Below are positions 1 to 64,000 of a stretch of DNA of 64,000 bases, piece after piece. Within the stretch, counting starts at the first letter, position 1, and each line of letters starts with the position of its first letter. Source of the DNA: Minisyncoccota bacterium (lineage in GTDB: Bacteria > Patescibacteriota > Minisyncoccia > Phycocordibacterales > UBA2135). Position numbers and translations under genes: made by a program. Where the stretch lies: NCBI GenBank assembly GCA_040879685.1, contig JBBDJW010000005.1, positions 21,741-85,740 on the forward strand. The letters run 5' to 3'. The notes under the pieces are model-generated. The model had not been told where the DNA came from, did not search any database, and saw only the letters and a list, made by a program, of their open reading frames with translations.

Positions 1-1681
1 CTCTTTCGCGATGCTCAACGGTTACCTCATTTTTGGCAAGCTCATCATCTCCAATAACGAGAAAGTAAGGGATTTTTCCCATCTTGGCCTCTCGTATGCG
101 TTTTCCGAGTGTTTCATTCTCATTGAAAAGTTCTACCCGTACACCTTCTCTTGTGAGGGAAGAGCCAATTCTCTCTGCGTATTCCTTGTGTACTTCGCTA
201 ATGGGTAGAACGACGACTTGTACAGGAGAGAGCCAGAGAGGGAATGCTCCTGCAAAATGCTCTATAAGAATTGCAAGAGCGCGCTCGTATGAGCCAAGTA
301 TGGCGCGGTGAATGATAACGGGAGTTTTTTTCTCTCCCTTTCTATCCGTATAAAGAATATTAAATCTTTTTGGAAGTGTGAAATCTATCTGGATTGTTGC
401 AAGTTGCCATTCTCGGCCAAGCGAGTCCTTAAAAATAAAATCTAATTTGGGTCCGTAAATTGCCGCTTCTCCTTCAATTCTTTGCGCATTAAGGTTTAAT
501 TCTTGAGAGACCTCTTCAAGCATTGCCTCAGCATGTTCCCAGTCGGCATCAACCCCCACATAGTTGTCTTTTTTATTCTGGTCACGAACAGAGAGTGATA
601 CCCAATGATTCCCATAAAGACCTAATTCTGAATAAAACTCATCAATTGTTTGTACAATTCGTTTTGCCTCTTCCTTTACCGAAGAAGGCTCTAGAAAGAT
701 ATGCCCATCATCAACGGTGATGGAACGAACGCGTGTAAGTCCGCCAATCTCTCCCGGCTTTTCATCGCGGTACTGCATTGTTGATTCCATATAACGGACA
801 GGGAGATCTTTATAACTGCGTGGCTTAGAGGCATATATTTGAATATGATGAGGGCAATTAACCGGCTTCATAACAAATTCTCCATAGTGACTTACGACTT
901 TTAACAACTCATCGCCAAACTTATCCGCATGTCCGGAGAGTTCATAGAGCTCCCTTTTTGCTATGTGGGGGATGGTTACGCTCTGCATCCCATATTTTTT
1001 ACTAATCGTAGAGAGTTTTTCTTGCAGAAGAGTCCGTAGGAGTGTTCCTTTAGGAGTAAAAAGAGGCAACCCGCTCCCTACAAGTTCTGAAAAAACGAAG
1101 AGGTCAAGCTCACGCCCTAATTTTCTATGGTCGCGCTTTTTTGCCTCTTCCTCATGCGCCTTAAATTCTAGAAGCTCCTCCTTATTTTTAAACGCAATAC
1201 CATAAATACGGGTAAGCATGGCGTTGTTCTCATCTGCACGCCAGTAAGCGCCCGCGATAGAGACAAGTCCGAATCCATCAGGTGCAATTTCATCGGTGCT
1301 CTCTACATGCCCACCGCGACACAAATCAGTAAATGAACCGCTTGTATAAAGAGTAATCTCTTCACCGTTTTCTATAATTTCTTTTATAAGCTCTACCTTA
1401 TAGGGTGCTTCTTTGAAATATTCTTCTGCCTCTTTTTTGCTCACTTCTTTTTTTTTAAAAGAGAGGTTTTTCTTTATGAGTGAGCGCATTTCATCTTCAA
1501 GCATTGCAAGGTCTTCATCTTTAGGGCTTTCTTTTCCTCCAAAATCAAAGTCATAATAAAACCCATTTTCAGTAACGGGACCAATAGCAAGTTTGGCGTG
1601 GGGGTAGTGCTTTAAAACGGCCATTGCCAACACATGTGCAAGTGAGTGGCGAATTTTATAGAGGAGACTTTTTTCTTCCAT
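1..1681 (-). CDS. thrS: threonyl-tRNA synthetase. 3' end (C-terminus) runs off the window start. No N-terminal TGS domain.
   Basis: Reverse-complement translation from ATG at 1681 gives MEEKSLLYKIRHSLAHVLAMAVLKHYPHAKLAIGPVTENGFYYDFDF ... RDHRKLGRELDLF ..., matching the ThrRS N2/catalytic core. No stop before position 1. Confidence 0.85.
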   Translation of the reverse strand, partial: MEEKSLLYKIRHSLAHVLAMAVLKHYPHAKLAIGPVTENGFYYDFDFGGKESPKDEDLAMLEDEMRSLIKKNLSFKKKEVSKKEAEEYFKEAPYKVELIKEIIENGEEITLYTSGSFTDLCRGGHVESTDEIAPDGFGLVSIAGAYWRADENNAMLTRIYGIAFKNKEELLEFKAHEEEAKKRDHRKLGRELDLFVFSELVGSGLPLFTPKGTLLRTLLQEKLSTISKKYGMQSVTIPHIAKRELYELSGHADKFGDELLKVVSHYGEFVMKPVNCPHHIQIYASKPRSYKDLPVRYMESTMQYRDEKPGEIGGLTRVRSITVDDGHIFLEPSSVKEEAKRIVQTIDEFYSELGLYGNHWVSLSVRDQNKKDNYVGVDADWEHAEAMLEEVSQELNLNAQRIEGEAAIYGPKLDFIFKDSLGREWQLATIQIDFTLPKRFNILYTDRKGEKKTPVIIHRAILGSYERALAILIEHFAGAFPLWLSPVQVVVLPISEVHKEYAERIGSSLTREGVRVELFNENETLGKRIREAKMGKIPYFLVIGDDELAKNEVTVEHRER

Positions 1682-1768
1682 ACAATGCTTATAATAGGGT
1701 AATACTAAGGAGTTATCAAGTAAATTATTAAGAGAGAAGAGTTCTCATTGAAGGACTTGAATCTGTTA

Positions 1769-4700
1769 TTACAATTTTTTTATCTTCTCCACCACCAAAG
1801 AAAGTTCCCCATTTCTATGAGAAATTTTACCATTGATTAAAAGCGCCACAGGTTCTTCTAAAAGATCGCGATGGAGTGCATAGGTGCGCGGGAAAATGAC
1901 TGCATCTATCCTATCGTTTATGTCGGCTATTTTTGCAAACGCCATAGGCTCACCCTTTGAGGTAGTAATGGTTCGGATTTCTTCAAAAATACCGGCAACA
2001 GGCGTGGTAATCCCTTCTCTATAGTTACGCAGTCTTCCGATAGAGAGCTTTTTTTGTGCTATTTTTTCTTTATGTGGGTCAAGTGGATGCCCAGAGACAT
2101 AAACTCCCAGTAGTTCTCTTTCCCAAATAAGCTTCTCCTCTAAAGTGAGTTTTTTTGCACCTTTGAGACGAAGCGAGGGGAGTGACTCTTTTTCATTCAT
2201 TAGTGAGAAAAGTGAGCTTTGTGAATCTCCCATTTTTGTTTGTGATTTGCTATAGGAAAGCGCTTCTTCCATATTAGCAAGCATTTCAGCCCTTCCCTCC
2301 AATTTATCCAGTGCGCCACACTTGATGAGTGACTCTAGAGATTTTTTATTAAGGTTGCGATGATGGATTCTTCCAAGAAATTCTTCAAATGAGGTGAATT
2401 TTCCGTTTTTTCCCCGCTCTTCAATAAGAGCATCAGCTATCTCACGACCGAAATTCTTGATTGAGTAGAGTCCAAAGCGAATCTGGTCACCTAAAGAGAC
2501 TTCTTTTTTTGAAGCGGAGTCCGGTGACTTTGAAGGAAGTCCAGGCTTGCTGGCTTTAATAACAGTAAAGTCTCCAAAACTCTCATTGACATCAGGTGGG
2601 AGGACAGGGATTCCTATACGAATACATTCCACAATAAGCTCGGAAATTTTCTGTGTATCGCCCGCATCGGCCGTAAGAACAGAAGCCATATATTCTGTCG
2701 GATAGTGCGTCTTCATATATGCAGTTTGGTAAGCAACCTTACCATAACTTGCGGCGTGGGCCTTGTTGAAACCGTATCCCTGAAATGGTTCAAAGAGGCT
2801 CCAGAGATGCTCGGCGTCTTTCTCACTCATCCCGCTATATTTTTGACACTTTTCAACAAAAAGAATATGTTGTTTTGCCATTTCTTCAGGATTTTTTTTA
2901 CCAACAGCCTTTCTAAATTTATCTACTTCTCCCCAACTATATCCGGCAACTTTGATTGCACTCATAAGAAGGTCATCTTGATACACAAGTACGCCATGAG
3001 TGGTACTAAGAAACTCTTCCATTTTAGGGTGGGCGTACGTCGTCTCCTTTTGGGCATTTTTTCGTGCGATATATTCGTTTATGTTTTCCATTGGTCCAGG
3101 GCGATAGAGTGCGACCATAAGGTTGATGTCATGGATAGAGGTTGGCTTGAGTTCTTTTAAATAACGGGTCATACCTTGGCCGTTTAATTGAAAAAGAGCC
3201 AGCGTTTCTCCTCGTGTGAGTAGCTCAAATGTTTCCTTATCATCCATAGGTATTTTTTCGACATCAATATCCTTGCCGTAATTCTCTCTAACGCGTACGC
3301 GCGTATTAGAGAGAATGGTGAGGTTTTTAATGCCAAGAAAATCAAATTTCAGAAGCCCCATATCTTCAACGGAGTGCATGTCATACTGCGTTATAATCCG
3401 CTCTCCTTGCGGGTCATATTGAAGGGGAACAAATTCAGAAAGAGGTCGAGAAGAGATAACAACACCGGCCGCGTGAACGCTAATGTGCCGGACGGTCCCT
3501 TCAAGTTTTTTTGCCAAGTCAATAATCTCTCGTGCATCATCCTCTTGTTTATATATTTTTTCAAGTTCGGGGATCGTTGCGAGCGCACGGTCTATGGTCA
3601 TGGGAAAGCCTTGTAAACCAAAAGGGATGAGTTTTGAGATACGATCACCTGTTGCATAGGGGTAGCCAAGGGAGCGCGCAACATCGCGCACTGCTCCGCG
3701 CGCCATCATGGTCCCGAAGGTGCCAATCTGAGCAACCTTATCTTCCCCATATTTATGCCGTGCGTACGCGATTACTTCATCACGCCTGTCATCAGCAAAA
3801 TCCATATCAACATCCGGGGCCGAAGGACGCTCGGGGTTTAAGAATCGTTCAAAGGGGAGTTTGAAGTAGAGCGGATCAACATTGGTAATGCCGGTGAGAT
3901 AAGAAACAAGAGAACCGGCGGCACTGCCGCGCGTTGTTGTTAAAATGCTTCGCTTTTGCGCAAAGTGGAGAAGGTCCCCTACGACAAGGAAGTAGGGTGA
4001 GTACCCTTTTGACTTGATAACATTAAGTTCATATTCAATTCTCTCACGTACTTCCTTCGTCTCCTTCATATTTTTCTTTTTGAGACCTTCATAGGTAAGG
4101 CGTTTAAGCTCCGAGTCGTAACTTGTCCCCTTTGGAATTTCATAGTTAGGAAAGTTCCAATCACCCATTGAGAGCGAAAGTGTGCACATCTCTGCAATTT
4201 TTTCTGTATTTTCTACTGCCTCGGGAATATCAGCAAAATATTCCTTAGCTGTTTTGGTATCAATAAAAGAAAAGCTGTCTCCCGAGAGCGAAAGACGGCG
4301 TGCATCATCAAGGTCGGTGTTTTGTTGAATTGCAAGAAGTGTCTCATGGGCTCGCGCATCTTCATCATGCAAATAATGCGAATCTTGAGTTCCCACAAGG
4401 GGAAGGTTATGTTTTCGAGCAAGGTCAATGGTCGCTGCACGTACTTCAAGGAGTCCCTCAATATTGGGGTGGTGCATTATTTCAAGAAAGTAACGGTCTT
4501 TACCAAAGATGTCTTTATATTCAGCAATCACTTCTTCAGCACATTCCATATTTTTATTCTCAAGAGCACGTGAGAGTTCGCTTGCCATACAGCCAGAGAG
4601 ACACACGAGTCCTTCGGAGTGCTGGCGCAAGAGCTCTTTATCAATTCGTGGCTTGTAGTAAAATCCTTCCAAATGAGAAAGTGAGACGAGCTTCACAAGA

Positions 4701-5002
4701 TTACTATAGCCTTTCTCGTTTTGCGCAAGAAGGGTGAGATGGTAGCGCCGATTATCAATGCCCGCTCGTTTTTCATACATACTCCCTTGTGCAATGTACG
4801 CTTCAAGACCAATAATGGGTTTGATGCCCTCTGTTTTGCATTTTTTATAAAATTCAATCGCTCCATAGAGCACGCCATGATCGGTAAGAGCGAGCGCGGG
4901 CATTTCATATTTTTTTGCTAAGTCAACCATCGGTCCCACCTTGGAGAGGCCATCCAAAAGAGAGTAGTGTGAATGAGTGTGTAAATGGATGAAGGAAGAC
5001 AT
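1769..5002 (-). CDS. dnaE: DNA polymerase III alpha subunit
   Basis: 1077 aa. N-terminal PHP domain HLHTHSHYSLLDG, and polymerase core motifs. Confidence 0.93.
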   Translation of the reverse strand: MSSFIHLHTHSHYSLLDGLSKVGPMVDLAKKYEMPALALTDHGVLYGAIEFYKKCKTEGIKPIIGLEAYIAQGSMYEKRAGIDNRRYHLTLLAQNEKGYSNLVKLVSLSHLEGFYYKPRIDKELLRQHSEGLVCLSGCMASELSRALENKNMECAEEVIAEYKDIFGKDRYFLEIMHHPNIEGLLEVRAATIDLARKHNLPLVGTQDSHYLHDEDARAHETLLAIQQNTDLDDARRLSLSGDSFSFIDTKTAKEYFADIPEAVENTEKIAEMCTLSLSMGDWNFPNYEIPKGTSYDSELKRLTYEGLKKKNMKETKEVRERIEYELNVIKSKGYSPYFLVVGDLLHFAQKRSILTTTRGSAAGSLVSYLTGITNVDPLYFKLPFERFLNPERPSAPDVDMDFADDRRDEVIAYARHKYGEDKVAQIGTFGTMMARGAVRDVARSLGYPYATGDRISKLIPFGLQGFPMTIDRALATIPELEKIYKQEDDAREIIDLAKKLEGTVRHISVHAAGVVISSRPLSEFVPLQYDPQGERIITQYDMHSVEDMGLLKFDFLGIKNLTILSNTRVRVRENYGKDIDVEKIPMDDKETFELLTRGETLALFQLNGQGMTRYLKELKPTSIHDINLMVALYRPGPMENINEYIARKNAQKETTYAHPKMEEFLSTTHGVLVYQDDLLMSAIKVAGYSWGEVDKFRKAVGKKNPEEMAKQHILFVEKCQKYSGMSEKDAEHLWSLFEPFQGYGFNKAHAASYGKVAYQTAYMKTHYPTEYMASVLTADAGDTQKISELIVECIRIGIPVLPPDVNESFGDFTVIKASKPGLPSKSPDSASKKEVSLGDQIRFGLYSIKNFGREIADALIEERGKNGKFTSFEEFLGRIHHRNLNKKSLESLIKCGALDKLEGRAEMLANMEEALSYSKSQTKMGDSQSSLFSLMNEKESLPSLRLKGAKKLTLEEKLIWERELLGVYVSGHPLDPHKEKIAQKKLSIGRLRNYREGITTPVAGIFEEIRTITTSKGEPMAFAKIADINDRIDAVIFPRTYALHRDLLEEPVALLINGKISHRNGELSLVVEKIKKL

Positions 5003-5039
5003 GGTATGCTAATAGTTATCAGTATAGCACACACTTTCT

Positions 5040-5660
5040 ATGGTAAGGACGAAGGCGTACAAGTATATAATTGGTGCCGATGAGGCAGGACGCGGACCCT
5101 TGGCAGGGCCTGTGGCTGTTGCTTGTGTAAAAATGGTAGCTTCCTTATATGATGAGGAGGCGCTTTTTTCTCGCTTTGCATATCTGAATGATTCAAAGAA
5201 AGTAACACCAAAACGACGTGAGGTGCTCTATGAAGAAATAAAGAAGGCCCAGAAAGAAAAAATACTTTCAGTAGCTCTCTTTTTTACTTCAAACAAAGAA
5301 ATAGATAAAAGAGGTATTATGAAGGCGACCCACGCCGCACTTCACCGAGGGCTCTTCAAATGCACGAATAATCCGGAGGACGCCCACGTATTACTTGATG
5401 GAACGCTTACGGCCCCCGATGTGTTTGTAAGACAAAAAACAATTATTCATGGAGACGAGAAAGAACCCTTAATCATGCTCGCTTCAATTGTTGCTAAAGT
5501 TTCTCGCGATAGGGCAATGTTTGCCTTGGCACAGGAGTACCCGCACTATGGTTTTGAGAAGCATAAGGGATACGGGACAAAAGAGCACACGCGTGCACTT
5601 TACCGTTACGGTCCTTGTCCAGCACATCGTATAAGTTTTCTCTCTCGGATTTTAAAATAA
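5040..5660 (+). CDS. rnhB: ribonuclease HII
   Basis: YIIGADEAGRGPLAGPV motif. 206 aa. Confidence 0.9.
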   Translation: MVRTKAYKYIIGADEAGRGPLAGPVAVACVKMVASLYDEEALFSRFAYLNDSKKVTPKRREVLYEEIKKAQKEKILSVALFFTSNKEIDKRGIMKATHAALHRGLFKCTNNPEDAHVLLDGTLTAPDVFVRQKTIIHGDEKEPLIMLASIVAKVSRDRAMFALAQEYPHYGFEKHKGYGTKEHTRALYRYGPCPAHRISFLSRILK

Positions 5661-5897
5661 AAATAGTCCTTTGATATTCTTTGTAGAGTGTTTTTTATAA
5701 CCATAGAGCGCCCACCAGCTATTTCAAGGCTCTCTTAGAAAGTTTGTCTGGGAAGAGATTGAAGCCAACCCTCCTTCTCGGTGGAAACTAAAACGAAGAT
5801 GATGTATCGCGGGCTAGGTATCTGGAGGCTTTTTCTTTTAAATTTAAACGGCCTAAACCATTGCTTTTTTGAGGACTTTATGTAATACTAGGCAATT

Positions 5898-6104
5898 ATG
5901 TCAGTACGAATGAGGCATACGAGAGGCCACACAAAAAACAGGCGCTCTCACCATTTCTTAAAAGAACCGTGTCTTGCCACGTGCGGAAAGTGCGGAGAAA
6001 AGCACCTCTATCACAGAGCGTGTCTTTCTTGTGGTACCTACAAAGGTAAAGAAGTTCGTGTTTCTGCAAAGACTCGTACGAAGAAAGATGAGAAGAAGGC
6101 ATAA
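5898..6104 (+). CDS. rpmF: 50S ribosomal protein L32
   Basis: 68 aa, MSVRMRHTRGHTKNRRSHH...C..CG..HL.HRAC..CG.YKG zinc ribbon. Confidence 0.85.
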   Translation: MSVRMRHTRGHTKNRRSHHFLKEPCLATCGKCGEKHLYHRACLSCGTYKGKEVRVSAKTRTKKDEKKA

Positions 6105-6156
6105 TTTTCTTCTGTCACATTTATTGTTGAAGGGAAGAGGGAGTGCGCTTTTATAT

Positions 6157-7092
6157 ATGGCGAATAGGCACCTTTCAAGAAGTATTGTAATGCAGACCCT
6201 CTTTGAGTGGGATTTTATGCACTATGATACGACAAAAGCACAAGAAATCCTTGAGCGTAATGCTAAGGAGTTTGCTCCCGGATTGCCTCAAGAGGCACGT
6301 GCGGGAGATTTTTCATTTACAAAGAAACTTCTTGAAGGAATTCTTAAAAAACAAAAAACACTAGACTCTCTCATTGAGAAAGCAGCACCTGAATGGCCTC
6401 TTTCTAAAGTATCTATTGTTGACCGCAACGTACTTCGTATAGGTCTCTACGAACTTCTCTTTGGAGTGAAGGGAGAGGTACCTCCTAAGGTGGCAATTAA
6501 CGAAGCAATTGAACTTGCAAAAACGTTTAGCGGGCTCAATAGCGGAAAGTTTATTAATGGAGTGCTCGGTAGCGTCTATCGTGAGTTAGGTGAACCAGGA
6601 AAAAACGACAAGCCAGTAAAAAAGAACCACAACATTGACCCAGCGAAAATGCCTATTTATAAAAAGGGCGGGGCGGTTATCTACAGTATTCATGAAGGAG
6701 TTGTGCATCTCGCCCTTGTCCACGATATCTTTGGCCGTTGGACATTATCAAAAGGAGGGATTGAAACCATGGGTGACCAAAAGGAATTGACAGTAAAAAA
6801 AATTAAAGAGGAAATCGGTATTACTATTACAATAGAAGATACACTCGGAGAGAATGAATACATCGCCTCTGATCCTCAGGAAGGCAAGGTTCGCAAACAA
6901 GTAACCTACTATCTTGCGAGCGCCTCTTATCAAACGCTTACGCTTGGTGAGACCGGGGGACTTGATGATGTAAGATGGTTTCCACTTGCTGAAGTGCCAT
7001 CGTTGAGGATGTATGATGATATTTTGCCGATTTTAACAAAAGGCATTGAGAAGATAACAAAAAAGAAAAACCGTTCAGAAGAAAAAAAATAA
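6157..7092 (+). CDS. nusB: NusB antitermination factor fused to a C-terminal Nudix-fold-like domain with a degenerate Nudix box
   Basis: ATG at 6157 preceded by GGGAAGAGGGAG. The N-terminal 145 aa match NusB: [30 protein letters not shown] versus E. coli [29 protein letters not shown]. The C-terminal 165 aa look like a Nudix fold: [30 protein letters not shown] and [13 protein letters not shown]. The frame is continuous. The ORF-track start at 5974 overlaps rpmF and is rejected. Confidence 0.75.
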   Translation: [311 protein letters not shown]

Positions 7093-7094
7093 TC

Positions 7095-7787
7095 ATGAAA
7101 GACTTTTCAGAATTTGAATCCATTTCCGCTGTTTCATTTAAAAACAAAGACCTCCTGAAGCAGGCCTTTCTTCATCGTTCATATTTAAATGAGCATCCTG
7201 AAGAAACATTAGGTAACAATGAACGCCTTGAATTCCTTGGAGACGCCGTTTTAGAGCTTGTAGTAACAGGGTATCTCTTTAACCGGTTTCCAGAGAAGCC
7301 AGAGGGGGAGCTTACCGCTTATCGTGCAGCGCTTGTTAATACACAAAGTATCTCAGAGGCCGCACGACGATTGTCTATGAACAACTTCCTTCTTCTTTCA
7401 AAAGGTGAGGCACGTGACACAGGAAAGGCACGAGACTATATTCTTGCAAACACCTTTGAATCGGTCATTGGCGCCATATATCTTGATTGCGGGTATGAAG
7501 AAGCGTATGAATTTATTAAAAACAATCTTTTTCCACAACTTGATGAAATTTTAGAAAATGGCTCATGGCAAGATGCGAAAAGTAAATTTCAAGAACGTGC
7601 ACAAGAGCACGAGGGAATTACGCCTGTCTATAACCTCCTTGAAGAAAATGGTCCCGATCATGCAAAGAATTTTATTGTCGGTGTATATTTGGGAGATGTA
7701 CTGAGAGGAGAGGGAGGCGGGGGGTCAAAACAACAAGCCGAGCAGGAGGCGGCGCTTGATGCGCTTAAAAAAAGCGGTTGGGAGTAA
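7095..7787 (+). CDS. rnc: ribonuclease III
   Basis: ERLEFLGDAVLELVVTGYLF signature. C-terminal dsRBD. Confidence 0.9.
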   Translation: MKDFSEFESISAVSFKNKDLLKQAFLHRSYLNEHPEETLGNNERLEFLGDAVLELVVTGYLFNRFPEKPEGELTAYRAALVNTQSISEAARRLSMNNFLLLSKGEARDTGKARDYILANTFESVIGAIYLDCGYEEAYEFIKNNLFPQLDEILENGSWQDAKSKFQERAQEHEGITPVYNLLEENGPDHAKNFIVGVYLGDVLRGEGGGGSKQQAEQEAALDALKKSGWE

Positions 7788-7804
7788 GCGAAACGTATAC
7801 ATGT

Positions 7805-10111
7805 ATGTACTTGAAGAGACTTCATCTTTCTGGTTTTAAATCATTTGCTCGGGATACTGAGCTTTCATTTACTACTCCTATAACAGCAATTGTTGGACCA
7901 AATGGTTCAGGGAAGTCAAACATTGCAGAAGCGATTCGTTTTGTACTCGGTGAACAGAGTATGAAATCCTTACGCTCAAAACGAGGTGAAGACCTTATCT
8001 TCAACGGTTCAAAAACGCTCTCCCGCGCAAGCAAGGCTAGTGTTGCAATTTCATTTGATAACACAAAAAAAACTTTTCCACTTGATTATGACGAGGTGGA
8101 GCTAAAACGAGTTGTGTATCGTGATACCACCAATCAATATTTTTTAAATGGAAAACGGGTACGATTGAAAGATATTATTGAAACACTCTCGGCGATTCAT
8201 ATTGGTGCGTCAAGTCATCACATTATCTCGCAAGGAGAGGCAGACAGAATTTTAAATGCCTCCATCAAAGAGCGAAGAGTAATGATTGAAGATGCACTTG
8301 GGTTGCGTATTTATCAATATAAAAAAGCAGAAAGCGAACGAAAACTAGCAAAAACAAAAGAAAACATAAACCACGTTGAGGCACTCAACAAAGAAATTAC
8401 TCCGCACCTCAAATTCTTAGAGAAACAAGTAAAGAAAATAGAAGAAGCAGAAGTTTTAAAAAAGGCTCTTATAGAGCTTTATAAGGAATATTTTGCTCTT
8501 GAAGAAGGATACCTAACACATCACCGTCTGCTTCTTGGCAAAAAGCGACATCTTCCTGAGGTGGAGCTTAGGGAGGTAGAGACACAAATAAAAGAGAGCG
8601 AGGAGGGCCTCTTGGTGCTTGAAGGAGGGGAGGTTAAGAGCCAAAAGAGAATTGACCTTGAGGAGAAACTTTCTAAAATTGCCAAAGAAAAAGATGAGCA
8701 CTCCCGCCGCCTCGGGCGTCTTGAGGGAATGCTTCTCTATGAAGAGAAAAGGAAGAAAAGGGCACAAAAAGAACCACGGGGAGAGAGAATAGAGATAAGC
8801 GCTTTCCACTTGCGAGATTTTATTGGTAAGCTCAAAAATCTTATTAAGGAGGGAGAAGGGCTTAGAGACAGTGCTTCTTTGTCGGGGCTTTGGGAGAGAA
8901 TGAAAAACACCGCAGAGGCATTTTATCAGCAGTATGAAATTGTTGCCCTCTCTGAAGAAAAACAAGAAGAGACTAAAATTGATGAAGAGGCTTTGTCACA
9001 CCAAGAGAATGAGGAAGATACCTATGAGCACCTTGTGTCGCAAAAGCGGTTACTTGAAGAAAAAGAACGAACACTGACTTCCGAGGAGAGGGATCTGCAA
9101 GAGAAACGAGAGAAACTTACACACACTATTGAAAAAGAAAGGGTGGAGGAGCGGGCAATTGAACAAAAATTATTTTCTCTACGAACACGAAAAACAGAGC
9201 TTCTTTCAGAAATTGAAATGGTGGGGGTCCATGAAGAGAGGCTCACTGAAGAAGAGAGGCGTTTTAACGTGGAGAGAACGGAAGCTGGGCATCTTCTCGG
9301 CCTTTCCTCTCTTCGTTATGAAAAGAAAACTTTCTCTGAATCAGTTGATAAAGAGGCGTTACGTATCTCACAGGAAGAAAAAAGAAGAAAGGCGGAGAGA
9401 ATGAAGGTTAAAATAGAAGACCTTGTTGGGGGCGGGGGAGACGAGCTCCTTGCTGAATATGAGGAGGTAAAAGAGCGGGCAGAATATTTAGAGAAAGAGC
9501 TTGTTGACTTGAGAAAGAGTACGGGAGCGCTTCTAGAACTTATTGGTGAGCTTGGAGAAAAAATTGACAAGGAATTTAAGGAAGGCGTTTTAAAAATAAA
9601 CAAAGAGTTTGGAAAGCTCTTTGAGACTATGTTTAGCGGGGGTGTTGCTAAAGTCGCATTAATTTCTCCGCCATCAAAACGAATAAAAAGAGATACAGAA
9701 GTTGAAGACGAATTTATAGAGGGGGGAGAGGAATTTGAAGAAGAACAAGAGGAAGGTATTGATATTGAAGTTTCCCTTCCTCATAAACGCCTTAAAGGAC
9801 TCCATATGCTCTCAGGAGGAGAAAGAACACTTACCTCTATTGCGCTCATCTTTGCACTCTCTTTGGTCAATCCGCCACCATTTTTAGTACTTGATGAGAC
9901 AGACGCTGCTCTTGACGAGGCAAATTCAAGAAAATATGGAGAGGTGGTTAAGGAACTCTCAAAAAAGACGCAATTTATTATCATCACTCATAATCGTGAG
10001 ACAATGAATACCGCGCATGTACTCTATGGCGTCACCTCAACTTTCGATGCGGTGTCTAGAATTCTTTCTCTTAAATTTGATGAGGCCGAGGAGTTGGCAC
10101 AAAGTGTGTGA
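7805..10111 (+). CDS. smc: SMC-family chromosome segregation ATPase, short form. Head domains and coiled coil are present; no hinge is recognisable.
   Basis: N-terminus LSGFKSF...IVGPNGSGKSNIAEAIRFVLGE. C-terminus LSGGERTLTSIALIFAL...LVLDETDAALDEAN. The 770 aa between are all charged heptad-like sequence. The in-frame ATG at 7805 is preferred over the TTG at 7778, which overlaps the rnc stop. Confidence 0.8.
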   Translation: MYLKRLHLSGFKSFARDTELSFTTPITAIVGPNGSGKSNIAEAIRFVLGEQSMKSLRSKRGEDLIFNGSKTLSRASKASVAISFDNTKKTFPLDYDEVELKRVVYRDTTNQYFLNGKRVRLKDIIETLSAIHIGASSHHIISQGEADRILNASIKERRVMIEDALGLRIYQYKKAESERKLAKTKENINHVEALNKEITPHLKFLEKQVKKIEEAEVLKKALIELYKEYFALEEGYLTHHRLLLGKKRHLPEVELREVETQIKESEEGLLVLEGGEVKSQKRIDLEEKLSKIAKEKDEHSRRLGRLEGMLLYEEKRKKRAQKEPRGERIEISAFHLRDFIGKLKNLIKEGEGLRDSASLSGLWERMKNTAEAFYQQYEIVALSEEKQEETKIDEEALSHQENEEDTYEHLVSQKRLLEEKERTLTSEERDLQEKREKLTHTIEKERVEERAIEQKLFSLRTRKTELLSEIEMVGVHEERLTEEERRFNVERTEAGHLLGLSSLRYEKKTFSESVDKEALRISQEEKRRKAERMKVKIEDLVGGGGDELLAEYEEVKERAEYLEKELVDLRKSTGALLELIGELGEKIDKEFKEGVLKINKEFGKLFETMFSGGVAKVALISPPSKRIKRDTEVEDEFIEGGEEFEEEQEEGIDIEVSLPHKRLKGLHMLSGGERTLTSIALIFALSLVNPPPFLVLDETDAALDEANSRKYGEVVKELSKKTQFIIITHNRETMNTAHVLYGVTSTFDAVSRILSLKFDEAEELAQSV

Positions 10112-10238
10112 GCATGTAGTTTTTAGGTGATCAGTGCCTAAGAGTCTGAGAGAGGGGTAAGAATTATTAAAATCTAAAATTCAAATACTCCAGCACCCTA
10201 AGCTTCTCTTCGCAAAGCCAAGGATTGCAAGCTCTCTG

Positions 10239-10847
10239 TTAGCGTCTATTTTCCATTGCCGCCTTAATGGTGTCGGCATCTGAATACTCAAGTTCAGTGC
10301 CCGTTGAAAGTCCACGACCTAGTGTAGTAATAGTAAAACCGTGTTTTTTCGAGAGTGGGATAAGATAACGCCTAATTTCATCTCCTGTGTGATCGCCCTC
10401 GGGGTTTGCAGAGAGCGCAATAATAATTTCCTTTAATCCTTCTTCACGCGCGCGTTTCTCTACCAAAGAAGAGAGCGAGTGTAGGTAGGGTTCGCTCTCG
10501 TCTGTGTTTCTAAGCGAGAGAAGTCCGCCGAGTACAAAATATTTTCCTTCATAGAGAGAAGCTTTTTTGACCGCCTCCATATCAATATCTTTTGCGACAA
10601 TCATTAAGAGTGAACTGTCGGCATTTTTATCAGAACAGGTAGCGCAGTAATTAGAGACGCCCTCAAAATAGCTGTGGCAAGACTCACACTTTATCATAGT
10701 GCTCTTAAGATTTTGTAGATTTACAACTAATTCTTCAATGAATGTGGGATGGGTGCGTAGCAAAAAATAAACAAACCGCTCAGCTTGACGGCTTCCAATA
10801 CCAGGAAATTTCATAAAAAGTGACACGAGTTTATCTTTCGTTCTCAT
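10239..10847 (-). CDS. recR: recombination protein RecR
   Basis: KFPGIGSRQAERFVYFLL HhH motif, a C4 zinc finger (C.C...C..C) and a Toprim-like C-terminus. Confidence 0.85.
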   Translation of the reverse strand: MRTKDKLVSLFMKFPGIGSRQAERFVYFLLRTHPTFIEELVVNLQNLKSTMIKCESCHSYFEGVSNYCATCSDKNADSSLLMIVAKDIDMEAVKKASLYEGKYFVLGGLLSLRNTDESEPYLHSLSSLVEKRAREEGLKEIIIALSANPEGDHTGDEIRRYLIPLSKKHGFTITTLGRGLSTGTELEYSDADTIKAAMENRR

Positions 10848-10853
10848 GGGGTA

Positions 10854-12254
10854 TTAAAATTCTTCTCCACGGGATTCCTCACCCTCACTTTGGATGCCAA
10901 CATCTTTTTCAAGAGATATGAAGGTCGCTCTCTTTTCATCAAAGTAAAGTTCTATTTTACCGGTTGGTCCGTTACGGTGCTTCTCTATGTGAATCTCTGT
11001 GATATTGGTCTTCTCTTCATCATCACGATATTTATCATCGCGGTGGATGAACATTACCACATCAGCGTCTTGCTCAATGGAGCCAGAATCACGAAGGTCG
11101 GAAAGGCGTGGCTTGTCGCGACGGTGCTCAATGGCACGTGAGAGCTGTGAGAGAGCAATGACAGGGATATCAAGCTCGCGAGCAAGTCCCTTAAGCGAGC
11201 GAGAGACTTCTGATACTTGGTGCACCATCATCTCATAATTTTTAGTAGGGGTAATAAGCTGAAGATAATCAATAATAATAAGCTGAAGATCATGCTCTCG
11301 CTTCATCTTTCTTGCAATACTGCGAATTTGAAGGATTGTTAACGAGGATTGGTCATCAATATAAATTGGTGCTTGTGAGAGAGTGTCAAGCGCTGTTCGG
11401 ATACGGGAGAAATCTTCGTCATTGGAAAGTTGTCCTGTGCGGAGTTTCCATGCATTAACGCGAGACTGTGCAGCGAGCATCCTGTCTACAAGCTGTTGTG
11501 AGCCCATCTCAAGCGAAAAAATGCCTACAGGGATATTATGTTCACAGGCCGCCTTTCGTGCAATATCAAGGGCAAGGGTTGATTTTCCCATTGAAGGACG
11601 CGCGGCAAGAATGACAAGGTCTGATTTTTGAAATCCTGAAAGTAAATCATCAAGCGCCTTGTAACCGCTTGGGATGCCTCGCATCCCCTTCTCGCCCTTA
11701 TGAAGTTTATCAAGCCTGTCCCATGCTTCAGCGAGTGTATCTTTCAAAGTAATAAATGTTTTTTTGGAGCTTGTATTGTTAGTGATTTCAAAAATTTTCT
11801 TCTCACACTGATCCATGAGATCTTCAATTTCCCTGTCTTCATTAAAGCCTAGCTCACCGATAAAATCAGAGGCATTAATAAGCTCTCGAAGAATATGTTT
11901 CTTTTGTATAATTTCAGCATAGTGTTTTACGTTTGTAGAAGAAGGAACCGCACTAACAAGTTCAGTTAAGTATGAACGGCCTCCAACTAAGTCAAGTTTC
12001 TTCTGGTCTTCCATGCGAGAGGAGAGAGAGAGAAGGTCAATAGGCTCTTTTTTATTGTGGAGCCAAAGCATCACTTCATAGATAATTTTATGTTTTGAGG
12101 CATAAAATGATTCAGGAGTAACAGTTTCGCCAATTTCAAAAATCGCATCAGGACGAAGCATAATAGAGCCAAGTAATGCCTTTTCTGCTTCAAGAGCTTG
12201 AGGAGGAACGCGCGTTCCTGTTGTTATTTCGTTATAAGGAGACTTCTGCGCCAT
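10854..12254 (-). CDS. dnaB: replicative DNA helicase DnaB
   Basis: GIPSGYKALDDLLSGFQKSDLVILAARPSMGKSTLALDIA Walker A region, plus DnaB N-terminal domain motifs. Confidence 0.9.
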   Translation of the reverse strand: MAQKSPYNEITTGTRVPPQALEAEKALLGSIMLRPDAIFEIGETVTPESFYASKHKIIYEVMLWLHNKKEPIDLLSLSSRMEDQKKLDLVGGRSYLTELVSAVPSSTNVKHYAEIIQKKHILRELINASDFIGELGFNEDREIEDLMDQCEKKIFEITNNTSSKKTFITLKDTLAEAWDRLDKLHKGEKGMRGIPSGYKALDDLLSGFQKSDLVILAARPSMGKSTLALDIARKAACEHNIPVGIFSLEMGSQQLVDRMLAAQSRVNAWKLRTGQLSNDEDFSRIRTALDTLSQAPIYIDDQSSLTILQIRSIARKMKREHDLQLIIIDYLQLITPTKNYEMMVHQVSEVSRSLKGLARELDIPVIALSQLSRAIEHRRDKPRLSDLRDSGSIEQDADVVMFIHRDDKYRDDEEKTNITEIHIEKHRNGPTGKIELYFDEKRATFISLEKDVGIQSEGEESRGEEF

Positions 12255-12419
12255 TTCTTTATGGTAGCACAGAGGAAGTGCTGAGGCATCTTGAGGGACC
12301 TGTAAAACATGTGTTTAAGTTGGGGACTAGGGGCTAGCTAGGAGGCTAGGACTCGGAGTGATATCTTTATTTCGGTTGTTGTTGGGCCGGAGACTAGGAA
12401 CATTACCTCGCCACCCTCT

Positions 12420-13811
12420 TTAAAGTTTTTTTGTTATCTCTTGACCTTCGGGCGTGTCTTTCACAGAATATCCCGCTTTTTCTATTTTTTTGCGAAGTGA
12501 ATCAGAGCGTGCCCAATCTTCTTCTTCACGTGCTCCCTTTCTCTCATCTGCGAGAACTTCAACGTGAGCGGGGAGAGGTTCTTTTTTGAGATCAGCAAAC
12601 CCAAGTCCAAAAACTCTATCAAAGTCTTTTAACAACTCTTTTTTTTCTTTTTCACCCAATCCATCATCTTTTACTATAATCCAAAGAAGAGCAAGAGCCC
12701 CCGGGGCATCAATGTCATCCTCAATATACTCTTTAAATCTATCTCCATATTCTTTTGCTCTTTCTTCTCCTCGAGAATCAGTTTCATCAAGTGAAAGATA
12801 GAACAGAGAGAGTTTTGAAAGACTACGTGATGCTCCCTCAAGCGCCTCCCATGTAAAATTAATAAGAGTACGGTAGTGGGCACCAAGAAGTAAGTAGCGA
12901 TAGGCAAGAGGAGAGATTCCTTTCTCACTCACATCAAAAAGTGTAGTAAAATTTCCTAATGATTTAGACATCTTTTCATTTTCTATCAAAAGATGGTTAT
13001 TATGCATAAAGTAACGAACAAATGTTTTCCCCGTTGCGGCCTCTGATTGGGCAACTTCATTGGTGTGATGTGTTGGAATATGATCTATACCACTTGTGTG
13101 AATATCTAATGTCTCACCAAGGTACTTCATTGCCATCGCTGAACACTCAGTATGCCACCCTGGAAACCCTTTCCCCCAAGGAGAATCCCATTCTTGTGCG
13201 CGGTGTGTATCCTTTTTTGAAAATTTCCAAAGTGCAAAATCTGTTGGGTATTTTTTTTCGGGATTTTTTTCTATACGTGCGCCCTCACGTAATCCAGAAA
13301 TATTAAGTCTGGCAAGTTTCCCATAGTCGGGGAATTTGCTCGTATTAAAATAAACACCATCACGTGTGGTATAGACATACCCTCTTTGCTCCAACTTTTT
13401 AATAAGAGCAATCTGTTCAGGAACATGTTCTGATGCTTTCGGAAATTCGGTACCCTTTGTTTTAATGTTGAGTGCGGCAAGGTCTTTTTTAAAACTCTCC
13501 ATATAAAACGTAGCTATCTCTTGTGGCGTTTTCTTTTCTTTAACAGCCTTTTGCAAAACCTTGTCTTCTCCTTCATCCGCGTCGGTTGTGAGATGCCCGA
13601 CATCTGTTATGTTGATAATTTGCGAGACCTTAAAACCTTCATATTCAAATATTCTGCGAAGTGTGTCGGCAAAGATATAGGCACGAAGATTCCCAAGATG
13701 AACAAAGTCATATACTGTTGGTCCGCAATGATACATAGAAACGTGTCCTGTGTTACGTGCGACAAAGAGCTCCTTGGTGCGTGTTTTAGTATTGTAAAGA
13801 TAAAGAGACAT
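12420..13811 (-). CDS. cysS: cysteinyl-tRNA synthetase
   Basis: MYHCGPTVYDFVHLGN (HIGH region), KMSKSLGN and the CysRS anticodon-binding domain. Confidence 0.9.
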   Translation of the reverse strand: MSLYLYNTKTRTKELFVARNTGHVSMYHCGPTVYDFVHLGNLRAYIFADTLRRIFEYEGFKVSQIINITDVGHLTTDADEGEDKVLQKAVKEKKTPQEIATFYMESFKKDLAALNIKTKGTEFPKASEHVPEQIALIKKLEQRGYVYTTRDGVYFNTSKFPDYGKLARLNISGLREGARIEKNPEKKYPTDFALWKFSKKDTHRAQEWDSPWGKGFPGWHTECSAMAMKYLGETLDIHTSGIDHIPTHHTNEVAQSEAATGKTFVRYFMHNNHLLIENEKMSKSLGNFTTLFDVSEKGISPLAYRYLLLGAHYRTLINFTWEALEGASRSLSKLSLFYLSLDETDSRGEERAKEYGDRFKEYIEDDIDAPGALALLWIIVKDDGLGEKEKKELLKDFDRVFGLGFADLKKEPLPAHVEVLADERKGAREEEDWARSDSLRKKIEKAGYSVKDTPEGQEITKKL

Positions 13812-13925
13812 ACATAAAGTATATCACAGAGCACGAGTCATATAATACGTAGTATGTTAGCCATGAGGCAGGAGGGGAAATTAAAAATTATCATTAGCCA
13901 AAGACCTTAATCACTAATCATTGAA

Positions 13926-13954
13926 TTGACCACACGCTCTTCCTCTGAGATAAT
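13926..13954 (+). promoter_or_regulatory. sigma70-like promoter TTGACC-N17-GATAAT, immediately upstream of the S41 protease gene. Leader is very short or absent.
   Basis: Read directly from the sequence: ttgacc at 13926-13931, a 17-nt spacer, gataat at 13949-13954, ATG at 13963. Confidence 0.4.
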
Positions 13955-13962
13955 AGAAACTT

Positions 13963-15192
13963 ATGAAGATGAAAAAAACATCTCTTTTCCGATTTCTCCT
14001 CATCACGCTCATTCTTATAGGAGGATCTTTTTTGCTGGGTTTCTATTTTGGTGAGCAGTCAGTCTCATATAAAGAGCGGGTCAGAGATATCTCCGAGAAA
14101 GACCCCTCTCTCCAATTCGGGGCGGTAGTAGTGAGTTTTGAGCCATTTTGGAAGACATGGAGTGTAATAGACGAGAAATTCGTAAGCACAGGGACAACAA
14201 CCGCAGAGGATCGTGTATGGGGCGCAATAGAGGGGTTGGTAAATTCATTGAATGATCCGTATTCTGTTTTTCTTCCACCTGATGACGCGGAGATTTTTAA
14301 CGAGAATATAATCGGTAATTTTGGAGGAGTTGGCATGGAGATTGGTATCCGTGATGGCGTGTTAACTGTTGTTGCACCACTCAAGGATACACCAGCAGAA
14401 AAAGCGGGAATAGAGACAGGTGATAAGATTTTAGAGGTTGATGGTGTTGTTACCACTAAAATGCGCACCGACGAAGCGGTGAAGCTTATTCGGGGAGAGA
14501 TGGGCACTAAAGTTGAACTTACCATTTCACGCGAAGGGGTAGAAGAAGCTTTTATTGTTGAGATTGTTCGCGGAAACATCTCTATACCTACCATAGAGAC
14601 AACACTGCGAGATGATGGGATTTTTATGATTGAGCTTTACAGCTTTACTGCTGTCTCGCCACAGCTTTTCGAACAGGCACTCCAGGAGTTTGTTTTGAAA
14701 GGGAATGGAAAACTCATTCTTGACCTGCGTAATAATCCCGGTGGCTTTTTAGATGCCGCGGTTGATATGGCAAGCTGGTTCTTGCCGGCTGGTACAATTA
14801 TTGTTTCTGAAAATTTTGGTGAAAAGAAAGAAAGTGTTACGTATAGAAGTAAAGGGTATGATATTTTCAATACCGATGTACTTAACATGGTAGTTCTCAT
14901 AAACGAAGGCTCTGCGTCTGCTTCGGAGATTTTGGCAGGAGCACTTTCCGAGCATGGTGTTGCGACACTTATCGGTGAGCAGAGTTTCGGAAAGGGGAGT
15001 GTGCAGGAGCTTGTAAAGATTACTAAAGATACCTCTTTAAAGATTACTGTTGCAGAATGGAAAACACCGCAAGGAAAATCATTCAGTAAAGAAGGGCTTA
15101 TTCCTGATATTGAAATTGAACTGACAACAGAAGACAGAGAGGCAAACCGCGACCCGCAGGTTGAAAAGGCGGTAGAGTTTTTGTTAGAGTAG
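13963..15192 (+). CDS. ctpA: carboxyl-terminal processing protease (S41 family) with PDZ domain
   Basis: N-terminal TM segment, PDZ domain (GDKILEVDGV) and S41 motifs LILDLRNNPGGFLDAAV. Confidence 0.85.
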   Translation: MKMKKTSLFRFLLITLILIGGSFLLGFYFGEQSVSYKERVRDISEKDPSLQFGAVVVSFEPFWKTWSVIDEKFVSTGTTTAEDRVWGAIEGLVNSLNDPYSVFLPPDDAEIFNENIIGNFGGVGMEIGIRDGVLTVVAPLKDTPAEKAGIETGDKILEVDGVVTTKMRTDEAVKLIRGEMGTKVELTISREGVEEAFIVEIVRGNISIPTIETTLRDDGIFMIELYSFTAVSPQLFEQALQEFVLKGNGKLILDLRNNPGGFLDAAVDMASWFLPAGTIIVSENFGEKKESVTYRSKGYDIFNTDVLNMVVLINEGSASASEILAGALSEHGVATLIGEQSFGKGSVQELVKITKDTSLKITVAEWKTPQGKSFSKEGLIPDIEIELTTEDREANRDPQVEKAVEFLLE

Positions 15193-15199
15193 AAACATC

Positions 15200-15646
15200 A
15201 TGCGTATTATTTTGTTACAAGATATTGCCAAGATAGGCAAAAAATATGAAGAAAAAAATATTGCAAACGGCTATGCTCGCAACGCTCTTATTCCGCAAGG
15301 TAAGGCCATACTTGCAACGCCTGAAAACAGGAAACATGTTGCCACAAAAAAAGAGGTGAGAGAACAAAAGTGGCAGGATAAGGAAGAGCGCTTAGAGAAA
15401 GCACTCTCCGGTCTTTCAGATGAAAAGATCACCGTGAGGGTTAAGGCGAATGAAAAAGGACACCTTTTTGCAGGTATCGGGAAAGAAGAGATAAGTGCAC
15501 TTCTTAAAAAAGAGGGGATTATAGATATTGAGCCACGCTTTATTGAGTGTGACGGAGTGATAAAAGAAGTAGGAGAGCATAGTGTTGGACTTTATTTAGG
15601 TGATAAAAAAGGAGAGATAGTGCTTAGAGTTCAGGCTGAAGAGTAA
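15200..15646 (+). CDS. rplI: 50S ribosomal protein L9
   Basis: MRIILLQDIAKIGKKYEEKNIANGYARNALIPQGKAILAT. Confidence 0.85.
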   Translation: MRIILLQDIAKIGKKYEEKNIANGYARNALIPQGKAILATPENRKHVATKKEVREQKWQDKEERLEKALSGLSDEKITVRVKANEKGHLFAGIGKEEISALLKKEGIIDIEPRFIECDGVIKEVGEHSVGLYLGDKKGEIVLRVQAEE

Positions 15647-15649
15647 AAA

Positions 15650-15687
15650 AATAAACGACTCAATTCATGAGTCGTTTATTTTTTTTA
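15650..15687. terminator. bidirectional intrinsic terminator between convergent rplI and rpmA
   Basis: aaaaaaATAAACGACTCAattcaTGAGTCGTTTATtttttttt: a perfect 10-bp stem with A-run and T-run flanks. Confidence 0.8.
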
Positions 15688-15717
15688 CTTCCTTTATATG
15701 GTTCCTTGGTGGAATCT

Positions 15718-15990
15718 TTATTTCACGTTTGCTTGTTTTTTGCGGATGATCTTGCCGGTAAAATGTGTTTTTCGGACAGAGGTAAATTTTACAATACCAT
15801 CTTTAAGAGCAAAGAGAGTGTGATCTTTTCCTGCACGAACATTTTCTCCAGGGATAATTTTTGTCCCTCGCTGACGCACGATAACAGAACTCCTTTGCGC
15901 CTTCTGGCCGTCGTAGAGTTTTGTACCAAGATATTTTGGGTTTGAATCTCGAAGATTTTTTGCAGAACCTCCGGCTTTTCTATGTGCCAT
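15718..15990 (-). CDS. rpmA: 50S ribosomal protein L27
   Basis: [24 protein letters not shown]...IVRQRGT. Confidence 0.9.
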
Positions 15991-16127
15991 AATCTCTTTA
16001 ATCTCTTTTTTTACTGGGCATATTTCTTTTTAGGTGTATGCCTCCCAAGAGATTTTTTATCTGTTATACTAGAATAATGTTGACTATCATACAGAATTTT
16101 GTTTTAAAAATCAAGTCTTTTCGCGAC

Positions 16128-16451
16128 ATGATGAATCGCAGAGAAGATCTTTTTCTTGTAACCCTTATTGTCCTTGTGGGGCTGGGGAGCTTCGGTCTTG
16201 GAAGACTCTCGGCGATAGAGCAAGGTGAAGTAAGAATAGAGTCGGTATCGGCGCTCTCTAGAGATGCGACTGGCTCGCTGGAAGATCAAGGAAAGGGAGG
16301 TTTTGTGGGTTCAATAAACAGCACAAAATATCACGCACCGTGGTGCTCGGGAGCTTCACGTATTGCACGAGAAAATGAAATTTGGTTTGCTTCAGAAGAA
16401 GAGGCACAGCGGGCAGGGTATACTCCGGCGGCAAACTGCAAAGGAATTTAA
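16128..16451 (+). CDS. small membrane-anchored protein whose C-terminal domain resembles the Ada N-terminal metal-binding fold
   Basis: TM helix LFLVTLIVLVGLGSFGLG. The C-terminus YHAPWCSGASRIARENEIWFASEEEAQRAGYTPAANCKG aligns with Ada FCRPSCRARHALRENVSFYANASEALAAGFRPCKRCQP. ATG at 16128. Confidence 0.55.
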   Translation: MMNRREDLFLVTLIVLVGLGSFGLGRLSAIEQGEVRIESVSALSRDATGSLEDQGKGGFVGSINSTKYHAPWCSGASRIARENEIWFASEEEAQRAGYTPAANCKGI

Positions 16452-16482
16452 TTTAGTCAGCAATTATGTTACGATTATTGAT

Positions 16483-17232
16483 ATGAGAGAAGATGTTGCA
16501 CGAACATTAGAAGAGGTAGATAGGGGAGCTGAAGCACCGAAAGGGGAGAAGTATATCCCCAATAAGGTGAGTTTTTGGCGTCTCATTGCTATTTTGAGGG
16601 AGTTTCAAAAGGGATTTAATCTTATTCAAAAATATTCACTTGCAGTGACATTTTTTGGATCTTCTCGGGAGTGTCTCTCAAAAGAAACATACGCAGAAGT
16701 TACTAAACTCGCTCGCATACTTTCAAAAGACGGCTTTACCGTAATTACCGGAGGAGGTGGGGGTGTTATGGGTGCGGCAAACAAGGGGGCTCATGAGGCA
16801 GGAGGGGATTCTGTTGGGGTAAATATTAAACTTCCTCATGAACAAAATCTTAACAAGTACACAACAGATTCTAAGGAATTTAAATATTTCTTTATTAGAA
16901 AGATAATGCTCTCGTTTGCTTCTGAAGCATATATTTTTTTCCCTGGAGGTTACGGTACCTTAGATGAGTTTTTTGAGATTATTACACTTATTCAGACAAA
17001 GAAAATTCAACCGATTCCTGTTGTGCTTGTGGGAAAGAGTTATTGGTCTCCTCTTATAGAGTGGATAAACAAAACACTTTATGAAAAAAAAGGCACGATT
17101 AATAAGGAAGATTTAGAAATTTTTTTTCTTGTTGATAACGCCGAAGAAGCACACAAAGCAACACATCTTCTTCTTAAAAAACTTTGTCCAACGTGCCTCG
17201 CTGACCATGGAGTAGCGGAGAAATGTGAGTGA
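16483..17232 (+). CDS. LOG family protein (TIGR00730-type Rossmann-fold nucleotide-binding / cytokinin riboside 5'-monophosphate phosphoribohydrolase-like)
   Basis: GGGGGVMGAANKGA and PGGYGTLDEFFE motifs. The ATG at 16483 follows the stop of the upstream gene. Confidence 0.8.
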   Translation: MREDVARTLEEVDRGAEAPKGEKYIPNKVSFWRLIAILREFQKGFNLIQKYSLAVTFFGSSRECLSKETYAEVTKLARILSKDGFTVITGGGGGVMGAANKGAHEAGGDSVGVNIKLPHEQNLNKYTTDSKEFKYFFIRKIMLSFASEAYIFFPGGYGTLDEFFEIITLIQTKKIQPIPVVLVGKSYWSPLIEWINKTLYEKKGTINKEDLEIFFLVDNAEEAHKATHLLLKKLCPTCLADHGVAEKCE

Positions 17233-17504
17233 ACAGAGCGCATAGTTTTTAGATTTTAGGATGCATCTCACCGTCGGGAAAGACAAGGTGGGTGCAAATG
17301 ATTAAAAAAACGATAGGGGATAGGGTTTTTGCGCCCTTGTTTCTCTATCTTATCGTGTCGCACAATATACATTTTACGTAGGTAAGAATATCAATAAAGA
17401 AGGTAATAGTTACTACCTTCTGAATTTTACTTTCTAATTCCTACTTCTAGTTTCAACAGTTGTAATTTTCCGAAAGTTATAGACCTTGTGACGTAACACC
17501 TCTC

Positions 17505-17541
17505 GTTACCGTGTTATACTTCCGAAGTATAATACGGTAAC
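17505..17541. repeat. near-perfect 37-bp palindrome in a 650-bp non-coding region
   Basis: gttaccgtgttatacttcCgaagtataatacggtaac, with 1 mismatch between arms. Confidence 0.6.
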
Positions 17542-17631
17542 TGAGAAGTCCGACTCCTCAGTAACTCCTCAGTAGAGTGCTCAATACAAAAAATATTCCT
17601 AAAAACTCCCCTATGCCTTTCCATTCCATAT

Positions 17632-17650
17632 ACACAAGTCTGACTTGTGT
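17632..17650. repeat. copy of the 19-bp palindrome ACACAAGTCTGACTTGTGT. Two more copies lie at 30067-30119.
   Basis: Exact string match seen in the sequence at three places. Confidence 0.7.
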
Positions 17651-17821
17651 GGTAAGGAATGATGGTGAGAATGCACTTCAAATTCGGTAAACAGATAAAT
17701 AGGTAAATACTACTCAAGACATTGAAAGGCTTCATAAAGACGACGCGCTTTCTTATCCCCTTCTTTTGAAAAAACATTCTCAAGCGCGCATAAAAAAGTA
17801 AAAAGTAATGCGTGCCAATCA

Positions 17822-17857
17822 CAATACTCCAATATTCTATAGAATGTTGGAGTATTG
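17822..17857. repeat. 36-bp near-perfect palindrome/hairpin CAATACTCCAAtattctatagaatgTTGGAGTATTG, a possible terminator for the minus-strand operon ending at 17879
   Basis: Arms of 11 bp are perfect and the centre is itself palindromic. A T-rich tract follows on the minus strand. Confidence 0.5.
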
Positions 17858-17878
17858 TGAAGAGTGTTTTTTATAAAA

Positions 17879-18190
17879 TCAGCGTGTTATTACCGGAGCG
17901 TTCAGCTCAAAATCATGCGGCTCTCCTACTTTGATGCGTTCAAGGTTGTCTACAAAACTGCTCCAGAGCAAGTCTATAAAAATATTGTTCCAGAAATATA
18001 AAACGGGGCTTGCAAGATGTTCATTCCAAACATATTTTGCTCCTTCAACAATATATTCAATATTTTTTTGTGTTGTTGGCTGGTCAATAAAAGATTTAAT
18101 ATCAAAGTTAAAATAACTCAAAACAAGAACGCCTAAAACAATAAGAATAATAAGTTTTATGAGCCCTTTGTTTTTTTGATGTGCGTACAT
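17879..18190 (-). CDS. hypothetical small membrane-anchored protein
   Basis: 103 aa with a TM helix LIKLIILIVLGVLVLSYF. Abuts the upstream M23 peptidase gene, so is probably co-transcribed. No recognisable domain. Confidence 0.45.
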   Translation of the reverse strand: MYAHQKNKGLIKLIILIVLGVLVLSYFNFDIKSFIDQPTTQKNIEYIVEGAKYVWNEHLASPVLYFWNNIFIDLLWSSFVDNLERIKVGEPHDFELNAPVITR

Positions 18191-18199
18191 AATTTTATT

Positions 18200-19495
18200 C
18201 TACTCCAAGCGTGGGAGATATGAAAGCGGATTAAGATAGCCGTTTTTTGCAGAGAGCGGAAGCGTGAGTTCAACACCGCATACGCGACTAATATATTTTT
18301 CGGTATCTTGCCCGGAGATACCAACTGCTTTTGTCGCAAAAACAGCAAAGTGAAGATGGGGTCCTGTTGAGTAGCCGGTATTACCCGAGTAGCCAATAAT
18401 CTGCCCCTCTTGTACCTCCTGTCCAACTGAGACGCTCTGAAGCGAAAGATGAGCATAGAGTGTTGAGAGGCCATTGAAGTGCTCAACCAAAATCCACTTT
18501 CCGTATGAGACCCGATAACATTGTGAGTCGGTATCAGCTACACCGCGAACAATACCGCCTGAAGAAGAACGAACCGGTGTCCCGACACTTGCACGAAAAT
18601 CTATACCGTTATGTCCCCCGCCATTATAAACTTGCGGATTTGCTGTTGCAAAAGGGGTAGTACCAAAATATTGCGTGATATAAAGAGAGTCAAGGGGCCA
18701 TCGCAAGACACCCGTTCCGGTGCTTGGCAGTGAGTTAGGGTCAATCTCAATACGAAGTCGCTCCTCAAACTCAAGAATTTCTTTCTCCAGAGCCTCTTTT
18801 TTGGCAAGGCGCACTTCAAGAATTTGCTGGTAATTCGCCTCCTTATTTTTTGTATCTTCCAAAAGCCGTGCCTTCTCTTCCTGGTTTATCTCCACAAGAA
18901 GTCTCTGGTTGGAGAGTTGTTGCTGATGAGCGATAAGGCTTCTTCTTTCTTTCTCATGCGCGTCTCGCTTCTCTTCAAGAGCTCTCTCTAGCTCTGAAAG
19001 TTCTCGTAGGCTTGTCTGCACACTTGCTTGAAAACGTTCTATATTTTCAACATTGTCCCAAAAGGCAGAAAAACTATTCCCTGAAAAAATAATTTCCACC
19101 AGAGATTGCGATTCAAGCTCGTGGAGGATTCGCAGTGTTTGTGAAAGGTCTCCCACATTTTCTTTTATCTCTCTTCGCTTCTCTATAATTTCCGTTTCAA
19201 GAGAAAAAATAGACGAAGCGGTCTCTTGTATATCCCCTTGCGTTGTTTTAATATTTCCTCGGAGTCTTCTCTCTGAGACATCAAGACGGTCAAGCTCCCC
19301 TTCAAGTGTTTTTGCTTCTTCTTGTGTCTCTTCAACACGCTCTTTATACTCCTCAATTTCACGGTTCAACTCTTTGATTTGGTGTGCTCGATTGCTGATG
19401 AGATTACGCAAGTCATCTAAAATACCCGCGCTTGCATGTGCGGGAAAAAAGAGTGTAAAAAGTATTAAAAATAAAAAAAATATACTATTTCTCAT
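18200..19495 (-). CDS. secreted M23 family metallopeptidase with N-terminal coiled coil (EnvC/NlpD-like)
   Basis: Signal peptide, about 250 aa of coiled coil, and a C-terminal LytM domain with HNGIDF and HLHF motifs. Confidence 0.8.
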   Translation of the reverse strand: MRNSIFFLFLILFTLFFPAHASAGILDDLRNLISNRAHQIKELNREIEEYKERVEETQEEAKTLEGELDRLDVSERRLRGNIKTTQGDIQETASSIFSLETEIIEKRREIKENVGDLSQTLRILHELESQSLVEIIFSGNSFSAFWDNVENIERFQASVQTSLRELSELERALEEKRDAHEKERRSLIAHQQQLSNQRLLVEINQEEKARLLEDTKNKEANYQQILEVRLAKKEALEKEILEFEERLRIEIDPNSLPSTGTGVLRWPLDSLYITQYFGTTPFATANPQVYNGGGHNGIDFRASVGTPVRSSSGGIVRGVADTDSQCYRVSYGKWILVEHFNGLSTLYAHLSLQSVSVGQEVQEGQIIGYSGNTGYSTGPHLHFAVFATKAVGISGQDTEKYISRVCGVELTLPLSAKNGYLNPLSYLPRLE

Positions 19496-20858
19496 ACACT
19501 TCTAACTTTTTAGCGGCACTACGCAGACGAGAAATTGTTTCTTTTTTTCCAAAGAATTCAGAGAGCGTAAAGGGATCGGGAGAGTGCTCTTTTCCTGAAA
19601 GTGCAAAACGCATTGGCCACAGAACACCCCCCCTCCCCTCTTTCTCTGCATACTCCCACACCGCTTCTTTTATTTTTTCTTTACTAAAAAACTTCTCGTC
19701 TAGTTCTGTTAAAAGCGAAGCGACACGAAGGACTCGTTCCTGTGTTCGCTCTTTGTCCGTCTCGCCTTTCCATAAAAGTTTTTTCGTCTCATAGTGAGGT
19801 TCAATAAAAAAATAAGAAAGCGCATCGTCTTTATGAAGCTTTTCAATGTCTTGAAAAGTATCAATGTGTTCTGTTAAAATTCTGCGTGCGCGCAGTACTT
19901 TTTCCTTAAAGTTTGGTAGTGCGGATAATGCATGCGGAAAAAAAGTAGTTGCCTGTGTGAGCCATTCACTATCAGTTAAGTTTTTTATATGCCGACGATT
20001 AAGCCAGTGCAATTTTTGATAATCAAAAATTGCACCACCCTTTCCAATGTGTTCAAAGGAAAAGTATTTTGTGAGCTCGGAAAGCGAAAAAACATCTTCT
20101 TTTTGTTGCCGTATCTCTTCTGCCGGAGCCCAACCAAGAAACGCCATATAATTAAGAAGGGCTTCTGGTAAATAACCCTCTGCCTTAAAATCGCCCACAG
20201 AAGTTGCTCCGTGGCGTTTAGAGAGCTTAGACCTATCTTCACCCAAAACAAGCGGTAAATGGGCGTATTTGGGCCTCAGAGCGCCGAGAGCGTCTTGTAT
20301 CAGTATCTGGCGAGGAGTATTTGAAATATGGTCTTCTCCGCGGATAATGTGGGTAATCCCCATTTCATGGTCATCCACCACAACCGCCAAATGATAGAGG
20401 GGGTCACGGACACTCTTTGCGATAATAAAGTCACCCAAATCGGCAGTGTCCATCTCAATTTCACCACGTACAAGGTCGGTGAAACTTACTTTAATATTTG
20501 GGTTTTTAAAGCGGATGACCATGCTCTCCTCTCCGTCTTTCTCTTCTTTTGACTCGTAGGCACTACCGCTTTGTAGGAGGCCTTGTACATGTTTTTCATA
20601 AATATCCCCTCGTCTGCTTTGATAGATAATTTCACCACTATACTTCAAGCCAAGCCACGCAAGTCCTTCTAAAATGTCTTTTTCATATTCTTCCCTGCTA
20701 CGCTGTATATCGGTGTCCTCAATGCGTAAATACATCTCTCCACCATAGTGCGTGGCGGCAAGAAAGTTAAACAGTGCTGTGCGAGCAGAACCTATGTGCA
20801 AATTTCCCGTTGGCGACGGAGCAAAACGAGTCTTCATATTTTTTGTTTTGTTAACCAT
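19485..20858 (-). CDS. gltX: glutamyl-tRNA synthetase
   Basis: TRFAPSPTGNLHIGSARTALFN (HIGH region) and KLSKRHG. The start may instead be the MKTRF at 20837. Confidence 0.88.
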   Translation of the reverse strand: MVNKTKNMKTRFAPSPTGNLHIGSARTALFNFLAATHYGGEMYLRIEDTDIQRSREEYEKDILEGLAWLGLKYSGEIIYQSRRGDIYEKHVQGLLQSGSAYESKEEKDGEESMVIRFKNPNIKVSFTDLVRGEIEMDTADLGDFIIAKSVRDPLYHLAVVVDDHEMGITHIIRGEDHISNTPRQILIQDALGALRPKYAHLPLVLGEDRSKLSKRHGATSVGDFKAEGYLPEALLNYMAFLGWAPAEEIRQQKEDVFSLSELTKYFSFEHIGKGGAIFDYQKLHWLNRRHIKNLTDSEWLTQATTFFPHALSALPNFKEKVLRARRILTEHIDTFQDIEKLHKDDALSYFFIEPHYETKKLLWKGETDKERTQERVLRVASLLTELDEKFFSKEKIKEAVWEYAEKEGRGGVLWPMRFALSGKEHSPDPFTLSEFFGKKETISRLRSAAKKLEVYEK

Positions 20859-20888
20859 ATTATAATGCGTAACACTCCTCGGTAGACC

Positions 20889-22016
20889 CTATAGTTCATG
20901 CGAGAGTCCAATCTCCAATGCTTCGTGAGCTATGGCAGTTGCTGCGCCGTCATCAAAAAAGTTTTTTGCCGCCGTACTCATTGTATCGTAAATTGCTTTG
21001 TTGCTTATGATGCGTTTTATCTCGCTTAAAAGTACATGTGGTGTGAGGTTCTCCTCTTCAATGACAACACTTGCACCGGTACGAGCGTAGGTAAAGGCAT
21101 TTTTTCTTTGATGGTCTCCTTGTGAGTGCGTAATGGGAATAAGAATGCTGGGGATACCCCAGGCAGCAATTTCAAAAATAGTTGAACCCGAGCGCGACAC
21201 AACAAGTGAAGCAACACCCGCGGACATACGCATCGCAAGAGGGTTAAGGTAAGCAAATGGCTTGTAGCGAGAAGCATTCTCGTTTTTATTTAAAATGACA
21301 CTCGCAGTTTTTTTAACTGACTCATTATGGAGAACTCCTGTTTGATGAATGACCTGATATTCAGAAAGAAGCTCTGGAAGAACATCCATAACAGCCTCAT
21401 TTATTTTTTGAGCGCCTTGAGAACCTCCCATAATAAGGAGCGTTGGTGTTTTTTCTGAAAGCTTAAGATATTCATAGGCACCGCGTGAAAGCGGTCTAAT
21501 AAGGTCGCGGCGCACAGGAAGCCCAACAACGGCAACCTTCTCTTTTGGAAAAAAGGAGGCTGCTTCGCTCCAAGCCACGGCAATGCGTCGCGCAAACTTT
21601 GAGGCCCATTTATTAGCACGTCCCGGATATGAATCTGATTCATGAATAATAACAGGAATGTTAAAAAGTCGTGCTGCAAAAAGCGCAGGGATACTTGCAT
21701 AGCCTCCTTTGCTTATCACTACATCGGGAAAGATAAAAAAGACATCAATAATAGCCATAACAATACCGATCGCCATTTTAACCATATCTATATAATTCCA
21801 AAGAGAGAAATAGAGGCGCCTCTTCCCTGCAAGAACTTTGTGAAAGGTGATGTCGTTTTCAAAAAGAAGTTTCTTGTCATAGGGTGCGGTAGACATATAG
21901 TGAAGGTCTGCCGGCAAAAGTTTTCTTTCGTCAGTTGTTTTGTGTATTTCTTCTGCTATGGCGATAAGCGGATAGAAGTGTCCTGCACTACCGCCTCCGG
22001 TTAAGAGAATCTTCAT
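20889..22016 (-). CDS. murG: undecaprenyldiphospho-muramoylpentapeptide beta-N-acetylglucosaminyltransferase
   Basis: MKILLTGGGSAGHFYPLIAIAEEI and a GT28 C-terminal domain. Confidence 0.88.
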   Translation of the reverse strand: MKILLTGGGSAGHFYPLIAIAEEIHKTTDERKLLPADLHYMSTAPYDKKLLFENDITFHKVLAGKRRLYFSLWNYIDMVKMAIGIVMAIIDVFFIFPDVVISKGGYASIPALFAARLFNIPVIIHESDSYPGRANKWASKFARRIAVAWSEAASFFPKEKVAVVGLPVRRDLIRPLSRGAYEYLKLSEKTPTLLIMGGSQGAQKINEAVMDVLPELLSEYQVIHQTGVLHNESVKKTASVILNKNENASRYKPFAYLNPLAMRMSAGVASLVVSRSGSTIFEIAAWGIPSILIPITHSQGDHQRKNAFTYARTGASVVIEEENLTPHVLLSEIKRIISNKAIYDTMSTAAKNFFDDGAATAIAHEALEIGLSHEL

Positions 22017-22072
22017 AATTAGATTGTTAAGTGTTAGGGATACCGTAAACTATGTTATGTAGTATGTAGTAT

Positions 22073-23161
22073 TTATCGGGCATATTTTGAAATATTTAAC
22101 AAAATACCAACAGCAGCCAAAGAAACAACAAGTGATGAGCCCCCATGTGAGACAAACGGAAGAGGAATGCCCGTGAGAGGAAAAACATTTAAAATACCAC
22201 CAATGTTTAAAAAGGCCTGCCCTGTAATTAGTATAACAATTCCTAAAGCCGTGAGTCTAGAAAAATGATTAGGTGCATGCCGAGCGATGCGGAGCCCACG
22301 AAGAGCAAAAGCAGTAAAGAGGGCAACAAGAAAGACACTACCTATGAAACCGAATTCTTCGGAAAAGACAGCAAAAATAGAGTCGGCTATCGGTTCTGGC
22401 AAGTATTGAAATTTTTGTATCCCCTGCCCAAATCCACGCCCCGTTAATTCTCCCGAACCTATTGCAATCAAAGACTGCTGGATCTGGTAGCCGGCGCCTT
22501 GCGGATCTAGCGCGGGGTTTATAAAGGTCATAATTCTCTCCCACACATAGAAGCGAGAGAGAGAAAGAATGACAACACCTACTACACCGCCGGCAATGGA
22601 GAGAGCAATATGTTTCCACGGTGCTCCATTTGCAATGTACATCACAAAAAGAGAGGTAGCTATAATGAGGAAGGTTCCTGTATCCGGTTGGCTTAAAAGA
22701 AGTGCTCCTATAAGAGAAGTGAGAAGTACAAAAGGGATAAGTCCATAACGAATGTCACGGACTCTCCTGTGCATCGCACCGAGCCATGTTGCAAAATAGA
22801 GAACGGAGGCAATCTTTAATAACTCTGACGGCTGAAAAGAAACAGGACCCAATGAAAGCCAACGGCGCGCACCTCCATACTCAAAAGAAAGAGCGTCTAT
22901 AAAAAGCAAAAGCATTAAAAAAAGCGAGAATGCAAAAAAAAGTAGGGAATATTTGCGGAGGAGTTTGTAATTGATATGTGCCGTTATAAAAAGGGCGATA
23001 AGACCTAAGACAAGTGCAAAAAATTGATTAAAAATAAGGGCAAAAAACTGCGCTCCTTCACGGGCGTGTTGCCCAAGTGATGCAGATAAGAAAATAAAAA
23101 AACCGCTCACCAAAAGTGCGGCAACAATTCCTAAAAACCACTTATCAACTCCACGAAGCAT
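22073..23161 (-). CDS. ftsW: SEDS family peptidoglycan glycosyltransferase (FtsW/RodA)
   Basis: Ten or more TM segments. FGQGIQKFQYLPEPIADSIFAVFSEEFGFIG motif. Sits between mraY and murG. Confidence 0.8.
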   Translation of the reverse strand: MLRGVDKWFLGIVAALLVSGFFIFLSASLGQHAREGAQFFALIFNQFFALVLGLIALFITAHINYKLLRKYSLLFFAFSLFLMLLLFIDALSFEYGGARRWLSLGPVSFQPSELLKIASVLYFATWLGAMHRRVRDIRYGLIPFVLLTSLIGALLLSQPDTGTFLIIATSLFVMYIANGAPWKHIALSIAGGVVGVVILSLSRFYVWERIMTFINPALDPQGAGYQIQQSLIAIGSGELTGRGFGQGIQKFQYLPEPIADSIFAVFSEEFGFIGSVFLVALFTAFALRGLRIARHAPNHFSRLTALGIVILITGQAFLNIGGILNVFPLTGIPLPFVSHGGSSLVVSLAAVGILLNISKYAR

Positions 23162-23164
23162 ATC

Positions 23165-24226
23165 CTAAATCAAAGCTATAACAGTTCCAATAATTGCCAA
23201 GACTGCGCCAATAACCCAAAAACGCATTACTACCTTATACGAAGGCCAGCCAATCGCTTCAAAATGATGGTGAAGGGGTGCAATTTTAAAAAGCTTTTTC
23301 CCCCGAACCTTTTTAGAAAGCACCTGAAGGATATTTGAAAGTACCGTTACTACAAGAATGCCACCAATAATCGGCAAAACAGCAATGCCAACTCCTCCTC
23401 CAAGAGAGTCTGTCATAAAGGCTAAGACGGCAATGGTTAACGTCAACCCCATAGTACCTGTGTCTGTCATATAAAATCGTGCTGGAGGAATGTTAAACCA
23501 CAAAAAAGCAAGAAGCGCACCAACAGTTGTTGCAGAGAAGGCCGCGACATCAACTTGCCCTTGGGAAAATGCAATAATACCGTACGAAGCAAAGATAGGA
23601 ATAAAGACTCCTCCTGAGAGGCCATCTATGCCATCTATAACTCCGCTTGCGTAGAGTGCTAGAGAGACGAGAATAAAGAGTGGGATGATAAGCCACCCTA
23701 CAAAGAGCGGGTCTGCAAAAGGAATGCCTATCTCGGCTACTCCAAGCTTTTCATAAAACCACCAGCCAATAAAAAGAGAAAGAAGCACAACAATAGCAAG
23801 CCGATAGCGTAGTTTAAGAGTGCTTCTTTTTGGGAGAATGTCGTAGAGATCGTCCATAAGGCCAACAAGTGAGCCGACCATAAGTGTTGCAAGAGGAATC
23901 CATGTTCCACTTCGACTAAAAAAGTCGAGATTTTCAAAAAAATAAGGAAATTGTTCTGCCAAGAGGGCAATTCCGAGTGTAGTGATAAGGATACTTACCC
24001 AAATAATAATACCTCCCATGCGCGGGGTTTTTACTTCCCCCTCTGCGTGTAATTTATTAAATTCATGAGCAACACCTCCATCCAAGGCGTACTTACCACC
24101 CTCTTTTTTCCATGCCTTGTATTTATAGAGGTAATGCGTGAGGACTGGCGTCAATGCCATCCCAATAAAAAATGCCACGAGCGAGGGCACAAAAACTTTG
24201 AGAACATTTACTACTTCTGCCTCCAT
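23165..24226 (-). CDS. mraY: phospho-N-acetylmuramoyl-pentapeptide transferase
   Basis: Polytopic membrane protein with VIDGIDGLSGG and other MraY motifs. Confidence 0.88.
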   Translation of the reverse strand: MEAEVVNVLKVFVPSLVAFFIGMALTPVLTHYLYKYKAWKKEGGKYALDGGVAHEFNKLHAEGEVKTPRMGGIIIWVSILITTLGIALLAEQFPYFFENLDFFSRSGTWIPLATLMVGSLVGLMDDLYDILPKRSTLKLRYRLAIVVLLSLFIGWWFYEKLGVAEIGIPFADPLFVGWLIIPLFILVSLALYASGVIDGIDGLSGGVFIPIFASYGIIAFSQGQVDVAAFSATTVGALLAFLWFNIPPARFYMTDTGTMGLTLTIAVLAFMTDSLGGGVGIAVLPIIGGILVVTVLSNILQVLSKKVRGKKLFKIAPLHHHFEAIGWPSYKVVMRFWVIGAVLAIIGTVIALI

Positions 24227-24254
24227 AAGGCTATCATAACATGAATTATAACAA

Positions 24255-24305
24255 TAAAAATCCCCGTGTTTGTGTAGAAATACACAAACACGGGGATTTC
24301 AGAGT
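24255..24305 (-). terminator. intrinsic terminator with a 19-bp perfect stem and GAAA loop, downstream of the 24311-24691 gene
   Basis: AAATCCCCGTGTTTGTGTAgaaaTACACAAACACGGGGATTT, followed on the minus strand by TTATTGTT. Confidence 0.65.
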
Positions 24306-24310
24306 AGCAA

Positions 24311-24691
24311 TTATGCTGCTCTGAAATGATACGGCGCCTTTCGGGCAATGTTGATCTTTGTCAACACCGCCCGTTGTCTGCCAGTGAGTTCACATCGCTC
24401 CCCTTGAAAACACTCCAGTGGAACAGCATTTTTATACCCCACTAGCCCGCCGATGTTGCATGAGCCGGCAAATTGCTTAATCCACAGCTCTTTGCCATTA
24501 CTTCCAACAAGCAAAACACACGGCGGTTCGCATTTTCCCTGGAAGACCGATTCTTTTTTATAGAGGGCAACATTTGCAACATCGCCCTCAAGAACATCCT
24601 CAAAGGTTGCCCCTGGGGTTGCAAGTTTTTCAATTTCGCACAAGTGCTTTTGACTTTCTTTTCTTCGCTCAGACCTTGTCTTGGCAACCAT
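24311..24691 (-). CDS. hypothetical Cys-containing protein
   Basis: 126 aa. A GGAG sits 8 nt upstream of the ATG and its own terminator lies downstream. No recognisable domain. Confidence 0.5.
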   Translation of the reverse strand: MVAKTRSERRKESQKHLCEIEKLATPGATFEDVLEGDVANVALYKKESVFQGKCEPPCVLLVGSNGKELWIKQFAGSCNIGGLVGYKNAVPLECFQGERCELTGRQRAVLTKINIARKAPYHFRAA

Positions 24692-24799
24692 AGCATAGCT
24701 CCTTATATATATGAATTTAAAAAAAACTTCTTTACCGCTTCTTGTCTTTTATCATATATAGTCTATCTTGTCAATATCTCGTGTGGTAGATTCAATAGC

Positions 24800-24820
24800 G
24801 TCAAAAGCTTAGCTTTTGAC
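24800..24820. repeat. 21-bp palindromic hairpin GTCAAAAGCTTAGCTTTTGAC, copy 1
   Basis: Perfect 9-bp arms. An identical element in reverse-complement orientation lies at 25048-25068. Confidence 0.7.
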
Positions 24821-25047
24821 AATGGGGGCAGGAAATTATAAAACCGTCAAATTGTGCACTATCCAATGTTGAAATTAATTATGGAACTCACCCCAAGAGG
24901 AAAAACTTCTGGGAGAGGTATGCTTCTAAAACACCTCTGTAGAGCTGTTTTAGAGACTATTTTAGAGAAAGAATTTCTTCATAATTATATATTTGATGCT
25001 ATAGCATTAAATATATAATTTCCTCCGCCGAGAAATTATGCCTAAGT

Positions 25048-25068
25048 GTCAAAAGCTAAGCTTTTGAC
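25048..25068. repeat. 21-bp palindromic hairpin GTCAAAAGCTAAGCTTTTGAC, copy 2, the reverse complement of copy 1
   Basis: Exact reverse complement of 24800-24820. The two bracket about 230 bp of non-coding DNA. Confidence 0.7.
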
Positions 25069-25161
25069 ACTACGGGAATAAAATCAAAAAACTGTTTCGC
25101 CTACTGCGCGACGGTTTTTTATTCCTATAGCAACCTACAGCAATGGTAATAATATCTTTTT

Positions 25162-26115
25162 CTATTTATCCTGTTCGGTGTACTCCAAGTATTCAAATGT
25201 TGCCCAGATTAGCTGTGCGACATCGGAAAACCTGCCCTCTCGGCTTGAACCGAGCACAACAACAACCATAGGACGCGCAAGACCGGCATCAAAAGCAACC
25301 GCTAGATTTCCTCCCGCAAGGTAGGTGAAGCCAGTCTTGGAGCCAATAACTGCAGGAAGGGTGTTGACGAGTTCATTGGTGTTCGTCGCAGAGTGTACAT
25401 AATTACTTAACGAGGTAAGTGTTTTTTCCTTGTGTGTTGTTTCCTCAAGAATCTGCGGATGATGCTCCATAATATAAGCAAAAAGTTTTGCAACGTCATA
25501 CGCACTTCCATAGGCGCCACTTATCTCTGAAGAAATATCAAGCCCCGAAGGGTCAAGAAGATAGGTTTGATCCAGATTCGCTCTTTGTATCGTTTCAAGT
25601 ATTTTGTAAGAAAAAATATCCTGCGCATTTATATCTTCCTTTTTACCCAACAGAGAAACCGCCTCTGCAAGAGCCACAGCGCCATCATTTGATGACGTGA
25701 TAAGAGTTAGGGCGATAAGGTCAGAGGGATTCCACAGCTCTCCCGTAAGAAAGCCAGAGTCCCCTTCTTTTGCTATGGCGGATTTTGTAATTATCACCGA
25801 TTCATCTGCGTCTATGTTCTCTGTTGCAACAATCGCTGTCAAAAGCTTTGCAAGTGAGGCAAGAGGAAGCTGGTCAGTCTCGTGTTGTCGGTAAAGAATC
25901 CTCCCTGTATTGATATCAAAAACAATAGCCGATTGTGCCTCTAAACTGATTACCTTGTATGGATTTATAGTTCCTTTATGGATCGGGGTAGTTTTATGCA
26001 CTGCGAGCTCTTCTTTCCCTGCGCCAAAAAACAACGCAAAAAGTACCAACATCACACCAAGCGTTACTTGGATTTTATGAGGGCTATGCGGATCTTGTAA
26101 AAGCTCATTATTCAT
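25162..26115 (-). CDS. dacA: D-alanyl-D-alanine carboxypeptidase (S11, PBP5/6-like)
   Basis: N-terminal TM segment. SxxK (SLAK), SxN (SSN) and KTG motifs. Confidence 0.8.
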   Translation of the reverse strand: MNNELLQDPHSPHKIQVTLGVMLVLFALFFGAGKEELAVHKTTPIHKGTINPYKVISLEAQSAIVFDINTGRILYRQHETDQLPLASLAKLLTAIVATENIDADESVIITKSAIAKEGDSGFLTGELWNPSDLIALTLITSSNDGAVALAEAVSLLGKKEDINAQDIFSYKILETIQRANLDQTYLLDPSGLDISSEISGAYGSAYDVAKLFAYIMEHHPQILEETTHKEKTLTSLSNYVHSATNTNELVNTLPAVIGSKTGFTYLAGGNLAVAFDAGLARPMVVVVLGSSREGRFSDVAQLIWATFEYLEYTEQDK

Positions 26116-26666
26116 GATTCATTTTTATCCTCTTCTTTTTTAAAATTTTTCTCAAAATGAGCAATTTCTTCTTGGACAGTGCTGAATTCAGGCAGTTCGT
26201 TTTTCTTTGAGATGCCAAGATATGAAAAGAGTTCCGTTGTTGGACTATAGACGTAGGCTCGCTTATCTAGTTTATGAGGTACCCTCTCTACAAGACCACG
26301 AATAAGAAGATTTCGTAAAATAAAACTTGAATTGACTCCTCGTATATAGTCTATCTGTGCCTTAGACACAGGTCCTTTATACAACACAATGGTAAGTGTC
26401 TCAAGCGATGCCTTTCCGAGGTCTTTCTCTCTCTCTTCTTTGGTGAGGTCTTCTATCAACTCGCTCATTTCTCTGTCTGTTGCTAACGAGACCTCTTTGT
26501 CATTTTGGATAAGTGTAATGCCATGTCCAGAAAGCCGCTCCTCTAACACAGGGAGCGCTTTTTTAAGCTCATCGCGCGAGATACCCAAAAGCCTTTCAAG
26601 TATCTGATGGCTCATTGGCTCACTTTTATAAAAAAGCAGTGCTTCAATTTTTGCTGATAAATCCAT
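26112..26666 (-). CDS. scpB: segregation and condensation protein B
   Basis: MDLSAKIEALLFYKSEPMS... winged-helix ScpB pattern. Directly downstream of scpA. Confidence 0.8.
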   Translation of the reverse strand: MDLSAKIEALLFYKSEPMSHQILERLLGISRDELKKALPVLEERLSGHGITLIQNDKEVSLATDREMSELIEDLTKEEREKDLGKASLETLTIVLYKGPVSKAQIDYIRGVNSSFILRNLLIRGLVERVPHKLDKRAYVYSPTTELFSYLGISKKNELPEFSTVQEEIAHFEKNFKKEEDKNES

Positions 26667-26670
26667 AGTA

Positions 26671-27396
26671 TTAGTAATGTGGCGTATCTACCTCGGCACG
26701 TCCCATTGTAATATCTCCAAAGTGTTTTTGTTGCTCTGCGGTGATTACCCCCCGTCGCACCAACTCAAGCATTGCAAGAAATCCAATCACAATAGTTACC
26801 CTTTCCTTCTGCCCTCCTGAAAATTCCTTAAAAGAAACTGAGAGAGCAGAGTTAATTCGCTCCGTTAAGGAGTCAATCACCTCTTTTAAAGAAAGCATCT
26901 TTTTCATTACGACCTGGGGCACATACTCTATTTTTGGTAATGATTGAATAACTCGGTAGATAGCAGAAAGAAGATTGCTCTTTGTAATCTCTGCTGTCGG
27001 TGAAAAAACCGGCTCTAAGGAAGGTGTTTTACTTTTCTGATAGAGAACTTTTTTTCCAAAATGATTTTGAATATAAACACTTAATTCTCTGAAACGTTTG
27101 TACTGCATAAGTTGTTCCTCAAGGCTTTCAATGCTCTCCTCTTCTTCATCTTTAAGCTTTAGGTTTGGCAAAAGTGAACGAGATTTTATCAAGACAAGCG
27201 TTGAGGCAACGAGAATAAACTCTGCCGTATGTCGCAGGTGCACACTCTCAGCTTCTTCCAGATATGAAAGATAGTCATCTGTAATTGCCGCGAGAGATAC
27301 ATCGCTTATGTGCATTTTTCGCTCTTCAATAAGGGTCAAGAGCAGGTCCAAGGGACCTTCAAAACTTTCAAGCTTTACTCGGTAATTTTCAACCAT
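26671..27396 (-). CDS. scpA: segregation and condensation protein A
   Basis: YRVKLESFEGPLDLLLTLIEERKMHISDVSLAAITDDYL. The start is chosen at MVENY (27396), so it does not overlap the upstream synthetase gene. Confidence 0.8.
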   Translation of the reverse strand: MVENYRVKLESFEGPLDLLLTLIEERKMHISDVSLAAITDDYLSYLEEAESVHLRHTAEFILVASTLVLIKSRSLLPNLKLKDEEEESIESLEEQLMQYKRFRELSVYIQNHFGKKVLYQKSKTPSLEPVFSPTAEITKSNLLSAIYRVIQSLPKIEYVPQVVMKKMLSLKEVIDSLTERINSALSVSFKEFSGGQKERVTIVIGFLAMLELVRRGVITAEQQKHFGDITMGRAEVDTPHY

Positions 27397-27397
27397 A

Positions 27398-28777
27398 TTA
27401 TTCGGAGAGCCGTGTATCAATTCTATCATTGTCGGAAAGACGCGTATCAATACGATGCATATCGCGAGGAAACGGCGTTGCAAGTTTTACATTCGGAAGC
27501 TCGAGCATTCGTGCTGTAAAACGTTCAAGCCCTGTTGAGCATCCACCATGGGGCGGGATGCCGTATTTATGCATTTGAAGATAGAAAGAGAATTTTTCAG
27601 GATCCAACCCTCGCTCTTTAAGTGTTTTTATAAGATGTTCATAATTATGGTATCGTTGACTACCACTGTTTATCTCAAGTCCACGGAAAAGAAGGTCGAA
27701 ACTCCTCGAGTACGTCGGGTTATCAGGGTCAGGATATGTATAGAAAGCACGTTTTGCTGTTGGGAAGTGTGTAATAAACACAAAGTCAGAACCATGTTCT
27801 TTGCAAGCCCACTCACCTATTTTTCGCTCATGTTCTGGCTCAAGATCTGGCTCTCCAATAGCATCAATGCTAAATTCTTTTTTAAGAATTTCTTGTGCCT
27901 CAGTAAGTTTTAAAGAAGGAAACTCTTCTTTAGGAAGTATGGGAGTTTCTATTCCAAAACGTGTAAATACATCTAAATGTTTCTCTATAACACGCTCTAC
28001 AGTTTTTCGAATAACATGCTCTAGAACACTCATTACGTCAGTGTGGTCTTTGATAAATGCAAGCTCAAAGTCCATCTGTGTAATCTCGCTTAAATGGCGT
28101 GTCGTTGCATGCTTTTCCCCTCGAAAGATTTTTGCAATGGTGAATACTTTTTCAAAAACACCCGTCATGATTTCTTTATAGAGTTGTGGGCTTGTTGCGA
28201 GGAAGGCTGTCTTTTCATTATAATATGCAACTTTAAATGCAGCCGCACCCCCTTCAGCATCCTCTCCTACAAGTGCGGGAGATTGAAACTCAATAAACTC
28301 TGCATCAATAAGGGCCTTGCGATATGCTTCTAGAATCGTTGCCTGCACAGTGAAGATGTCCCTTCCTTTTTGTGTTCTTAGTGTTAACGGAAGATAGTCA
28401 AAATATGTATCAAGGTTTATATCACCATTTTTATCAAAAGGAAGCTCGGCGGAAGGAGAGAGGATGACGATATCTTCTATTCCAAGCTCAATATCTCCGG
28501 TCGGCAGTTTGTCATTAACCATATTCTCCGGTCTTTTTTTAACCGTTCCGGTAACTTCAACCACCCATTCCGCATGAAGTTTTTGGGCGTCGTTATGTGC
28601 CTTTTCTTCTTTAGGGGTCACTACTGATTGAATGACTCCGGTTCTATCGCGAATATCTAAAAAGGTAAGTTTGCCATGATCACGAGCACTATCAACCCAA
28701 CCGGCAATTTTTACCTCTTTGTCAATATGATTCTTTAATTCATTTATATAAATTCTTTTCATTTTTTTCTTTTCCAA
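27398..28777 (-). CDS. aspS: class IIb aminoacyl-tRNA synthetase, most likely archaeal/eukaryal-type aspartyl-tRNA synthetase. AsnRS is not fully excluded.
   Basis: 459 aa with an OB-fold N-terminus, FRGEKHATTRHLSEITQMDFELAF (motif 2), SPQLYK, and GIPPHGGCSTGLERF (motif 3). There is no bacterial GAD insertion. Confidence 0.6.
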   Translation of the reverse strand: MEKKKMKRIYINELKNHIDKEVKIAGWVDSARDHGKLTFLDIRDRTGVIQSVVTPKEEKAHNDAQKLHAEWVVEVTGTVKKRPENMVNDKLPTGDIELGIEDIVILSPSAELPFDKNGDINLDTYFDYLPLTLRTQKGRDIFTVQATILEAYRKALIDAEFIEFQSPALVGEDAEGGAAAFKVAYYNEKTAFLATSPQLYKEIMTGVFEKVFTIAKIFRGEKHATTRHLSEITQMDFELAFIKDHTDVMSVLEHVIRKTVERVIEKHLDVFTRFGIETPILPKEEFPSLKLTEAQEILKKEFSIDAIGEPDLEPEHERKIGEWACKEHGSDFVFITHFPTAKRAFYTYPDPDNPTYSRSFDLLFRGLEINSGSQRYHNYEHLIKTLKERGLDPEKFSFYLQMHKYGIPPHGGCSTGLERFTARMLELPNVKLATPFPRDMHRIDTRLSDNDRIDTRLSE

Positions 28778-28826
28778 TTATCGTTTTTTTTTCAAAAAAA
28801 CCATAATTGGGAATGCATACTACTTT

Positions 28827-29783
28827 TTACAACGTAACGCCTATCTTTTGTTTAACCTCATCCATTTTTATTGAAGCTATCCCCTGTGCCCGCAAGGCTC
28901 CTTCTTTTAATAATATTTCAACATCCACATCACGCACCATCGCTCTTTTTTCACGCAGAGGTGCAATATAAGCATCAACATCTTCAACGAGGGCATTTTT
29001 GAGATCTTGATATTTCCCTTTTTTCTCCTCATAGAGAACGGCGAGTTCTTCCTCGTTCTTGAAAAGTTTATGAATTGCATAGACATTGCGCGGTACCGTG
29101 CCCTCTGAATCGGTTAGAATTCCCATAACCGCTCTTTCAATTTCTTCGCGTGAAGCAAAAAGAGGAATGGTGTTGTTGTAGCTCTTGCTCATCTTCTGCC
29201 CATCAGTACCGGGGACGACGCCGACCGCGTCTAAAATTTTCTCTTGCGGGAGTTTGAAAGTCTCGCCATAGGCATTGTTAAATTTTCCCGCCGCTTCTCG
29301 TGCATATTCAACATGCTGGCGCTGATCTGAGCCGACAGGCACAACATCCGTGTCGTAGAGAAGAATATCTGCCGCCATAAGCATTGGATAATTAAAAAGG
29401 CCAGCATTGGGCTCAAGCCCTTTTGCAACCTTATCTTTATACGCGTGTGCTTGCATTAAAAATGGCACACTTACCAAACACTCTAAAACCCATGCCAACT
29501 CGGTGTGTTGTGAGACATCGGATTGCTTGAAGATGGTCGCCTTTTTAGGGTCAACACCCACGGCAATATAATCCTTTACCACCTCATAAATATTTCTCCT
29601 TAAAACTTCCGGATCGCGGGTTGTAGTGAGTGCATGATAGTCAACAACCATCAAAAAGCTCTCATACTCGTGGTAGAGCTCCAGAAAAGGCTTTAAGGAG
29701 CCAAAGTAGTTGCCGATATGAAGGGAGCCGGAAGGCTGAAGCCCTGTGAGCAGTCGTTTCATAGTACCCTCCCATGATACCAA
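28827..29783 (-). CDS. trpS: tryptophanyl-tRNA synthetase
   Basis: LTGLQPSGSLHIGNY and KMSKS. The likely true start is the MKRLL at 29762. Confidence 0.9.
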   Translation of the reverse strand: MVSWEGTMKRLLTGLQPSGSLHIGNYFGSLKPFLELYHEYESFLMVVDYHALTTTRDPEVLRRNIYEVVKDYIAVGVDPKKATIFKQSDVSQHTELAWVLECLVSVPFLMQAHAYKDKVAKGLEPNAGLFNYPMLMAADILLYDTDVVPVGSDQRQHVEYAREAAGKFNNAYGETFKLPQEKILDAVGVVPGTDGQKMSKSYNNTIPLFASREEIERAVMGILTDSEGTVPRNVYAIHKLFKNEEELAVLYEEKKGKYQDLKNALVEDVDAYIAPLREKRAMVRDVDVEILLKEGALRAQGIASIKMDEVKQKIGVTL

Positions 29784-30066
29784 AAGATAACTAAATAACC
29801 AATGAAAATAACTTAAATTCTTATCTTGAATAAAATCCAGATTCTCATTGAAGTGATTGTATGTGTTCTAGTTGCTGGCGTTTACCTATCCGTTTTTACT
29901 TACTTGAAAGATCTTTTTCATATCAAGGTGTATTTAAATAAATTATAAACACACTATAGCGGTCGCCATCGTCACGTACAATTTCCATACCGCGCGCTCC
30001 GCGTTTGATACTATGCACAACCGATCCGATTTCGTATAGTTCAATTCGCAGAGCATTATTATTTAC

Positions 30067-30119
30067 ACACAAGTCTGACTTGTGTATATGTGGTATTTAT
30101 ACACAAGTCAGACTTGTGT
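30067..30119. repeat. tandem pair of 19-bp palindromes, ACACAAGTCTGACTTGTGT at 30067-30085 and ACACAAGTCAGACTTGTGT at 30101-30119. Each is followed by (R)TATGTGG.
   Basis: Seen directly in the sequence. The same palindrome also occurs at 17632-17650. Confidence 0.7.
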
Positions 30120-30178
30120 GTATGTGGCGGTCAGAGTTTTGGTGGTGATCAGTGAAGAGATAAAGCCCCTTTGCAAAT

Positions 30179-30700
30179 CTACACAAACTCATCACGGTCG
30201 GTGAAATAGATGCTGACAAGCGGTAGGACAAGGCTCCAAAAGAACCACAAAGGTGAGCCCAGAATCATCTCCAGTTGTGGTGAAAGCGGATAGAGTTCGG
30301 GAAGCGGAATAATTCTATATGCAAAGAAAAAGAAAAGTGCGGTAGTAAAAAAAGAAAGTAAAACCATCTGAAAAAATTTTTCTAAGAAATTTTCAGGATA
30401 GCGGGCAAGGATAATCTGCGCAACAGCAAGAAAGGAGATAAAAATACCAAGCAGAAATACAAGCGCTTTAAGCTGTGGTGCTTCCAGCGGTATTTTGGAG
30501 AGAAGTAATTCCCAAAAGGGAAAAAAGAGAAGTATGAATCCGGTAAGATAAAGAGAGAGGAGAATCGCCACCAACTTGCTCTTACCCTTCAATGTGGTAA
30601 AGACAAGAGAAATAACAAATATCCCAAGGAGAATGAGGACATCTCCCGAGAGAGAAAGAAAACTTTCTGAAAGTGCCCCTGTAAGTGCGGTGGCGTCCAT
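30179..30700 (-). CDS. hypothetical polytopic membrane protein
   Basis: 173 aa with 5-6 hydrophobic helices. No recognisable motif. Confidence 0.5.
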   Translation of the reverse strand: MDATALTGALSESFLSLSGDVLILLGIFVISLVFTTLKGKSKLVAILLSLYLTGFILLFFPFWELLLSKIPLEAPQLKALVFLLGIFISFLAVAQIILARYPENFLEKFFQMVLLSFFTTALFFFFAYRIIPLPELYPLSPQLEMILGSPLWFFWSLVLPLVSIYFTDRDEFV

Positions 30701-30708
30701 GAGCAGTA

Positions 30709-31800
30709 TTATACCCCTTCACTGCGTAGTTCTTCAAAGATTTTTTTCGCTTTTCGCGAGAGTTTTTTAGGAAGCTCTACCTTGAGTTTAATAAGTAAAT
30801 CCCCGCGGTGCGCGGCCGAAGCATCCTTCGGGACACCCCTCCCTCGTATACGAAGTACTTCACTAATTGTTATCCCGCTTGGTATTTTTACACTCAATGC
30901 GGGGCCTTCAAGTGTGGTAATGCTATATTCACTCCCCAAAACAGCATCGCTGAGTTTTACAGAGAGCTCCATTATAAGATTATCTCCTTCTCGCTTAAAG
31001 AGCTCATGGTTTTCAACATGAACTTTAATATATAAATCTCCCGCAGTGCCTTTTCGTATTGCCTCCCCCATTCCCGAGAGACGAATCACCTCTCCATCAC
31101 GAATACCAAACGGAACAGAGACCTTTATCTCTTCTTGGCGCTTTAAGACACCAAGACCACTACACTCTAAGCATTTTTTCTTAGGAATACTCCCCTCACC
31201 CTCACATCCACTGCAGTCCCGAACGCTTGTAATGACGCCGAGTATTGAATTCCTAGTCTCACGAACCTGTCCTTGCCCATTACACTTTTGACACTTTAAA
31301 ACCCCCGCGTCTTCCTCTCTACCGCTTCCAGAACATGTGTCACACGCAACTGTTTTAGCTAAAAGAATTGTCTTTTCTCTGCCAAAAACAGCTTCTTTGA
31401 AAGAAACCGAAAGGTCAATAGAGATATCTCTTCCTCGGCGAGCCTGCGCACGACGAGAGCTTTGTGTACCAAATATGTCTCCAAAAATATCTCCTAAATC
31501 CCACTCCACGCCTCCTGCTCCATGGGAAAATCCTTGTGCTCCAAAACCTCGTGCGAAGTCTTCAAAGGGAGAGCCTCCGCCTCCTGAAAAGACGTGTCCA
31601 TACGCATCATACTCAGCACGTTTTTTTGTATCAGAAAGCGTTCTGTATGCCTCACTTACTTCCTTAAACTTTGTTTCATCACCCCCAACCCCCCTGTCAG
31701 GATGGTATTTTTTAGCAAGCGTATGAAAAGCCTTTTTGATCTCTTCCTTGGAGGCATTTTTGGGTACACCCAAAGTTTTGTAGTAGTCTTTATTATTCAT
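30709..31800 (-). CDS. dnaJ: chaperone DnaJ
   Basis: J domain KDYYKTLGV...HPDR and four CxxCxGxG repeats. Start at MNNKDYYK (31800), not the longer ORF start at 31914. Confidence 0.9.
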   Translation of the reverse strand: MNNKDYYKTLGVPKNASKEEIKKAFHTLAKKYHPDRGVGGDETKFKEVSEAYRTLSDTKKRAEYDAYGHVFSGGGGSPFEDFARGFGAQGFSHGAGGVEWDLGDIFGDIFGTQSSRRAQARRGRDISIDLSVSFKEAVFGREKTILLAKTVACDTCSGSGREEDAGVLKCQKCNGQGQVRETRNSILGVITSVRDCSGCEGEGSIPKKKCLECSGLGVLKRQEEIKVSVPFGIRDGEVIRLSGMGEAIRKGTAGDLYIKVHVENHELFKREGDNLIMELSVKLSDAVLGSEYSITTLEGPALSVKIPSGITISEVLRIRGRGVPKDASAAHRGDLLIKLKVELPKKLSRKAKKIFEELRSEGV

Positions 31801-31967
31801 CCTGCTTTGCGGCAAGTCATGGTCAAGACCATGGCTTTGTAAATTAAATGTAATAAATGATCTCTCAGTGTTCCGTAAATGAAGTTCGCGCGAGTGACTA
31901 TAAGCCACTGACAAACCATACCTTCATGCCACCTCTTCACTCTAGCGCACAGAGAGCTCCCGCGCAA

Positions 31968-33899
31968 TTATTTTTTTTCACCCTCTTTTCCTTCATCATT
32001 TTTATCGTCCCCTTTCTCTTCATAGTCAGCGTCACGGACATTTTCACTGCCACTACTTGTTTTATTTTCGGCGCCGGGTGTTTCTTCACCCCCTCCTTGT
32101 GACTTCATCATCGCTTCGCCTATTTTTGAAATTTCTAAAGAGAGTCCCTCAGTTGCACTTTTAATTGTATCTCTGTCGCTCCCCTTAAGCGCCTCCTTAA
32201 GCGCAGTTACTTTCCCCTCTACTGAAGTTTTCACATCGGCAGGGACTTTATCCCCTCCGTCTTTAAGAGCTTTTTCTGCGGAGTAAATAAGTGTCTCGCC
32301 TTGGTTGCGAGTTTCAACAGATTCTTTTTTCTTCCTGTCTTCCTCTGCATGGATCTCCGCCTCTTTTTTCATCTTTTCAATCTCATCTTTATTCAAGGAC
32401 GAGCTTGCTTCAATCTTAATAGACTGCTCCTTGCCACTTGCCTTATCAGTTGCCTTGATGTTGATAATACCGTTTGCATCAATATCAAACGACACCTCAA
32501 CCTGAGGCACACCTCGTGGAGATGGTGGAATTCCATCAAGGATAAAGCGGCCAAGTGTTTTATTGTCTCGTGCCATAGAGCGTTCGCCTTGGACTACATG
32601 AATCTCAACTGATGTCTGATTATCGGCTGCTGTTGAAAAAATCTGAGAATGAGATGCAGGGATAGTGGTGTTTCGTTCAATGAGTTTTGTTGCCACACCT
32701 CCCATCGTTTCAATCCCTAAAGAAAGCGGAGTCACATCAAGGAGAAGAACTTCTTTTACATCCCCTTGCAAAATGCCCCCCTGAAGCGCAGCTCCATCAG
32801 CAACAACTTCATCGGGATTAATTGATTTATTAGGTTCTTTTCCAAAAAGCTCGGTAACCGCTCTTCCAATTGCCGGCATTCGTGTCTGCCCTCCAACAAG
32901 GATGACTTCATCAATATCCGCAATTTCAAATTTAGAGTTTTCAATCGCTTGTTTGGTAATTTGAATTGCCTTTTCTATGTACGAAGATGCTAGTTGTTCG
33001 AGTTTTGCACGAGAGAGCTTGATGGCTAAGTGTTTTGGCCCGGCGGCATCGGAGGTAATGAAAGGAATGTTAATTTCGGTTTCTTGTGACTCTGAAAGCT
33101 CGTGCTTGGCCTTCTCTGCTGCCTCTTTGAGCCGTTGAAGCGCGAGAGGGTCTTTGGTTATATCAATTCCATTTTCTTTTTTGAACTCTTCTCCGAGCCA
33201 GGAAACAATTTCACGGTCAATATCTTCACCACCCATATGACTGTCACCATCGGTTGATTTCACCTCAACCACCTCTTCTCCAACTTCAAGCACCGTGACA
33301 TCAAATGTTCCACCGCCGAAGTCAAAAACAACAATCTGCTGGTCTTTCTTTTTTTGAAAACCATACGCAAGCGCTGCGGCGGTTGGCTCATTGACAATTC
33401 GCAATACATTAAAGCCGGCAACTTCACCCGCATCTTTCGTTGCTTGTCGCTGGGAATCGTCAAAGTATGCAGGAACGGTGATAACCGCATCTTTCACTTT
33501 TTCACCAAGACGCGCCTCAGCATCCGCTTTAAGTTTTTGCAATATCATTGAAGATATTTCTTCAGGCGTATGCTCTTTTTCACCCATCTTAACTTTTACA
33601 CCCCCTTTGTCACCCTCTATCATTTTAAAAGAAACTGCGTTCCGTTCCTTGGTGACATAAGAATCATTATACTTATGTCCCATAAGTCGCTTCACTCCTG
33701 AAATAGTATTTTCAGGGTTTGTTACCGCCTGTCGTTTTGCAAGCACCCCAACGAGCCGCTCGCCGTTTTTAGACATAGCGACAACCGAAGGCGTTGTGCG
33801 CCCTCCTTCTGCATTTTCTATAATTTTAGGAGCACCTCCCTCAATAACAGCCATCGCTGAGTTCGTTGTTCCTAAGTCTATTCCTAATACTTTTGCCAT
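31968..33899 (-). CDS. dnaK: chaperone DnaK (Hsp70)
   Basis: [18 protein letters not shown]... and full Hsp70 motifs. 643 aa. Confidence 0.95.
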
Positions 33900-33938
33900 A
33901 TTCTTTAATTCTTTAAAATTAAAGCTGATAATCTAAAA

Positions 33939-34499
33939 TCACTTTTTATATAAACTAACAATCACCCGTGCAGGCCGTAGCAGTGTCTCATTAAGAAAAT
34001 ATCCTTTTTGTATTACCTCAAGTATTATACCTTCCTGTTGTGCTTTGTCAGTTTCCCGTACCTCAACAGACTCATGTTTGCGCGGGTCAAATTTTTCTCC
34101 TTGCGGGTCATCCTGCGCCATTCCGTTCTCCTCTAGCACCTTCAGCAGGTGAGCGTGGATGTGTTCTACTCCGGTGCGCCATGTTGCATCAACCTGCTCC
34201 CACGCCTCTTTGTTTGCAAATGCCATATCAAAACTATCTAATACAGGAAGGAGCTGGCTTAAAACATCTTCCTTGGCATAGAGAGCACCCTGCGCTCTTC
34301 GTTCATCTTCCTTTTTCTTGTAATTTATGAAGTCAGCTTGAGCCCGTTGCCATCCATCAAGGTACTCTTGTCGCTCCTTAAGACACTGTGTGAGCCTTTT
34401 TTTAAGCTTATCAGCGTCACCTTTTTTAGAAAGCGACACGACATCCTCCTCTACCGCCTCAAAATCATCGTCCATTTCTGGTTGCTTCTTTTTCGACAT
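33939..34499 (-). CDS. grpE: nucleotide exchange factor GrpE
   Basis: Coiled-coil N-terminus, then WQRAQADFINYKKKEDERR and a GrpE C-terminal beta domain. Sits upstream of dnaK. Confidence 0.85.
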   Translation of the reverse strand: MSKKKQPEMDDDFEAVEEDVVSLSKKGDADKLKKRLTQCLKERQEYLDGWQRAQADFINYKKKEDERRAQGALYAKEDVLSQLLPVLDSFDMAFANKEAWEQVDATWRTGVEHIHAHLLKVLEENGMAQDDPQGEKFDPRKHESVEVRETDKAQQEGIILEVIQKGYFLNETLLRPARVIVSLYKK

Positions 34500-34632
34500 A
34501 CATCACAAGTTTTATGCAGAACTTCGTCTCTGCGTTTTATATAATTCCATAATAGCCTCTTTTATCAGCTTTGTCAATAAGCATTTAATAAAATAATATA
34601 CCACACTTCTCTCTTACAAAACCTGAACAGTA

Positions 34633-34676
34633 AAGAATCCCTCAGGCTCAAGACTGAAGGATTCTTCTTCTTTTTA
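34633..34676. terminator. hairpin plus T-tract separating the ribosomal-protein operon from the grpE-dnaK-dnaJ operon
   Basis: AGAATCCCTCAG...CTGAAGGATTCT (1 mismatch), followed by tcttcttttt. Confidence 0.4.
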
Positions 34677-34679
34677 TAT

Positions 34680-35108
34680 TTATCGTTTTGACCACTGACC
34701 ACTCTTACGCGCCTTCTTTCTGCCGAACTTTTTTCGTTCAACCATGCGAGGGTCTCTTTTTAAGAGACCGGCTTTTTTGAATTTCTTGCGAAGCTCTTCA
34801 TCAAAGAAAACGAGCGCTCGTGAAAGTCCAAGACGAAGGGCTTCTGCTTGGGCATGAATCCCTCCTCCCACGATTTTTGCTGAAACACTAAAGGAGATAT
34901 CCCCCTTTCCTTTAGCGAGTGCCTCGTGTGCAATGCCCTTCATCTCCTCAGTTGGAAAGTAATCCTGAATATTCTTTTCATTAACATGAAAAGAGGGTGC
35001 GCCGGACTCTTCAAAAATACGAACACGCGCTACTGCAGTTTTTCTGCGGCCAATACCTTCAATATAACGTCCTTTTTCCAGTTTTTTGATTTCTTTTTTC
35101 TCTTCCAT
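34680..35108 (-). CDS. rpsI: 30S ribosomal protein S9
   Basis: GIGRRKTAVARVRI ... ends RKKARKSGQWSKR. Confidence 0.9.
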   Translation of the reverse strand: MEEKKEIKKLEKGRYIEGIGRRKTAVARVRIFEESGAPSFHVNEKNIQDYFPTEEMKGIAHEALAKGKGDISFSVSAKIVGGGIHAQAEALRLGLSRALVFFDEELRKKFKKAGLLKRDPRMVERKKFGRKKARKSGQWSKR

Positions 35109-35120
35109 AGTTATAACCAG

Positions 35121-35474
35121 TTACTCTTCTATCTCAAGTTGTTTCATAAGTTTAGCACGAGTTTTATTTGCAGGAAGCATCCCATAAACAGCTTTTTTTA
35201 CAATCTCTCCATATCCTTTTTTGGCAACCACTTGACGCAGAGATTCTTCTTTCAAACCTCCGGGATATCCTGAATAGCGCTTATACTTTTTTTGGTTTCG
35301 TTTTTTTTGTGAAAGTGAAAGGCCTTTTGCATTTACGACAACTACACGGTCATCTGTTTTTTTATTTCTTTCAAAGGCAACTGTTTTCTTACCCATAAGC
35401 AAAACTGCCACTTGTGTAGCGATTCTTCCGAGTCGTTTTCCTTGTGCATCTATTGTGTGCTTCATACTATACAA
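35121..35474 (-). CDS. rplM: 50S ribosomal protein L13, short form
   Basis: GKRLGRIATQVAVLLMGK...VVVVNA...GYPGG. 117 aa. Confidence 0.8.
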   Translation of the reverse strand: MYSMKHTIDAQGKRLGRIATQVAVLLMGKKTVAFERNKKTDDRVVVVNAKGLSLSQKKRNQKKYKRYSGYPGGLKEESLRQVVAKKGYGEIVKKAVYGMLPANKTRAKLMKQLEIEE

Positions 35475-35820
35475 ATTCTATAAGAGCCATAGGGCTGGCG
35501 TCGCCACCTCGTCGTGGTAATTTTACTATTCTCGTGTACCCTCCGTGGCGTTCTTTGTAGCGAGGGGCAATTTCGTCCATCAACTTATTCCCTCCTTCTT
35601 TATTGTTACCAAGCAAAGCAATAAGAATGCGACGTGAGAAAAGCCCTTCTTTTTTTGCCCGCGTAACAAGTTTCTCTATGTACGCTCGGAGCTCACGAGC
35701 TTTAGCATCTGTTGTTTCAATTCGTTCTTTTTCAATAAGTGCAAGCGCAAGAGAGCGCATGAGCGCTTTTCTCACTTTTCGTACTCGTCCGAATTTTCTG
35801 TTGGTGTTATGGTGTCGCAT
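35467..35820 (-). CDS. rplQ: 50S ribosomal protein L17
   Basis: MRHHNTNRKFGRVRKVRKALMRSLALALIE... Confidence 0.88.
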   Translation of the reverse strand: MRHHNTNRKFGRVRKVRKALMRSLALALIEKERIETTDAKARELRAYIEKLVTRAKKEGLFSRRILIALLGNNKEGGNKLMDEIAPRYKERHGGYTRIVKLPRRGGDASPMALIEFV

Positions 35821-35844
35821 ACTCTCGTCGCTGGTTACTGGTCT

Positions 35845-36816
35845 TTATTTTAAAGTGAGACCAAAATTACCAAGACTTCGTTTAATTTCCTGCACTCCTT
35901 TCTCTCCCAGACCGTCAAGGGCAAGTAAATCATCCTCTCCTTTCTTAATGAGGCCTCCGACAGTGCGGATGTTTGCCTTATCAAGGGCATTTGCTGTTCT
36001 GGTGGAAAATCCAAGTGTCTCGACGCGAGTCTTGAGAAATTCTTTTTCCTCCTCGCTATCTTTCTCTTCCTCGTTAGGAATCTCTTGCTGTACGCTTTCT
36101 GCCTCCTCAACAAGGCTCCTTCCTTCTTGAAAACCGACGACAGCCTGTAGTTGTTGTATCATTATTGTGATGGCATTTTCAAGAGCCTCACGGGGAGTAA
36201 TGGTGCCATCGGTTTCAATGGAAAAGCGAAGTTTATTGTAGTCAGTCCTGTCGCCAACTCGCATATTCTCAACTTCATAGTTTACACGACGAATAGGAGT
36301 AAAAACAGCGTCAAGAGCAATGGTGCCAATTCCAACCTTATCTTTTTGTAATGCTTCTTTTGGTACATACCCAAAAGACTTTTCAACAACCATTTCAATG
36401 TCAAGCGTTATATTTTTATCGGTAATTTCCACAAGATACTGATCAGTATTTAAAACTTCAATTTGCCCTCCTGCCTTAATATCCCTTGCAGTAACCTTTG
36501 CGGGACCTTCTGCTTTTAAAGTAACTGTTTGCGGTTCATCAGTAAGCAATTTAAAATTAACCTTCTTGAGATTAAGGAGAAGTATAATAACATCTTCTTT
36601 AACACCAGGGATTGTTGAAAATTCATGGTTTACGCCGTCAATCTTTACTGAGGTAATCGCGGTCCCTTCCAGCGATGAAAGAATAATTCTTCGCAAGGAG
36701 TTGCCAAGCGTATGCCCATAACCAGGGTAAAGGCTGTCTATTTCATAGACTCCTACGAGGCCCTCCTCTTTGACAACGCGTGGTTTTGATGGAAGAACGA
36801 TAGTATGATCTAACAT
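35845..36816 (-). CDS. rpoA: DNA-directed RNA polymerase alpha subunit
   Basis: NTD motif GHTLGNSLRRIILSSL and a CTD with HhH-like motif. 323 aa. Confidence 0.92.
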   Translation of the reverse strand: MLDHTIVLPSKPRVVKEEGLVGVYEIDSLYPGYGHTLGNSLRRIILSSLEGTAITSVKIDGVNHEFSTIPGVKEDVIILLLNLKKVNFKLLTDEPQTVTLKAEGPAKVTARDIKAGGQIEVLNTDQYLVEITDKNITLDIEMVVEKSFGYVPKEALQKDKVGIGTIALDAVFTPIRRVNYEVENMRVGDRTDYNKLRFSIETDGTITPREALENAITIMIQQLQAVVGFQEGRSLVEEAESVQQEIPNEEEKDSEEEKEFLKTRVETLGFSTRTANALDKANIRTVGGLIKKGEDDLLALDGLGEKGVQEIKRSLGNFGLTLK

Positions 36817-36849
36817 AGTAGTGTATTAAAAATTTATAAAGAGAGACTA

Positions 36850-37461
36850 TTAACGGCTATAAAACTCAATAACGGAAGGTAGGTCAAGGGATGCTTCATC
36901 TTGTTCGCTCAAAACGGGTGTCCCTTCAACCTTTCCCTCTTTTGTTTTTGAAGAAAATGAAAGCCATGCAGGAGGTGTTTTTTCTTTGAGGTTTTCAGTA
37001 AGACCTTCAAAGAGAGGTTTTTCAAGACTTGCCTTTTTTATTCCTATCATATCCCCTTGTATCAATTGGCGAGAGGGAATTGTTACTCGCCTTCCATTTA
37101 TCGTAATGTGCCCATGTGATACAAGTTGGCGCGCAAAACGACGGGTTTTTGCAATTCCAAGACGATAAATACTATTATCAAGACGAGTTTCAAGTAACGT
37201 ATAGAGCTCTATAATGGGCTTAATTCCTTTTTTTTCCATTGCTTCCTTTACATAGTTTGAAAACTGCTTCTCGCTCAATCCATATGAGTATCGTGCTTTT
37301 TGTTTTTCGAGAAGCTGTTTTGAATATTCACTGCGTGCAGAAAACCTACGCCCGCCCTTCCCGTGTATTTTTGGGGTTGTTGAAAAATGTGGATTATCAC
37401 ATTTAGGAAAAATGGGTGCTCCCAATCTTCGTGCTATTTTAAATTGTTTTATCTTAACCAT
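36850..37461 (-). CDS. rpsD: 30S ribosomal protein S4
   Basis: MVKIKQFKIARRLGAPIF ... S4 domain RLDN..YRLG. Confidence 0.9.
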   Translation of the reverse strand: MVKIKQFKIARRLGAPIFPKCDNPHFSTTPKIHGKGGRRFSARSEYSKQLLEKQKARYSYGLSEKQFSNYVKEAMEKKGIKPIIELYTLLETRLDNSIYRLGIAKTRRFARQLVSHGHITINGRRVTIPSRQLIQGDMIGIKKASLEKPLFEGLTENLKEKTPPAWLSFSSKTKEGKVEGTPVLSEQDEASLDLPSVIEFYSR

Positions 37462-37467
37462 ACTTTT

Positions 37468-37902
37468 TTAAGTTCGTCTTGCCTTTCGAGCCCGAGGACC
37501 ATTAAAGGGTACCGGTGTTGCATCTACAATTTTATTAATATCAATACCTTTTGAAGCAAAAGAACGAATCGCCGACTCTCTACCAGAACCAACGCCACTC
37601 ATCACAACAGAAACTTCTTTAATTCCAATAAGGAGGGATTTTTCTCCAACCAACTCCCCCACTTTAGCGGCGGCAAAAGGAGTTCCCTTCTTTGCTCCTT
37701 TAAAGCCGAGTGCACCACTTGAAGATCGTGAGAGGAGATTTCCTTTTGTATCAGTCAAAGATAAACTCGTATTATTAAATGATGCTTCAACATAAAGCAC
37801 TCCTTCACTGAGCTTTCTTTTAACGATTTTTGAAAGTGAGCGACTGCGTAATTCCTGCTGGAAGCCACCTCCCTGTTTTTTAACTGTTCGTTTTTTACCC
37901 AT
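37468..37902 (-). CDS. rpsK: 30S ribosomal protein S11
   Basis: ASFNNTSLSLTDTKGNLLSRSSSGALGFKGAKKGTPFAA. Confidence 0.9.
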   Translation of the reverse strand: MGKKRTVKKQGGGFQQELRSRSLSKIVKRKLSEGVLYVEASFNNTSLSLTDTKGNLLSRSSSGALGFKGAKKGTPFAAAKVGELVGEKSLLIGIKEVSVVMSGVGSGRESAIRSFASKGIDINKIVDATPVPFNGPRARKARRT

Positions 37903-37908
37903 ACAATT

Positions 37909-38289
37909 TTATTTCTTTTCAGTCTTTCTCCTTCCTGAACCCATTGTTTTTCGAACATTTCCACGAACCGTTCGAGAATTTACTTTTGTTCGCTGTCCGC
38001 GGGCAGGTAGTTTTTTACTATGTCGTGTACCACGGTATGAATTAATGTCTTTCAATCGCTTAATGTCTGAGTTAACTTTCCTTTTAAGTTCTCCCTCAAG
38101 CGTGTATTCTTCAAGATATTTACGAATAGCATTTTCTTCTTCTGTTGAAAGCGTATGCGCCTTTCTGTTGCAATCAATTCCTGTCTTATCTAAAATTTCT
38201 TTTGAACGAGAGCGTCCAACACCAAAAAGAGCGGTTAATCCCACTTCAAGTCGTTTATTGTCTGGAATAGTAATACCTGAAATTCTCAT
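37909..38289 (-). CDS. rpsM: 30S ribosomal protein S13
   Basis: MRISGITIPDNKRLEVGLTALFGVGRSRS... Confidence 0.9.
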   Translation of the reverse strand: MRISGITIPDNKRLEVGLTALFGVGRSRSKEILDKTGIDCNRKAHTLSTEEENAIRKYLEEYTLEGELKRKVNSDIKRLKDINSYRGTRHSKKLPARGQRTKVNSRTVRGNVRKTMGSGRRKTEKK

Positions 38290-38304
38290 AATAATTTTAA
38301 CAAA

Positions 38305-38418
38305 CTAACCTTGTCGCTGTTTGTGTTTAGGGGTGTCACATACAACAAAAAGCCGTCCTTTTCTTCTGACAACTTTACATTTTGTGCACACCTTTTTTAC
38401 TGATGAACGAACTTTCAT
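38305..38418 (-). CDS. rpmJ: 50S ribosomal protein L36
   Basis: Not in the ORF track because it is under 60 aa. Reverse-complement translation gives [37 protein letters not shown], stop TAG. Confidence 0.85.
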
Positions 38419-38420
38419 AA

Positions 38421-38669
38421 TTACAAACGTCGAGTGATCCTCCCCTTTCCTCCATAAGGATCAAGAATAACCTCTACCTTATCACCAACAAGAACTTTGA
38501 TTCTATACATACGCATTTTTCCGGCCAAATAACATAATACCTCATCATTTTGCGTATTTATGTCACCCGCACCACCGCTTGTTTGGGCAGGCATCTCAAC
38601 ACGAAACAAGGCGTTGGGCAGCGCCTCAACGACCGTGCCAACTTTTGTATCTCTTTCTTTCTCTCTCAT
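38421..38669 (-). CDS. infA: translation initiation factor IF-1, with a 16-aa internal insertion
   Basis: [16 protein letters not shown]...[31 protein letters not shown]. The insert is [16 protein letters not shown]. Confidence 0.85.
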
Positions 38670-38767
38670 CTTCTTGTTGATTCCGCCATCATAACAGAGT
38701 GCCTCTTACGTGTCAAACTAAAAACCCTTATATCACAATGGATATGGAGAGTTTTGCGAAATAAGTA

Positions 38768-40102
38768 TTAATTAGTAATAATTTTTTTAATAGTGAATCG
38801 CGACTCTTTTTCAGGGAACGACCTCTTCCAGAATGGCCTTATAACGACCTCTGCTTGCGCAATACCCTTAAATTCACTCAAAATATTCCTTAAATCCCCC
38901 TTAGGTCTGCCAAAAAGAGAACGGATAAGCTTCGTATCATCAAACTGCCAGACAAAATGAGGTCTTCCGGAAAGAGAAAAAGAGATGGTTGTATCTTCTT
39001 CTAAATCAAGCGAATCTTTATTAAGAAGATTGAAACTCAGCTCTTCCATGTTAGAAATCATGACAGTCGCATCTTCTTCCATGGGTTGAATAATTTTTTC
39101 TCCTAATTTCTGGCTAAGAGCTTTTTCATTAAATAAAATTCCTCTTAAAACCGCTTCTTCTTCAAGCGTGACCTCTTTTTTATTACTATCAATCTCTTCC
39201 GCTTGTATGTTGTCTTTTGTAAAAGTAATAAAGATCCCATCGTTAAAAAGTGCAAACCCTTCAGGTTTCTGTGTCCCTACGCTCTCTAGAAGTTTTGCAC
39301 GCATGGTGCTACGAAGCTCTTCTTGCACACTCTGTCTTTTTTCATCGGAAACTGTTTTTACCTCCCCACTATAGCCACCTGTCATTTCTGTTTTTGAGCG
39401 AGCGTAAAATCCTTCAAAGCGCGGCGGGTCGTTTTTGAAACCCGGAATAGTAAAGTCTGTAAGAGTACTATTATATTTCTCTCCCGGCTCATCGGCATAA
39501 ACGGTAACTTCCAAACTTCCTGGGATACGCTCTCCATTCTCAATTTTAAGCGCCGGAACTATAATTGAATCATAGACACGATAGATAAGTCCTTCCGAAG
39601 TTTCAAAACGAGTATTTTTTACCAGACGTCTATTAACAGACTCGTAATTATTGTAAATAATGATGGTGCCACTCGCACGCCATTGTACCTGTTTTATTTC
39701 TGTTGCATCAACAGTTATTGAGTCTGAGAGAGGGATAGTTATAATTTCAAAGGGAATTTTTTCAGGGTCAGTAGATTCCTTTACTGCAGTAAAAACAAAG
39801 TCTAAATCAACAGTTCTTTGTTTGGGTGTTATCTCAAGTGTTGCGTGTTCAAAAATAGTTGCAATAGAGAGAAGGAGGATAATAACGGTTAGGATTGCAA
39901 CCCCCCAGAGAGCCCGGAAAGAGCCTCTTGAAAGTTTCTTTTTTTCCATATCAGGCACAATACCACCAAACATGGTCCGCTTAACCTTCCCAACCCTTGT
40001 GCGAGGTCGCCCCGCTTTGGCGGATGTCGGTTTTGGAATGCGCCTTTTTCTTTGTGGCTCATTAGAATTTCTCTCACTATGAGGTGGTATAATATCGTCC
40101 AT
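38768..40102 (-). CDS. hypothetical membrane-anchored protein (basic N-terminus, single TM, large extracytoplasmic domain)
   Basis: 444 aa. KRRIPKPTSAKAGRPRTRVGKVKR, then the TM helix ALWGVAILTVIILLLSIATIF. No known motif recognised. Confidence 0.55.
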   Translation of the reverse strand: MDDIIPPHSERNSNEPQRKRRIPKPTSAKAGRPRTRVGKVKRTMFGGIVPDMEKKKLSRGSFRALWGVAILTVIILLLSIATIFEHATLEITPKQRTVDLDFVFTAVKESTDPEKIPFEIITIPLSDSITVDATEIKQVQWRASGTIIIYNNYESVNRRLVKNTRFETSEGLIYRVYDSIIVPALKIENGERIPGSLEVTVYADEPGEKYNSTLTDFTIPGFKNDPPRFEGFYARSKTEMTGGYSGEVKTVSDEKRQSVQEELRSTMRAKLLESVGTQKPEGFALFNDGIFITFTKDNIQAEEIDSNKKEVTLEEEAVLRGILFNEKALSQKLGEKIIQPMEEDATVMISNMEELSFNLLNKDSLDLEEDTTISFSLSGRPHFVWQFDDTKLIRSLFGRPKGDLRNILSEFKGIAQAEVVIRPFWKRSFPEKESRFTIKKIITN

Positions 40103-40171
40103 ATAATATAGAGTTAGTCTTACGTATAAGTATAATACACCTCGCGCCTTTTTACCAAGAAAATATTACTC

Positions 40172-41161
40172 TTATATTTCTTCTCTTTCCTTAAAGACTT
40201 CTATAAGGGGGTCTAAGTTGCCTGCGAGCGTCTCCTCAATGGCATGCCAGCTTTTTTTAATACGATGATCGGTAATTCTATTTTGTGGAAAATTATAGGT
40301 TCGTATCTTTTCACTCCTATCAGCTGTGCCTATTTGTCCCTTTCTTTCTTGTGCATATTTTTTCGCCTCTGCCTCCTCCGTTTGCTGTTGGAGCTTGAGC
40401 TGTAAAAGAGACAGTGCCATATCCCTGTTTTTCTGCTGGGTTCTCTCTGCGGTACTTCTCACATCAATGCCTGTTGGCTTGTGAATAATGCGTACCGCTG
40501 TCTCTACTTTATTGACATTTTGTCCACCCGCACCGCCGGAACGAGAGAATTCCATCTCTAAATCAGCAGGGTCAATTTCAACAGTTATTTTTTTCCGAAC
40601 CGGCATGATCGCAACTGATGCTGTTGAGGTATGGATCCTTCCTGCTTTTTCTGTCGCAGGAATTCTTTGTACACGATGGACTCCCGTCTCATACCGTAGT
40701 CTCTTATAAACATCAAGGCCTTTAATTTCAAAAGAGGCTTCTTTGTATCCCCCGATTTCGTTCATTGATTCATTAAGCGTCCGCATCTTCCACCCCCGCC
40801 TCTCAGCGTAACGTGCATACATCTCTGCAAGCTCATAGGCAAAAAGAGTTGCCTCATCACCTCCCGCCCCCGCGCGAACTTCTAAAATAATCTGGTTTGG
40901 AAACACCTCTTCCTCTTCGTCTTTTTTTACAATTTCTTCCATCTGGAGAGAGAGAGTAGTCTTTTCCTCTTCTATCCTTTTACGCTCCTCTTGTGCAAGT
41001 GCTTCCATATCCTTGTTATCCTTCACCAGAGAGGAAAGCTCCTTCTCTTCGTCTAGAAGTTTTTGATACCGCTCTGCTAAAAATGCGGTCTTTTGATTTT
41101 GTTTATATTCTTCTAAATCCATAAAGTCTCTTGAGTATAGCGTATTGTGTATTGAGTACAA
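40172..41161 (-). CDS. prfA: peptide chain release factor 1
   Basis: [18 protein letters not shown] (PAT tripeptide, so RF1) and [11 protein letters not shown] (GGQ). Confidence 0.9.
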
Positions 41162-41164
41162 AGC

Positions 41165-41190
41165 AAACGGCTCACTATAGTGAGCCGTTT
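41165..41190. terminator. perfect 11-bp-stem hairpin AAACGGCTCACtataGTGAGCCGTTT between rpmE and prfA. No adjacent U-run on the minus strand, so it may be an RNA-processing or stability element rather than a terminator.
   Basis: Seen in the sequence. On the plus strand a T-run follows about 10 nt later. Confidence 0.35.
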
Positions 41191-41201
41191 CTCCCTAGGT
41201 T

Positions 41202-41438
41202 TTATTTTTTTGTTTTCTTGGCAGGTGCGCTTGTGGTTGCCCTTTCTCGGCGAGCCTTAAATTTTTCAACACGTCCAGCAGTGTCAATAAGACGCTCTTC
41301 TCCAGTAAAGAAAGGATGGCACTGACTGCACACCTCCACCTTGATTTCAGGGCTTGTTGAGCCAACAGTAAAACTTGCTCCGCAGGCGCACTGCGCTGTT
41401 ACCTCTTTATTATAGTTTGGGTGAATTTCTTTTTTCAT
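41202..41438 (-). CDS. rpmE: 50S ribosomal protein L31
   Basis: [23 protein letters not shown]...[10 protein letters not shown]. Confidence 0.9.
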
Positions 41439-41447
41439 GATACTAAT

Positions 41448-41891
41448 CTACGAATCTATGCGAATAATACGAATGGGCTTTACATACCGGTTTCTAAAGT
41501 TGATAAGAAGCCCTAATTTATATTTACCCGCCTGTAGATATCTTTGTGTTTGATCATAATCAGCCCTCAAAAGAGCTGGTTTTGCTTTTATCTCAAGTAT
41601 AATCTTATTATCTATAACAAAATCTACCTTATTTGTAAAGTTATTTTCTACAAGCTCTATAGGAAGGGCCTGTTCTCTTTTAAAGGAAACACATTTTTCA
41701 TGCAAAAGAGTTTCTAACGCATCACCGTATTGTTTTTCTCTACAAAACCTCCCTAGAGTATTATGGACGTTAAAACAAATGCCTGTTATTTTATAAGAAA
41801 GCTCTCTATAAATAATCTTATCCACTCCCTTATTTGTATTATTCGTGTTCATTTGTATATTGGTAAGCCTAATTTTCTTGCAAGAAATCAA
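41448..41891 (-). CDS. GxxExxY family protein (PD-(D/E)xK nuclease-like fold)
   Basis: KIIYRELSYKITGICFNVHNTLG...EKQYGDALETLL...DFVIDNKIILEIKA...GLLINF: the typical pattern for this family of about 125 aa. The true start is probably at the internal Met MNTNN. Confidence 0.7.
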   Translation of the reverse strand: MISCKKIRLTNIQMNTNNTNKGVDKIIYRELSYKITGICFNVHNTLGRFCREKQYGDALETLLHEKCVSFKREQALPIELVENNFTNKVDFVIDNKIILEIKAKPALLRADYDQTQRYLQAGKYKLGLLINFRNRYVKPIRIIRIDS

Positions 41892-43224
41892 TGTTTTGTT
41901 GATGTTTTTGCGCTAACTCCATAACAGAGTTTCCATAAAAAGCATAGCGAGTTTTATTGGCGTTTGCCCATCCGGCAAAATATCGCAACGCCGCCAGCCT
42001 CTCTGCGGTATAGCCACCTTTCGCGGCACCATTATCCCGCAAGAGAAGCGCTGAGGCCATAAATGCATCTTCCGGATCCCATGGGTTTGGTGGGTTGTGT
42101 CCTGTGAGTTTAGCAATCCGCTCTTCAAACAAGACCCACGTTGAAGGAATGAACTGCGCCGGCCCCATCGCTCCGCCATAGCCATACGAAGGCGGGCACG
42201 ACACTACCTGTGCAAACGGGTCAAAGCCAAGCCTCTCTGCAATGTTTAAAAAGATATCAACGTCACGGCTTGGCTTCATAACGCTTGTGAATATTCTCCC
42301 CGTATTTATCCCCTTTCCATCACCCTTGTCTGGTTGGTTGGTGAGAACACACTGTCCTACATTTTCACCAAATTTTGATTCCTGCTCTATAACCCCCAAA
42401 ATAAGGGCGGGGCGAACACCTGTTTGTTCAAAGGCGCGCACCGCCAGATCAAGTGCGCGCTCAAAGGGAATTGCTTCACTGCCACGAAGCGCAAAAAGAG
42501 CACTCCTAATAGTAGCCGCATCTTTTTGTTTTGCTTTTACAATTTCCTGATAACGCTCCTCTTCCCCTTTCGTGATTTCTAAAATATCGTTTTTCTCCTG
42601 TTTATCTTCTTCAATCTGGTTCTTTTGGATTTGTTGGAGTCGGCGAAGTTCCTCTTTCTCTCCCTGCACTGTTTCAAGTCCTTCTTTTTGCTGTGAAGTA
42701 ACTTTTTTTGTCGCCTCTATTTGACTAAAAGATTCCTGCAATGACTCCTTGATGGAAGCAAAAGAATCAATGTCACCAAGAAAACCGGAAAGGTTCTTAT
42801 TGGAGAGAGCGATTTCAACGATTGAATATGAATCAATTTCTCGTGTCTTTCTAATCAGTTGTCCTAGGGATTCTTTTTCCCGCAATAGTTTCGCGCTTAA
42901 GCTATCAATGGTACCTTCGGCCGCGTTAATATCGCTTTGCAAATTTTGGATAACCAAATTTCGTTGTCTGATAGAGAGCTCTGCTTGTCTGATGCGTGCA
43001 TCAAAAATCGCAATATCTCGCAGAAGAGAAGTACTCTCTCGTTGTTTTTCAATTAAAAAACTTCTTTGCGTTTCAATCTCATGCTCAAGCCGAGAAAGCT
43101 CTACCTCAAGCTCTGCGCGTTTTTTTATGACATCTTGACTCGTTGCCTGTGCATACAAAAAAACACCCGGCATAAGAAGCGCGATGAGTAAAAGAGAGCA
43201 AAGCAAAAAAGAGAAGGCTTTCAT
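41869..43224 (-). CDS. secreted coiled-coil protein with C-terminal lytic transglycosylase (SLT-like) domain
   Basis: Signal peptide, about 250 aa of coiled coil, then LILGVIEQESKFGEN and YGYGGAMGPAQF, which resemble the SLT catalytic motif. Confidence 0.7.
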   Translation of the reverse strand: MKAFSFLLCSLLLIALLMPGVFLYAQATSQDVIKKRAELEVELSRLEHEIETQRSFLIEKQRESTSLLRDIAIFDARIRQAELSIRQRNLVIQNLQSDINAAEGTIDSLSAKLLREKESLGQLIRKTREIDSYSIVEIALSNKNLSGFLGDIDSFASIKESLQESFSQIEATKKVTSQQKEGLETVQGEKEELRRLQQIQKNQIEEDKQEKNDILEITKGEEERYQEIVKAKQKDAATIRSALFALRGSEAIPFERALDLAVRAFEQTGVRPALILGVIEQESKFGENVGQCVLTNQPDKGDGKGINTGRIFTSVMKPSRDVDIFLNIAERLGFDPFAQVVSCPPSYGYGGAMGPAQFIPSTWVLFEERIAKLTGHNPPNPWDPEDAFMASALLLRDNGAAKGGYTAERLAALRYFAGWANANKTRYAFYGNSVMELAQKHQQNIDFLQEN

Positions 43225-43299
43225 ACACTCTAGTATAACAAATATCTAGCAATCTAAAGAGGGATAAAAACAACCCGCTGTGTGCGGGTTGCCAATACC

Positions 43300-43989
43300 T
43301 TATTCTTTTTTTACAGAATCTTCCGAGGGAATCTCTTCTTCCTCTTCCTTTCCTTTAGTTTCAACTTCTACTGCGTCAGGATCAAATTCTTCCGTAGATT
43401 CTTCTTCCTCCTTAGCCTCTGACATTGCAGCAACTACCTCATCTGGATTTTCTACAAGAGTAACGCCCGCAGGAAGTGATACATCACCCGCGGTAATACT
43501 ATCGTCCATTGCTCTTAGTACGCTGAGGTCAACTGAGAGCTCATGAGGGAGATCTTTAGGAAGTGCACTTATAGAAACTTCATGAAGCACTTTGACCAAT
43601 ACTCCACCAAGGTTCTTTTCCGCTGGAGCAGAGTTTGTAAAAATAATGGGCACCTTCACCTCAACCGCCTTATCTGCCTCAACCGCGTAGAAATCTACAT
43701 GAATAGGCTCTCCATGAAGTGGCTCATAGGCAACATCGTGGATAAGCACGCTTATCTCTTTGTCATCCGTCTTGAGGGTAAGCACTGTTGACTCGCCCGC
43801 TTCACGAAGTGCTTTTTTAAAAAGTAAAATATCAAGACTCACCGGCGTAGATGCTTCTTTTCTTCCATAAAAAACAGCAGGGATTTTTCCTGTCTGACGA
43901 AGCATTTCTGCATTTATTTTTTTATCTCTCTTTTTTGCTATAAGCTCTAACATAAGCGCGATACTACCACTTTTTTTTAAGGAGTGCAA
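43300..43989 (-). CDS. rplY: 50S ribosomal protein L25 / general stress protein Ctc, with an acidic C-terminal tail
   Basis: MLELIAKKRDKKINAEMLRQTGKIPAVFYGRKE... The likely start is the MLELIAKKR at 43950. Confidence 0.8.
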   Translation of the reverse strand: MHSLKKSGSIALMLELIAKKRDKKINAEMLRQTGKIPAVFYGRKEASTPVSLDILLFKKALREAGESTVLTLKTDDKEISVLIHDVAYEPLHGEPIHVDFYAVEADKAVEVKVPIIFTNSAPAEKNLGGVLVKVLHEVSISALPKDLPHELSVDLSVLRAMDDSITAGDVSLPAGVTLVENPDEVVAAMSEAKEEEESTEEFDPDAVEVETKGKEEEEEIPSEDSVKKE

Positions 43990-43992
43990 CTC

Positions 43993-44529
43993 TTACCAAC
44001 GCTTGGCTCCTTCACTAAAAGAAGAAAGCGAGCACTGAACACTTGAACGCACGGGATCATAATACGGGTGATCTTTGGGAATGGCCGGAGCGGGAGTGTT
44101 TTGAGGGCACGTATTAAGAGATTCAATGGTGTGATGAACTAAAAGCTTATAATCTACTCCGTCAGAGCGATAAAGATAACACCCATAGTCTTTTATTGGA
44201 GCAGGATCAATGGGAAGCTCCGGAAGATACCTTGGCGCAATGTTGGGGACCCAGCCATTTGCTCCACTTCGGGGATGTTTCCCATAAGCATCACACACCC
44301 CCCACCATTGACCGTTTGTTGAAGGGTAGTTTTTGTTTTCATTATGATAGACCTCAAGTGCACGTGTGAGTGTTTGTATGTCTGATAGTCTTATCTCATC
44401 ACGAAGAGGATCTTGAGAACCACCTGGAAAAAAACTTATAAGTGCAACGAGAAAGCTCAGAAGCGCTCCTATAAGAAAAATTTCTAAAAGACTTGCCCCT
44501 TTGTTATGCTGAAGGCGGAGTGATTTCAT
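43993..44529 (-). CDS. type IV pilin-like protein (prepilin-type N-terminal cleavage/methylation motif)
   Basis: MKSLRLQHNKG|ASLLEIFLIGALLSFLVALISF: G at -1, E at +5, then a hydrophobic helix. The start is the internal ATG at 44529, not the longer ORF start. Confidence 0.65.
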   Translation of the reverse strand: MKSLRLQHNKGASLLEIFLIGALLSFLVALISFFPGGSQDPLRDEIRLSDIQTLTRALEVYHNENKNYPSTNGQWWGVCDAYGKHPRSGANGWVPNIAPRYLPELPIDPAPIKDYGCYLYRSDGVDYKLLVHHTIESLNTCPQNTPAPAIPKDHPYYDPVRSSVQCSLSSFSEGAKRW

Positions 44530-44782
44530 ATATCTGCTGTAACTCTTCCGGAGTAAGCCGTGGTGCATCAAAATATAACTCTTGAGCAAAGATGTACACG
44601 GAGACGAGGAGCAAGAGAAGAGCAAAGGTAAGAAGTAATAGGCTCGCTATTTTTTTACTCTTAGCAATTCCTATTCGCATTAAAAACCTCTCCATGCCCG
44701 AAGTGCGAGAGAGCTCTCTTTTTGCGTCCTCATCAAGAATTGAATCAATCTCAAATTCCACATTTAACTCTTTATCGTTCAT
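44504..44782 (-). CDS. hypothetical small membrane protein
   Basis: 92 aa with one TM segment LLLLTFALLLLLVSVYIF. Overlaps the pilin start by 26 nt. Possibly real; this architecture is common next to pilins. Confidence 0.4.
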   Translation of the reverse strand: MNDKELNVEFEIDSILDEDAKRELSRTSGMERFLMRIGIAKSKKIASLLLLTFALLLLLVSVYIFAQELYFDAPRLTPEELQQIYEITPPSA

Positions 44783-44784
44783 AT

Positions 44785-45753
44785 TTAAGATACTGCATTA
44801 GGGGCATTGCTACCGGAAAGCACAGCAAGAATATTTTCTGCTGCAAGCTTTGACATTTTTGAACGGGTTTCTTCGGTGGCAGAGGCGATATGCGGAGTTA
44901 CAATAACATTGGAAAGACTGGAGAGCCCTGCGGTGAGGTCCGGCTCATGCTCAAAAACATCAAGCGCCGCACCGCGAATATTTTTTCTCTCTAGCGCCTC
45001 AAAAAGTGCTTTTTCATCAATAACACCCCCTCGAGAAGTATTCACAAGGTATGCGGTTTTTTTCATTCTTGCAAGACGTTCTTTGTTGAGAAGATGTTTG
45101 GTAGAGTCCAAGAGAGGAATATGAAGCGACACAAAGTCTACTTGTTCAAGAAGGTCTTCTATATATTCACAGAACTCCGCTCCCACCTCTTCCTCTAAGT
45201 GCTCGTTCTTTTTTATATCATAGTAAAGCACCTTCATATCAAAGCCTCTCTTCCCATGATGCGCAACTCTCGCACCTATTCTTCCTGCCCCCACAATACC
45301 GAGCGTCTTTCCAGACAAATCGTTTCCTAAAAGTAAGAGAGGCGCCCAGCCTTCATATTTGCCTTCACGAACAAATAAATCCGCCTCAACGATTCTATGT
45401 GCTATCGCCAGCAACAATGCAAAGGTGTGCTCGGCAACAGTATTTGAGAGTACTTCGGGAGTATTTGAAATTACAATACCTCTCTTTTTTGCTTCTTCAA
45501 CATCAATGTTATCAAAACCAACAGCATAATTGGCAAATATCTTAACTTGCGGTGCCGCATCATATATCTGCCTGTCAATTTTATCGGTCAAAAGGCACAG
45601 TACCGCATCATAGGGTTCTTTTTGGAGTTCTGTAAGAAGTTCTTCCTTAGAGAGGACTCCTTCTTTTTTACTCACCACAACCTCATGACCAGAATCCCTC
45701 AGCAAGGCAATGCCGGAATTAGGAATGGTGCGTGTTACATAAATTTTTGCCAT
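44785..45753 (-). CDS. D-isomer-specific 2-hydroxyacid dehydrogenase family (glycerate/hydroxypyruvate/phosphoglycerate dehydrogenase-like)
   Basis: GIVGAGRIG NAD-binding motif and the catalytic R...E...H arrangement. 322 aa. Confidence 0.8.
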   Translation of the reverse strand: MAKIYVTRTIPNSGIALLRDSGHEVVVSKKEGVLSKEELLTELQKEPYDAVLCLLTDKIDRQIYDAAPQVKIFANYAVGFDNIDVEEAKKRGIVISNTPEVLSNTVAEHTFALLLAIAHRIVEADLFVREGKYEGWAPLLLLGNDLSGKTLGIVGAGRIGARVAHHGKRGFDMKVLYYDIKKNEHLEEEVGAEFCEYIEDLLEQVDFVSLHIPLLDSTKHLLNKERLARMKKTAYLVNTSRGGVIDEKALFEALERKNIRGAALDVFEHEPDLTAGLSSLSNVIVTPHIASATEETRSKMSKLAAENILAVLSGSNAPNAVS

Positions 45754-45762
45754 AGGTATCGG

Positions 45763-46614
45763 TTAATTATGAAATAATGCGATTCGCTGTGCAACAATCT
45801 CTTTGACATTGCTTCGCGCGCCGTCAAGAAGTTTATAAGGTGCCACTGTTTCCGTGTCGCGCTTCAGCGCGTCTTCAATACCGCTTCTCCACGCCTTCCT
45901 AATTTCCGTGTTTATATGCACCACGCTTATTCCTGCCTTGATGGCCTTTTTAAAATCTTCGTCACTCACCCCTGAACCGCCGTGAAGCACTAAAGGAACG
46001 CCTGCATCTTTTCTAATTGCTCTAATTCTTTCTATATCAAGATTTGGATTTTGTGCATTTTTTAGCATACCGTGAATATTCCCGACCGAGGGAGCAAGAA
46101 GATCAACTCCTGTCTTTTTTACAAATTCACGTGCTTGGTCGGGCGTTGTCATTTCCTCGCGGGTTACTCCTTCAGGAATTTCATCCAAAAGTTTTGACGA
46201 GGTCCCAATATATCCAAGCTCACCCTCTACAACCATATCGGGGTTAACACATTTTGCATAATCAACACATCGTTCGGTAATTTCACAATTCTTTTCAAAA
46301 GGAAGCTGTGCACCATCAAAGATAACCGCATCATAACCATTATCTGCCGCTCTCTTTACTCCTTCAAACGAGTAGGTGTGATCAGCATTGGCATAAATAG
46401 GATAGTTAAACTCTTCCCGTAAACTCTTTACAAGCGCTGTAAACTGCCGCTCTCCAATAAACTCTCTCTCGCCCTCTGATGTGCCAACAAGAACGGGAAC
46501 GCCTTGCTCTTGCGCGGCTTCAAAAATAGCCCAGAGAGCATCAATTGTTGAGATATTAAAGTGCCCCAAAGCATACTGTTCACTGTCTGCTTTTAAAATA
46601 TGTTCAAGCAACAT
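45763..46614 (-). CDS. fba: class II fructose-bisphosphate aldolase family
   Basis: LVLHGGSG and DHTYS motifs. 283 aa. The related tagatose-bisphosphate aldolases are not excluded. Confidence 0.75.
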   Translation of the reverse strand: MLLEHILKADSEQYALGHFNISTIDALWAIFEAAQEQGVPVLVGTSEGEREFIGERQFTALVKSLREEFNYPIYANADHTYSFEGVKRAADNGYDAVIFDGAQLPFEKNCEITERCVDYAKCVNPDMVVEGELGYIGTSSKLLDEIPEGVTREEMTTPDQAREFVKKTGVDLLAPSVGNIHGMLKNAQNPNLDIERIRAIRKDAGVPLVLHGGSGVSDEDFKKAIKAGISVVHINTEIRKAWRSGIEDALKRDTETVAPYKLLDGARSNVKEIVAQRIALFHN

Positions 46615-46703
46615 TATCTTAGTATAACACCTCGCCTGCGCGTACTCCAGATGTCTACGTGAGTATTTATTTTATGAAAAGATATTCTACTATCAAGAAA
46701 ATT

Positions 46704-46737
46704 CAAAAACCACCAAAATCTAGAAGATCTTGGTGGT
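46704..46737 (-). terminator. intrinsic terminator downstream of the 46765-47223 gene
   Basis: CCACCAA...TTGGTGG stem followed by UUUUU on the minus strand. Confidence 0.55.
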
Positions 46738-46764
46738 GTATGAATTGTAGTAACAATGGTTACC

Positions 46765-47223
46765 TTATGGTCGCACAAGACTCCAGACGCCACCAAGTCC
46801 GTTCCCTTTTACATCTCCGAGAACGAGGTCTTCCTCATAGTAGTAAAGTGCCTCTCCCTTCCACGTATACTGCAAAACACCTAACTCCTCATTAAGAACC
46901 GTACTCAAGTTACCCTTGCGGACTTCCTGTTCTGCTCTATAAGGAGGCCATACTATAAGGCACTCGCCCGTACAAGCGCGAGAGGAAGTATACAGCGTCA
47001 TTCCGGAGAAATCCACTAGATACTCGCCGTCTTGGTTAATTGCAACACTCAAAATCTTGCTCACATCAGGAGTACCCAAAACATCTCCTTTCCCGTCTAC
47101 GGTAGTTGGTCCGGTTTGTGTGTCACGAGGGGTAACTATACCACCCCCCGCACCAAACCAAAAAATTCCAAGAACAACGACAAGCGCAATAACGACTGAA
47201 ATAATAATATTAAAATTACGCAT
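46765..47223 (-). CDS. secreted/TM-anchored protein of the COG4315 (Lipoprotein_15-like) family
   Basis: N-terminal TM segment, then GMTLYTSSRACTGECLIVWPPY. Confidence 0.65.
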   Translation of the reverse strand: MRNFNIIISVVIALVVVLGIFWFGAGGGIVTPRDTQTGPTTVDGKGDVLGTPDVSKILSVAINQDGEYLVDFSGMTLYTSSRACTGECLIVWPPYRAEQEVRKGNLSTVLNEELGVLQYTWKGEALYYYEEDLVLGDVKGNGLGGVWSLVRP

Positions 47224-47262
47224 AGAAAAATAAAGTGGTTATGTATAAATATTTTTAGACCA

Positions 47263-47288
47263 ATCAATCTTACGTAGATAAGATTGAT
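47263..47288. repeat. hairpin ATCAATCTTAcgtagaTAAGATTGAT (10-bp stem), about 40 nt upstream of the 46765-47223 gene start
   Basis: Perfect inverted repeat seen in the sequence. Confidence 0.6.
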
Positions 47289-47362
47289 CCCATCTAGTAG
47301 TTTAATAATACCACCTCCTTTTGTAATGTACACCTCTAGGGTGAAAGGTTATACACAAATGG

Positions 47363-47431
47363 AAAATACCACCCGAAGGTGGTATTTTCCAGTGTACTTA
47401 TTTTATGCCCGGAGGCAAAAAATAAGTACAC
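47363..47431. repeat. two adjacent perfect hairpins with A/T flanks: AAAATACCACCcgaaGGTGGTATTTT (47363-47388) and GTGTACTTATTTT-N14-AAAATAAGTACAC (47392-47431)
   Basis: Seen directly. These are terminator-like, but no gene is immediately upstream on either strand. Confidence 0.6.
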
Positions 47432-47562
47432 CATGAGTATATAGATAGGATCTCTCTGTGTCAAATATAAAATCTTAAACCTGTGGAAAACTAAAAAATC
47501 CCCTTATTTTGCAGTAATTATTTCTTGTTGTTTAAACATTAAGTGTTGAGCATTTTTAAGTT

Positions 47563-47603
47563 AAAACCACCAGAATGGTGCCATTCTGGTGGTTTTTGAT
47601 TTT
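47563..47603. terminator. bidirectional intrinsic terminator aaaaCCACCAGAATGGtgCCATTCTGGTGGtttttgattttt
   Basis: 12-bp GC-rich stem with an A-run upstream and a T-run downstream. Confidence 0.7.
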
Positions 47604-47659
47604 TCCTCTATCCCGACATACTACATCTTCTTGTTTGTCTATAATACGGAGGTAGCTCT

Positions 47660-47695
47660 CACACTAAAATAAAAACGAGGACCGGAGTCCTCGTT
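47660..47695 (-). terminator. intrinsic terminator of the repeat-protein gene (47715-48305)
   Basis: AACGAGGACcggaGTCCTCGTT, followed on the minus strand by UUUUUAUUUUA. Confidence 0.75.
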
Positions 47696-47714
47696 GTGTC
47701 TCTGTGAGTCGCAG

Positions 47715-48305
47715 TTATGCGACGGCGGTGCAAGCGGGAAAGATGATGGGGTGCTCGTCTGTAAAAGAGCATCCGCATTCTTTCTCGTGGAGTGACATCA
47801 GTTCGTCACGATGGCGAATAAGGGCTTCAGCGAGCTTACGATCAGCTTCAGCGCCCCTCCGACCAGCTTCAGCGCGCTTACGATTAGCTTCATCACGCTC
47901 CCGACGAGCTTCATCGTACTTCCGCTCAGCTTCAGCGAGCCTCCGATGAGCTTCATTCCACTCCCGATCAGCTTCAATGAGTCTCCGCTGAGCTTCATCA
48001 CGCTCCCGATTAGCTTCATCGTACTTCCGCTCAGCTTCAGCGAGCTTACACACAGCATCTTCAACCTCAGAAGGAATCTCTCCCATAACCGGTTTGAAGA
48101 GCTGGAGACGGAGCTCTCGTTCGTCTACGAATTTTTCCACGATACACGCCACCCGCTCCTTGTAATCCCAGCAGAACTCAATCGCTTCTTCGTTGTGATG
48201 CACATGCCAGTACATACCGGGAGTGAACGTTTTGATACGTTCATCAACAAGTTCTGCTGTCTCCTGGCTGACGCCTTTCACCTCACTCCAGTTTATACTT
48301 TCCAT
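47715..48305 (-). CDS. hypothetical protein with a tandem charged-repeat region (8-aa R..xEAxR periodicity, plus a 35-aa duplication) between unique N- and C-terminal segments
   Basis: Translation ...LAEAERKYDEANRERDEAQRRLIEADREWNEAHRRLAEAERKYDEARRERDEANRKRAEAGRRGAEADRKLAEA... The start is chosen at MESINW (48305), which has a GAGAGAGAGAAG purine tract upstream. No homolog recognised. Confidence 0.6.
   Translation of the reverse strand: MESINWSEVKGVSQETAELVDERIKTFTPGMYWHVHHNEEAIEFCWDYKERVACIVEKFVDERELRLQLFKPVMGEIPSEVEDAVCKLAEAERKYDEANRERDEAQRRLIEADREWNEAHRRLAEAERKYDEARRERDEANRKRAEAGRRGAEADRKLAEALIRHRDELMSLHEKECGCSFTDEHPIIFPACTAVA
47820..48060. repeat. intragenic tandem DNA repeats: 24-nt units containing AGCTTCA, and a 105-nt duplication (53-nt cores at 47888-47940 and 47993-48045, 2 mismatches)
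   Basis: Seen directly. Both periodicities are multiples of 3, so the reading frame is preserved. Confidence 0.8.
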
Positions 48306-48427
48306 CTTCTCTCTCTCTTGTTTGTGAATCTGTACACAGATTGTCATAGTGGAGTGTTTTTGTCAACCCCTCTACAACTCATCCAACGTCTAATGTTGGA
48401 CATTTTGTTTCAGCATAGCTTCTTTCA

Positions 48428-49720
48428 TTAACGGGATAAAAATTTTCTCCCCCGAGACTTAGTGTGAAAGGCAAGCGCGAAGCGATGTGCCTCATAATTG
48501 GCAAGGAGGATAGCTTTTTCATAATGCTTCTTATAGAAAGCACTCCCTTTGATTTCACGAGGTTTATGGTGCTCGTCTTTAACAACACTCACAATAGGGA
48601 TAGACATATCGTGTGAAGCAATAATTTTCTCAGCCACACGCTTTTGAGCAACCCCGCCGTCAACAACAATTAAATCTGGAAGTGGCCACTCGTTGTGGCG
48701 CATACGGCGCGTTAAAATTTCGGCAAGCGCGCCCACATCATCACCTCCCTTTGCTTCACGAATACTAAACTTTCGATACGAAGACGTATCCGTCTCTCCA
48801 CCCACGACGACAACCATGACGCCACCAGTATCTTTGCCTCCAGTATGGGCCACATCATACCCCTCAATACGGAACGTGTTGTACTCTCTTCCATCAAATT
48901 TGCTGGGAAGAAGCGCAACATCTTGAATATGATTCAACGAAAAAATAGTTTTTTTAATTTCTCCAGCCCGCTCATATTCCCTCTCGCGCGCCGAGTGCTT
49001 CATTTCTTTCTCTAGCTTGCGTATGAGGGTCTTTTTCTTTCCGGAAAAGAACATCTCTATATTGCGAATCCGTTCACGATACACCTTTTTTTCTATCTCA
49101 CCGAGACATACGCCAGGACACAGGCCAATCTGATATGAAAAACACGGCCGTGCTTTCTCCTTGGGGGTGAGCTCCACTTTGGGAGTACATCTCTTGTCCC
49201 TGAACGGAAAAATTTTTCTTACAATACCGAGTGCTCTCTTTAAGGTTGTACCTTGCGGGAAGGGCCCAAAGAGGGAGCGAATTTTCCCTGTATCTTTTTG
49301 TTTCAAAAGATCTCGATGGCGCATCACCACAACCTGCGGAAACGCTTCTTTGGTAATAACAATATAATTGAAGCTCTTATCATCTTTCTCTTTTACATTA
49401 TATTTCGGCTGATACTTTTTTATTAAATATGCCTCTACAATAAGCGCCTCAAGGACTGAGTCTGTCTTTTTAATACTTATGTCATGTGCTTTTTCAACCA
49501 TCCGTAAAATAGCCGGGGAACGAGATTCTGGAAGCCCCGCACTAAAATAACTCCGTACACGATTGGAGAGAGAACCAGCCTTCCCAATATAGAGAACCTC
49601 CCTTCCCCGCACCCCTTCTTGAGAAGTTTTTTTACCAAGAAAAAAATACACGCCGGGCGTATGAGGAAGCTTTTTTTTCTGTAGTGCTTGAAGATTCATG
49701 GTATTTAGAGTATCATACAA
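48428..49720 (-). CDS. uvrC: excinuclease ABC subunit C, short form: GIY-YIG, Cys cluster, UVR domain and RNase H-like endonuclease domain are present, but no C-terminal (HhH)2 domain
   Basis: PGVYFFLGKK...VLYIGKAGSLSNRVRSYF (GIY-YIG), REYERAGEIKKTIFSL (UVR), RIEGYDVAHTGG...LIVVDGG (endonuclease domain), and the tail AHRFAL. Only 80 nt lie between it and the next gene. Confidence 0.8.
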   Translation of the reverse strand: MYDTLNTMNLQALQKKKLPHTPGVYFFLGKKTSQEGVRGREVLYIGKAGSLSNRVRSYFSAGLPESRSPAILRMVEKAHDISIKKTDSVLEALIVEAYLIKKYQPKYNVKEKDDKSFNYIVITKEAFPQVVVMRHRDLLKQKDTGKIRSLFGPFPQGTTLKRALGIVRKIFPFRDKRCTPKVELTPKEKARPCFSYQIGLCPGVCLGEIEKKVYRERIRNIEMFFSGKKKTLIRKLEKEMKHSAREREYERAGEIKKTIFSLNHIQDVALLPSKFDGREYNTFRIEGYDVAHTGGKDTGGVMVVVVGGETDTSSYRKFSIREAKGGDDVGALAEILTRRMRHNEWPLPDLIVVDGGVAQKRVAEKIIASHDMSIPIVSVVKDEHHKPREIKGSAFYKKHYEKAILLANYEAHRFALAFHTKSRGRKFLSR

Positions 49721-49766
49721 TTTTAGAACACTTCTTTTTTAGACAACCAACAAAGGGGAGATCAGG

Positions 49767-50126
49767 ATGTTAGAAAAATCTACTTCAAAAGCTTTTGAAG
49801 AAGCGGATTTGCCAGCTAATAAGGATAGGATTGAGAAAGCAATATGCAGATACATCCGCAAACAATTTGAAAAAATTGTTAAAAACACTTTTAACGAACA
49901 CGGAACACAAGATTCCGAACCTGCCCGCGAAGCTATCCGCCATCAACTCGACATGGTTGGAACTGCCGCAGACAGAGCCTTCTGGGATCTTTTTGAAGAA
50001 AAGGATGAGTTACCTGAAACTGAGTGGCATACTCTGTATAAATTTTCTCTCTGGACGGCTGAAAAAGAAAAACACCCATTCTATCAGAGAGTAAACTCGG
50101 AAAAAGCTCTTTGTGTTACTCTTTAG
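49767..50126 (+). CDS. hypothetical small protein (119 aa)
   Basis: Divergent from uvrC and convergent with uvrA. It has its own terminator and no recognisable motif. Confidence 0.45.
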   Translation: MLEKSTSKAFEEADLPANKDRIEKAICRYIRKQFEKIVKNTFNEHGTQDSEPAREAIRHQLDMVGTAADRAFWDLFEEKDELPETEWHTLYKFSLWTAEKEKHPFYQRVNSEKALCVTL

Positions 50127-50130
50127 ATTT

Positions 50131-50165
50131 TTTTCAAAGACACCTTTTGGTGTCTTTATTTTTTG
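50131..50165. terminator. bidirectional terminator ttttttcAAAGACACCttttGGTGTCTTTattttttg between the small plus-strand gene and uvrA
   Basis: 9-bp stem with T-runs on both sides. Overlaps the uvrA stop codon. Confidence 0.75.
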
Positions 50166-52810
50166 CGAATGGTTTTCTTATTTCTCTTTATTGCCTTTTC
50201 ATCAAGGACTTTTTTTAAATACCTTCCCGTAAGAGAATTTTTATCCTGTACCAGTGCTTCAGGAGTGCCTTGCGCGACCACCTTACCTCCTTTTTCTCCT
50301 CCAGAAGGACCAAAGTCAATAATATAATCAGCGCTTTTAATAATATCCATATTATGCTCAATCATCAAAACAGAATTGCCACGCGAAATGAGTTTTTGAA
50401 GTATTTCAATCAATTTTTTCACATCCTCATAATGAAGCCCTACGGTGGGCTCATCCAAGATATAAAGCGTCTTACTTGTAAGCGGACGATATAATTCTGA
50501 GGCAATCTTGACTCTCTGTGCCTCCCCTCCGGAGAGGGTCGTGGCAGGTTGGCCAAGTTCAAGATAACCAAGTCCCACCTCATCTAAGGTACTGAGACGG
50601 TCATAAATTGCTGGAATATCCTTGAAAAAAGAGAGGCTCTCCTCAACAGTCATTTTTAAACAATCATAAATTGATTTCCCTTTATATTTTACTTCAAGCG
50701 TCTCCTTTTGAAATCGTTTTCCTCCACACACATCACATGAGACATACACAGTCGGCAAAAAGTGCATTTCCACAGCAATAACTCCATTCCCCATACATGC
50801 CTCACACCTTCCTCCTTTCACATTAAACGAGAATCTCCCCGGCTTCCACCCTCGTTGGCGCGCCTCACTGGTGAGCGCAAAAAGATCTCTCATATGCGTA
50901 AAGGTGCCGGTGTACGTTGCCGGATTTGAACGAGGTGTTCTCCCAATGGGAGTTTGGTCAATCAAAGAAGTTCTGTTAATGTATTCTGCGCCTGTAAACG
51001 ATGTGCAGTTATAAACGGCGGGGTTATTTCTTTTTCGTTCAAATTTACTTTGTAGGTTTTTGTAAATAATCTCATAAACAAAGGATGATTTGCCTGAACC
51101 GGAGACGCCCGTCACTACACACATCCTCCCAAGTGGCACGGTAACATTTAGTTTTGTGATGTTAAAGACCTCTCCACCACGCACCTTAAGCGAGCCACGC
51201 TCTTCGCAACGACGCTTCTCCGGCAAAGGAACTTCCCTCTCCCCACGCAAATAATCAAGCGTCAATGATTGATACTTCTTTTTGTCTTTCAGCGCTGTTT
51301 CAAGTTCCTCTGAAACCATAACCTCCCCACCGTGAATACCGGCGGCAGGGCCAATGTCAACGATATAATCAGCAGAAAAAATAGTATCTTCATCATGCTC
51401 AACAACAATAATTGTGTTGCCGATATCACGTAAATCCTGCAGTGTTGCAATTAAACGGTCATTGTCGGAAGGATGAAGACCGATGGTCGGCTCATCCAAG
51501 ACATAGAGCGCGCCAACAAGGCGTGAGCCTAATTGTGAAGCAAGCCTCATGCGCTGTGCCTCACCGCCAGAGAGTGTATTTGCCCGCCTATTGAGCGTTA
51601 GATATTCAATGCCGACATTGATCATAAAAGAAAGGCGGCTGGTTATCTCGCGAATCACCATATTTGAAATTTCCTGTTCTGTCTCAGAAAGTTTTACTTT
51701 TTGGAAAAATTCGGTTGCGTTTTCAATAGAAAGTCCCACAAGGTCAACAATGTTTATTCCTCCATCTTGAGGCCCGGCACCAAGATAGACATGGAGTGCT
51801 TCTTTACGAAGTCGCGCACCCTGACATTCTGGGCATACTTCAACACCATTAAAAAAACGTGTTCCTAGTCCATTACATTCCGGACATGCGCCGGCAGGAG
51901 AGTTAAATGAAAAAAGCCGTGGCTCTATTTCAGGATATGAAAAGCCATCATACGGACACATAAATTTCGCACTCACAAGACGTTCTTTACTCGCCCCTCC
52001 CACACCTCCTTCTGGAATCTCAAAACGTATAAGCCCGTCGGTATGATGAAGCGCCCTCTCCAGCGCGTCAGAGAGCCGCTCACGCGCTGCATTTTTGTTG
52101 TCCTGAAATTCACTAATATAAAGCTCATCAACCACCACATCAATATCATGCTTTTTATTTTTATTCATCTCAATTCGTTCACGAAGTGCTTTCATGACGC
52201 CATCAATTCTAACTGTGCTATACCCTTTATCAAGTAAGTCATAGAGGAGTTGGTAATACTCCCCCTTTCGCCCCACAACAACAGGAGCGAAAATTCTCAC
52301 CTTCATAGCGTCTACAGCAACGCCGAGCACCTTCTTTGATTTTTGTTTTTTAGAAAGAGTAAGAACTTCTTCTGTAATAAGGTTTATAATTTCTTCATTT
52401 GAAAGCTTTTTAATTTCTCTGCCACACTCCAAACAGTGCGGTCTGCCGATGCGCGCATAAAGCACTCGCAGATAATCGTATATCTCCGTGATGGTGGCAA
52501 CGGTTGAGCGAGGATTTGATGAGGCCGATTTTTGGTCAATAGAAATTGCCGGTGAGAGTCCTGAAATTTCATCAACATCCGGCTTCTGCATTTGGCGTAG
52601 GAATTGTCGGGCATATGACGAAAGAGACTCAACATAGCGCCTCTGCCCCTCTGCAAAGATGGTGTCAAAAGCAAGTGATGACTTGCCCGAACCGGAAAGA
52701 CCTGTGAAAACAATCATTTTTTCGCGCGGAATCTCCACGGTGATATTCTTTAAGTTATGAGTTCGCGCACCCTTCACAACTATTTTTCCTTTATTATTTT
52801 TTTTCTCCAT
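50156..52810 (-). CDS. uvrA: excinuclease ABC subunit A
   Basis: Two ABC modules: [28 protein letters not shown], zinc fingers and LSGGE signatures. Start at MEKKNNKG (52810); the ORF-track extension to 52948 is rejected. Confidence 0.93.
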
Positions 52811-52830
52811 ACTACCTAAAAACACAAGAG

Positions 52831-52860
52831 CACTCCCCCGTCGTGTCCGTAGGGGGAGTG
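52831..52860 (-). promoter_or_regulatory. hairpin CACTCCCCC-N12-GGGGGAGTG immediately upstream of the uvrA ribosome-binding site (AGGUAG) and start codon; a possible attenuator or leader structure
   Basis: On the minus strand the stem is followed by CUCUUGUGUUUUUAGGUAGU-AUG. Confidence 0.4.
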
Positions 52861-52943
52861 TGTCTTTCTTTAATACTAGAAACCTACCATGAAATACCCC
52901 TAAGTACAACTCGCAGTAAACCTTTGTGCTTTCCATGGGATTA

Positions 52944-53079
52944 TGCAAAGAAAAAGCCGCGTCTTAAAAAGAGCGGCTTATATGGCGTTAGATTGAATCC
53001 CGGAGAAGCTCCGGTCTGCTGTAGTCCTTAGACCTTTGGTACAAGTATTAGACCCGCCTTCCGAAGTTCAATCTAACAA
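52944..53079 (-). ncRNA. candidate small RNA or structured leader of about 135 nt. 5' and 3' ends pair over 11 bp (GUUAGAUUGAA / UUCAAUCUAAC), there are internal hairpins, and it ends in an intrinsic terminator. Its identity is unknown.
   Basis: Minus strand, starting at the TSS: TTGCTT-N16-TATACT promoter (plus coordinates 53084-53111), then gttagattgaa (pairs with 52987-52997), CCGGAG/CTCCGG and GGUCU/AGACC hairpins, then terminator AAGCCGC-N12-GCGGCTT + UUUUUCUUU (52944-52979). No ORF. Not tRNA-like. Confidence 0.45.
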
Positions 53080-53083
53080 AAGC

Positions 53084-53111
53084 AGTATAGCAGATGGATA
53101 GTTTTAAGCAA
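53084..53111 (-). promoter_or_regulatory. sigma70-like promoter TTGCTT-N16-TATACT driving the candidate sRNA/leader
   Basis: Read on the minus strand. Confidence 0.4.
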
Positions 53112-53320
53112 CCCCATCTATGACCGCAGGTACTTTTGCACTCCGCTGGTAATTTCTCATAGTGTAGTAGTTTTCCAACCGGTGTCAGCTTGTTCCGTAT
53201 TGTAGAAGAGGAGCCACTACATACTATAGAGTATATGTGTTTATTACTTATAACGATAAGAACCTATACCCCATACTACGCTATAGCGTATAATAGGGTA
53301 TAGGTAGTAACTCAATAGAG

Positions 53321-53373
53321 GTGGTTATTAAAATATGGACATCGGATGTCCATATTTTAATAACCCAACCACC
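53321..53373. terminator. large hairpin/terminator downstream of uvrB. The core is a perfect palindrome AAAATATGGACATCgGATGTCCATATTTT (53330-53358), extended by GGTGGTTATT / AATAACC-CAA-CCACC.
   Basis: Seen directly. A/T flanks. 15 nt past the uvrB stop. Confidence 0.7.
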
Positions 53374-53388
53374 TAAAGACTAAGGGCT

Positions 53389-55410
53389 TCATGACTTCTC
53401 TTGGAGAGCAAGAATCTCATCACGCAGAAGTGCTGCCGTCTCAAAGTCTAAAATCTTAACCGCTTCGTTCATCTGACGCTCTTTTTCTTTGATGAGCTTC
53501 TTGGGTGCCCTTTTATAGAGATCTCGGTCAACTTCAAGAAGCGTTTTGAGCGCTCGCTCATGCTCGCTTTCAAGCTGTTGTGTAATATCATTAATCGCCT
53601 TCTTGATACCTTGCGGAGTAATGCCGTGTTTTTTATTGTATGCTTCTTGAATTTCTCGTCTACGCTGTGTCTCATCAAGCGCTCGTTGCATAGAGCCTGT
53701 TATCTTATCGGCATAGAGAATCACTTTTCCATTGATATTACGCGCCGCACGGCCAATGGTCTGAATGAGAGATGTCTCGCTCCGTAAAAATCCCTCTTTA
53801 TCAGCATCCAGAATCCCAATAAGAGAAACCTCCGGCAAATCCAGTCCTTCCCGCAAAAGATTCACTCCCACAAGACAATCAAACACCCCCCTTCTAAAAT
53901 CAGTAAGTATTTTTATTCGTTCAATTGTTTTGACATCGCTGTGCACAAACTCCGCCTTCACACCCTTTTCATTAAGGTAAGTTGTCAAATCTTCTGCCAT
54001 GCGCTTGGTAAGCGTTGTTACCATCGTACGATCTCCCTTTTTCACCACGCGCACTGCCTTGTCAATAAAGTCATGAATCTGCCCTTTATACTCACCCTTT
54101 TCAATAACTCCACAAACGACAAGCTCGGGGTCCAAAAGCCCCGTAGGGCGTATCACCTGCTCAACAATGTGCATCGGATCGGTGTTTTCTCTTTCATATG
54201 CTCCGGGAGTTGCCGAAGTGTAGAGTCGTTGCCCCACACGTTCCTCAAATTCATAAAATTTCAAAGGACGGTTATCAAGCGCTGAAGGAAGTCTGAAACC
54301 ATGTTCTACTAAATTTTTCTTTCGTGAAGCATCTCCTACATGCATACCCGCAAGCTGAGGGATGCTAACATGAGACTCATCTATAATGGTCAAGAAATCC
54401 GCGCTTCCGTCCTTGTTTCTAGGAAAGTATGAAAGAAGTGTATCGGGCGCTTCGCCTTTTTTCTTGCCAGAGAGATGTCGTGAATAATTTTCAATGCCGT
54501 TACAATACCCAACTTCACGAAGAAGTGTGATGTCGCCTTTTGTTCTGCGTACAAGTCTGTCTGCCTCAAGAATTTTGCCCATATCCTGAAGCTCTTTTAC
54601 TCTTTGTTTTAGTTCGGCTTGTATGTTTTTAATCGCTCCCTCCAATCGTTCTTTGTTAGTAACAAAATGCTTTGCCGGAAAAAGATAATATATATCAACT
54701 TCTTCAAGTATGGTGTTGCTTACAGGATCAATCTTCACAATGCGAGAAACCTCATCTCCATCAAGCTCAACGCGAAATGTCTGCCTCACATTAACCGGCA
54801 TAATCTCAACCACGTTGCCGATAACCCGAAAGTATCCCGGAGTAAGATCAGCTGGCGTCCTTTCAAAATACAAAGAAACGAGGAGCCTTAAAAATTCCTT
54901 TCTACTTGCCTTCATTCCTTTTTTAATCTCCAAGTGCTCTTTTCTATACTCATCAGGACTTCCTAATCCATAGATTGCAGAGACAGAAGCAACCACAATA
55001 ACATCACGTCTGCTTAAAAGGTCTTGCGTTGTCGCGTGCCGAAGGCGGTCAATCTCTTCATTGACCTGTGCTTCTTTTTCAATATAGGTGTCTGAAATAG
55101 GAACATACGCCTCCGGTTGGTAATAATCATAATACGAAACGAAATAGTGCACCGCATTATTTGGAAAAAAATCTCGGTATTCCTGTACAAGCTGAGCGGC
55201 AAGCGTCTTATTGTGAGCAATGATAAGCGTTGGCTTATTTATACGCTCAATAATATTTGCCGCCGTAAATGTCTTACCTGAACCCGTCACACCCAAAAGC
55301 GTCTGGTGCTTTACACCGGTTTTAATGCCACGATACAGTGCCTCAATCGCCTTAGGCTGGTCGCCTTCCGGTTTGTAGTGCGAGGAAAGTTCTAGATTTT
55401 TTTGCGCCAT
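53389..55410 (-). CDS. uvrB: excinuclease ABC subunit B
   Basis: LLGVTGSGKTFTAANIIERINKPTLIIAHNKTLAAQL, helicase motifs and a UVR domain at the C-terminus. 673 aa. Confidence 0.95.
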   Translation of the reverse strand: MAQKNLELSSHYKPEGDQPKAIEALYRGIKTGVKHQTLLGVTGSGKTFTAANIIERINKPTLIIAHNKTLAAQLVQEYRDFFPNNAVHYFVSYYDYYQPEAYVPISDTYIEKEAQVNEEIDRLRHATTQDLLSRRDVIVVASVSAIYGLGSPDEYRKEHLEIKKGMKASRKEFLRLLVSLYFERTPADLTPGYFRVIGNVVEIMPVNVRQTFRVELDGDEVSRIVKIDPVSNTILEEVDIYYLFPAKHFVTNKERLEGAIKNIQAELKQRVKELQDMGKILEADRLVRRTKGDITLLREVGYCNGIENYSRHLSGKKKGEAPDTLLSYFPRNKDGSADFLTIIDESHVSIPQLAGMHVGDASRKKNLVEHGFRLPSALDNRPLKFYEFEERVGQRLYTSATPGAYERENTDPMHIVEQVIRPTGLLDPELVVCGVIEKGEYKGQIHDFIDKAVRVVKKGDRTMVTTLTKRMAEDLTTYLNEKGVKAEFVHSDVKTIERIKILTDFRRGVFDCLVGVNLLREGLDLPEVSLIGILDADKEGFLRSETSLIQTIGRAARNINGKVILYADKITGSMQRALDETQRRREIQEAYNKKHGITPQGIKKAINDITQQLESEHERALKTLLEVDRDLYKRAPKKLIKEKERQMNEAVKILDFETAALLRDEILALQEKS

Positions 55411-55458
55411 AGAAATGGAGTATAGCGCAAAGAGAGGTTTTATAAAAATGCCTGAACC

Positions 55459-55494
55459 TTTTCCAATACGCCAGACGCCTGGCGTATTGGAAAA
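55459..55494. promoter_or_regulatory. 36-bp perfect palindrome TTTTCCAATACGCCAGacgcCTGGCGTATTGGAAAA just upstream of a putative uvrB promoter (TTTATA-N16-TATACT, then about 8 nt to the ATG)
   Basis: Seen directly. 16-bp perfect arms. 49-84 nt upstream of the uvrB start codon. Confidence 0.5.
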
Positions 55495-55690
55495 TTATGC
55501 AAAGGAGGACTTTACCCCCAGCGCTTGCCCCGCCATCTGGAAATACATACCCGGCAGTAATACAATGTCCAAAATCTGATTTATGACATTGTTTTGAAAT
55601 TTTGGACACTCCTTGTATCATAAAAACATTCAAACATTATTGATAATGTTTAAATGTTTTACTCTCTTCTCTACTACTGCCGACCGACCA

Positions 55691-55849
55691 CCTGCCGGCA
55701 GGCCTTATACACGCTTTCTCCTCACCACTTTACTTTAAAATTATATATTCAGACCTATAGGTCTGAATATATAATTTTCTCTCTCTTCACTCCTTTCTAC
55801 CTGCCGGCAAGCAGACTCCTCCCTCCTCATTCCCTCTCTGCCGGCAAGT
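55691..55849. promoter_or_regulatory. three copies of the palindromic core TGCCGGCA (CCTGCCGGCAGG at 55691-55702, CTGCCGGCAAG at 55801-55811 and 55838-55848) in a CT-rich tract, flanking a 42-bp perfect A/T-flanked palindrome
   Basis: Seen directly in the sequence. Confidence 0.5.
55737..55778. repeat. 42-bp perfect palindrome AAAATTATATATTCAGACCTA|TAGGTCTGAATATATAATTTT (possible bidirectional terminator)
   Basis: Seen directly. Downstream of the trxB and small-ORF transcription unit. Confidence 0.6.
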
Positions 55850-55883
55850 TTACCCTTTATTACACCTATACAAAATACCTATA

Positions 55884-56099
55884 CTAAATCACTCCTATCT
55901 CCAATAGATAACCAGCAACGACAAGCACAACGCCCGACCAGCCGACAAACTGCTCTATCTTCATTGTTGTAAAAACTTTTCGGTCAATTTTATGTTCACG
56001 CAATACGCGATGATGTACCCGAAGCGCGGCATAAGCAATAAAGAGTGTCCCAAGAACCTCAAGAGTAAGTCCCATGTTGCTTGTTATTGCACCTATCAT
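55884..56099 (-). CDS. hypothetical small membrane protein (71 aa, 2 predicted TM segments)
   Basis: Lies immediately downstream of trxB on the same strand. Hydrophobic segments LTLEVLGTLFIAYAAL and GWSGVVLVVAGYLLEIGVI. Uncertain. Confidence 0.35.
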   Translation of the reverse strand: MIGAITSNMGLTLEVLGTLFIAYAALRVHHRVLREHKIDRKVFTTMKIEQFVGWSGVVLVVAGYLLEIGVI

Positions 56100-56102
56100 A
56101 AA

Positions 56103-57086
56103 TTATTTTTGTATGAGCTTATGTTTGGAAGGTTGTTGATGAAGTGGACACAAATCACCATGCTTTTTTATCTCTTCATAAGCTGAAGTGGCGGCAAGCG
56201 CTCCTGATGCGGCGGCAGTGATGGCCTGCTTAAAAGAACCAAAGTGGTTCATAGTATCCCCCGCAACCAAAAGTCCATCAACACCTGTGTGCATTGTGGC
56301 ATCAACTTCAATATAACCATGCTTGCCGAGCTTTACGCCAAGCGGTTTTACAAGCTCCACATGAGGAACATATCCTATCTGAACAAACAAAGCATCAACA
56401 ACAAGCTCCTTGCTTCCGTTAAATGCCTTTGTAAGAATTACCTTTTCAAACTTTTCATCTCCCACAATTTCTTTTACTTCCGTTTCCTGCAAAACCTCTA
56501 CTTTTTCTCCCACCCTCTCAAGATTCTCACGGTTAACCGGCTCGCCTGAGAGCGTCGCTTCGCGGTTTATGATATACACTTTTTCTGCATACTCTGAAGC
56601 GAGTGTCGCGGCCTTCACCGCGCTGTCTCCCCCACCAGCAATCGCGATTTTTTTGCCGGTATAGAGCGGGCCGTCGCACGTAACACAATAATGAACTCCT
56701 TTGCCTGTGAGCTCTTTTTCATTAGGGATGTTGAGTTTTCTGCTTTCAGCCCCACCGGCAAAGATAACAACTGTTGCGTGATAGCGCTCATCTCCCGCCA
56801 TCAATGTAAAGCAATGATTTTCTTTTTTTAAGCTCTTTACTTCCGTGCTTTTAAATTCTGCCCCAACTTCTTTGGCTTGCTCTTTCATAATTTTTGTGAG
56901 CTCATAGCCGTCAAGCGACTTCACACCAGGGTAGTTGGCAATTTTCCCCGCCGTTGCCGTCTCACCTCCCGGCTCTTTCTCAAAAACAACCGTATCAAGC
57001 AAGTAACGCCCGCAATAGAGACCCGCCGCAAGGCCTGCAACACCGGAGCCAATAATGGCAACGTCATAGATATTTTTTTTCTCCAT
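56103..57086 (-). CDS. trxB: thioredoxin-disulfide reductase
   Basis: IGSGVAGLAAGLY (FAD), CVTCDG redox motif and a second Rossmann motif GGGDSA. Start at MEKKNIYDV (57086). Confidence 0.88.
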   Translation of the reverse strand: MEKKNIYDVAIIGSGVAGLAAGLYCGRYLLDTVVFEKEPGGETATAGKIANYPGVKSLDGYELTKIMKEQAKEVGAEFKSTEVKSLKKENHCFTLMAGDERYHATVVIFAGGAESRKLNIPNEKELTGKGVHYCVTCDGPLYTGKKIAIAGGGDSAVKAATLASEYAEKVYIINREATLSGEPVNRENLERVGEKVEVLQETEVKEIVGDEKFEKVILTKAFNGSKELVVDALFVQIGYVPHVELVKPLGVKLGKHGYIEVDATMHTGVDGLLVAGDTMNHFGSFKQAITAAASGALAATSAYEEIKKHGDLCPLHQQPSKHKLIQK

Positions 57087-57273
57087 TACGTTTATAATAC
57101 CACGCCAGGAGGACATTGGGTGAGCACGTGTGGATATCCCGATAGAGTAAAAGGTTAAGGGTATGTGTTTTTTTAGACACGCACGCCCAACTAATCGCAC
57201 GTTCTTACTCCTCAATCTTTCGGCTCTGATTTTGTATGTTATGTACCGCACTGCTCTATGCTACAATAAAAAC

Positions 57274-58272
57274 ATGAACAACATTGATTTTCTTGCAATT
57301 GGTGACATAACCGCCGACGCGTTTATACGCCTTTCGGGGAATGATGCCGATATAATAAAAAATCCCAATGAAGAAGGGAGTAAAATTTGCTTTAATTTTG
57401 GCGATAAAATTGAATATGATTTTGTAAAACAAGTCTATGCTGTCGGTAATAGCCCCAATGCGGCAGTTTCTGCTGTACGGCTTGGACTCTCTTCATCTCT
57501 CCTTGCTAACGTAGGGAAGGATGATCTGGGGGAAAAGACCATTGCAACGCTAAAAGAAAACGGAGTTACTACATCCCTTATTCGCACTCACGCCGGTAAA
57601 AAAACAAATCAGCATTATGTCCTCTGGTATGGCGCGGAACGCACTATTCTCATCAACCACGAAGAATATCCGTATGAGCTTTCCAATATTGGAGATCCTC
57701 AATGGATTTATTTTTCATCCTTAGGAGAGAAGTCAATTGAGTTTCATCATGCGCTTGCCGCATGGCAAAAAGAGCATCCCAAAACAAAGCTTGCCTTTCA
57801 GCCGGGAACATTTCAAATTCGTCTTGGGAAAGACAAGCTCAAAGACCTCTACGAAGTAACTGAACTCTTTTTTTGTAATGTACAGGAAGCGCAACGTATT
57901 TTAGAAACTGAAGAATCTGATATTAAAGCGCTTTTGAAAAGCATGTGTGCACTCGGGCCACGCATCTCTATCATCACCGACGGTCCGCGCGGTGCCTATA
58001 CCTACGATGGAGAAGAAATCTGGCATATGCCAATGTATCCAGACCCGAAAGAGCCGCTTGATAGAACCGGTGCGGGTGATTCCTTTGCGAGCACCTTTAC
58101 CGCAATGCTCGCACTCGGAGAGAGTGTCCCCGAGGCGCTTCGTCGCGCTCCTATTAATTCAATGTCTGTCGTTCAGTATATCGGCGCACAAGAAGGCCTC
58201 CTCTCGCGCGAGGTACTTGAAGAGCATCTCAAAAACGCTCCCGCTGACTATAAAGCAACTAAAGTAGAGTAG
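57274..58272 (+). CDS. PfkB-family carbohydrate/nucleoside kinase (ribokinase-like)
   Basis: DRTGAGDSFASTF (PfkB signature 2) and an N-terminal GD..D motif. ATG at 57274. Confidence 0.8.
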   Translation: MNNIDFLAIGDITADAFIRLSGNDADIIKNPNEEGSKICFNFGDKIEYDFVKQVYAVGNSPNAAVSAVRLGLSSSLLANVGKDDLGEKTIATLKENGVTTSLIRTHAGKKTNQHYVLWYGAERTILINHEEYPYELSNIGDPQWIYFSSLGEKSIEFHHALAAWQKEHPKTKLAFQPGTFQIRLGKDKLKDLYEVTELFFCNVQEAQRILETEESDIKALLKSMCALGPRISIITDGPRGAYTYDGEEIWHMPMYPDPKEPLDRTGAGDSFASTFTAMLALGESVPEALRRAPINSMSVVQYIGAQEGLLSREVLEEHLKNAPADYKATKVE

Positions 58273-58277
58273 AAAAA

Positions 58278-58305
58278 CAATCCCTGGACATCCGATGTCC
58301 GGGGG
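58278..58305. terminator. hairpin CCCTGGACATCcGATGTCCGGGG, a terminator for murF (minus strand, followed by UUGUUUUUCU) and probably also for the PfkB gene
   Basis: Shares the core GGACATC(S)GATGTCC with the uvrB terminator at 53330-53358. Confidence 0.6.
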
Positions 58306-58341
58306 TTACTATACTCAAACACCTATTGTATATTTGTACGA

Positions 58342-59640
58342 TTACCGCTCTTGCCATTCCTTTTCCTGACGGACAAGCAGATGTTCTGCGTTCTCTTTAT
58401 CAGCAAGCAACTGCACAAGCGCTTTTTCCATCCGTATGCTTTGTGATGCCTTCAGAAGCACAACATCTCCTTCTTGTATAAAATCTGCCAGAAACTCCCC
58501 CGCTTCTTCCGAGCTTGCAAAATGATAGATATTTTTCTTGAGCATCTTTTTACGATATGCCTCTTCGCCCGCAAGTTCTGCGCGATGCCCCACACTCACA
58601 AGAATGTCTGCGTTGACCTTGGCAAGTGCTCCCATTTTTTTATGCTCATCGGCAGTGTACTTCCCAAGCTCAAGCATGTCTCCCAAAACCGCAATTTTCC
58701 TCCCTTGGGTCTTAATCTCACCAAGCGCCTCTAGTGATGCACGAAGCGCGGTTGGTGATGAGTTATAGGTGTCGTCAATAAGTGTTGTCCCCTTCACTCC
58801 TTCTAAGAGTTTCCCGCGCCCGGGTGGTAAAGATCGCTTACCAAGAATCTCAAGCATTTCAACCATATTCATCCCTAACGTGACGCCCACCGAAAAGGCG
58901 GCAAGAGCAGAGTAAATAGAAGCAATGCTAACACTTTCCATAATGCGCAACGGCAAAACCTTGTCACCATACTCTATGCGACAGCCAACTCCTTTCACCC
59001 TTCCTTTCTCGTCATATAATAATTCTTTATTCAAGGCTCTTACCATCGCTTCGCGGGCAAACCCAAACGAGATCACCTTCTTTTCTGGAATAGTTTGAAT
59101 AAGCCGTTTGACATCTTTATCATCAATAGTAAGAACCGCCGTTTTGCCCTCTTTAAGCACCTGTATAAGCGATGCTTTCTCTTCAATCAATGCTTCCCGA
59201 GACGGAAAAAACTCTATATGGACCGGTACATCGCCAAAGCGAGTAATAACGGCAATATCAGGCTTAAGCCAACGAGTGATCCGTGGAATATCTCCAGGGC
59301 GATCTGTCCCTACCTCAAGAACAAGTATTTTAGGATAATGATTTTTTAAAACAATCAGAAGTATTCCTTCAATGAGAATCTTAAACCATGTAGAGGCATT
59401 GTTCCAGCCACTCTCACAACCAAGGATGGTAAGTGGCACACCAAACTCGCTATTAAAACTTTTTTTACTTCTCTGTACAAAATATTTTTTTTCCAAAACA
59501 TCCGCGATAGCATCCTTACTTGTCGTCTTCCCTACGCTTCCCGTAATGGCAATAATCATTGGCTTATACTTACGCAGTACAAGCCATGCCTCAAAGGTAA
59601 GTAAAAAAATAATAATTGATTTAAATACTTTTTTAACCAT
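58342..59640 (-). CDS. murF: UDP-N-acetylmuramoyl-tripeptide--D-alanyl-D-alanine ligase. The usual N-terminal domain is replaced by a short TM segment.
   Basis: IAITGSVGKTTSKD P-loop at residue about 30. DDTYNSSP...RKIAVLGDMLELG is the MurF hallmark. Confidence 0.8.
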   Translation of the reverse strand: MVKKVFKSIIIFLLTFEAWLVLRKYKPMIIAITGSVGKTTSKDAIADVLEKKYFVQRSKKSFNSEFGVPLTILGCESGWNNASTWFKILIEGILLIVLKNHYPKILVLEVGTDRPGDIPRITRWLKPDIAVITRFGDVPVHIEFFPSREALIEEKASLIQVLKEGKTAVLTIDDKDVKRLIQTIPEKKVISFGFAREAMVRALNKELLYDEKGRVKGVGCRIEYGDKVLPLRIMESVSIASIYSALAAFSVGVTLGMNMVEMLEILGKRSLPPGRGKLLEGVKGTTLIDDTYNSSPTALRASLEALGEIKTQGRKIAVLGDMLELGKYTADEHKKMGALAKVNADILVSVGHRAELAGEEAYRKKMLKKNIYHFASSEEAGEFLADFIQEGDVVLLKASQSIRMEKALVQLLADKENAEHLLVRQEKEWQER

Positions 59641-59648
59641 AAAAGGGT

Positions 59649-61361
59649 TTAGCGATCCGGAGGAATTTCATAATAGGTAAGAAGAAATTTCATAATATCC
59701 ATAAAAGGATGAGTGAGTGTTTCTGAGGCATAACGAACTCCTTGAGGGTCAAGTATGTAGAGAAATACTAAAAACTTTGGTTCATACGCAGGCGCATACC
59801 CAAAAAACGAATGGAGGTGCCTGTCATCATAATACCCGCCCTCATCTTCTTTAGCAATTTGTGCTGTTCCTGTTTTTGCAGCAATGCTATAGCGAGGAAG
59901 CGCTACTACTCCGCCCAAAAGAGCTTCGTCAACCACTTCTACAAGCATCCTCGTTACCTCATAGGTACTTTCCTCTCGAAAGACACGCGTACGATCCCCA
60001 AATGAAATAAGTTGTATCGGGCGCAAGTCTCTCTCTATTGCATAGCCAGCATGGGGTGTAAGCATAACTCCTCCATTGGCCAGAGACGAGAGCGCACGCA
60101 CCATGGTGATTGGGGTTGTCGCAATACCTTGACCAAATGAAGCGGTTGCAAATTCAATATCACGAGAGCTCTCCAAGTTATTAACGAGCCCCCTCACCTC
60201 ACCGGGAAGGTCAATGCCTGTTTCTTCTCCAAATTCAAGTTTTTTAAAATATTCTCGAAACACATCTCTCCCCACTTCCTGCATAATGTGGACAGCTCCT
60301 GTATTGAGCGATTGATTTAAAATTTCCTGTAAGGGAACAATACCGCGCGCTTTTCCATCATAGTTTTCAATTCGCGCACTGTTAAGAACCACAAATCCTT
60401 TATCATTATACGTATCGTCTGAAGAGAGCGCACCACTATCAATTCCTACTGCCATAGTAAGTGGCTTCATGATAGAGCCAAACTCATAAACATTCTCAAC
60501 GAGAGGGTTGCCAAAGAGTGAAATGTCGGATTCTTCCTTGAATGTGTTTGGGTTAAAGGAGGGTCGTGAAGCCATGGCGTAGAGTGAGCCATCGGTTGGA
60601 TTTATGATAATACCCCCTGCGCCTCGCGCCCCATACTTTGTCATAACTTCAGCAAGAGTATTTTCAAGTATTTGCTGAACCTGTGGCTCAAGAGAGAGTA
60701 CAATATCACCCTCTCCTTTATTTTTATAAAAAAGGGTTTGTTCTATGTTTGCAAAAACTTCAGCAAAAAAATTTATATAGAGGTCTTTTTTGTCTCTTTG
60801 TAAAATATCATTATAATATCGCTCAACCCCATAGCGTCCACTAACTATGTCTCCTTTATACCCTATAAAACCAAGAACGTGCGCCGCTCTTTCTCCCCAT
60901 GGATAAAAACGCCACCTTCTCTTCTGCACAATAACTCCGGGAAGAGAAAGCGCGCTCACCCTTTCCGCCTCTTCTTTGCTCACTTTCTCTAAGAGTTCTT
61001 CATAGGGATCATCCTTCTTCCCCGCTCTAAAGAAAAAATCACCCTCTTCTAACGAGGGGAAAATGAGGGAGAGCTCTTTATACACTTTCCTTGCATCAGA
61101 AAGAACGCGAGGATTTATAGCAATAGTATAGCCGATCTGAAGTGTTGCTGCTGAAATGCGTGAACCGTCTTTTTGTTTAAAATAAATAAAGCCACGATCA
61201 TAAATATCCTGAGAAGGAGATACGTATTGACGATCAGCACGAAGCGCAAAAGATTCACCCTGGAGAATCTGAACAAAAAAAAGTTTCGTAATAAGCAAGC
61301 CAGCAATAAAAAGAGTGACTATATAAAAAAGAGTACTTCTCGTTCTAAACGAATTATTCAT
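59649..61361 (-). CDS. ftsI: penicillin-binding protein (transpeptidase, FtsI/PBP2-like)
   Basis: N-terminal TM segment. SxxK (GSIMKP), SxN (SLNTG) and KTG (KTGTA) motifs. Position in the dcw cluster. Confidence 0.85.
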   Translation of the reverse strand: MNNSFRTRSTLFYIVTLFIAGLLITKLFFVQILQGESFALRADRQYVSPSQDIYDRGFIYFKQKDGSRISAATLQIGYTIAINPRVLSDARKVYKELSLIFPSLEEGDFFFRAGKKDDPYEELLEKVSKEEAERVSALSLPGVIVQKRRWRFYPWGERAAHVLGFIGYKGDIVSGRYGVERYYNDILQRDKKDLYINFFAEVFANIEQTLFYKNKGEGDIVLSLEPQVQQILENTLAEVMTKYGARGAGGIIINPTDGSLYAMASRPSFNPNTFKEESDISLFGNPLVENVYEFGSIMKPLTMAVGIDSGALSSDDTYNDKGFVVLNSARIENYDGKARGIVPLQEILNQSLNTGAVHIMQEVGRDVFREYFKKLEFGEETGIDLPGEVRGLVNNLESSRDIEFATASFGQGIATTPITMVRALSSLANGGVMLTPHAGYAIERDLRPIQLISFGDRTRVFREESTYEVTRMLVEVVDEALLGGVVALPRYSIAAKTGTAQIAKEDEGGYYDDRHLHSFFGYAPAYEPKFLVFLYILDPQGVRYASETLTHPFMDIMKFLLTYYEIPPDR

Positions 61362-61405
61362 ACTGATATACCTCTCTAAGCACTGTCCAAGCTCTCCTCA
61401 GATGA

Positions 61406-61726
61406 CTATTCTATACCAAGATTCCCAACAAGTTGTCGCTGAGATGCAAAGACTTGATTGCGAGGTTCATTAAAACCAAGTATATAAGCCTTTTGATACG
61501 TGATGTAGCTTCTTAGTGCGCCATACTCCCTCTCAAGCTCTCCCACCTGTGCAATAAGCTCTCCCATTTCATGCTCAAGAGACTCTCGCTGTACAATATT
61601 AATGATAAGTGCATTCACAAGATATCCGTATGCCATAAAAAAAACAACTACCAAGCACGCAAGGGAGATAACCAGCTGTTTCTTATTTATGTGGATAACG
61701 TTTTCAATGGATTTCATTTTTTTCAA
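61406..61726 (-). CDS. ftsL: cell division protein FtsL-like (TM segment plus short coiled coil)
   Basis: 106 aa. Sits between rsmH and ftsI. TM helix LACLVVVFFMAYGYLV. Confidence 0.6.
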   Translation of the reverse strand: MKKMKSIENVIHINKKQLVISLACLVVVFFMAYGYLVNALIINIVQRESLEHEMGELIAQVGELEREYGALRSYITYQKAYILGFNEPRNQVFASQRQLVGNLGIE

Positions 61727-62603
61727 TAATTCTTAATTTTGCGCTTCGTGATTTGGGATTGTGCTCTCGCTCATAAGCGCTCGGAGTAATAGGTTTTTTA
61801 TGTATATGTGTGTACGTGCCGTTTTCAACCCACTTCTTAAATGTTTGTTTTACTATCCTATCCTCAAGAGAATGAAATGAGATGACTGCGACGCGACCAT
61901 GTGGTTTTAAAATTTCTGGAACCTGTTCTAAGAGTGCTTCAAGCGCTGAAAGTTCATCATTAACTGCAATGCGAAGTGCTTGAAAGACTCTTGTAGCTCT
62001 ATGTCCTCCTCCCCGGCGCGGCCCGGCAGGAACGCTTTTTAAAATAAGCTCTTGTAAATCTTTTGTTGTATCAAGAGGATGTTCTTTCCGCGTGGCAAGA
62101 ATAGTATCAGCTATCTTGGAGGCAAAAGGTTCTTCTCCGTATTCTTTAAAAATCTGCACAAGATCTTTCTTTCCCCAGCGATTAACTATTTCATAAGCAG
62201 TAAGAGCTCCTGTAGGAAAATCTTTTGTAAAGGTCATAAGAAGTGGTTCATCTTTTCTGAATGAAAAACCTCTTCCAGATTGTTCAATCTGCTCTGTCCG
62301 TAAGCCTAAATCAAGCACAAGGGCATCTATGGTGTTAAAAGAAAGCTTGGTAAGTATCTCTTTTAGATTCCTAAAATTTCCTTGTACAAAATGCTTTTCT
62401 GTCGGGAAACTCTTCAATCGTCTTTCCGCCTCTTTTAGTGCCGTCTCATCCTCGTCAATGCCAATCAGAACCCCTTTCTCACCGATAATTTCGCATATTT
62501 TTAAGGCATGGCCACCGTTACCGAGTGTGCCATCAACAACGACAAAGCCTCTCTTTAGATTCAAGCCTTTAATAACCTCTTGTAAAAGAACACTCTCGTG
62601 CAT
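61704..62603 (-). CDS. rsmH: 16S rRNA (cytosine1402-N4)-methyltransferase RsmH/MraW
   Basis: MHESVLLQEVIKGLNLKRGFVVVDGTLGNGGHA. Confidence 0.9.
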   Translation of the reverse strand: MHESVLLQEVIKGLNLKRGFVVVDGTLGNGGHALKICEIIGEKGVLIGIDEDETALKEAERRLKSFPTEKHFVQGNFRNLKEILTKLSFNTIDALVLDLGLRTEQIEQSGRGFSFRKDEPLLMTFTKDFPTGALTAYEIVNRWGKKDLVQIFKEYGEEPFASKIADTILATRKEHPLDTTKDLQELILKSVPAGPRRGGGHRATRVFQALRIAVNDELSALEALLEQVPEILKPHGRVAVISFHSLEDRIVKQTFKKWVENGTYTHIHKKPITPSAYEREHNPKSRSAKLRIIEKNEIH

Positions 62604-62608
62604 GAAAA

Positions 62609-63043
62609 TTAGATCGCTCCAATCTCACCCAATTTTTCGGCAAGTGTATCTGCTTGGGTTTCAATATGTTTCTTGTAATCATTCCATGCCTTCTCGCCCC
62701 AAATCTCAACGTGCCCCCCTACTCCTACCAACACCACCTTACTTTTAAGTCCCGCAAACTCTTTCAAAAAATCAGGAACAAGAATTCTCCCAAGAGAATC
62801 AATGGAGGCATCAAGTGCGCCGGAGAGCATAAAACGAGTAAACCCTCTTGTATCTTTCTGCCCCATTGAAAGGGCACTTAATTTCTCTGCGACCTTTTCC
62901 CACTCTTTCTTTGAATAAACATATAAACAGTTATCAAAGCCGCGAGTAATGACAATGTTCTTACCAAATTCCTTTCTGAATTTCACAGGCAATGAAAGCC
63001 TTTTTTTCGCATCAATACTGTGTCTGTATTCACCAATCAACAT
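62609..63043 (-). CDS. mraZ: transcriptional regulator MraZ
   Basis: MLIGEYRHSIDAKKRLSLP and a second DxxxR-type repeat (GRILVP). ATG at 63043 is preferred over the GTG at 63052. Confidence 0.85.
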   Translation of the reverse strand: MLIGEYRHSIDAKKRLSLPVKFRKEFGKNIVITRGFDNCLYVYSKKEWEKVAEKLSALSMGQKDTRGFTRFMLSGALDASIDSLGRILVPDFLKEFAGLKSKVVLVGVGGHVEIWGEKAWNDYKKHIETQADTLAEKLGEIGAI

Positions 63044-63046
63044 ATT

Positions 63047-63092
63047 TCCCACTATTTACCACTTTCTTAAATTATATACTACTTTCTCCCAC
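63047..63092 (-). promoter_or_regulatory. putative MraZ operator/promoter: GTGGGA (63087-63092), TATAAT -10 hexamer (63071-63076), GTGGTA (63057-63062), GTGGGA (63047-63052)
   Basis: Read on the minus strand. Box spacings of 30 and 10 bp fit the known 10-bp phasing of MraZ TGGGN repeats. Confidence 0.4.
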
Positions 63093-63115
63093 TTCACTAA
63101 AAAGTTATCCACATC

Positions 63116-63154
63116 AATAAACCGCTAAAATCTAAAAGATTTTAGCGGTTTATT
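63116..63154. repeat. 39-bp perfect hairpin/palindrome AATAAACCGCTAAAATCTaaaAGATTTTAGCGGTTTATT upstream of the dcw operon promoter
   Basis: 18-bp perfect arms, seen directly. Confidence 0.6.
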
Positions 63155-63239
63155 GGTTTCTGAGAGTCTCTAGCTTTTCCAAAAGGCATGGTACAAGAGC
63201 GTCTCGGTGCACTTGCAAGGTTGTGCCTTTAAAAGGTTA

Positions 63240-63263
63240 CTTACTTCAGTTAACTGAAGTAAG
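63240..63263. repeat. 24-bp perfect palindrome CTTACTTCAGTTAACTGAAGTAAG
   Basis: Seen directly. Lies in the intergenic region between greA and mraZ. Confidence 0.6.
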
Positions 63264-63443
63264 TCGTCTTTCAAACTTCACTCTCTAAATGCAGGGGTAT
63301 CTTTTTGTCCGAATCATCTCATTTCTTGGAGGTAACCTTGTTTAAAGCCCGACTTTAAAACAAGGTGAGTATTTGGATAATTGTAACGCACCTCTGTACC
63401 GCTCGTATAGTGTGTTAGCAACACATACGCCGAAGGGTGTAGA

Positions 63444-63929
63444 TTACGCAATTTTGATGACACTATAGGAAATATCTCCTTTCGGTGACCGGCAAAGCGC
63501 TTCCTCACCTTTTTTCTTTCCCATAAGTGCTTCACCTAACGGACAGCGATTTGAAATTTTTCCTTCTACAATATTTGATTCTTCCGCTCCAACAATTTCG
63601 TACGTCTTTGTAGAACTCTCTCCCTCCTTCTTAAGTGTTACCACCGAACCAATAGAGACAGAGTCAATCTTGTGATCCAAGACAACAACGGCGTTTTTAA
63701 GAACTGCCTCAATGGTGGCAATCCGCTCTTCAATACCGGCTTGTGCATCTCGCGCTTCCTGGTATTCAGCATTTTCTGATAGGTCGCCGAGGGATTTTGT
63801 GTATTCAAGCTTATCCGCAATTTCTTTTCGTTTTTCTGTTTTGAGCGTTTTAAGTTCTTTTGTAAGCTCATTTTGTTTCTCTTGACTTAAATATATTTTC
63901 CCCTCTTCGGCATTTTTTGCAATATCCAT
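63444..63929 (-). CDS. greA: transcription elongation factor GreA
   Basis: Coiled-coil N-terminus with GDLSENAEYQEARDAQ and a C-terminal FKBP-like domain. Confidence 0.88.
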   Translation of the reverse strand: MDIAKNAEEGKIYLSQEKQNELTKELKTLKTEKRKEIADKLEYTKSLGDLSENAEYQEARDAQAGIEERIATIEAVLKNAVVVLDHKIDSVSIGSVVTLKKEGESSTKTYEIVGAEESNIVEGKISNRCPLGEALMGKKKGEEALCRSPKGDISYSVIKIA

Positions 63930-64000
63930 AATAGTAATTGTTTATTCTTATAGTTTATTCTTATATAGGTTTGGTTGATTATATACACAAATGGCTAAAT

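Follow-up and report, generated by a model that had tools for sequence, protein, structure and literature searches.

The stretch of DNA analysed here (64,000 nt in all; hereafter the window) carries an uninterrupted ORF, running from the ATG at 6157 to the TAA at 7090-7092, whose 311-aa product combines a NusB domain with a Nudix-fold domain (Table 1). The start codon is placed at 6157 rather than at the internal Met12 because the first 11 residues are kept in 116 of the 121 aligned homologues; a database entry identical to the window protein (P0001) has its start placed at Met12. Pfam assignments agree with the gene order proposed in the initial annotation, rpmF-nusB::nudix-rnc-smc. Among related loci, rpmF lies directly 5' of the fusion gene in 73 of the 75 with enough flanking sequence, and rnc is found directly 3' of it, or overlapping it, in all 78, an adjacency which is present also in divergent fusion members and which may be mere inherited operon order. 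A scan of positions 5000-10400 for promoters and terminators returned counts no higher than in shuffled sequence; it listed no plus-strand promoter match within rpmF-nusB::nudix and no terminator match between rpmF, nusB::nudix and rnc, which is consistent with co-transcription of the three genes without being evidence for it. Neither a second NusB or Nudix gene (family HMMs and a relaxed Nudix-box pattern) nor tRNA genes or Rfam families were found in the 64-kb window.

Table 1. Features of the nusB::nudix locus. Positions are those of the window; aa numbers refer to the fusion protein.
Feature	Position	Strand	Basis or remark
rpmF (ribosomal protein L32), upstream neighbour	5898..6104	+	PF01783
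Shine-Dalgarno-like GGAG	6140..6143	+	13 nt 5' of the ATG; read from sequence, putative function
nusB::nudix fusion gene	6157..7092	+	311 aa plus stop; both Pfam domains in one frame
NusB domain, aa 1-147	6157..6597	+	PF01029, TIGR01951, PDB NusB matches, Foldseek; ends in family-invariant ELGEPG
6-aa insertion PQEARA, aa 44-49, in NusB loop	6286..6303	+	lineage-specific
Flexible basic linker, aa 148-166	6598..6654	+	AF2 disorder; family length and charge
Nudix-fold domain, Ap4A-hydrolase (NUDT2-like) branch, aa 167-303	6655..7065	+	PF00293, AF2, Foldseek, family profile
Degenerate Nudix box, aa 200-222	6754..6822	+	translation versus family consensus; E206G, R214K, E215K
Lys-rich C-terminal tail, aa 304-311	7066..7089	+	variable; mostly gaps in homologues; pLDDT 47 at model end
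rnc (RNase III), downstream neighbour	7095..7787	+	Ribonuclease_3 plus dsrm; starts 2 nt after the nusB::nudix stop

The N-terminal 147 aa of the window protein correspond to a full-length NusB, such as those of E. coli and T. maritima or that in the NusB-NusE-BoxA complex (3R2C, 3D3B), by HMM, by fold and by the C-terminal helix block. The Pfam NusB model (PF01029) matches aa 7-142 with an E-value of 1.2e-32 (113.6 bits against a cutoff of 23.1), the NCBIfam model TIGR01951 (nusB) scores 118.8 bits against a cutoff of 88.35, and PDB searches with this half recover NusB structures, among them 1TZT (2.8e-19) and the E. coli entries 3IMQ and 3D3B. A block that the initial annotation had described as near-identical to E. 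coli NusB is indeed so in our alignment, over 31 residues of the C-terminal helix block. In the AF2 model this half forms seven helices within aa 2-144, as in the all-helical NusB fold, and Foldseek places it on the NusB proteins of T. maritima, M. tuberculosis and Aquifex at TMt values of 0.81-0.89, the range being 0.83-0.89 for a set of NusB structures that takes in the NusB-NusE-BoxA complex 3R2C. RsmB models match it weakly (50 bits against a cutoff of 319), with all RsmB scores far under cutoff; the domain is an orthologous NusB, and an RsmB paralogue is excluded. The insertion PQEARA, modelled with low AF2 confidence, sets the window protein and the identical P0001 apart from the other 119 of the 121 aligned sequences, which have a gap at this position.

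Whereas canonical NusB proteins stop a few residues after NGVL, in the window protein the invariant ELGEPG and a basic linker come next, followed by a domain of ~140 aa. Linkers in the family measure 18-23 aa and have a mean net charge of +2, and in the window protein the AF2 pLDDT falls below 50 for aa 147-159. The pTM of the full-length model is 0.51 although each domain is predicted with confidence, and no inter-domain contact is predicted. The model thus shows two domains that fold independently of each other, with a disordered linker between them; it does not support a fixed interface or an allosteric coupling of the Nudix domain to NusB.

The initial annotation had regarded the C-terminal half as a Nudix fold, and this is borne out by both HMM and fold comparisons. 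PF00293 (NUDIX) matches aa 193-285 (E = 5e-7; 30.2 bits against a gathering score of 21.1), and the domain modelled alone, an alpha/beta/alpha Nudix fold, reaches an AF2 pLDDT of 92 and a pTM of 0.86. Its best Foldseek match is the Ap4A hydrolase of Aquifex (3I7U; E = 8.5e-11, TM 0.76/0.85), after which come NrtR (the third-ranked fold match), MutT1/Rv2985, 1KTG, CT771 and Ndx1; 531 PDB fold matches were obtained at E<=0.001, the top ones listed being Nudix proteins. When the single sequence of the window domain is searched against PDB, NrtR is the top match (E = 9e-6), but NrtR drops well below the Ap4A hydrolases when the family profile is used, the leading matches then including 3I7U (4.5e-9), CT771, MutT1/Rv2985, the C. 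elegans enzyme 1KT9 and human NUDT2. Profile and fold alike place the domain in the Ap4A-hydrolase (NUDT2-like) branch. The best matches in both kinds of comparison are small Nudix dinucleoside-polyphosphate hydrolases (3I7U, Chlamydia CT771, C. elegans and human NUDT2, Thermus Ndx1, and the Nudix domain of mycobacterial MutT1/Rv2985), with which the window domain has phosphate and stacking residues in common; unlike them, it is fused to NusB and has three consensus residues of the Nudix box replaced. NCBIfam equivalogs for RppH, NudI and MutT gave only far sub-threshold matches, and membership of the RppH family was rejected (NF001936, 16-18 bits against a cutoff of 118), an RppH-like activity being conceivable all the same.

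The same two-domain arrangement was found throughout a large set of relatives. At least 593 fused loci were matched, 80 of which, each representing a species, were taken for detailed comparison; 79 of these carry a single two-domain ORF, as do 119 of the 120 closest database proteins. All named sources of the fused homologues are Patescibacteria/Parcubacteria. Many loci carry the label 'uncultured Candidatus Saccharibacteria', all from one TPA series, and we suspect this label to be generic. The lone split locus (L035) has an in-frame TAA in place of the codon for the invariant Glu143, a change suggestive of a recent mutation or an error. That stop between the halves, together with a window domain slightly more diverged than the family average, is what could be cited for regarding the fusion as an artefact of assembly or sequencing (through a frameshift or a missing stop codon) or the C-terminal half as a decaying remnant in this lineage. 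We consider this reading extremely improbable, and it is effectively refuted by the recurrence of the fusion in independent species genomes and proteins from many projects, whereas the one stop at the junction replaces an invariant residue. The window Nudix domain itself is not decaying: none of the family-invariant residues has been lost, its score against a family HMM built without the window sequence is 213 bits, and AF2 folds it confidently. The fusion is genuine and not a frameshift. The doubt voiced initially as to whether this is a standard architecture does not hold within its own clade: NusB-Nudix is the usual form of NusB in Parcubacteria/Paceibacteria-type Patescibacteria, where it spans hundreds of species and thousands of sequences. 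No description of it was found in the literature searched, in which subscription journals were thinly covered, so that this absence is no proof of novelty.

The Nudix box of the window protein, G-x5-G-x7-K-K-I-K-E-E-I-G-I, departs from the signature GX5EX7REUXEEXGU at three of seven signature residues. G200, E218, E219 and G221 are kept; the first Glu (now G206), the Arg (K214) and the Glu of the 'RE' pair (K215) are lost. The initial annotation had correctly called the box degenerate on account of the RE-to-KK replacement in this protein, but had missed the third loss, E206G. The family consensus, G-x5-E-x7-R-E-I-K-E-E-x-G-[LIV], is canonical, as are the boxes of 93 of the 121 close homologues, and many of these relatives are therefore predicted to be active hydrolases. 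Box degeneracy is thus not a family trait of the NusB-Nudix architecture. When species are counted once, a canonical box is present in 39 of 79 representatives, among which 30 different box patterns occur; among deep fused cluster representatives it falls to 6 of 39, versus 19 of 24 stand-alone relatives, which are Nudix proteins of ~140 aa. By parsimony, box residues were lost repeatedly and independently, with at least 17-18 state changes, and the RE-to-KK replacement recurs in unrelated lineages. A sister lineage (P0003) has another degenerate box, GKQEDEG, suggesting that the catalytic constraint was already gone in the common ancestor of that lineage and the window lineage. The most divergent member (P0270), with the box GLAIDKN, has no Pfam NUDIX match on record, yet keeps the domain and the synteny. 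Judged from these alignments, the box appears to be under relaxed constraint across the fused family.

The residues that line the ligand pocket of Ap4A hydrolases follow a different course. In a sequence alignment, made with no 3D superposition, K199, Y235, K247 and Y286 of the window protein fall on the residues of human NUDT2 which we take to be Lys42, Tyr82, Lys89 and Phe128. In NUDT2, Lys42, Tyr82 and Lys89 contact the P1 phosphate, and Tyr82 and Phe128 form the stacking pair (PMC4734340). These four positions read K-Y-K-Y in 78 of the 79 species representatives. Among the 39 deep cluster representatives, the K199 and Y286 positions are each kept in 38, the K247 position is Lys in 29 and Arg in 6, and the Y235 position is Tyr in 34 and Phe in 4. 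The same pocket residues are conserved in active stand-alone relatives too. A lead-in to the Nudix box, W-T-x-x-K-G, is common to the window domain and the Ap4A hydrolases. The residues aligned with the phosphate- and adenine-binding residues of Ap4A hydrolases are thus essentially invariant in the fused family; part of this invariance could reflect constraints of the fold, not ligand binding.

An eroded box with a kept pocket fits the pattern of non-catalytic Nudix binders of the CF Im25 and NrtR type, at the level of sequence features. The Nudix domain of NrtR, the Nudix-related transcriptional regulator (Shewanella structures 3GZ5 and 3GZ8), is an ADP-ribose sensor on a nucleic-acid-binding module, not an enzyme. 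Unlike in the window protein, its partner domain is a DNA-binding winged helix and its ligand is ADP-ribose; the NrtR PDB entry shows the ADP-ribose complex only. CF Im25 (CPSF5/NUDT21), a subunit of the eukaryotic cleavage factor Im, is an RNA-processing factor with a Nudix fold in which two of the four box glutamates are missing; it binds Ap4A (Kd 2.4 uM) and ATP, with hydrolysis of neither detectable (PMC2425470). Its likeness to the window protein is an analogy of working principle, namely a Nudix fold placed in an RNA-processing or transcription-coupled factor. It differs in being eukaryotic, dimeric and not fused to NusB, with an Ap4A site partly outside the Nudix box, and the homology is at superfamily level only. 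A parallel in domain order is offered by RsmB/Sun, in which a NusB-fold RNA-binding module is likewise N-terminal to an enzyme domain that acts on rRNA; the fused domain is there an rRNA methyltransferase, whereas that of the window protein is a Nudix domain.

Taken together with the NusB assignment, we think it rather probable that the window protein is a working NusB with a tethered module binding nucleoside polyphosphates or RNA 5' ends, catalytic in many relatives and probably non-catalytic here. The proposal in the initial annotation of a non-catalytic binder of nucleotides or RNA ends thereby survives as the best reading for this one protein, in a family where catalytic sites drift while the pocket-aligned residues are invariant; it does not extend to the architecture, as the counts of canonical boxes given above make clear. 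The main competitor, which we regard as unlikely, is that, its atypical box notwithstanding, the window domain has remained an active hydrolase, the whole family being NusB-tethered enzymes (RppH-, ApaH- or MutT-like, for example) whose targets would be the 5' ends of nascent rRNA or nucleotides in the vicinity of RNA polymerase. The canonical family consensus, the four kept signature residues, the conservative nature of Lys for Arg at position 214 and the enzymatic activity of the closest solved relatives all speak for it. However, two of the four box glutamates are gone, one of them to a positive charge (E215K), an equal number of glutamate losses goes with absence of hydrolysis in CF Im25, the box of the sister lineage points to an earlier loss of constraint, and members with degenerate boxes show extra divergence of their Nudix halves.

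Less probable still, in our estimation, is that the Nudix domain serves as a protein-protein scaffold in the Nus/RNA polymerase complex, nucleotide binding being irrelevant. Such a structural recruitment would resemble that of SuhB. SuhB is an enzyme fold in the E. coli rRNA antitermination complex that acts with NusB on rRNA transcripts largely independently of catalysis (PMC4807359), its growth phenotype not being tied to enzymatic activity (PMC4807359, PMC6614797). It differs from the window domain in having the unrelated fold of an inositol monophosphatase and in being a separate polypeptide, and it is reported to bind NusA (PMC6614797). RNA polymerase is a further binding partner of SuhB. 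The catalytic residues, too, are dispensable in many fused lineages, as a scaffold would allow. Against this, the best-conserved positions align with the Lys/Tyr/Lys/aromatic ligand residues of Ap4A hydrolases and form no obviously new surface, and a perfect box in about half or more of the close relatives would be needless for a pure scaffold.

Under the favoured reading, a NusB with a tethered binding module, the NusB half would, by homology, bind S10/NusE and, in the rRNA leader, boxA RNA, and would take part in the rRNA antitermination and folding complex. The flexible basic linker of ~20 aa would tether to it a C-terminal Nudix domain presumably derived from small dinucleoside-polyphosphate (Ap4A) hydrolases, whose pocket is predicted to be kept, two Lys and a Tyr acting on the phosphates and two aromatics stacking the base. 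In the roughly half to three-quarters of close relatives with an intact box, the domain would probably be an active pyrophosphohydrolase beside the NusB-bound transcript, candidate substrates being Ap4A-like nucleotides in free form or RNA ends that bear a 5'-triphosphate or an Np4 cap. In the window protein, whose box has lost its arginine and two of its four glutamates, the ligand is most likely bound with little or no hydrolysis, and the domain may act as a tether or sensor; a residual or Mn-dependent activity is possible, E218, E219 and G221 being kept. We infer from the sequences that hydrolysis was repeatedly dispensable in evolution and the pocket was not.

Mutations in rnc suppress the defects in rRNA maturation that nusB mutants of E. 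coli show (PMC4807359). It is from this suppression, together with the constant adjacency of rnc, that a link to rRNA processing is drawn. One may speculate, and we do so tentatively, that in a large part of the Patescibacteria NusB comes with its own module for receiving or processing nucleoside polyphosphates. Such a module would tie both the NusB/S10/boxA complex and the RNase III step, whose gene follows directly, to the level of an Ap4A-type alarmone or to whether the 5' end of the nascent rRNA leader bears a triphosphate or an Np4 cap. Enzymes would have become pure receptors on many independent occasions, Lys often taking the place of the metal-binding Glu in the 'RE' pair. In this scheme the nature of the ligand, the loss of activity and the tie to rRNA leader handling and RNase III processing are all putative.

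Few bacterial transcription factors are as conserved as NusB, which nearly always consists of its own ~140 aa and nothing more. The genomes of the organisms concerned here are tiny, and fusions in such genomes tend to mark real functional coupling. Nearly every NusB examined in a lineage of hundreds of species carries a domain predicted to bind or hydrolyse nucleotides, which points to a connection, so far undescribed, between rRNA antitermination and maturation and the chemistry of nucleotides or RNA 5' ends. The fused family also appears to offer a natural series of transitions from enzyme to pseudoenzyme, with one fold, one pocket and catalytic losses on at least 17 occasions, in which canonical and degenerate members are directly comparable at the bench. 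Because the fused proteins are annotated simply as 'NusB', their second domain is invisible in current annotation.

The open reading frame that the initial annotation had described as a NusB continued into a Nudix fold (6157-7092) was confirmed as such. Pfam recognizes NusB at residues 7-142 (E = 1.2e-32) and NUDIX at residues 193-285 (30.2 bits, against a gathering score of 21.1), and the score with the NCBIfam nusB equivalog, TIGR01951, is 118.8 bits (cutoff 88.35). Solved NusB structures match the N-terminal half (T. maritima 1TZT, 2.8e-19; also E. coli 3IMQ/3D3B), whose C-terminal helix block hardly differs from the one in E. coli NusB; by HMM, fold and motif, the protein is a NusB. A GGAG motif, read from the sequence, precedes the ATG by 13 nt, and this long start is the correct one because conservation among the homologues (116 of 121) extends over the first 11 residues. 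The public record of an identical protein (P0001) has 300 aa and starts at Met12, omitting 6157-6189, which looks like a start-codon miscall at an internal Met. A loop of the NusB half carries a six-residue insertion, PQEARA (aa 44-49; 6286-6303), which is unique to this lineage among the 121 aligned homologues and is modelled with low confidence.

Coordinates of the fusion gene and of the downstream SMC gene in the window
Feature	Position	Strand	Remarks
nusB::nudix ORF	ATG 6157 to TAA 7090-7092	+	311 aa, uninterrupted reading frame
SMC homologue	7778-10111	+	777 aa, Pfam SMC_N aa 11-758, downstream of rnc

The fusion is genuine and is the norm within its clade. Both Pfam domains were found in 119 of the 120 best database proteins (57-100% identical, at least 94% query coverage, 287-332 aa), the named sources of which are Lloydbacteria, the Parcubacteria group, Paceibacterota or Patescibacteria; in these sources the fused proteins are annotated only as 'transcription antitermination factor NusB'. 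When each GTDB species was represented by a single genome, at least 593 loci encoding the C-terminal domain were found, and a single ORF covers NusB and Nudix in 79 of the best 80 of them, so that the fusion claimed initially stands, relatives not carrying separate genes. The only exception among the 80 (L035, 3503-4438 of CAYUGY010000018.1) has separate NusB and Nudix ORFs owing to an in-frame TAA exactly at the codon of the invariant Glu143 (YK*LGEPGK); this looks like a sequencing error or a recent nonsense mutation, a genuine split being a further candidate. About half of the genomes at these 80 loci (L001-L080) are titled 'uncultured Candidatus Saccharibacteria bacterium', all from one TPA assembly series, and their proteins are as similar to the window protein as those labelled Parcubacteria or Paceibacterota; the title is probably a generic placeholder and not evidence of the fusion in Saccharibacteria. 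A literature search found no description of a NusB-Nudix protein, and this widespread architecture, visible in precomputed domain tables, is apparently undescribed and functionally unexplored.

The affinities of the C-terminal domain were assessed with a family profile built from 40 such domains. Searched against the PDB, it ranks Ap4A hydrolases first (Aquifex 3I7U, 4.5e-9; Chlamydia CT771). Next in order are mycobacterial MutT1/Rv2985, a diadenosine polyphosphatase matched through its Nudix domain, then C. elegans and human NUDT2, Dcp2 and Thermus Ndx1. Foldseek with the domain model gave a broadly similar order (TM 0.76/0.85 to 3I7U). The Nudix domain of the transcriptional regulator NrtR was third by fold and the top match for the window sequence alone, but ranked much lower with the family profile. 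Equivalogs for RppH, NudI and MutT were rejected, as their scores fell far under the NCBIfam cutoffs. The Nudix identity proposed for this half was thus borne out by the Pfam match and the fold matches to Ap4A hydrolases: by HMM and fold the protein belongs to the Nudix superfamily, yet it fails the Nudix-box signature. Similarity and pocket residues place the domain in the Ap4A-hydrolase branch, its hydrolase activity being doubtful.

Compared with the signature GX5EX7REUXEEXGU, the window box (G200-GIETM-G206-DQKELTV-K214-K215-I-K-E218-E219-I-G221-I) is missing the first Glu and both members of the 'RE' pair. The family, on the other hand, has a perfect consensus box. Of 121 close homologues, 93 carry the canonical residues (G-E-R-E-E-E-G); so do 39 of the 79 species representatives, and 29 different patterns are seen among the remaining 40. 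The degenerate box noted initially is therefore a property of the window protein, with three losses, and not a family trait. On neighbour-joining trees of 121 sequences, where state changes are minimum counts, canonical and non-canonical boxes interchange at least 17-18 times and position 215 by itself undergoes at least 8 changes, chiefly to Lys; RE to KK arose independently in several lineages. The sister protein P0003, at 70% identity, is degenerate in another way (GKQEDEG), and P0002, which comes next in relatedness, has a canonical box. Among representatives of 50%-identity clusters, the box is canonical in 6 of 39 full-length fused proteins versus 19 of 24 stand-alone relatives, and just 9 of the 39 have Glu at position 215. 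P0270, which diverges most among the fused members examined (box GLAIDKN, no Pfam NUDIX match on record), retains the Nudix domain and the position between rpmF and rnc.

Residues elsewhere in the domain are strikingly constant. D190, W195, T196, K199, Y235 and K247 are identical in all 79 species representatives, as are W274 and Y286 in 78 (the remaining one is truncated), and all eight are near-invariant in the deep representatives too. In sequence alignment with human NUDT2, K199, Y235, K247 and Y286 fall on Lys, Tyr, Lys and Phe, which we take to be Lys42, Tyr82, Lys89 and Phe128; Y286 is likewise matched in the C. elegans enzyme by the C-terminal Tyr (in ...IADYAEM...), presumably the stacking residue Tyr121. 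Reported contacts in Ap4A hydrolases are those of Lys42, Tyr82 and Lys89 with the P1 phosphate, the adenine being stacked between Tyr82 and Phe128 (PMC4734340). Constraint is strong on the pocket-aligned residues but not on the catalytic box. Every family-invariant residue is present in the window protein, to which a family HMM that excluded it gives 213 bits (family mean, 230); its Nudix half is somewhat more diverged than in most members, as in other degenerate-box members. Judged from these residues, the domain is clearly not decaying.

AlphaFold2 modelled both halves of the full-length protein confidently (mean pLDDT 84), and the C-terminal domain alone with pLDDT 92 and pTM 0.86. For the whole protein the pTM is just 0.51, with disorder at residues 147-159; across the family the linker measures 18-23 aa and is basic on average. 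The predicted architecture resembles two beads on a flexible string, and no solved structure spans both halves.

The protein comprises a complete NusB, a flexible basic tether and a Nudix domain of the Ap4A-hydrolase class; that this domain serves as a nucleoside-polyphosphate-binding module is the reading we cautiously favour. By homology, the N-terminal half would do the normal NusB job of binding S10 and boxA on the rRNA leader. In relatives, the tethered domain would bind a nucleoside polyphosphate, and those with a canonical box would hydrolyse it; the ligand might be a free nucleotide of the Ap4A type or the 5' end of the NusB-bound transcript, triphosphorylated or Np4-capped. A version specific to RNA 5' ends and the rRNA leader is rather doubtful. 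In the window organism, binding with little or no turnover would be most likely, because the box has lost its Arg and two of its four glutamates, and the domain is probably catalytically dead or crippled. Speculatively, the repeated replacement of the metal-ligand Glu by Lys would fit a switch to metal-independent phosphate binding. In its way of working the protein would most resemble CF Im25 and NrtR, non-catalytic Nudix modules attached to nucleic-acid-binding factors; it shares its architectural logic with RsmB, in which an rRNA enzyme follows a NusB-like domain.

That the window domain is still active would be in keeping with its retained E218 and E219 and with a basically enzymatic family, but E206 and E215 are gone, and CF Im25, likewise without two of the four box glutamates, binds Ap4A with no detectable hydrolysis (PMC2425470); we regard activity as unlikely. 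Even less probable is a pure protein scaffold comparable to SuhB, the inositol monophosphatase of the E. coli rRNA antitermination complex: catalysis does appear dispensable, but it is the ligand-aligned positions that are conserved, and a perfect box persists in at least half of the close relatives. An artefactual fusion or decaying remnant has next to no likelihood: its distribution, the invariant residues that it keeps and its confidently predicted fold all refute this reading.

The Nudix subfamily also occurs outside the fusion. Stand-alone relatives of ~140 aa exist, one of them among ordinary metabolic genes of a genome that does not look like CPR. Another (P0148; L081 4001-4453, Logan SRR22388351 contig; 150 aa, 146 bits) has a canonical box, and since its contig also bears a phage-integrase-like gene, a DNA methylase and a faint Phage_rep_O match, this close homologue appears to be carried by a mobile element or phage. 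Other architectures (P0188, P0249, P0217, P0206) comprise a 291-aa tandem Nudix-Nudix protein, a 1074-aa protein with two Nudix copies near its C-terminus, and proteins of 577 and 379 aa with a C-terminal copy and N-terminal parts without an identified domain.

Pfam gives the gene order dnaE(-), rnhB, rpmF, nusB::nudix, rnc, smc, recR(-), dnaB(-). The fusion gene directly follows rpmF in 73 of 75 related loci and directly precedes or overlaps rnc in all 78, and this flanking extends to divergent members. The window rnc starts 2 nt past the fusion stop. No terminator-like sites were seen between the three genes, and promoter and terminator matches were no commoner than in shuffled sequence; co-transcription of rpmF-nusB::nudix-rnc is plausible. 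The pairing with rnc makes biological sense because rnc mutations suppress the rRNA-maturation defects of E. coli nus mutants, Nus factors being thought to hold the boxA leader in a way that lets the RNase III-cleaved 16S stem form properly (PMC4807359). The window (GC content 42%) contains no tRNA genes and no Rfam family reaching threshold, and a search of its 64 kb turned up no further Nudix or NusB gene. No hinge-domain Pfam match is listed for the SMC homologue, and the locus of a divergent relative encodes a similar 722-aa SMC_N-only protein (L086 4602-6770), so SMC in these genomes looks short and possibly hinge-less. Its listed TTG start overlaps rnc, and the real start may be the ATG 27 nt downstream (MYLKRL...).

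Follow-up and report, generated by a model that had tools for sequence, protein, structure and literature searches.

The Palindrome Copies and Their Surroundings

The window analyzed here is the whole 64-kb stretch of Minisyncoccota DNA, and its gene content (aminoacyl-tRNA synthetases, dnaB, recR, RNase III, and ribosomal proteins) is that of an ordinary housekeeping region. A pattern search finds the palindrome ACACAAGTCWGACTTGTGT as exact matches at 17632-17650, 30067-30085, and 30101-30119, which are the three 19-bp copies that an earlier note on this DNA had claimed. The chance expectation in the window is 0.01, three copies are reached in 0 of 100 dinucleotide-preserving shuffles, and a search with up to three mismatches adds no copy in the 64 kb. 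The spacing of the second and third copies, 34 bp from start to start, and the (R)TATGTGG that trails each of them were also described correctly. The TA said to precede the copies does not adjoin them directly; the preceding bases are TAC, TAT, and TAT, and the description holds as TAY.

The copy at 17632 lies in a non-coding stretch of 646 nt (17233-17878) with convergent genes on either side. The pair at 30.1 kb lies in a stretch of about 400 nt (29763/29784-30178), which is bounded by trpS and by a small membrane-protein gene downstream of dnaK-dnaJ. Neither stretch has a credible open reading frame. The earlier note was right that both are long, but the 400-bp stretch is not empty and holds a fragment of a transposase pseudogene.

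When the 19-mer is folded as single-stranded DNA, eight base pairs, three of them G-C, form a stem around a loop of 3 nt. No Rfam family reaches its gathering threshold anywhere in the window, where sub-threshold hits are confined to generic hairpin matches to miRNA precursor models, and a tRNA and tmRNA search of the window finds none. A terminator scan makes no call at any of the three copies, and no T-run follows them. The palindrome has a single exact match in a viral collection, and a phage origin was dropped on that ground.

The first copy of the pair spans 30064-30088, with the core ACACAAGTCTGACTTGTGT at 30067-30085 and the extended palindrome TACACACAAGTCTGACTTGTGTATA, and forms the left arm of an inverted repeat. 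The second copy spans 30098-30122, with the core ACACAAGTCAGACTTGTGT at 30101-30119, and is the exact reverse complement of the first over 25 nt. Together they make a doublet at 30064-30122, a REPIN-like inverted dimer with 25-nt arms that are 100% complementary and a 9-nt spacer; neither the copies nor the doublet are assigned to a strand. The pair can be read in two ways. Read directly, it consists of 34-nt tandem repeats (30060-30093 and 30094-30127) that are identical at 31 of 34 positions. Read as an inverted repeat, it is a perfect 25+9+25 structure (30064-30088/30098-30122); it is precisely through the three mismatched bases of the direct repeat that copy 2 becomes the reverse complement of copy 1. 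Folded as single-stranded DNA, either strand of the doublet gives a 25-bp stem with a 9-nt loop, at -26.5 and -27.1 kcal/mol (z = -11.4 and -10.1).

The solitary copy, likewise without strand, spans 17627-17655 around its core. To the left of its spacer lies a SLOG/LOG-like gene on the plus strand (16363-17232), and the genes on the other side are on the minus strand. Similarity between this copy and those at 30.1 kb reaches about 38 nt. A search with the transposase family profile found no transposase remnant near 17632. Also in this spacer are an inverted piece of gltX, 50 nt long, and two further long hairpins, which give it the look of a dumping ground for the scars of rearrangement. A dif site at a putative terminus was considered here and set aside, as the only match (17350-17377) is weak and unconvincing.

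A Transposase Remnant Beside the Pair

The doublet stands 15 nt upstream of what was the start codon of a transposase gene. The stump of this gene occupies 29926-30048 on the minus strand (41 codons, with a stop at 29923-29925) and is a pseudogene, the N-terminal remnant of a RAYT/TnpA-REP-like Y1 transposase. The full layout is the dimer at 30064-30122, the 15-nt spacer, the stump, about 140 nt, and then trpS. When the family profile is run with hmmsearch against the six-frame translation of the window, it matches 29932-30048 on the minus strand over positions 2-42 of 233 (E = 1e-10). There is no second significant transposase match in the 64 kb, and the HUH, Tyr, and C-terminal parts are found nowhere in the window.

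The remnant is 52% identical to the protein of locus L009 (tblastn) and 66% identical over 32 aa to that of the intact gene at L121 (BLASTP). In a nucleotide alignment with three intact loci, the dimer, the short spacer, and the first codons all align; the start codon, ATG in the three, has mutated to CTG in the window (30046-30048). Two internal codons are missing from the remnant. Codons ~43-233, which carried the HUH motif, the catalytic Tyr, and the C-terminal domain, have been deleted together with the downstream palindrome. Because the remnant lies directly 3' of the doublet and the HUH, Tyr, and C-terminal parts are absent, the supposed 400-bp non-coding stretch reads as a decayed REPtron (REPs with their transposase gene). 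The local enzyme gene is dead, and the three palindromes of the window are either orphans or served by a copy of the enzyme outside the window.

Dimers likewise stand directly upstream of intact homologs (L009, L023, L121, L038-L046, and L087), and in L038-L046, L087, and L121 the palindromic dimers that adjoin the Y1 gene are of 40-46 nt. The relative Ga0222673_1000001, whose TrpRS is 71% identical, conserves the order dnaK-dnaJ...trpS-aaRS-scpAB-dacA. Its intact Y1 gene lies 5.6 kb from trpS and is preceded by the dimer TATACACAAGTCTGACTTATGTACATAAGTCAGACTTGTGTATAA. The Y1 gene is thus elsewhere in an otherwise syntenic relative, and its position is not fixed. The nearest TrpRS among the relatives is 74% identical, and none is close enough for the deletion to be dated by synteny.

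Palindrome Copies in Other Genomes

An exact-match scan with ACACAAGTCNGACTTGTGT was run over one genome per species, 596 Gb in all. It found 34 exact copies at 30 loci in 14 other assemblies, where about 9 are expected by chance in the whole 596 Gb by our own arithmetic. The earlier note had allowed that the three copies might be a coincidence, should there be no more copies and no conservation; these 34 copies, nearly all in metagenome-assembled genomes (MAGs) of Patescibacteria, speak clearly against this. No MAG holds more than eight. The hosts are labeled Kaiserbacteria, Nomurabacteria, Saccharibacteria, Patescibacteria group, or simply "bacterium," and only two loci come from clearly different taxa. 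All four bases occur at the center of the exact copies. The flanking bases that extend the palindrome are constant within a genome and differ between genomes: aagt..actt in VGJQ01, aaa..ttt in CAZSOS01, and tay..rta in the window.

On a crude map of open reading frames, a stop codon stands no more than 15 nt upstream of at least 12 of the 34 copies. Convergent genes surround at least 7 copies, and divergent genes surround only 5. REP elements typically occupy such positions at gene 3' ends and in convergent spacers, which are the wrong places for an operator. The genes beside the copies are functionally unrelated. Some 28 of the 34 exact copies have no Y1 gene beside them (L001-L030), and solitary copies far outnumber those linked to a gene. 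A conserved tetranucleotide, whether 5' GT[AG]G or another, is absent from the flanks of the 34 genomic copies.

A Family of Y1 Transposases Between Palindromes

A search that allowed mismatches identified, in four assemblies (loci L009, L019, L023, and L028), a gene for a protein of ~230 aa that is bracketed on both sides by the palindrome. The bracketed proteins are mutually homologous and match Pfam Y1_Tnp (PF01797). The best NCBIfam model for all five proteins tested is REP_Tyr_transpos (NF047646), with E-values of 8e-10 to 4e-12 and scores of 35-46 bits, far under the family cutoff of 80; the IS200 model gives E >= 0.005. In an alignment, the intact relatives carry the HUH motif NHFHL (N83-H84-F85-H86) and a nearly invariant Y144 in a YI/VxVKN or YIHLNP context.

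The AlphaFold model of protein P0001 has a mean pLDDT of 75.6. Its best match in the PDB by Foldseek is 4ER8 (E 9e-5, target TM 0.63, sequence identity 14%), followed by the IS608, ISDra2, and IS200 transposases at E ~1.5e-3 and above. When a sequence profile is compared with the PDB, ISDra2 TnpA and 4ER8 are level (E ~0.005-0.008, over the segment from HUH to Tyr). The genes of L019 and L028 each carry an in-frame insert of REP-like sequence, which separates the HuH motif from the Tyr motif.

The family is populous. Clustering at 90% leaves 812 relatives, which are named "transposase" at most and whose stated taxa are Patescibacteria or Kaiserbacteria. In an exhaustive HMMER search, 40 cluster representatives reach E <= 1e-30 and 1289 reach E <= 1e-10. 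No tnpB-like partner neighbors the Y1 gene in the gene tables of L031-L037 and L121. Among the loci fetched there is one gene per palindrome type per assembly, and no duplicates were seen there.

These genomes also contain Y1 genes of other subfamilies, and the palindromes that flank those genes are entirely different ones: AAATTGGACAC-N3-GTGTCCAATTT in L004, CAAGGCGACGCCTTG... in L031, and one with 23-nt arms in L034. A gene's own palindrome stands on both flanks also in L031, L035, and L121. The L009-type and L019/L028-type clades are only ~26% identical and yet have one palindrome core in common, which simple co-divergence does not predict.

A Constant Loop and a Covarying Stem

Eighty metagenome loci were collected through the protein and not through the DNA motif; the relatives they encode are 51-73% identical. 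A palindrome was defined as a 9-1-9 structure with at least 8 of 9 arm positions complementary, within ~160 nt upstream or 200 nt downstream of the gene. Such a structure is present on 70 of 75 upstream flanks, 69 of 79 downstream flanks, and both flanks in 61 of 74 cases, over a background rate in the same loci of 0.04 per flank-sized stretch. Six further cognate copies in these loci lie more than 220 nt from the gene.

Of 168 palindromes, 136 have GTC-N-GAC at the apex and 22 have ATC-W-GAT. The outer stems vary by lineage and are still complementary (ACACAA, CCCACAA, GACGGAA, TGGGAAG, TAGTAG, TGGACAA, and others); CCCACAAGTC and GACGGAAGTC are stem variants of the palindrome. Enzymes 69-75% identical to the L009 protein go with ACACAAGTC or CCACAAGTC cores, and more distant enzymes go with other stems. 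Among 59 distinct hairpins T13, C14, G16, and A17 never vary, four kinds of Watson-Crick pair are found at each of columns 6-9, and G:T pairs are almost absent. Since palindromy was itself the criterion by which the hairpins had been chosen, the pair counts are partly circular for columns 6-14. The enrichment over background is not circular in this way, and neither is the pairing that outruns the selected arms (85% at column 5 and 63% at column 4). Position counts over 46 upstream and 45 downstream copies reveal a weak A-rich 5' flank and a T(-10)/A(+10) extension, and no conserved tetranucleotide, GT[AG]G or another.

Relationship to REPtrons

REPtrons consist of REPs (repetitive extragenic palindromes) together with a RAYT, or TnpA-REP, gene, as in the E. 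coli yafM system, represented by PDB 4ER8, a REP-associated tyrosine transposase in complex with a REP hairpin (PMC2817692; PMC3116915; PMC6006769). The family described here shares with them an HUH/Tyr Y1 gene between its own palindromes, dispersed extragenic copies, inverted dimers, and 4ER8 as the best structural match. The gene with its own palindrome on both sides, the dispersed copies, the inverted dimers, and the enzyme-specific palindromes fit the published REPtron definition (PMC6006769; PMC3116915; PMC2817692). We consider it very likely that the palindromes are the REPs of a Patescibacteria-specific REP/RAYT (REPtron) system, that 29926-30122 is a decayed REPtron, and that the copy at 17632 is a dispersed solitary REP. 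A REP-like extragenic palindrome was among the explanations that the earlier note had offered, and it is the one that the evidence supports. The suggestion of a degraded mobile element was partly right: the pair adjoins the decayed stump of its cognate Y1 gene, but the palindromes are not the terminal repeats of a decayed insertion sequence.

The resemblance extends to detail, and there are differences. The in-frame REP-like insert of L019 and L028 matches what is reported for subclass 2.4 (PMC6006769). One defining feature of canonical REPs is the guide tetranucleotide GT[AG]G, which forms the 5' foot of their hairpin (PMC6006769), whereas the palindromes of Patescibacteria lack this foot. 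The protein, at ~230 aa, has an extra C-terminal region absent from 4ER8 and scores below the NCBIfam equivalog cutoff. Classical REPs exceed 100 copies per genome. The low numbers seen here (three in 64 kb, and at most eight exact copies per MAG) are instead comparable to those of RAYT groups 1 and 4, for which 12-14 occurrences are reported (PMC5581495). A rule of one enzyme and one REP has been described for REPtrons (PMC6006769), and the distinct palindromes of the other Y1 subfamilies conform to it. Non-IS tnpA-Y1 genes are reported to be enriched in large genomes and absent from the Mollicutes sampled (PMC6006769), and the ~1-Mb-class CPR genomes considered here are unlike the hosts reported in that study.

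Two comparisons bear on the missing tetranucleotide. The group 3 REP of S. maltophilia has GTAG, an 8-bp stem, and a 3-nt loop; the identity of a loop base is critical for recognition and a perfect stem is required (PMC8266576). GTAG is needed for its cleavage, and only one strand is a substrate (PMC8266576). The Patescibacteria hairpin likewise has a perfect 8-bp stem and a 3-nt loop, and its invariant apex and Watson-Crick covarying stem parallel these requirements. It differs in having no conserved tetranucleotide and in that both strands form essentially the same hairpin; with a perfectly palindromic core, nothing but the central base and the flanks distinguishes one strand from the other. 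The second comparison is with TnpA-Y1 subclass 2.6 and class 3, in which Y1 genes are also flanked by structures without GT[AG]G that have further genomic copies (PMC6006769). Those structures are weaker and are found in Bacteroidetes, Planctomycetes, and Acidobacteria (PMC6006769), whereas the CPR palindromes are strong and perfect and have the GTC-N-GAC apex in common across hundreds of genes.

Alternative Explanations

The most serious alternative is an ordinary IS200/IS605-type element. The palindromes would then be its end hairpins, the window would hold an IS remnant and a solo end or MITE, and there would be no domesticated REP/RAYT relationship. The family does resemble IS608 and ISDra2 in its HUH/Tyr fold, in the hairpins by the gene ends, and probably, by analogy, in the recognition of hairpins in single-stranded DNA. 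The protein belongs to Y1_Tnp/PF01797, ISDra2 TnpA equals 4ER8 in the sequence-profile search, and the gene is hairpin-flanked and pseudogenized here, as IS copies often are. IS200/IS605 elements have distinct left and right ends, a multicopy mobile gene, often a tnpB partner, and a dimeric TnpA of ~130-150 aa. In contrast, the family described here has the same palindrome on both flanks, solitary palindromes that outnumber gene copies, one gene per type per assembly among the loci fetched, no tnpB-like neighbor in L031-L037 or L121, and a protein of ~230 aa with a C-terminal extension. A RAYT model and a RAYT structure are its best matches. The dispersed palindromes are few, which is nearer to the IS-like RAYT groups (PMC5581495), but on balance we regard an ordinary insertion sequence as improbable.

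A second alternative, which the earlier note had raised for two loci, is the operator of a dimeric transcription factor. A duplex palindrome would be bound by the Y1 protein itself or by a GntR-like (GT-N3-AC) regulator, and trpS would belong to a small regulon. The perfect palindrome with its free central base is compatible with this, as is the position of two tandem sites, 34 bp or ~3 helical turns apart, upstream of both trpS and the former transposase gene; sites upstream of a Y1 gene could autoregulate it. The one weak promoter-like match over copy 1 on the minus strand is not significant, since 1.8 are expected. Many sites have no promoter to regulate, lying between convergent genes (17632 in the window, and L001, L004, L013, L014, L015, and L029) or 0-14 nt past stop codons. 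The 3' end of the Y1 gene is flanked as consistently as its 5' end, the flanking genes have no function in common, and the compensatory changes in the outer stem, which keep the palindromy, fit a hairpin better than a fixed protein-DNA code. An operator is accordingly a poor account of these sites, and we give it little credence. Known regulator and site motifs that served as leads (NrdR tandem boxes, FadR/GntR-type GT-N3-AC, parS, dif, and DNA uptake sequences) were dropped, given the 3'-end and convergent placement and the association with Y1 genes.

The weakest alternative, and one we think very unlikely, is an RNA-level element, a terminator or 3'-UTR stabilizer that happens to be conserved in sequence: the strong bias to positions just past stop codons and between convergent genes favors it, as do the A-run and T-run flanks of 4 of the 5 copies in CAZSOS01, which resemble bidirectional terminators, and the known effect of E. 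coli REPs on mRNA 3' ends (PMC3479197), but the three window copies have neither a T-run nor a terminator call, canonical GC-rich terminators often lie next to the palindrome in other genomes, so that it is not needed for termination there, the near absence of G:T pairs (in hairpins selected as palindromes) and the equivalence of the strands point to a constraint at the DNA level, and the link to the Y1 gene is left unexplained.

Proposed Mechanism

For the REP/RAYT reading, extrusion of the hairpin, its binding, its cleavage, and mobility are inferred by analogy with TnpA-REP of E. coli and S. maltophilia (PMC3479197; PMC8266576). In transiently single-stranded DNA the 19-mer would form the 8-bp stem with a C-N-G loop, and a RAYT-like enzyme would recognize this hairpin. 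The apex (A/G)GTC-N-GAC(T/C) is the likely recognition determinant across the family, and the covarying lower stem is likely to be the lineage-specific one. The HUH/Tyr center would cut and rejoin single-stranded DNA, and REPs or REP dimers would thereby be copied to new extragenic sites. Most of the new sites would lie immediately 3' of genes, in places that tolerate insertions and at which the hairpins may have a secondary effect on the 3' ends of transcripts. Such a role is possible in view of the positions and of the A-run and T-run flanks in CAZSOS01, and it is not needed to account for the data; action at the RNA level may best be seen as a secondary, exapted role and not as the identity of the element.

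A broader proposal, on which we are evenly divided, is that Patescibacteria carry a large undescribed class of REP/RAYT systems. Its REPs would be strand-symmetric 9-1-9 structures with an invariant GTC-N-GAC loop and no GT[AG]G, both strands would be equivalent substrates, and the class would persist in streamlined genomes despite frequent local decay. If this is true, persistence implies either that hairpins at gene 3' ends benefit the host or that the system is an unusually efficient selfish replicator. The conserved loop and covarying stem would in that case provide a natural "recognition code" data set of hundreds of enzyme/REP pairs.

Implications for CPR Genomes

To our knowledge, REP/RAYT systems have been studied almost only in Proteobacteria. 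A full-text search of the literature available without subscription found no paper meaningfully tying RAYT, REPIN, TnpA-REP, or "repetitive extragenic" to any CPR lineage. The repeat-plus-enzyme system thus appears to extend to CPR/Patescibacteria, and a populous family in such ultra-small genomes changes the picture of REP/RAYT systems as a feature of large ones (PMC6006769). With hundreds of natural enzyme/hairpin pairs that combine an invariant loop with a covarying stem, REP recognition becomes directly testable.

The practical yield for the window is modest, namely one decayed REPtron and one orphan REP. The element is a relic, and it points to a large and tidy family. For annotation, the family accounts for conserved hairpins at the ends of genes and for "unusually long intergenic regions" in the MAGs of CPR bacteria, and it draws attention to short Y1 pseudogene stumps that gene callers miss.

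Relationship of REP Sequences to Y1 Transposase Genes

The exact copies of the 19-bp REP in other assemblies, nearly all of them Patescibacteria MAGs, include loci that carry a Y1 gene, which encodes a RAYT/TnpA-REP-like HUH tyrosine transposase. The ACACAAGTC-N-GACTTGTGT core flanks the Y1 genes of two clades, one represented by L009 and L023 and the other by L019 and L028, whose proteins are only about 26% identical. The centre base of the core is A/T in one clade, whereas it is C/G in the other. A core common to such distant Y1 clades is not predicted by simple co-divergence of enzyme and REP.

The Y1 genes of the second clade also contain a REP-like sequence, TCACAAGTCGGACTTGTGG, in frame (L019 7434-7452 and L028 4302-4320). 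It directly follows the HUH motif, codes for ..HKSDLW.. and forms an insert of 8-9 aa that other family members lack. A parallel exists in tnpA-REP subclass 2.4, for which insertions of REPs in frame have been reported.

Y1 genes of other subfamilies were found at L031 (239-922) and L034 (10001-10702), and both directly adjoin a gapdh-rpiB-rpe cluster in two different genomes. The two genes belong to different subfamilies, have different palindromes and lie in opposite orientations. This cluster may be a preferred landing site of Y1 genes.

A Second Palindrome Family in the Window

The window contains two copies of a second palindrome family, GTCAAAAGCTWAGCTTTTGAC, at 24796-24821 and 25047-25072. 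The distance between them is 250 bp, and the spacer that contains them, 470 nt in length, follows the D-Ala-D-Ala carboxypeptidase gene. The stem of GTCAAAAGCTWAGCTTTTGAC is identical to that of TGTCAAAAGTCAGACTTTTGACA, the REP that flanks a Y1 gene in a further locus (L065), but the apex differs and is CT-W-AG rather than TC-N-GA. At 24842-25015(+), which lies between the copies, the part of the Y1 profile around the Tyr motif matches very weakly and without significance (E 6.7). The site at 24796-25072 may be the scar of a second, older REPtron (a Y1 gene with its own REPs).

An AT-rich palindromic block of ~40 nt, AATTATATATT...TATAG...AATATATAATT, is common to 24983-25021 and 55738-55776. 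Both blocks are immediately upstream of a minus-strand gene, and they could represent promoter or operator architecture common to the two genes.

The Spacer of the Solitary REP

The solitary REP (17632-17650) lies in the spacer at 17232-17879, where the genes are convergent, with '+' genes on the left and '-' genes on the right. The cumulative GC skew of the whole window reaches its maximum at about 17-18 kb. The convergent genes and the skew peak are what one expects at a replication terminus. At this putative terminus the window yielded no convincing dif site, the best candidate being a weak match at 17350-17377.

A 50-nt inverted repeat with 92% complementarity (17707-17756 and 19812-19861) is a rearrangement scar adjoining the solitary REP, because the arm that lies in the spacer is a piece of the coding sequence of gltX (GluRS), located 2 kb away, in reversed orientation. 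The same spacer holds three more strong hairpins. The hairpin at 17819-17860 is terminator-like and usable on both strands, with a T-run after its 19-bp stem. The second (17498-17549) spans 52 nt and is palindromic except for a single G:T position, and the third is located at 17398-17421.

REP Copies and Repeats in Open Reading Frames

In two MAGs, exact REP copies (L010 7138-7156 and L005 30-48) are located within or at the extreme end of NUDIX-domain ORFs. The REP-bearing ORF of L010 resembles a fusion between a truncated LeuRS and NUDIX, and it may have arisen by a rearrangement associated with the REP or by insertion in frame.

Separately, at least 10 tandem copies of a 21-nt unit, with 60-80% identity, are present at 47803-48096 in the window. 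The array falls in the overlapping ORFs 47715-48347(-) and 47811-48431(+), and suggests a protein with 7-residue repeats.

Follow-up and report, generated by a model that had tools for sequence, protein, structure and literature searches.

Coiled coils that are built from heptad repeats and vary in copy number are a known kind of protein. In the streptococcal M protein and in PspA, the number of heptads varies between close alleles. Where small (Ala) and large (Tyr/Trp/Leu) residues take turns in the core of a helix, the pattern fits tight, often antiparallel packing ('Alacoil'). Other described proteins join a helical part to a metal site: the zinc hook of Rad50/SMC proteins combines a long coiled coil with a C-P-x-C motif in a context of DNA recombination, and YabA, a small protein that acts on replication proteins in the control of replication initiation, has an N-terminal helical oligomeriser and a C-terminal His/Cys metal site. 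The phage proteins lambda Gam, P22 Abc/Arf and T4 UvsY are small, mostly helical, and encoded next to annealases or recombinases, exonucleases or SSB. Here we describe a small repeat protein with features in common with each of these. On balance, we favour the view that its gene was acquired by horizontal transfer and encodes a phage-type protein, one of a family that has not been described before. These small proteins are composed of an N-terminal module, a heptad rod and a C-terminal knuckle, and a role as an accessory of recombination may be proposed for them.

The gene is located on the minus strand of the window, that is, the whole stretch of 64,000 nucleotides that was analyzed. The features of the gene are as follows.

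47715–48305, minus strand: coding sequence of 196 aa, with the stop codon at 47715–47717 (ORF list and sequence)
47715–48347, minus strand: longer form of the coding sequence from an alternative upstream ATG at 48347; this 210-aa form is the NCBI hypothetical protein WD003_00845
48306–48318, minus strand: purine-rich, putative SD-like tract GAGAGAGAGAAG, which abuts the ATG at 48305 (read from the sequence)
48057–48221, minus strand: N-terminal module of 55 aa, PGMYWHVHHNEEAIEFCWDYKERVACIVEKFVDERELRLQLFKPVMGEIPSEVED (translation, 147 HMMER matches, alignment A2 and column conservation)
47811–48041, minus strand: heptad array, 11 copies of 21 nt (7 aa), x-E-A-x-R-x-x (repeat and periodicity analyses)
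47736–47795, minus strand: C-terminal His/Cys knuckle in its CxC variant, SLHEKECGCSFTDEHPIIFP (translation and motif statistics)
47674–47695, minus strand: intrinsic-terminator-like hairpin with a T-run, 20 nt past the stop codon of the ORF (terminator scan)

The NCBI record of WD003_00845 derives from a Candidatus Paceibacterota MAG. Before the upstream ATG at 48347, no SD-like tract could be read from the sequence. The uvrC gene is co-oriented with the repeat ORF and lies upstream of it, at a distance of 80 nt (ATG 48305) or 122 nt (ATG 48347). The terminator scan identified no minus-strand terminator between the two genes and a strong one after the ORF, so that read-through transcription from uvrC is plausible; a promoter for the repeat ORF itself was not recognisable. 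As the repeat gene sits between uvrC and the terminator, such read-through would transcribe it, and nothing beyond this is shared by the two genes. The initial annotation had described this geometry (co-oriented, 80 nt downstream of uvrC, with a shared terminator) as well as a protein of about 196 aa with in-frame tandem repeats, and both descriptions hold: the ORF is intact and is a real protein-coding gene of the minus strand. Its neighbours in the window are uvrA, uvrC and a gene for a Lipoprotein_15 protein, and the nearby ORFs 45763–46614 and 44785–45753 encode housekeeping enzymes, as judged by eye. An intergenic region of 490 nt with a GC content of 35% follows the repeat ORF.

The repeat array has a period of 21 nt, or 7 aa, instead of the 24 nt and 8 aa initially proposed. 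TRF reported a period of 21 with 10.7 copies, a repeat search gave ten copies with a spacing of exactly 21 nt each, and in the autocorrelation the self-identity of the DNA was 0.64 at offset 21 versus 0.33 at offset 24. The recurring AGCTTCA to which attention had been drawn is indeed present, 10 times and always 21 nt apart. What had been taken for a nearly exact duplication of 105 nt consists of two blocks with 85/105 identical positions (81%; 24/35 aa), near-exact only over the first 54 nt (50/54). In the 210-aa form of the protein the array spans aa 103–179; E and A are invariant in the 11 heptads and R is present in 10/11. Long shadow ORFs also arise from the same DNA repeats, both on the opposite strand and in alternative frames; one example is 47811–48431 on the plus strand.

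When the full protein was used in a word-indexed search, no sequence but its own was retrieved, and the protein cluster of WD003_00845 contains a single sequence, its own. Such a search alone would wrongly have confirmed the orphan status given to the protein in the initial annotation, and HMMER had to be run exhaustively with the N-terminal part. Residues 1–88 of the window protein (phmmer/HMMER) gave 147 matches at E ≤ 1e-3 in 1.84e9 representative proteins; two sequences, P0002 and P0139, were left out of the N-module matches as repetitive, of low complexity and judged spurious. Nearly all of the matches are 90–260 aa long and have a variable central region between conserved ends. A full-length family profile recovered 258 proteins at E ≤ 1e-5, and 243 unique members bear both end motifs. 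The family HMM matches the window ORF with E = 1.4e-22, its sole match in the 64 kb, and thus identified no paralogue of the repeat gene in the window. The protein is thus one of more than 250 metagenomic proteins in this family, and the flanks of the repeat array, previously regarded as unique, are those of the family: the N-terminal segment is the one that gave the 147 matches, and the C-terminus (ECGCSF...IIF) carries the family motif in a variant form. These results also bear on the reading of the ORF as no gene, but a chance product of repetitive DNA. Repeats do spawn long shadow ORFs, such as the plus-strand frame mentioned above; however, the non-repeat N-terminal part matches 147 proteins by itself, the family HMM recognizes the ORF, and the C-terminal motif is conserved too, which leaves this reading a negligible probability.

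In the family, the N-terminal module follows the consensus G-[FLM]-[YF]-W-H-V-H-H-D-x-L-x-E-W-C-Y-D-Y-x-E-R-x-x-Y-I-x3-K-P-x2-E-x3-R-L-R-L-F-x-P-V-x-G-x-L-P, within which the tryptophan and the three histidines of W-H-x-H-H (H at offsets +2, +4 and +5) are 98–100% conserved. The consensus of the C-terminus is A-L-H-x2-E-C-P-x-C-P-W-[DN]-G-x-T-I-F-P. The knuckle occurs as CxxC in 193/243 members and as CxC in 50/243, and in alignment A6 all sequences share its H, C, C and G. Both end modules of the window protein align to the family profile, and the protein contains the N-module pattern G-x-[YF]-W-H-x-H-H...R...I...K...E...R-L-x-L as well as the L-H-x2-[EQ]-C-x(1-2)-C knuckle, followed by an aromatic residue and I/V-F. 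The conserved cluster of three histidines and the knuckle with one histidine and two cysteines suggest binding of Zn, as a reading of these sequence motifs.

No curated model for the conserved modules was found in Pfam, PHROGs, NCBIfam or PADLOC, in agreement with the earlier statement that the flanks of the repeats match nothing recognised, and the short family members that are free of repeats had no match in these four libraries either. Within the repeat region there were noise matches to tape-measure, SMC, JetC, PspA and MscS_porin models. Neither the N-module (A2) nor the C-terminal knuckle (A6) gave a match when its profile was searched against the PDB, and a literature search by motif and keyword gave nothing relevant to the family. 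Using tblastn, no match to the repeat protein was obtained in 50,697 deposited phage genomes, so that every relative is metagenomic. An exact-sequence contig look-up for the window protein gave no record, and the top family matches that were looked up are unnamed members of singleton or two-member metagenomic clusters on short contigs.

A monomer model of the window protein, generated by AF2 with the family alignment (pLDDT 87.7, pTM 0.62), predicts a small alpha/beta N-module, one continuous helix for residues 93–178, a short helix and the knuckle, with a pLDDT of 93–98 across the heptad array. The distance between the N- and C-motifs ranges from 55 to 211 residues in the 243 members with both motifs, and in 121 of these it is congruent to 1 modulo 7 (chi-square p = 4e-52). 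Peaks at 85, 92, 99, 106, 113, 120, 127 and 134 residues are all populated and a periodicity of 14 residues is absent. The window protein, with a distance of 141, falls in this dominant phase class. Its linker has an identity of 0.47 at offset 7, and such strong identity is found in 149/243 members (61%). Registered from the C-motif, the family heptad is roughly [KE]-A-[WR]-x-[AK]-[YL]-[DN], in which one core position is Ala in 78% and the other is Tyr/Leu; the heptad of the window protein, E-A-x-R-x-[YLW]-[DA], is a version of this unit. Across the family, the number of heptads between the conserved end modules varies, with about 0 at the low end and more than 20 at the high end.

The rod also changes length between close relatives. 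Among 52 pairs with end modules that are ≥90% and ≥85% identical, the length differs in 36, in each case by a multiple of 7 (7 to 84 aa), so that the rods differ by 1 to 12 whole heptads; short-read assemblies may collapse repeats, which could partly explain such differences between near-identical metagenomic sequences. The clearest example is the pair P0086 and P0098, which are 100% identical save for 11 heptads. The proneness to copy-number variation that had been expected from the in-frame repeats is, given these whole-heptad differences, borne out for the family. Alleles that differ by whole heptads are what would result from slippage in the 21-nt DNA repeats, or from unequal recombination between them.

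The rod is probably a coiled coil, as judged from the repeat pattern and the model. An intramolecular hairpin was considered as its fold and is disfavoured: lengths change in steps of 7 instead of 14 residues and AF2 gives a single continuous helix, which together with the Ala/aromatic core argue against it. All three features are compatible with an antiparallel homodimer, which is the probable arrangement. In such a dimer, the His-rich N-module of one chain would meet the His/Cys knuckle of its partner at both ends, and each pair of N-module and knuckle would form a putative Zn-binding head, whatever the length of the rod.

Repeats of this kind had also led to the suggestion of a surface protein, that is, a secreted or surface-exposed repeat protein that undergoes antigenic or phase variation as M protein and PspA do. 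The variable copy number of the heptads and weak matches of the repeat region to PspA and PgrA models are in line with it. The PspA match, however, scores 22.3 bits against a cut-off of 850 (NCBIfam), the N-terminus (MESINWSEVKGVSQETAELVDERIK...) has no hydrophobic signal sequence, lipobox or anchor as judged by eye, and the relatives sit within phage replication modules (see below); we regard a surface role as highly improbable.

With regard to its composition, the repeat gene stands apart from the window. The GC content is 52.1%, versus 42.6 ± 1.8% for 43 ORFs of the window (z = 5.2), and the GC3 of the non-repeat part is 55.8%, versus 36.9 ± 3.7% (z = 5.1), with a maximum of 45.1% in the window. 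No att-like direct repeats or tRNA flanking the gene were found, and no phage gene was recognised beside it; the phage early or replication-recombination context that is typical for the family, while not strictly defining it, is not the context of this copy. The window copy is a solitary, compositionally foreign and lineage-specific insertion. That the protein belongs to the family and that its gene is of foreign origin can be stated with high confidence.

The UvrC encoded next to the repeat gene (48428–49720) has 430 aa with GIY-YIG, UVR and RNase H-like endonuclease domains, and a domain scan detected no (HhH)2 tail. It had been called truncated. In 80 Patescibacteria, the end of UvrC relatives with 42–55% identity is shifted by no more than −7 to +6 residues, and since all 80 share this end point, the short UvrC is typical of the clade and reflects no truncation. 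At the loci of these relatives, uvrA adjoins uvrC in 61/80, and downstream of uvrC are found Ddl (26 loci, within two genes), a SpoU methylase (12) and YqeY (4). A homologue of the repeat protein was present in none of the 80 related uvrC loci. Conversely, neither uvrC nor uvrA is near the family gene in any of 76 family loci. The sole uvrC match among the surveyed loci, L131, is no family locus.

A kinship of the protein with GIY-YIG domains was considered and rejected. The top PDB matches in Foldseek were GIY-YIG domains of UvrC, with E = 3.1–9.2 and a probability of at most 0.07. An hhalign comparison of the N-module alignment A2 with 30 UvrC GIY-YIG domains gave a probability of 1.1%, and the Pfam GIY-YIG model matched neither the window protein nor other family members.

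The initial annotation had raised the question whether the protein works with UvrC. As a nucleotide-excision-repair accessory it would be an operon partner that is co-transcribed with UvrC, in keeping with its co-oriented position 80–122 nt downstream of uvrC, with the terminator that follows only after the ORF, and with family members elsewhere that adjoin other genes of DNA repair and recombination. Synteny speaks against such a partnership on both sides, in 0/80 related uvrC loci and 0/76 family loci; the gene is compositionally foreign, and the hhalign probability against the UvrC GIY-YIG domain is 1%. A repair accessory of this kind is therefore very unlikely. The foreign composition, the absence from 80 relatives and the lack of uvrC at all 76 family loci together indicate a lineage-specific insertion: the repeat gene is not a dedicated partner of UvrC.

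The 76 family loci were surveyed by seed-based phmmer, with gaps measured between stop-to-stop frames and hence approximate. The family appears with the same architecture on 11 viral contigs of IMG/VR. Contigs of other members carry the family gene together with a P22-type portal and a faint terminase match; with RecT; with ERF; with DNA polymerase A and UDG; with DNA polymerase A, a clamp-loader-like AAA protein, a RecA-like recombinase, FEN and SbcCD-like genes; or with tail genes and a weak match to Mu Gam. The annotated neighbours at viral loci include PD-(D/E)XK exonucleases, a Sak4-like annealase, a DnaC-like loader, a Toprim primase and DUF5131, and many family loci have only long runs of small ORFans around the gene. 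Approximate gaps to the family gene are 4–12 nt for the Sak4-like annealase, 24 nt for a PD-(D/E)XK exonuclease, 42–78 nt for the RecA-like recombinase and 111–211 nt for RecT. In one locus (L141) the gene order is gp32-like SSB, two family copies and RecA-like recombinase, and tandem pairs of paralogues were seen in at least six phage loci. A recombinase or exonuclease lies within 4 kb in 11/76 family loci, from approximately six independent lineages, as counts that stand without a background rate. Based on these settings, the heptad-rod family is largely phage-borne and located in early or replication-recombination modules.

A second setting is cellular. In five related loci of cellular type, the family gene is next downstream of a gene for a ComM-like Mg-chelatase ATPase, at about 90 nt where measured, and DksA/TraR, M23/LysM and UPF0102 genes surround these comM-linked members. 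This bears on a further reading of the window gene, as a functionless hitch-hiker: a recent phage remnant that is intact by chance and expressed by read-through only. The solitary copy of foreign composition without partner genes would fit, as would the lack of a recognisable promoter of its own and the single sequence in its protein cluster. Against this stand the intact ORF, in which both end modules and the dominant heptad phase are kept, and the family gene of another lineage downstream of comM, the occurrence of which in five related loci suggests that cellular copies can persist. We consider a hitch-hiker rather unlikely.

The adjacency to three non-homologous families of recombinases, SSB, an exonuclease and comM suggests an accessory of homologous recombination. 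Going by the position of its genes, the phage protein may aid the recombination or replication machinery, for example as a mediator, an adaptor or an inhibitor of host nucleases. We propose a recombination-accessory role of the family protein tentatively, from sequence and gene context; a putative Zn-binding coiled-coil accessory of recombination is the best functional lead. The initial annotation had named two findings that would speak against its own proposal, a lack of synteny with uvrC in relatives and homology to a known family unrelated to repair. The former is what we observed; the latter does not apply, for the family is found beside recombinases and comM elsewhere and is thus not simply unrelated to repair, so that recombination remains the best lead.

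The main rival is a phage protein for anti-defence or host takeover that is unrelated to recombination, with a rod made variable by an arms race. Family genes lie in phage early regions rich in small ORFans, rod length changes rapidly, the tandem paralogue pairs are in keeping with such a role, and at one MAG locus (L214/L215) the Thoeris inhibitor Tad4 (Type I, E = 1.3e-30) is encoded directly upstream of the family gene. Yet the PADLOC models gave no match, and Tad4 is the one anti-defence neighbour, whereas adjacency to recombinases recurs more often. This role appears unlikely. A more elaborate form of the recombination reading, for which we see little probability as a whole, would make the protein a length-tunable antiparallel rod with composite His/Cys metal heads that serves the recombination of phages and occasionally of their CPR hosts. 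Because length changes only in whole heptads, the composite heads would be formed correctly at any rod length. The rod would then act as a bivalent accessory or inhibitor of RecT, Sak4, RecA-like proteins or ComM, and the fast gain and loss of heptads would be an adaptive trait in an arms race.

Several aspects make the family of interest. A supposed orphan opens a family of more than 250 non-redundant metagenomic proteins that has neither a curated model nor a solved structure, and for the window a false lead is removed, as uvrC is neither truncated nor the partner of the repeat gene. The evolutionary signature is clean and unusual, with conserved ends at a heptad-quantised spacing and otherwise identical alleles that are 1 to 12 heptads apart. 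As its gene recurs beside three non-homologous recombinase families, the protein is a concrete candidate for an accessory factor that is still missing from phage recombination; the phages in question have been little studied and probably include those of CPR bacteria.

Compared to the known coiled coils with variable copy number, and in relation to the libraries and literature searched, what appears new are the end modules, their strictly heptad-quantised spacing and the genomic association. The family resembles M protein and PspA in the variation of heptad number between close alleles, but its repeat lies between two conserved globular modules, an export or anchor signal is absent as judged by eye, and its context is that of phage early genes. 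With alanine-zipper or Lpp-type coiled coils (PF11839) it shares Ala at one core position of the heptad; 9/145 family members match PF11839 at E ≤ 0.01, in the repeat region only, and the window protein has no match to it in Pfam. Those proteins do not have the conserved end modules that define the heptad-rod family, and the rod protein does not have their lipoprotein signal.

Among proteins with Cys motifs, the zinc hook of Rad50/SMC forms the apex of an intramolecular antiparallel coiled coil, whereas the rod family has its Cys motif at the C-terminal end of one helix and no ATPase head; matches to SMC and Rad50 models are repeat noise far under the cut-offs, and the likeness is one of analogy, not homology. 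DksA/TraR proteins have a CxxC-x17-CxxC finger after a coiled-coil hairpin, unlike the single CxC of the window protein. Their C4 zinc finger (PF01258) is absent among the families matched by members and was seen only in neighbouring genes (e.g., L193, 3699–4067). YabA is similar in its small size and in having an N-terminal helical oligomeriser and a C-terminal His/Cys metal site, which is putative in our family; it differs in lacking both a His-rich N-module and an expansion of tandem heptads, and its one match is at noise level (E = 0.028, 15 bits versus a cut-off of 249). In size, largely helical structure and position beside an annealase or recombinase, exonuclease or SSB, the heptad-rod family resembles lambda Gam, P22 Abc/Arf and T4 UvsY.

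The UvrC protein encoded upstream of the heptad-repeat gene (48428–49720, minus strand) lacks the C-terminal (HhH)2 domain. This version of UvrC, of approximately 400–460 aa, seems to be the norm among 80 relatives that are Patescibacteria/Paceibacterota species representatives (loci L001–L080); in 80/80 the C-terminus falls at the same alignment position. The 435 nt separating uvrA from uvrC are filled by an open reading frame:

49767–50126, plus strand (opposite strand): ORF of 119 aa

Its sole match, to Syntaxin, is below threshold (E = 3.7e-4), and the loci of the 80 relatives yielded no counterpart. No tRNA or tmRNA genes were detected by ARAGORN in the whole 64-kb window (1–64000).

Two additional reading frames, each with pseudo-repeats of its own, overlap the repeat array of the heptad-repeat gene:

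47811–48431, plus strand: shadow ORF of 206 aa, antisense to the gene
47798–48064, minus strand: shadow ORF of 88 aa, in another frame

Both were rejected as genes and are artefacts of the 21-nt repeats.

Several elements were found in the intergenic region 3' of the heptad-repeat gene:

47464..47436, minus strand: sigma-70-like promoter, near-consensus (TTGACA-17-TATACT, 11/12)
47431–47392 and 47391–47360, minus strand: two perfect tandem hairpins, starting a few nt after the promoter
47563–47596: perfect 16-bp palindromic hairpin, with an A-run and a T-run at its sides

The promoter and the tandem hairpins (47352–47464, minus strand) sit inside a 35% GC intergenic region. The hairpins (47431–47360) have a minimum free energy of -46.7 kcal/mol (z = -10.4 against shuffled sequences), and Rfam returned a weak RNAI-like match over the same region (E = 0.19). 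This element may represent a small RNA of approximately 75 nt, or a tandem terminator. The palindromic hairpin at 47563–47596 looks like a bidirectional terminator; one of its arms has an imperfect copy at 46700–46719.

Outside the window, two paralogues of the family (WHxHH module, heptad rod and His/Cys knuckle) are often seen in tandem in phage loci:

L081, 7185–8447
L084, 7989–8941
L092, 7458–8261
L141, 5362–6236
L196 and L198, further loci

The end modules of the L081 pair are at least 90% identical, yet the two proteins differ in length by 12 heptads. Another family member, P0047, is directly preceded upstream by a gene whose product carries the Tad4 domain of Type I Thoeris inhibitors:

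L214/L215, 5867–6613: Tad4 domain protein (PF25186, E = 1.3e-30)

The rest of the MAG contig that holds this locus has a cellular appearance, encoding DNA polymerase III gamma/tau, dCTP deaminase and a sigma factor, and the Tad4-P0047 locus may be a small phage-derived island. By their names, many family-bearing contigs originate from 0.1-μm-filtered Hainich groundwater (Hain_H14/H41/H43/H51_01um). Ultra-small CPR bacteria and the phages that infect them abound in this fraction, so the origin of these contigs gives a clue to the family's host range.

In five mutually related metagenomic loci (L105, L129, L159, L193, and L205), the gene for a ComM-like Mg-chelatase ATPase is followed downstream by a co-oriented family gene with no other gene between them, the gap being approximately 90 nt where measured. 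Genes for DksA/TraR, an M23/LysM peptidase and UPF0102 (YraN) lie near these comM-type loci, which are a second cellular context of the family beside a DNA recombination gene.

Follow-up and report, generated by a model that had tools for sequence, protein, structure and literature searches.

What lies between uvrB and uvrA in this Candidatus Paceibacterota genome? The spacer separating the two genes (53388-52811, 578 nt) is the longest non-coding stretch of the window, by which we mean the whole 64 kb of DNA analysed here (42% G+C). The genome is compact, intergenic DNA making up about 8.6 kb (13%) of the 64 kb. On the minus strand of the spacer, a promoter-like sequence, a long RNA fold and a terminator follow one another closely, and the original prediction took these together as an independent small RNA or, alternatively, as an attenuator-type leader of uvrA. 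The best explanation appears to us to be a lineage-specific, independently transcribed gene for a small non-coding RNA of about 131 nt, a reading whose chances we would put at about even. The promoter class, the fold, the terminator, the freedom from ORFs and the unit's separateness from the uvrA module are shown in silico; transcription of the unit, the exact positions of its ends and any function are matters that we infer from the features set out below.

The spacer and its features

At this site the genes run in the order PBP, Mur ligase, PfkB, thioredoxin-reductase-like protein, (a 71-aa ORF), uvrB, spacer, uvrA and uvrC, an order that is the same in the nearest relative (locus L081). uvrB occupies 55410-53389 of the minus strand, with its 3' end at 53389. 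The ATG of uvrA is at 52810 on the same strand, 135 nt past the terminator of the unit and, as had been noticed, behind a second hairpin (52860-52831). The features on which the argument turns, all on the minus strand, are these:

53106-53111, minus strand: -35-like hexamer TTGCTT (three of six matches to TTGACA; own promoter scan)
53084-53092, minus strand: extended -10 element TGCTATACT, of the recurrent TGnTATA[A/C]T class
53077, minus strand: predicted transcription start, G, placed by the -10-to-ATG spacing at leaderless genes
52987-53077, minus strand: imperfect rod of 91 nt, with helices of 11, 10 and 5 bp (minimum free energy -32.2 kcal/mol)
53018-53049, minus strand: apical 32 nt of the rod, AAUACUUGUACCAAAGGUCUAAGGACUACAGC, weakly structured (pair probabilities 0.28-0.63)
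52980-52986, minus strand: 7-nt linker GCCAUAU from rod to terminator, read from the sequence
52947-52979, minus strand: intrinsic terminator, made up of an 11-bp stem in which a single C is bulged (52979-52954) and the U-tract UUUCUUU (52953-52947)
52881-52889, minus strand, outside the unit: TGGTAGGTT, the candidate promoter of uvrA, in the place taken in relatives by TGGTATACT, TGGTATCAT or TGGTATAAA
52831-52860, minus strand, outside the unit: uvrA leader hairpin CACUCCCCC-N12-GGGGGAGUG with a U-rich tract, a conserved feature before uvrA in Patescibacteria

Promoter, fold and terminator

The promoter first described, TTGCTT (53111-53106), a 16-nt spacer and TATACT (53089-53084), can be read exactly so. 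In addition, the spacer ends in TGC, with TG at 53092-53091, so that the -10 is of the extended kind (TGcTATACT); the -35 is weak, agreeing with the consensus at three of six positions. A consensus promoter and terminator scanner listed neither this promoter nor the unit's terminator. How credible, then, is the promoter? In our own scan, intergenic DNA carries sigma70-like sites scoring at least 10 at about five times the density of coding DNA. Of the 10 copies of TGnTATA[A/C]T in the window, six are in the intergenic 13%; five of these precede a start codon of the same strand by 7-19 nt, and the sixth is that of the rod. At the copies at 46629, 43240 and 13826 the distance from TATACT to ATG is 6-7 nt, which is leaderless spacing, and a fourth copy with the same spacing (16062) was counted as coding by the ORF list used. 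uvrB itself has TATACT 8 nt before its own ATG. TGnTATA[A/C]T therefore looks like a working promoter type in this genome, and the unit's promoter seems credible on the same sequence grounds.

If the leaderless -10-to-ATG spacing (6-7 nt) is carried over to the unit, transcription is predicted to begin where the closing helix does, at G53077: six bases separate TATACT from GUUAGAUUGAA, and G53077 is the seventh nucleotide past the -10. A promoter of its own, placed at the 5' end of the RNA as befits an independent small RNA gene, is thereby found, in silico. As an observation in its own right, the extended -10 boxes (TGnTATACT) lying 6-8 nt upstream of ATGs, at 46621-46629, 43232-43240, 13818-13826, 16062-16070 and 55419-55424 (the last being that of uvrB), imply leaderless mRNAs for several genes of this genome.

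The helix on which the start would fall consists of GUUAGAUUGAA (53077-53067) and the perfectly complementary UUCAAUCUAAC (52997-52987). These are the 11 perfect pairs originally proposed, except that the partner comprises nucleotides 81-91 of the RNA and not 80-90. The partition function gives a single rod in which helices of 11, 10 and 5 bp are stacked, parted by single-nucleotide bulges and one 3-nt loop; its 26 lower pairs have probabilities of 0.81-1.0, and those of the closing helix 0.95-1.0. For the 91-nt element the folding energy is -32.2 kcal/mol (z = -4.4), which none of 200 shuffled sequences equalled, and element and terminator together come to -47.9 kcal/mol (z = -4.0). The multi-stem interior of the original prediction has to be given up in favour of this one long imperfect rod with its 32-nt apex. 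The hairpin CCGGAG/CUCCGG has a pair probability of 0.01 and is 3 kcal/mol worse, and the UUCG of the supposed cUUCGg stem-loop is base-paired within the second helix of the rod (probability 0.81-0.99), the bases that flank C-UUCG-G being, by eye, A and A, which cannot extend a stem. The pairing of GGUCU with AGACC stands (p about 0.95). In the modelled fold the apical 32 nt are a candidate functional or seed region, a role given to them by inference.

The plus strand folds nearly as well (-30.5 kcal/mol, z = -4.0). With so little difference between the strands, the rod amounts in essence to an imperfect palindrome of DNA, with a 32-nt centre that is non-palindromic. We estimate that chance alone would yield about two 11-bp inverted repeats (within 150 nt) per 64 kb, or about 0.02 per 580-nt spacer, so the helix alone is weak evidence; its exact juxtaposition with promoter and terminator is beyond what chance gives.

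Seven nucleotides after the helix begins the terminator hairpin, AAGCCGCUCUU-UUU-AAGA(C)GCGGCUU, that is, AAGCCGC(UCUU-UUU-AAGA-C)GCGGCUU, which folds at -13.3 kcal/mol (z = -3.9). It is the predicted AAGCCGC/GCGGCUU terminator, with the additions that its stem carries a bulge and that its U-tract reads UUUCUUU. That tract is peculiar to the minus strand (on the plus strand the corresponding hairpin runs into AUAUGG), and promoter and terminator thus indicate the same strand. No ORF of at least 20 aa is present on the minus strand of the unit, again as predicted, and the small ORFs of the whole spacer (18-62 aa, both strands) all lack a plausible start context, none of them resembling a membrane toxin. 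An intrinsic terminator at the 3' end and freedom from ORFs thus accompany the promoter, as they should in an independent small RNA gene. LexA/Cheo-type boxes were sought by eye in the spacer and none was seen.

Other structured units and palindromes occur in the window. On the minus strand at 47355-47464, TTGACA-17-TATACT is followed by an 18-bp hairpin (47431-47392) at the predicted start and then, at 47391-47355, by a UUCG-looped hairpin of terminator-like appearance that ends in a U-rich tail, the whole, of about 78 nt, being orphan and free of ORFs; this suggests that promoter-hairpin-terminator units recur in the genome. Two very long hairpins lie immediately after the uvrB stop, also on the minus strand (53322-53366 and 53261-53306, with stems of 21 bp and 13+5 bp), neither having a clean U-tract. 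Near-perfect palindromes without a spacer, centred on CTATAG, are found at 17819-17860, 24983-25020, 41161-41190, 53262-53305 and 55737-55778: of the window's 17 CTATAG sites, five are at the centre of palindromes with arms of 10-22 nt, all of them in intergenic DNA or at its edge. There are also three small families of repeated intergenic palindromes (24974-25025 with 55730-55781; 17629/30064/30098; 24797/25045). In the first pair the arms AATTATATATT...AATATATAATT are kept, and the centres differ in a compensatory manner (TGATGCTA|TAGCATTA against CAGACCTA|TAGGTCTG). The spacer upstream of uvrB (55690-55850, minus strand) contains the palindrome TGCCGGCAG three times, twice in a longer context (CTGCCGGCAGG or CTTGCCGGCAG). 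An independently assembled Logan contig of the same population, from SRR27977663, is 100% identical to the window over 8252 nt (55749-64000) and ends inside the perfect palindrome at 55737-55778, which suggests that such palindromes break short-read assemblies of the organism. Elsewhere, a 210-aa ORF (47715-48347) without a Pfam match contains at least 10 tandem copies of a 21-nt unit (seven codons) at 47803-48096.

Relatives of the locus and the uvrA module

Does the unit belong to a known family, or have relatives? The whole window has no match to any of the 4227 models of Rfam 15 at the gathering threshold. At E <= 10 over 52700-53500, the sole match overlapping the element was to suhB/mmgR, which spans the 3' arm, the linker and the terminator (52940-53010) with 15.3 bits against a threshold of 41. 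ARAGORN found no tRNA or tmRNA gene in the window.

For comparative purposes, 80 genome loci were gathered from a UvrB scan, to which seven closest relatives were then added by exact-protein look-up. Among 89 loci (22 of them from Patescibacteria) no homologue of the rod was found by blastn, nhmmer or a single-sequence covariance model R1, and pairing by MAFFT with L081, which has the one short syntenic spacer, gave a meaningless alignment. Patterns of the element were also sought more widely. The arms pattern had no match in viral contigs, and in metagenomes two matches with unrelated interiors, about the number expected by chance; the loops-only pattern gave 99 chance matches in viral contigs, none with pairing; the purine/pyrimidine-coded core had no match in JGI metagenomes; and nothing in phage and plasmid collections matched the element. 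A soil-metagenome contig that shares the 11-nt arms by chance (L184:871-963) holds an unrelated element, a 21-bp inverted repeat around several TGTTCA copies, and with TGAACA in the opposite arm. The helices therefore have no conservation or covariation in relatives to their credit, the original prediction having counted the want of both against itself, and this is a weak test: apart from one 100% identical protein, annotated from a Candidatus Paceibacterota MAG, the next best UvrB among 5.8 billion clusters is 71% identical, and the best genome loci, all from Patescibacteria, reach at most 65%. With such a ceiling, absence from relatives shows only a lack of deep conservation. The only other assembly of the population, the Logan contig, is 100% identical. 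Nor did targets emerge from a comparison of the apical loop with the 58 gene starts of the window, in which 34% of shuffled loops scored as well and the uvr genes were not prominent; whole-RNA duplex folding was uninformative. Our literature search found no description of a small RNA of this kind in Patescibacteria.

The order and orientation of uvrB and uvrA are unchanged throughout the seven closest relatives, but the intervening DNA is entirely different in each:

L081, between uvrB and uvrA: 390 nt with no called gene
L186, between uvrB and uvrA: one 107-aa ORF
L082, between uvrB and uvrA: HicAB and RelB/YafQ modules, plus a kinase
L083, L187, L188 and L189, between uvrB and uvrA: four to six unrelated genes each

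This cargo includes toxin-antitoxin modules and two-component systems; no integrase was seen in it (window, L081-L083, L186-L189). On the sequence evidence, the uvrB-uvrA spacer appears to be a hypervariable cargo site in Paceibacterota.

Immediately before uvrA the picture is one of conservation. An extended -10 is present there in L081 (TGGTATACT), L188 (TGGTATCAT), L186 (TGGTATAAA) and the window (TGGTAGGTT), and in all four it is 24-27 nt from the C-run of a hairpin, the order of the module being TGGTAnnnT, 24-27 nt, C-run/G-run hairpin, U-rich tract and ATG. The hairpin, 10-27 nt upstream of the ATG, is present in eight or nine of 16 loci (the window and 15 relatives from Patescibacteria): at 52831-52860 in the window, L081:8372-8397, L082:8480-8501, L188:11410-11437, L005:4507-4528 and L003:4198-4216, in bulged versions in L186 and L189, and in one more case with CC only. 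A strict scan for C3/G3 hairpins found 162 in 285 kb of both strands (window and Patescibacteria loci), six of which fall within the roughly 110 nt upstream of uvrA in the 16 loci, against about 0.5 expected. This hairpin is without an Rfam match; for uvrA it might serve as attenuator, operator or stability element. Upstream of the module come the rod and its terminator, in the place where relatives have independent cargo units with terminators of their own (in L186, for instance, the 107-aa gene, with its terminator, comes before the promoter of uvrA), and this position favours a separate transcription unit over an attenuator of uvrA.

What kind of element the unit may be

Might the promoter TGCTATACT nevertheless serve mainly uvrA, with rod and terminator forming a 267-nt leader at which transcription stops only in part or under control (that of a protein, for example), and the small RNA a by-product? 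Promoter, structured RNA, terminator and gene in one orientation are the classic layout for such control, and the -10 of the proximal candidate TGGTAGGTT is weaker than those of the relatives, so that uvrA might need read-through. Yet no antiterminator pairing could be made out by eye, at most 5 bp being available between the rod and the 5' arm of the terminator, and the probabilities in the closing helix make switching unlikely. Moreover, 135 nt and a second terminator-like hairpin separate the terminator from the ATG, and the rod is missing from the uvrA leaders of 15 of 15 relatives, among which it is the proximal promoter-hairpin module that recurs. The attenuator alternative of the original prediction is weakened by that conserved module, which lies downstream of the terminator and would be uvrA's own, and we now consider it unlikely. 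Quite unlikely, too, in our estimation, is that rod and terminator are a stabiliser or insulator and the end of the uvrB 3' UTR, the promoter-like motif being incidental or minor. The terminator at 52979-52947 is indeed the first canonical one downstream of uvrB, the two hairpins that intervene (53366-53322 and 53306-53261) having no clean U-tract, and long hairpins are common in the spacers of this genome. Against this, a 3' UTR of 440 nt would be unusual for a compact genome, and the probability that a copy of the genome's strongest promoter motif should by chance put +1 on the first base of the helix is about 0.007 (our own estimate, for a 20-nt target at intergenic density). This reading would in any case be compatible with a small RNA of the 3'-UTR type, with its own promoter and a shared terminator.

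It could also be supposed that the rod is functionless DNA, a decaying repeat or the remnant of a mobile element or recombination scar, perhaps transcribed by accident. The near-equal folding of the two strands, the several families of long intergenic palindromes in the genome, the cargo that differs in every relative and the element's want of conservation would all agree with this. The rod, however, is present in a single copy in 64 kb and is unlike any palindrome family of the window; it is flanked by CUUUU and GCCAU, with no target-site duplication; its arms pattern recurred only in the two chance-level, unrelated metagenome matches; its 32-nt centre is non-palindromic; and its exact framing by promoter and terminator would not be expected of a scar. 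We rate this origin as improbable. The independent small RNA gene remains the preferred reading. Of the architecture from which it was first proposed, the promoter, the closed hairpin and the terminator are real; the multi-stem interior is not supported, and neither is any conservation.

Compared with stand-alone small RNA genes of other bacteria, the unit has in common its own promoter, lack of an ORF, length of about 130 nt, terminal hairpin with U-tract, intergenic position and restriction to a lineage. It differs in that its 26-bp rod takes in the very 5' end, where those RNAs have a single-stranded seed, and in that no seed or target could be assigned to the predicted unit, while no chaperone context is known from candidate phyla radiation bacteria. 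Small RNAs of the DapZ/MicL type arise from 3' UTRs by means of an internal promoter and share the terminator of the mRNA. Like them, the unit is downstream of a gene in the same orientation and has its own promoter, and its terminator may be the first canonical one of uvrB; unlike theirs, its promoter is 280 nt beyond the uvrB stop and not inside the coding region. With attenuation leaders and riboswitches it shares the sequence of promoter, structured RNA, intrinsic terminator and downstream gene in one orientation, but it has no antiterminator, its 11-bp closing helix is very stable, and it is not conserved with uvrA. With REP and MITE palindromes it shares an imperfect palindrome, terminal inverted arms of 11 bp (18 nt at 83%), a location in a variable spacer and a palindrome-rich genome, but it is single-copy in 64 kb, without flanking duplication, and has a non-palindromic 32-nt centre and the framing by promoter and terminator.

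Two further families were considered and rejected. Small SRP RNA (4.5S RNA, RF00169) is also a rod of about 100 nt with paired ends and a stand-alone gene, and ACCA, AGG and AGCA can all be picked out in the apex of our element. SRP RNA is marked by a GNRA tetraloop and by symmetric (AGG/AGCA) and asymmetric (ACCA) loops in canonical order, as in E. coli 4.5S RNA. Here the model was not matched even at E <= 10 and the loop is UAAG, not GNRA; by inspection against the E. coli RNA, ACCA and GGUC come out of order, no helix separates ACCA from AGG, and a 4-nt insertion precedes AGCA, with no symmetric loop. Integron attC hairpins, read 5' to 3', open with RYYYAAC and close with GTTRRRY, AAC and GTT being on the inner side; the arms GTTAGAT...ATCTAAC of the rod show the reversed order on both strands.

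How might such an RNA work? According to the preferred reading, that of an independent small RNA gene, the extended -10 promoter would start transcription at G53077 in the uvrB-uvrA spacer, on the minus strand, and the RNA would run to about 52947. The nascent transcript would fold into the 26-bp imperfect rod with its 5'-terminal nucleotide in the first helix, and a 5' end buried in this way may shield the RNA from 5'-end-dependent RNases. The rod would display the largely single-stranded apical region of 32 nt, and the terminator, 7 nt downstream, would free the RNA and insulate the uvrA promoter beyond. The likeliest mode of action, put forward tentatively, would be in trans, the apical region pairing with another RNA or binding a protein. 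It is a long shot that this unit and that at 47464-47355 belong to a group of small hairpin RNAs peculiar to candidate phyla radiation bacteria. The RNAs of such a group would have their 5' ends enclosed in a long helix and would reside in hypervariable spacers, alongside toxin-antitoxin and other accessory cargo, and they might serve as, for example, RNA antitoxins, decoys or defence-related RNAs.

As a single orphan without conservation, and a candidate from sequence, the element changes no current view; plausibly it is an ordinary candidate of a familiar kind, with no detectable relatives. The cells of the Paceibacterota group cannot be grown alone, and to our knowledge regulatory RNA is almost unstudied in them, as in reduced, host-dependent candidate phyla radiation bacteria in general. 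If it is transcribed, the unit would be one of very few concrete candidates for a small RNA gene in Paceibacterota with a defined promoter, start and terminator. Perhaps more useful than the element itself are the by-products of its analysis: a TGnTATACT promoter motif at leaderless distance from start codons, a hypervariable site between uvrB and uvrA, and a conserved leader hairpin of uvrA.
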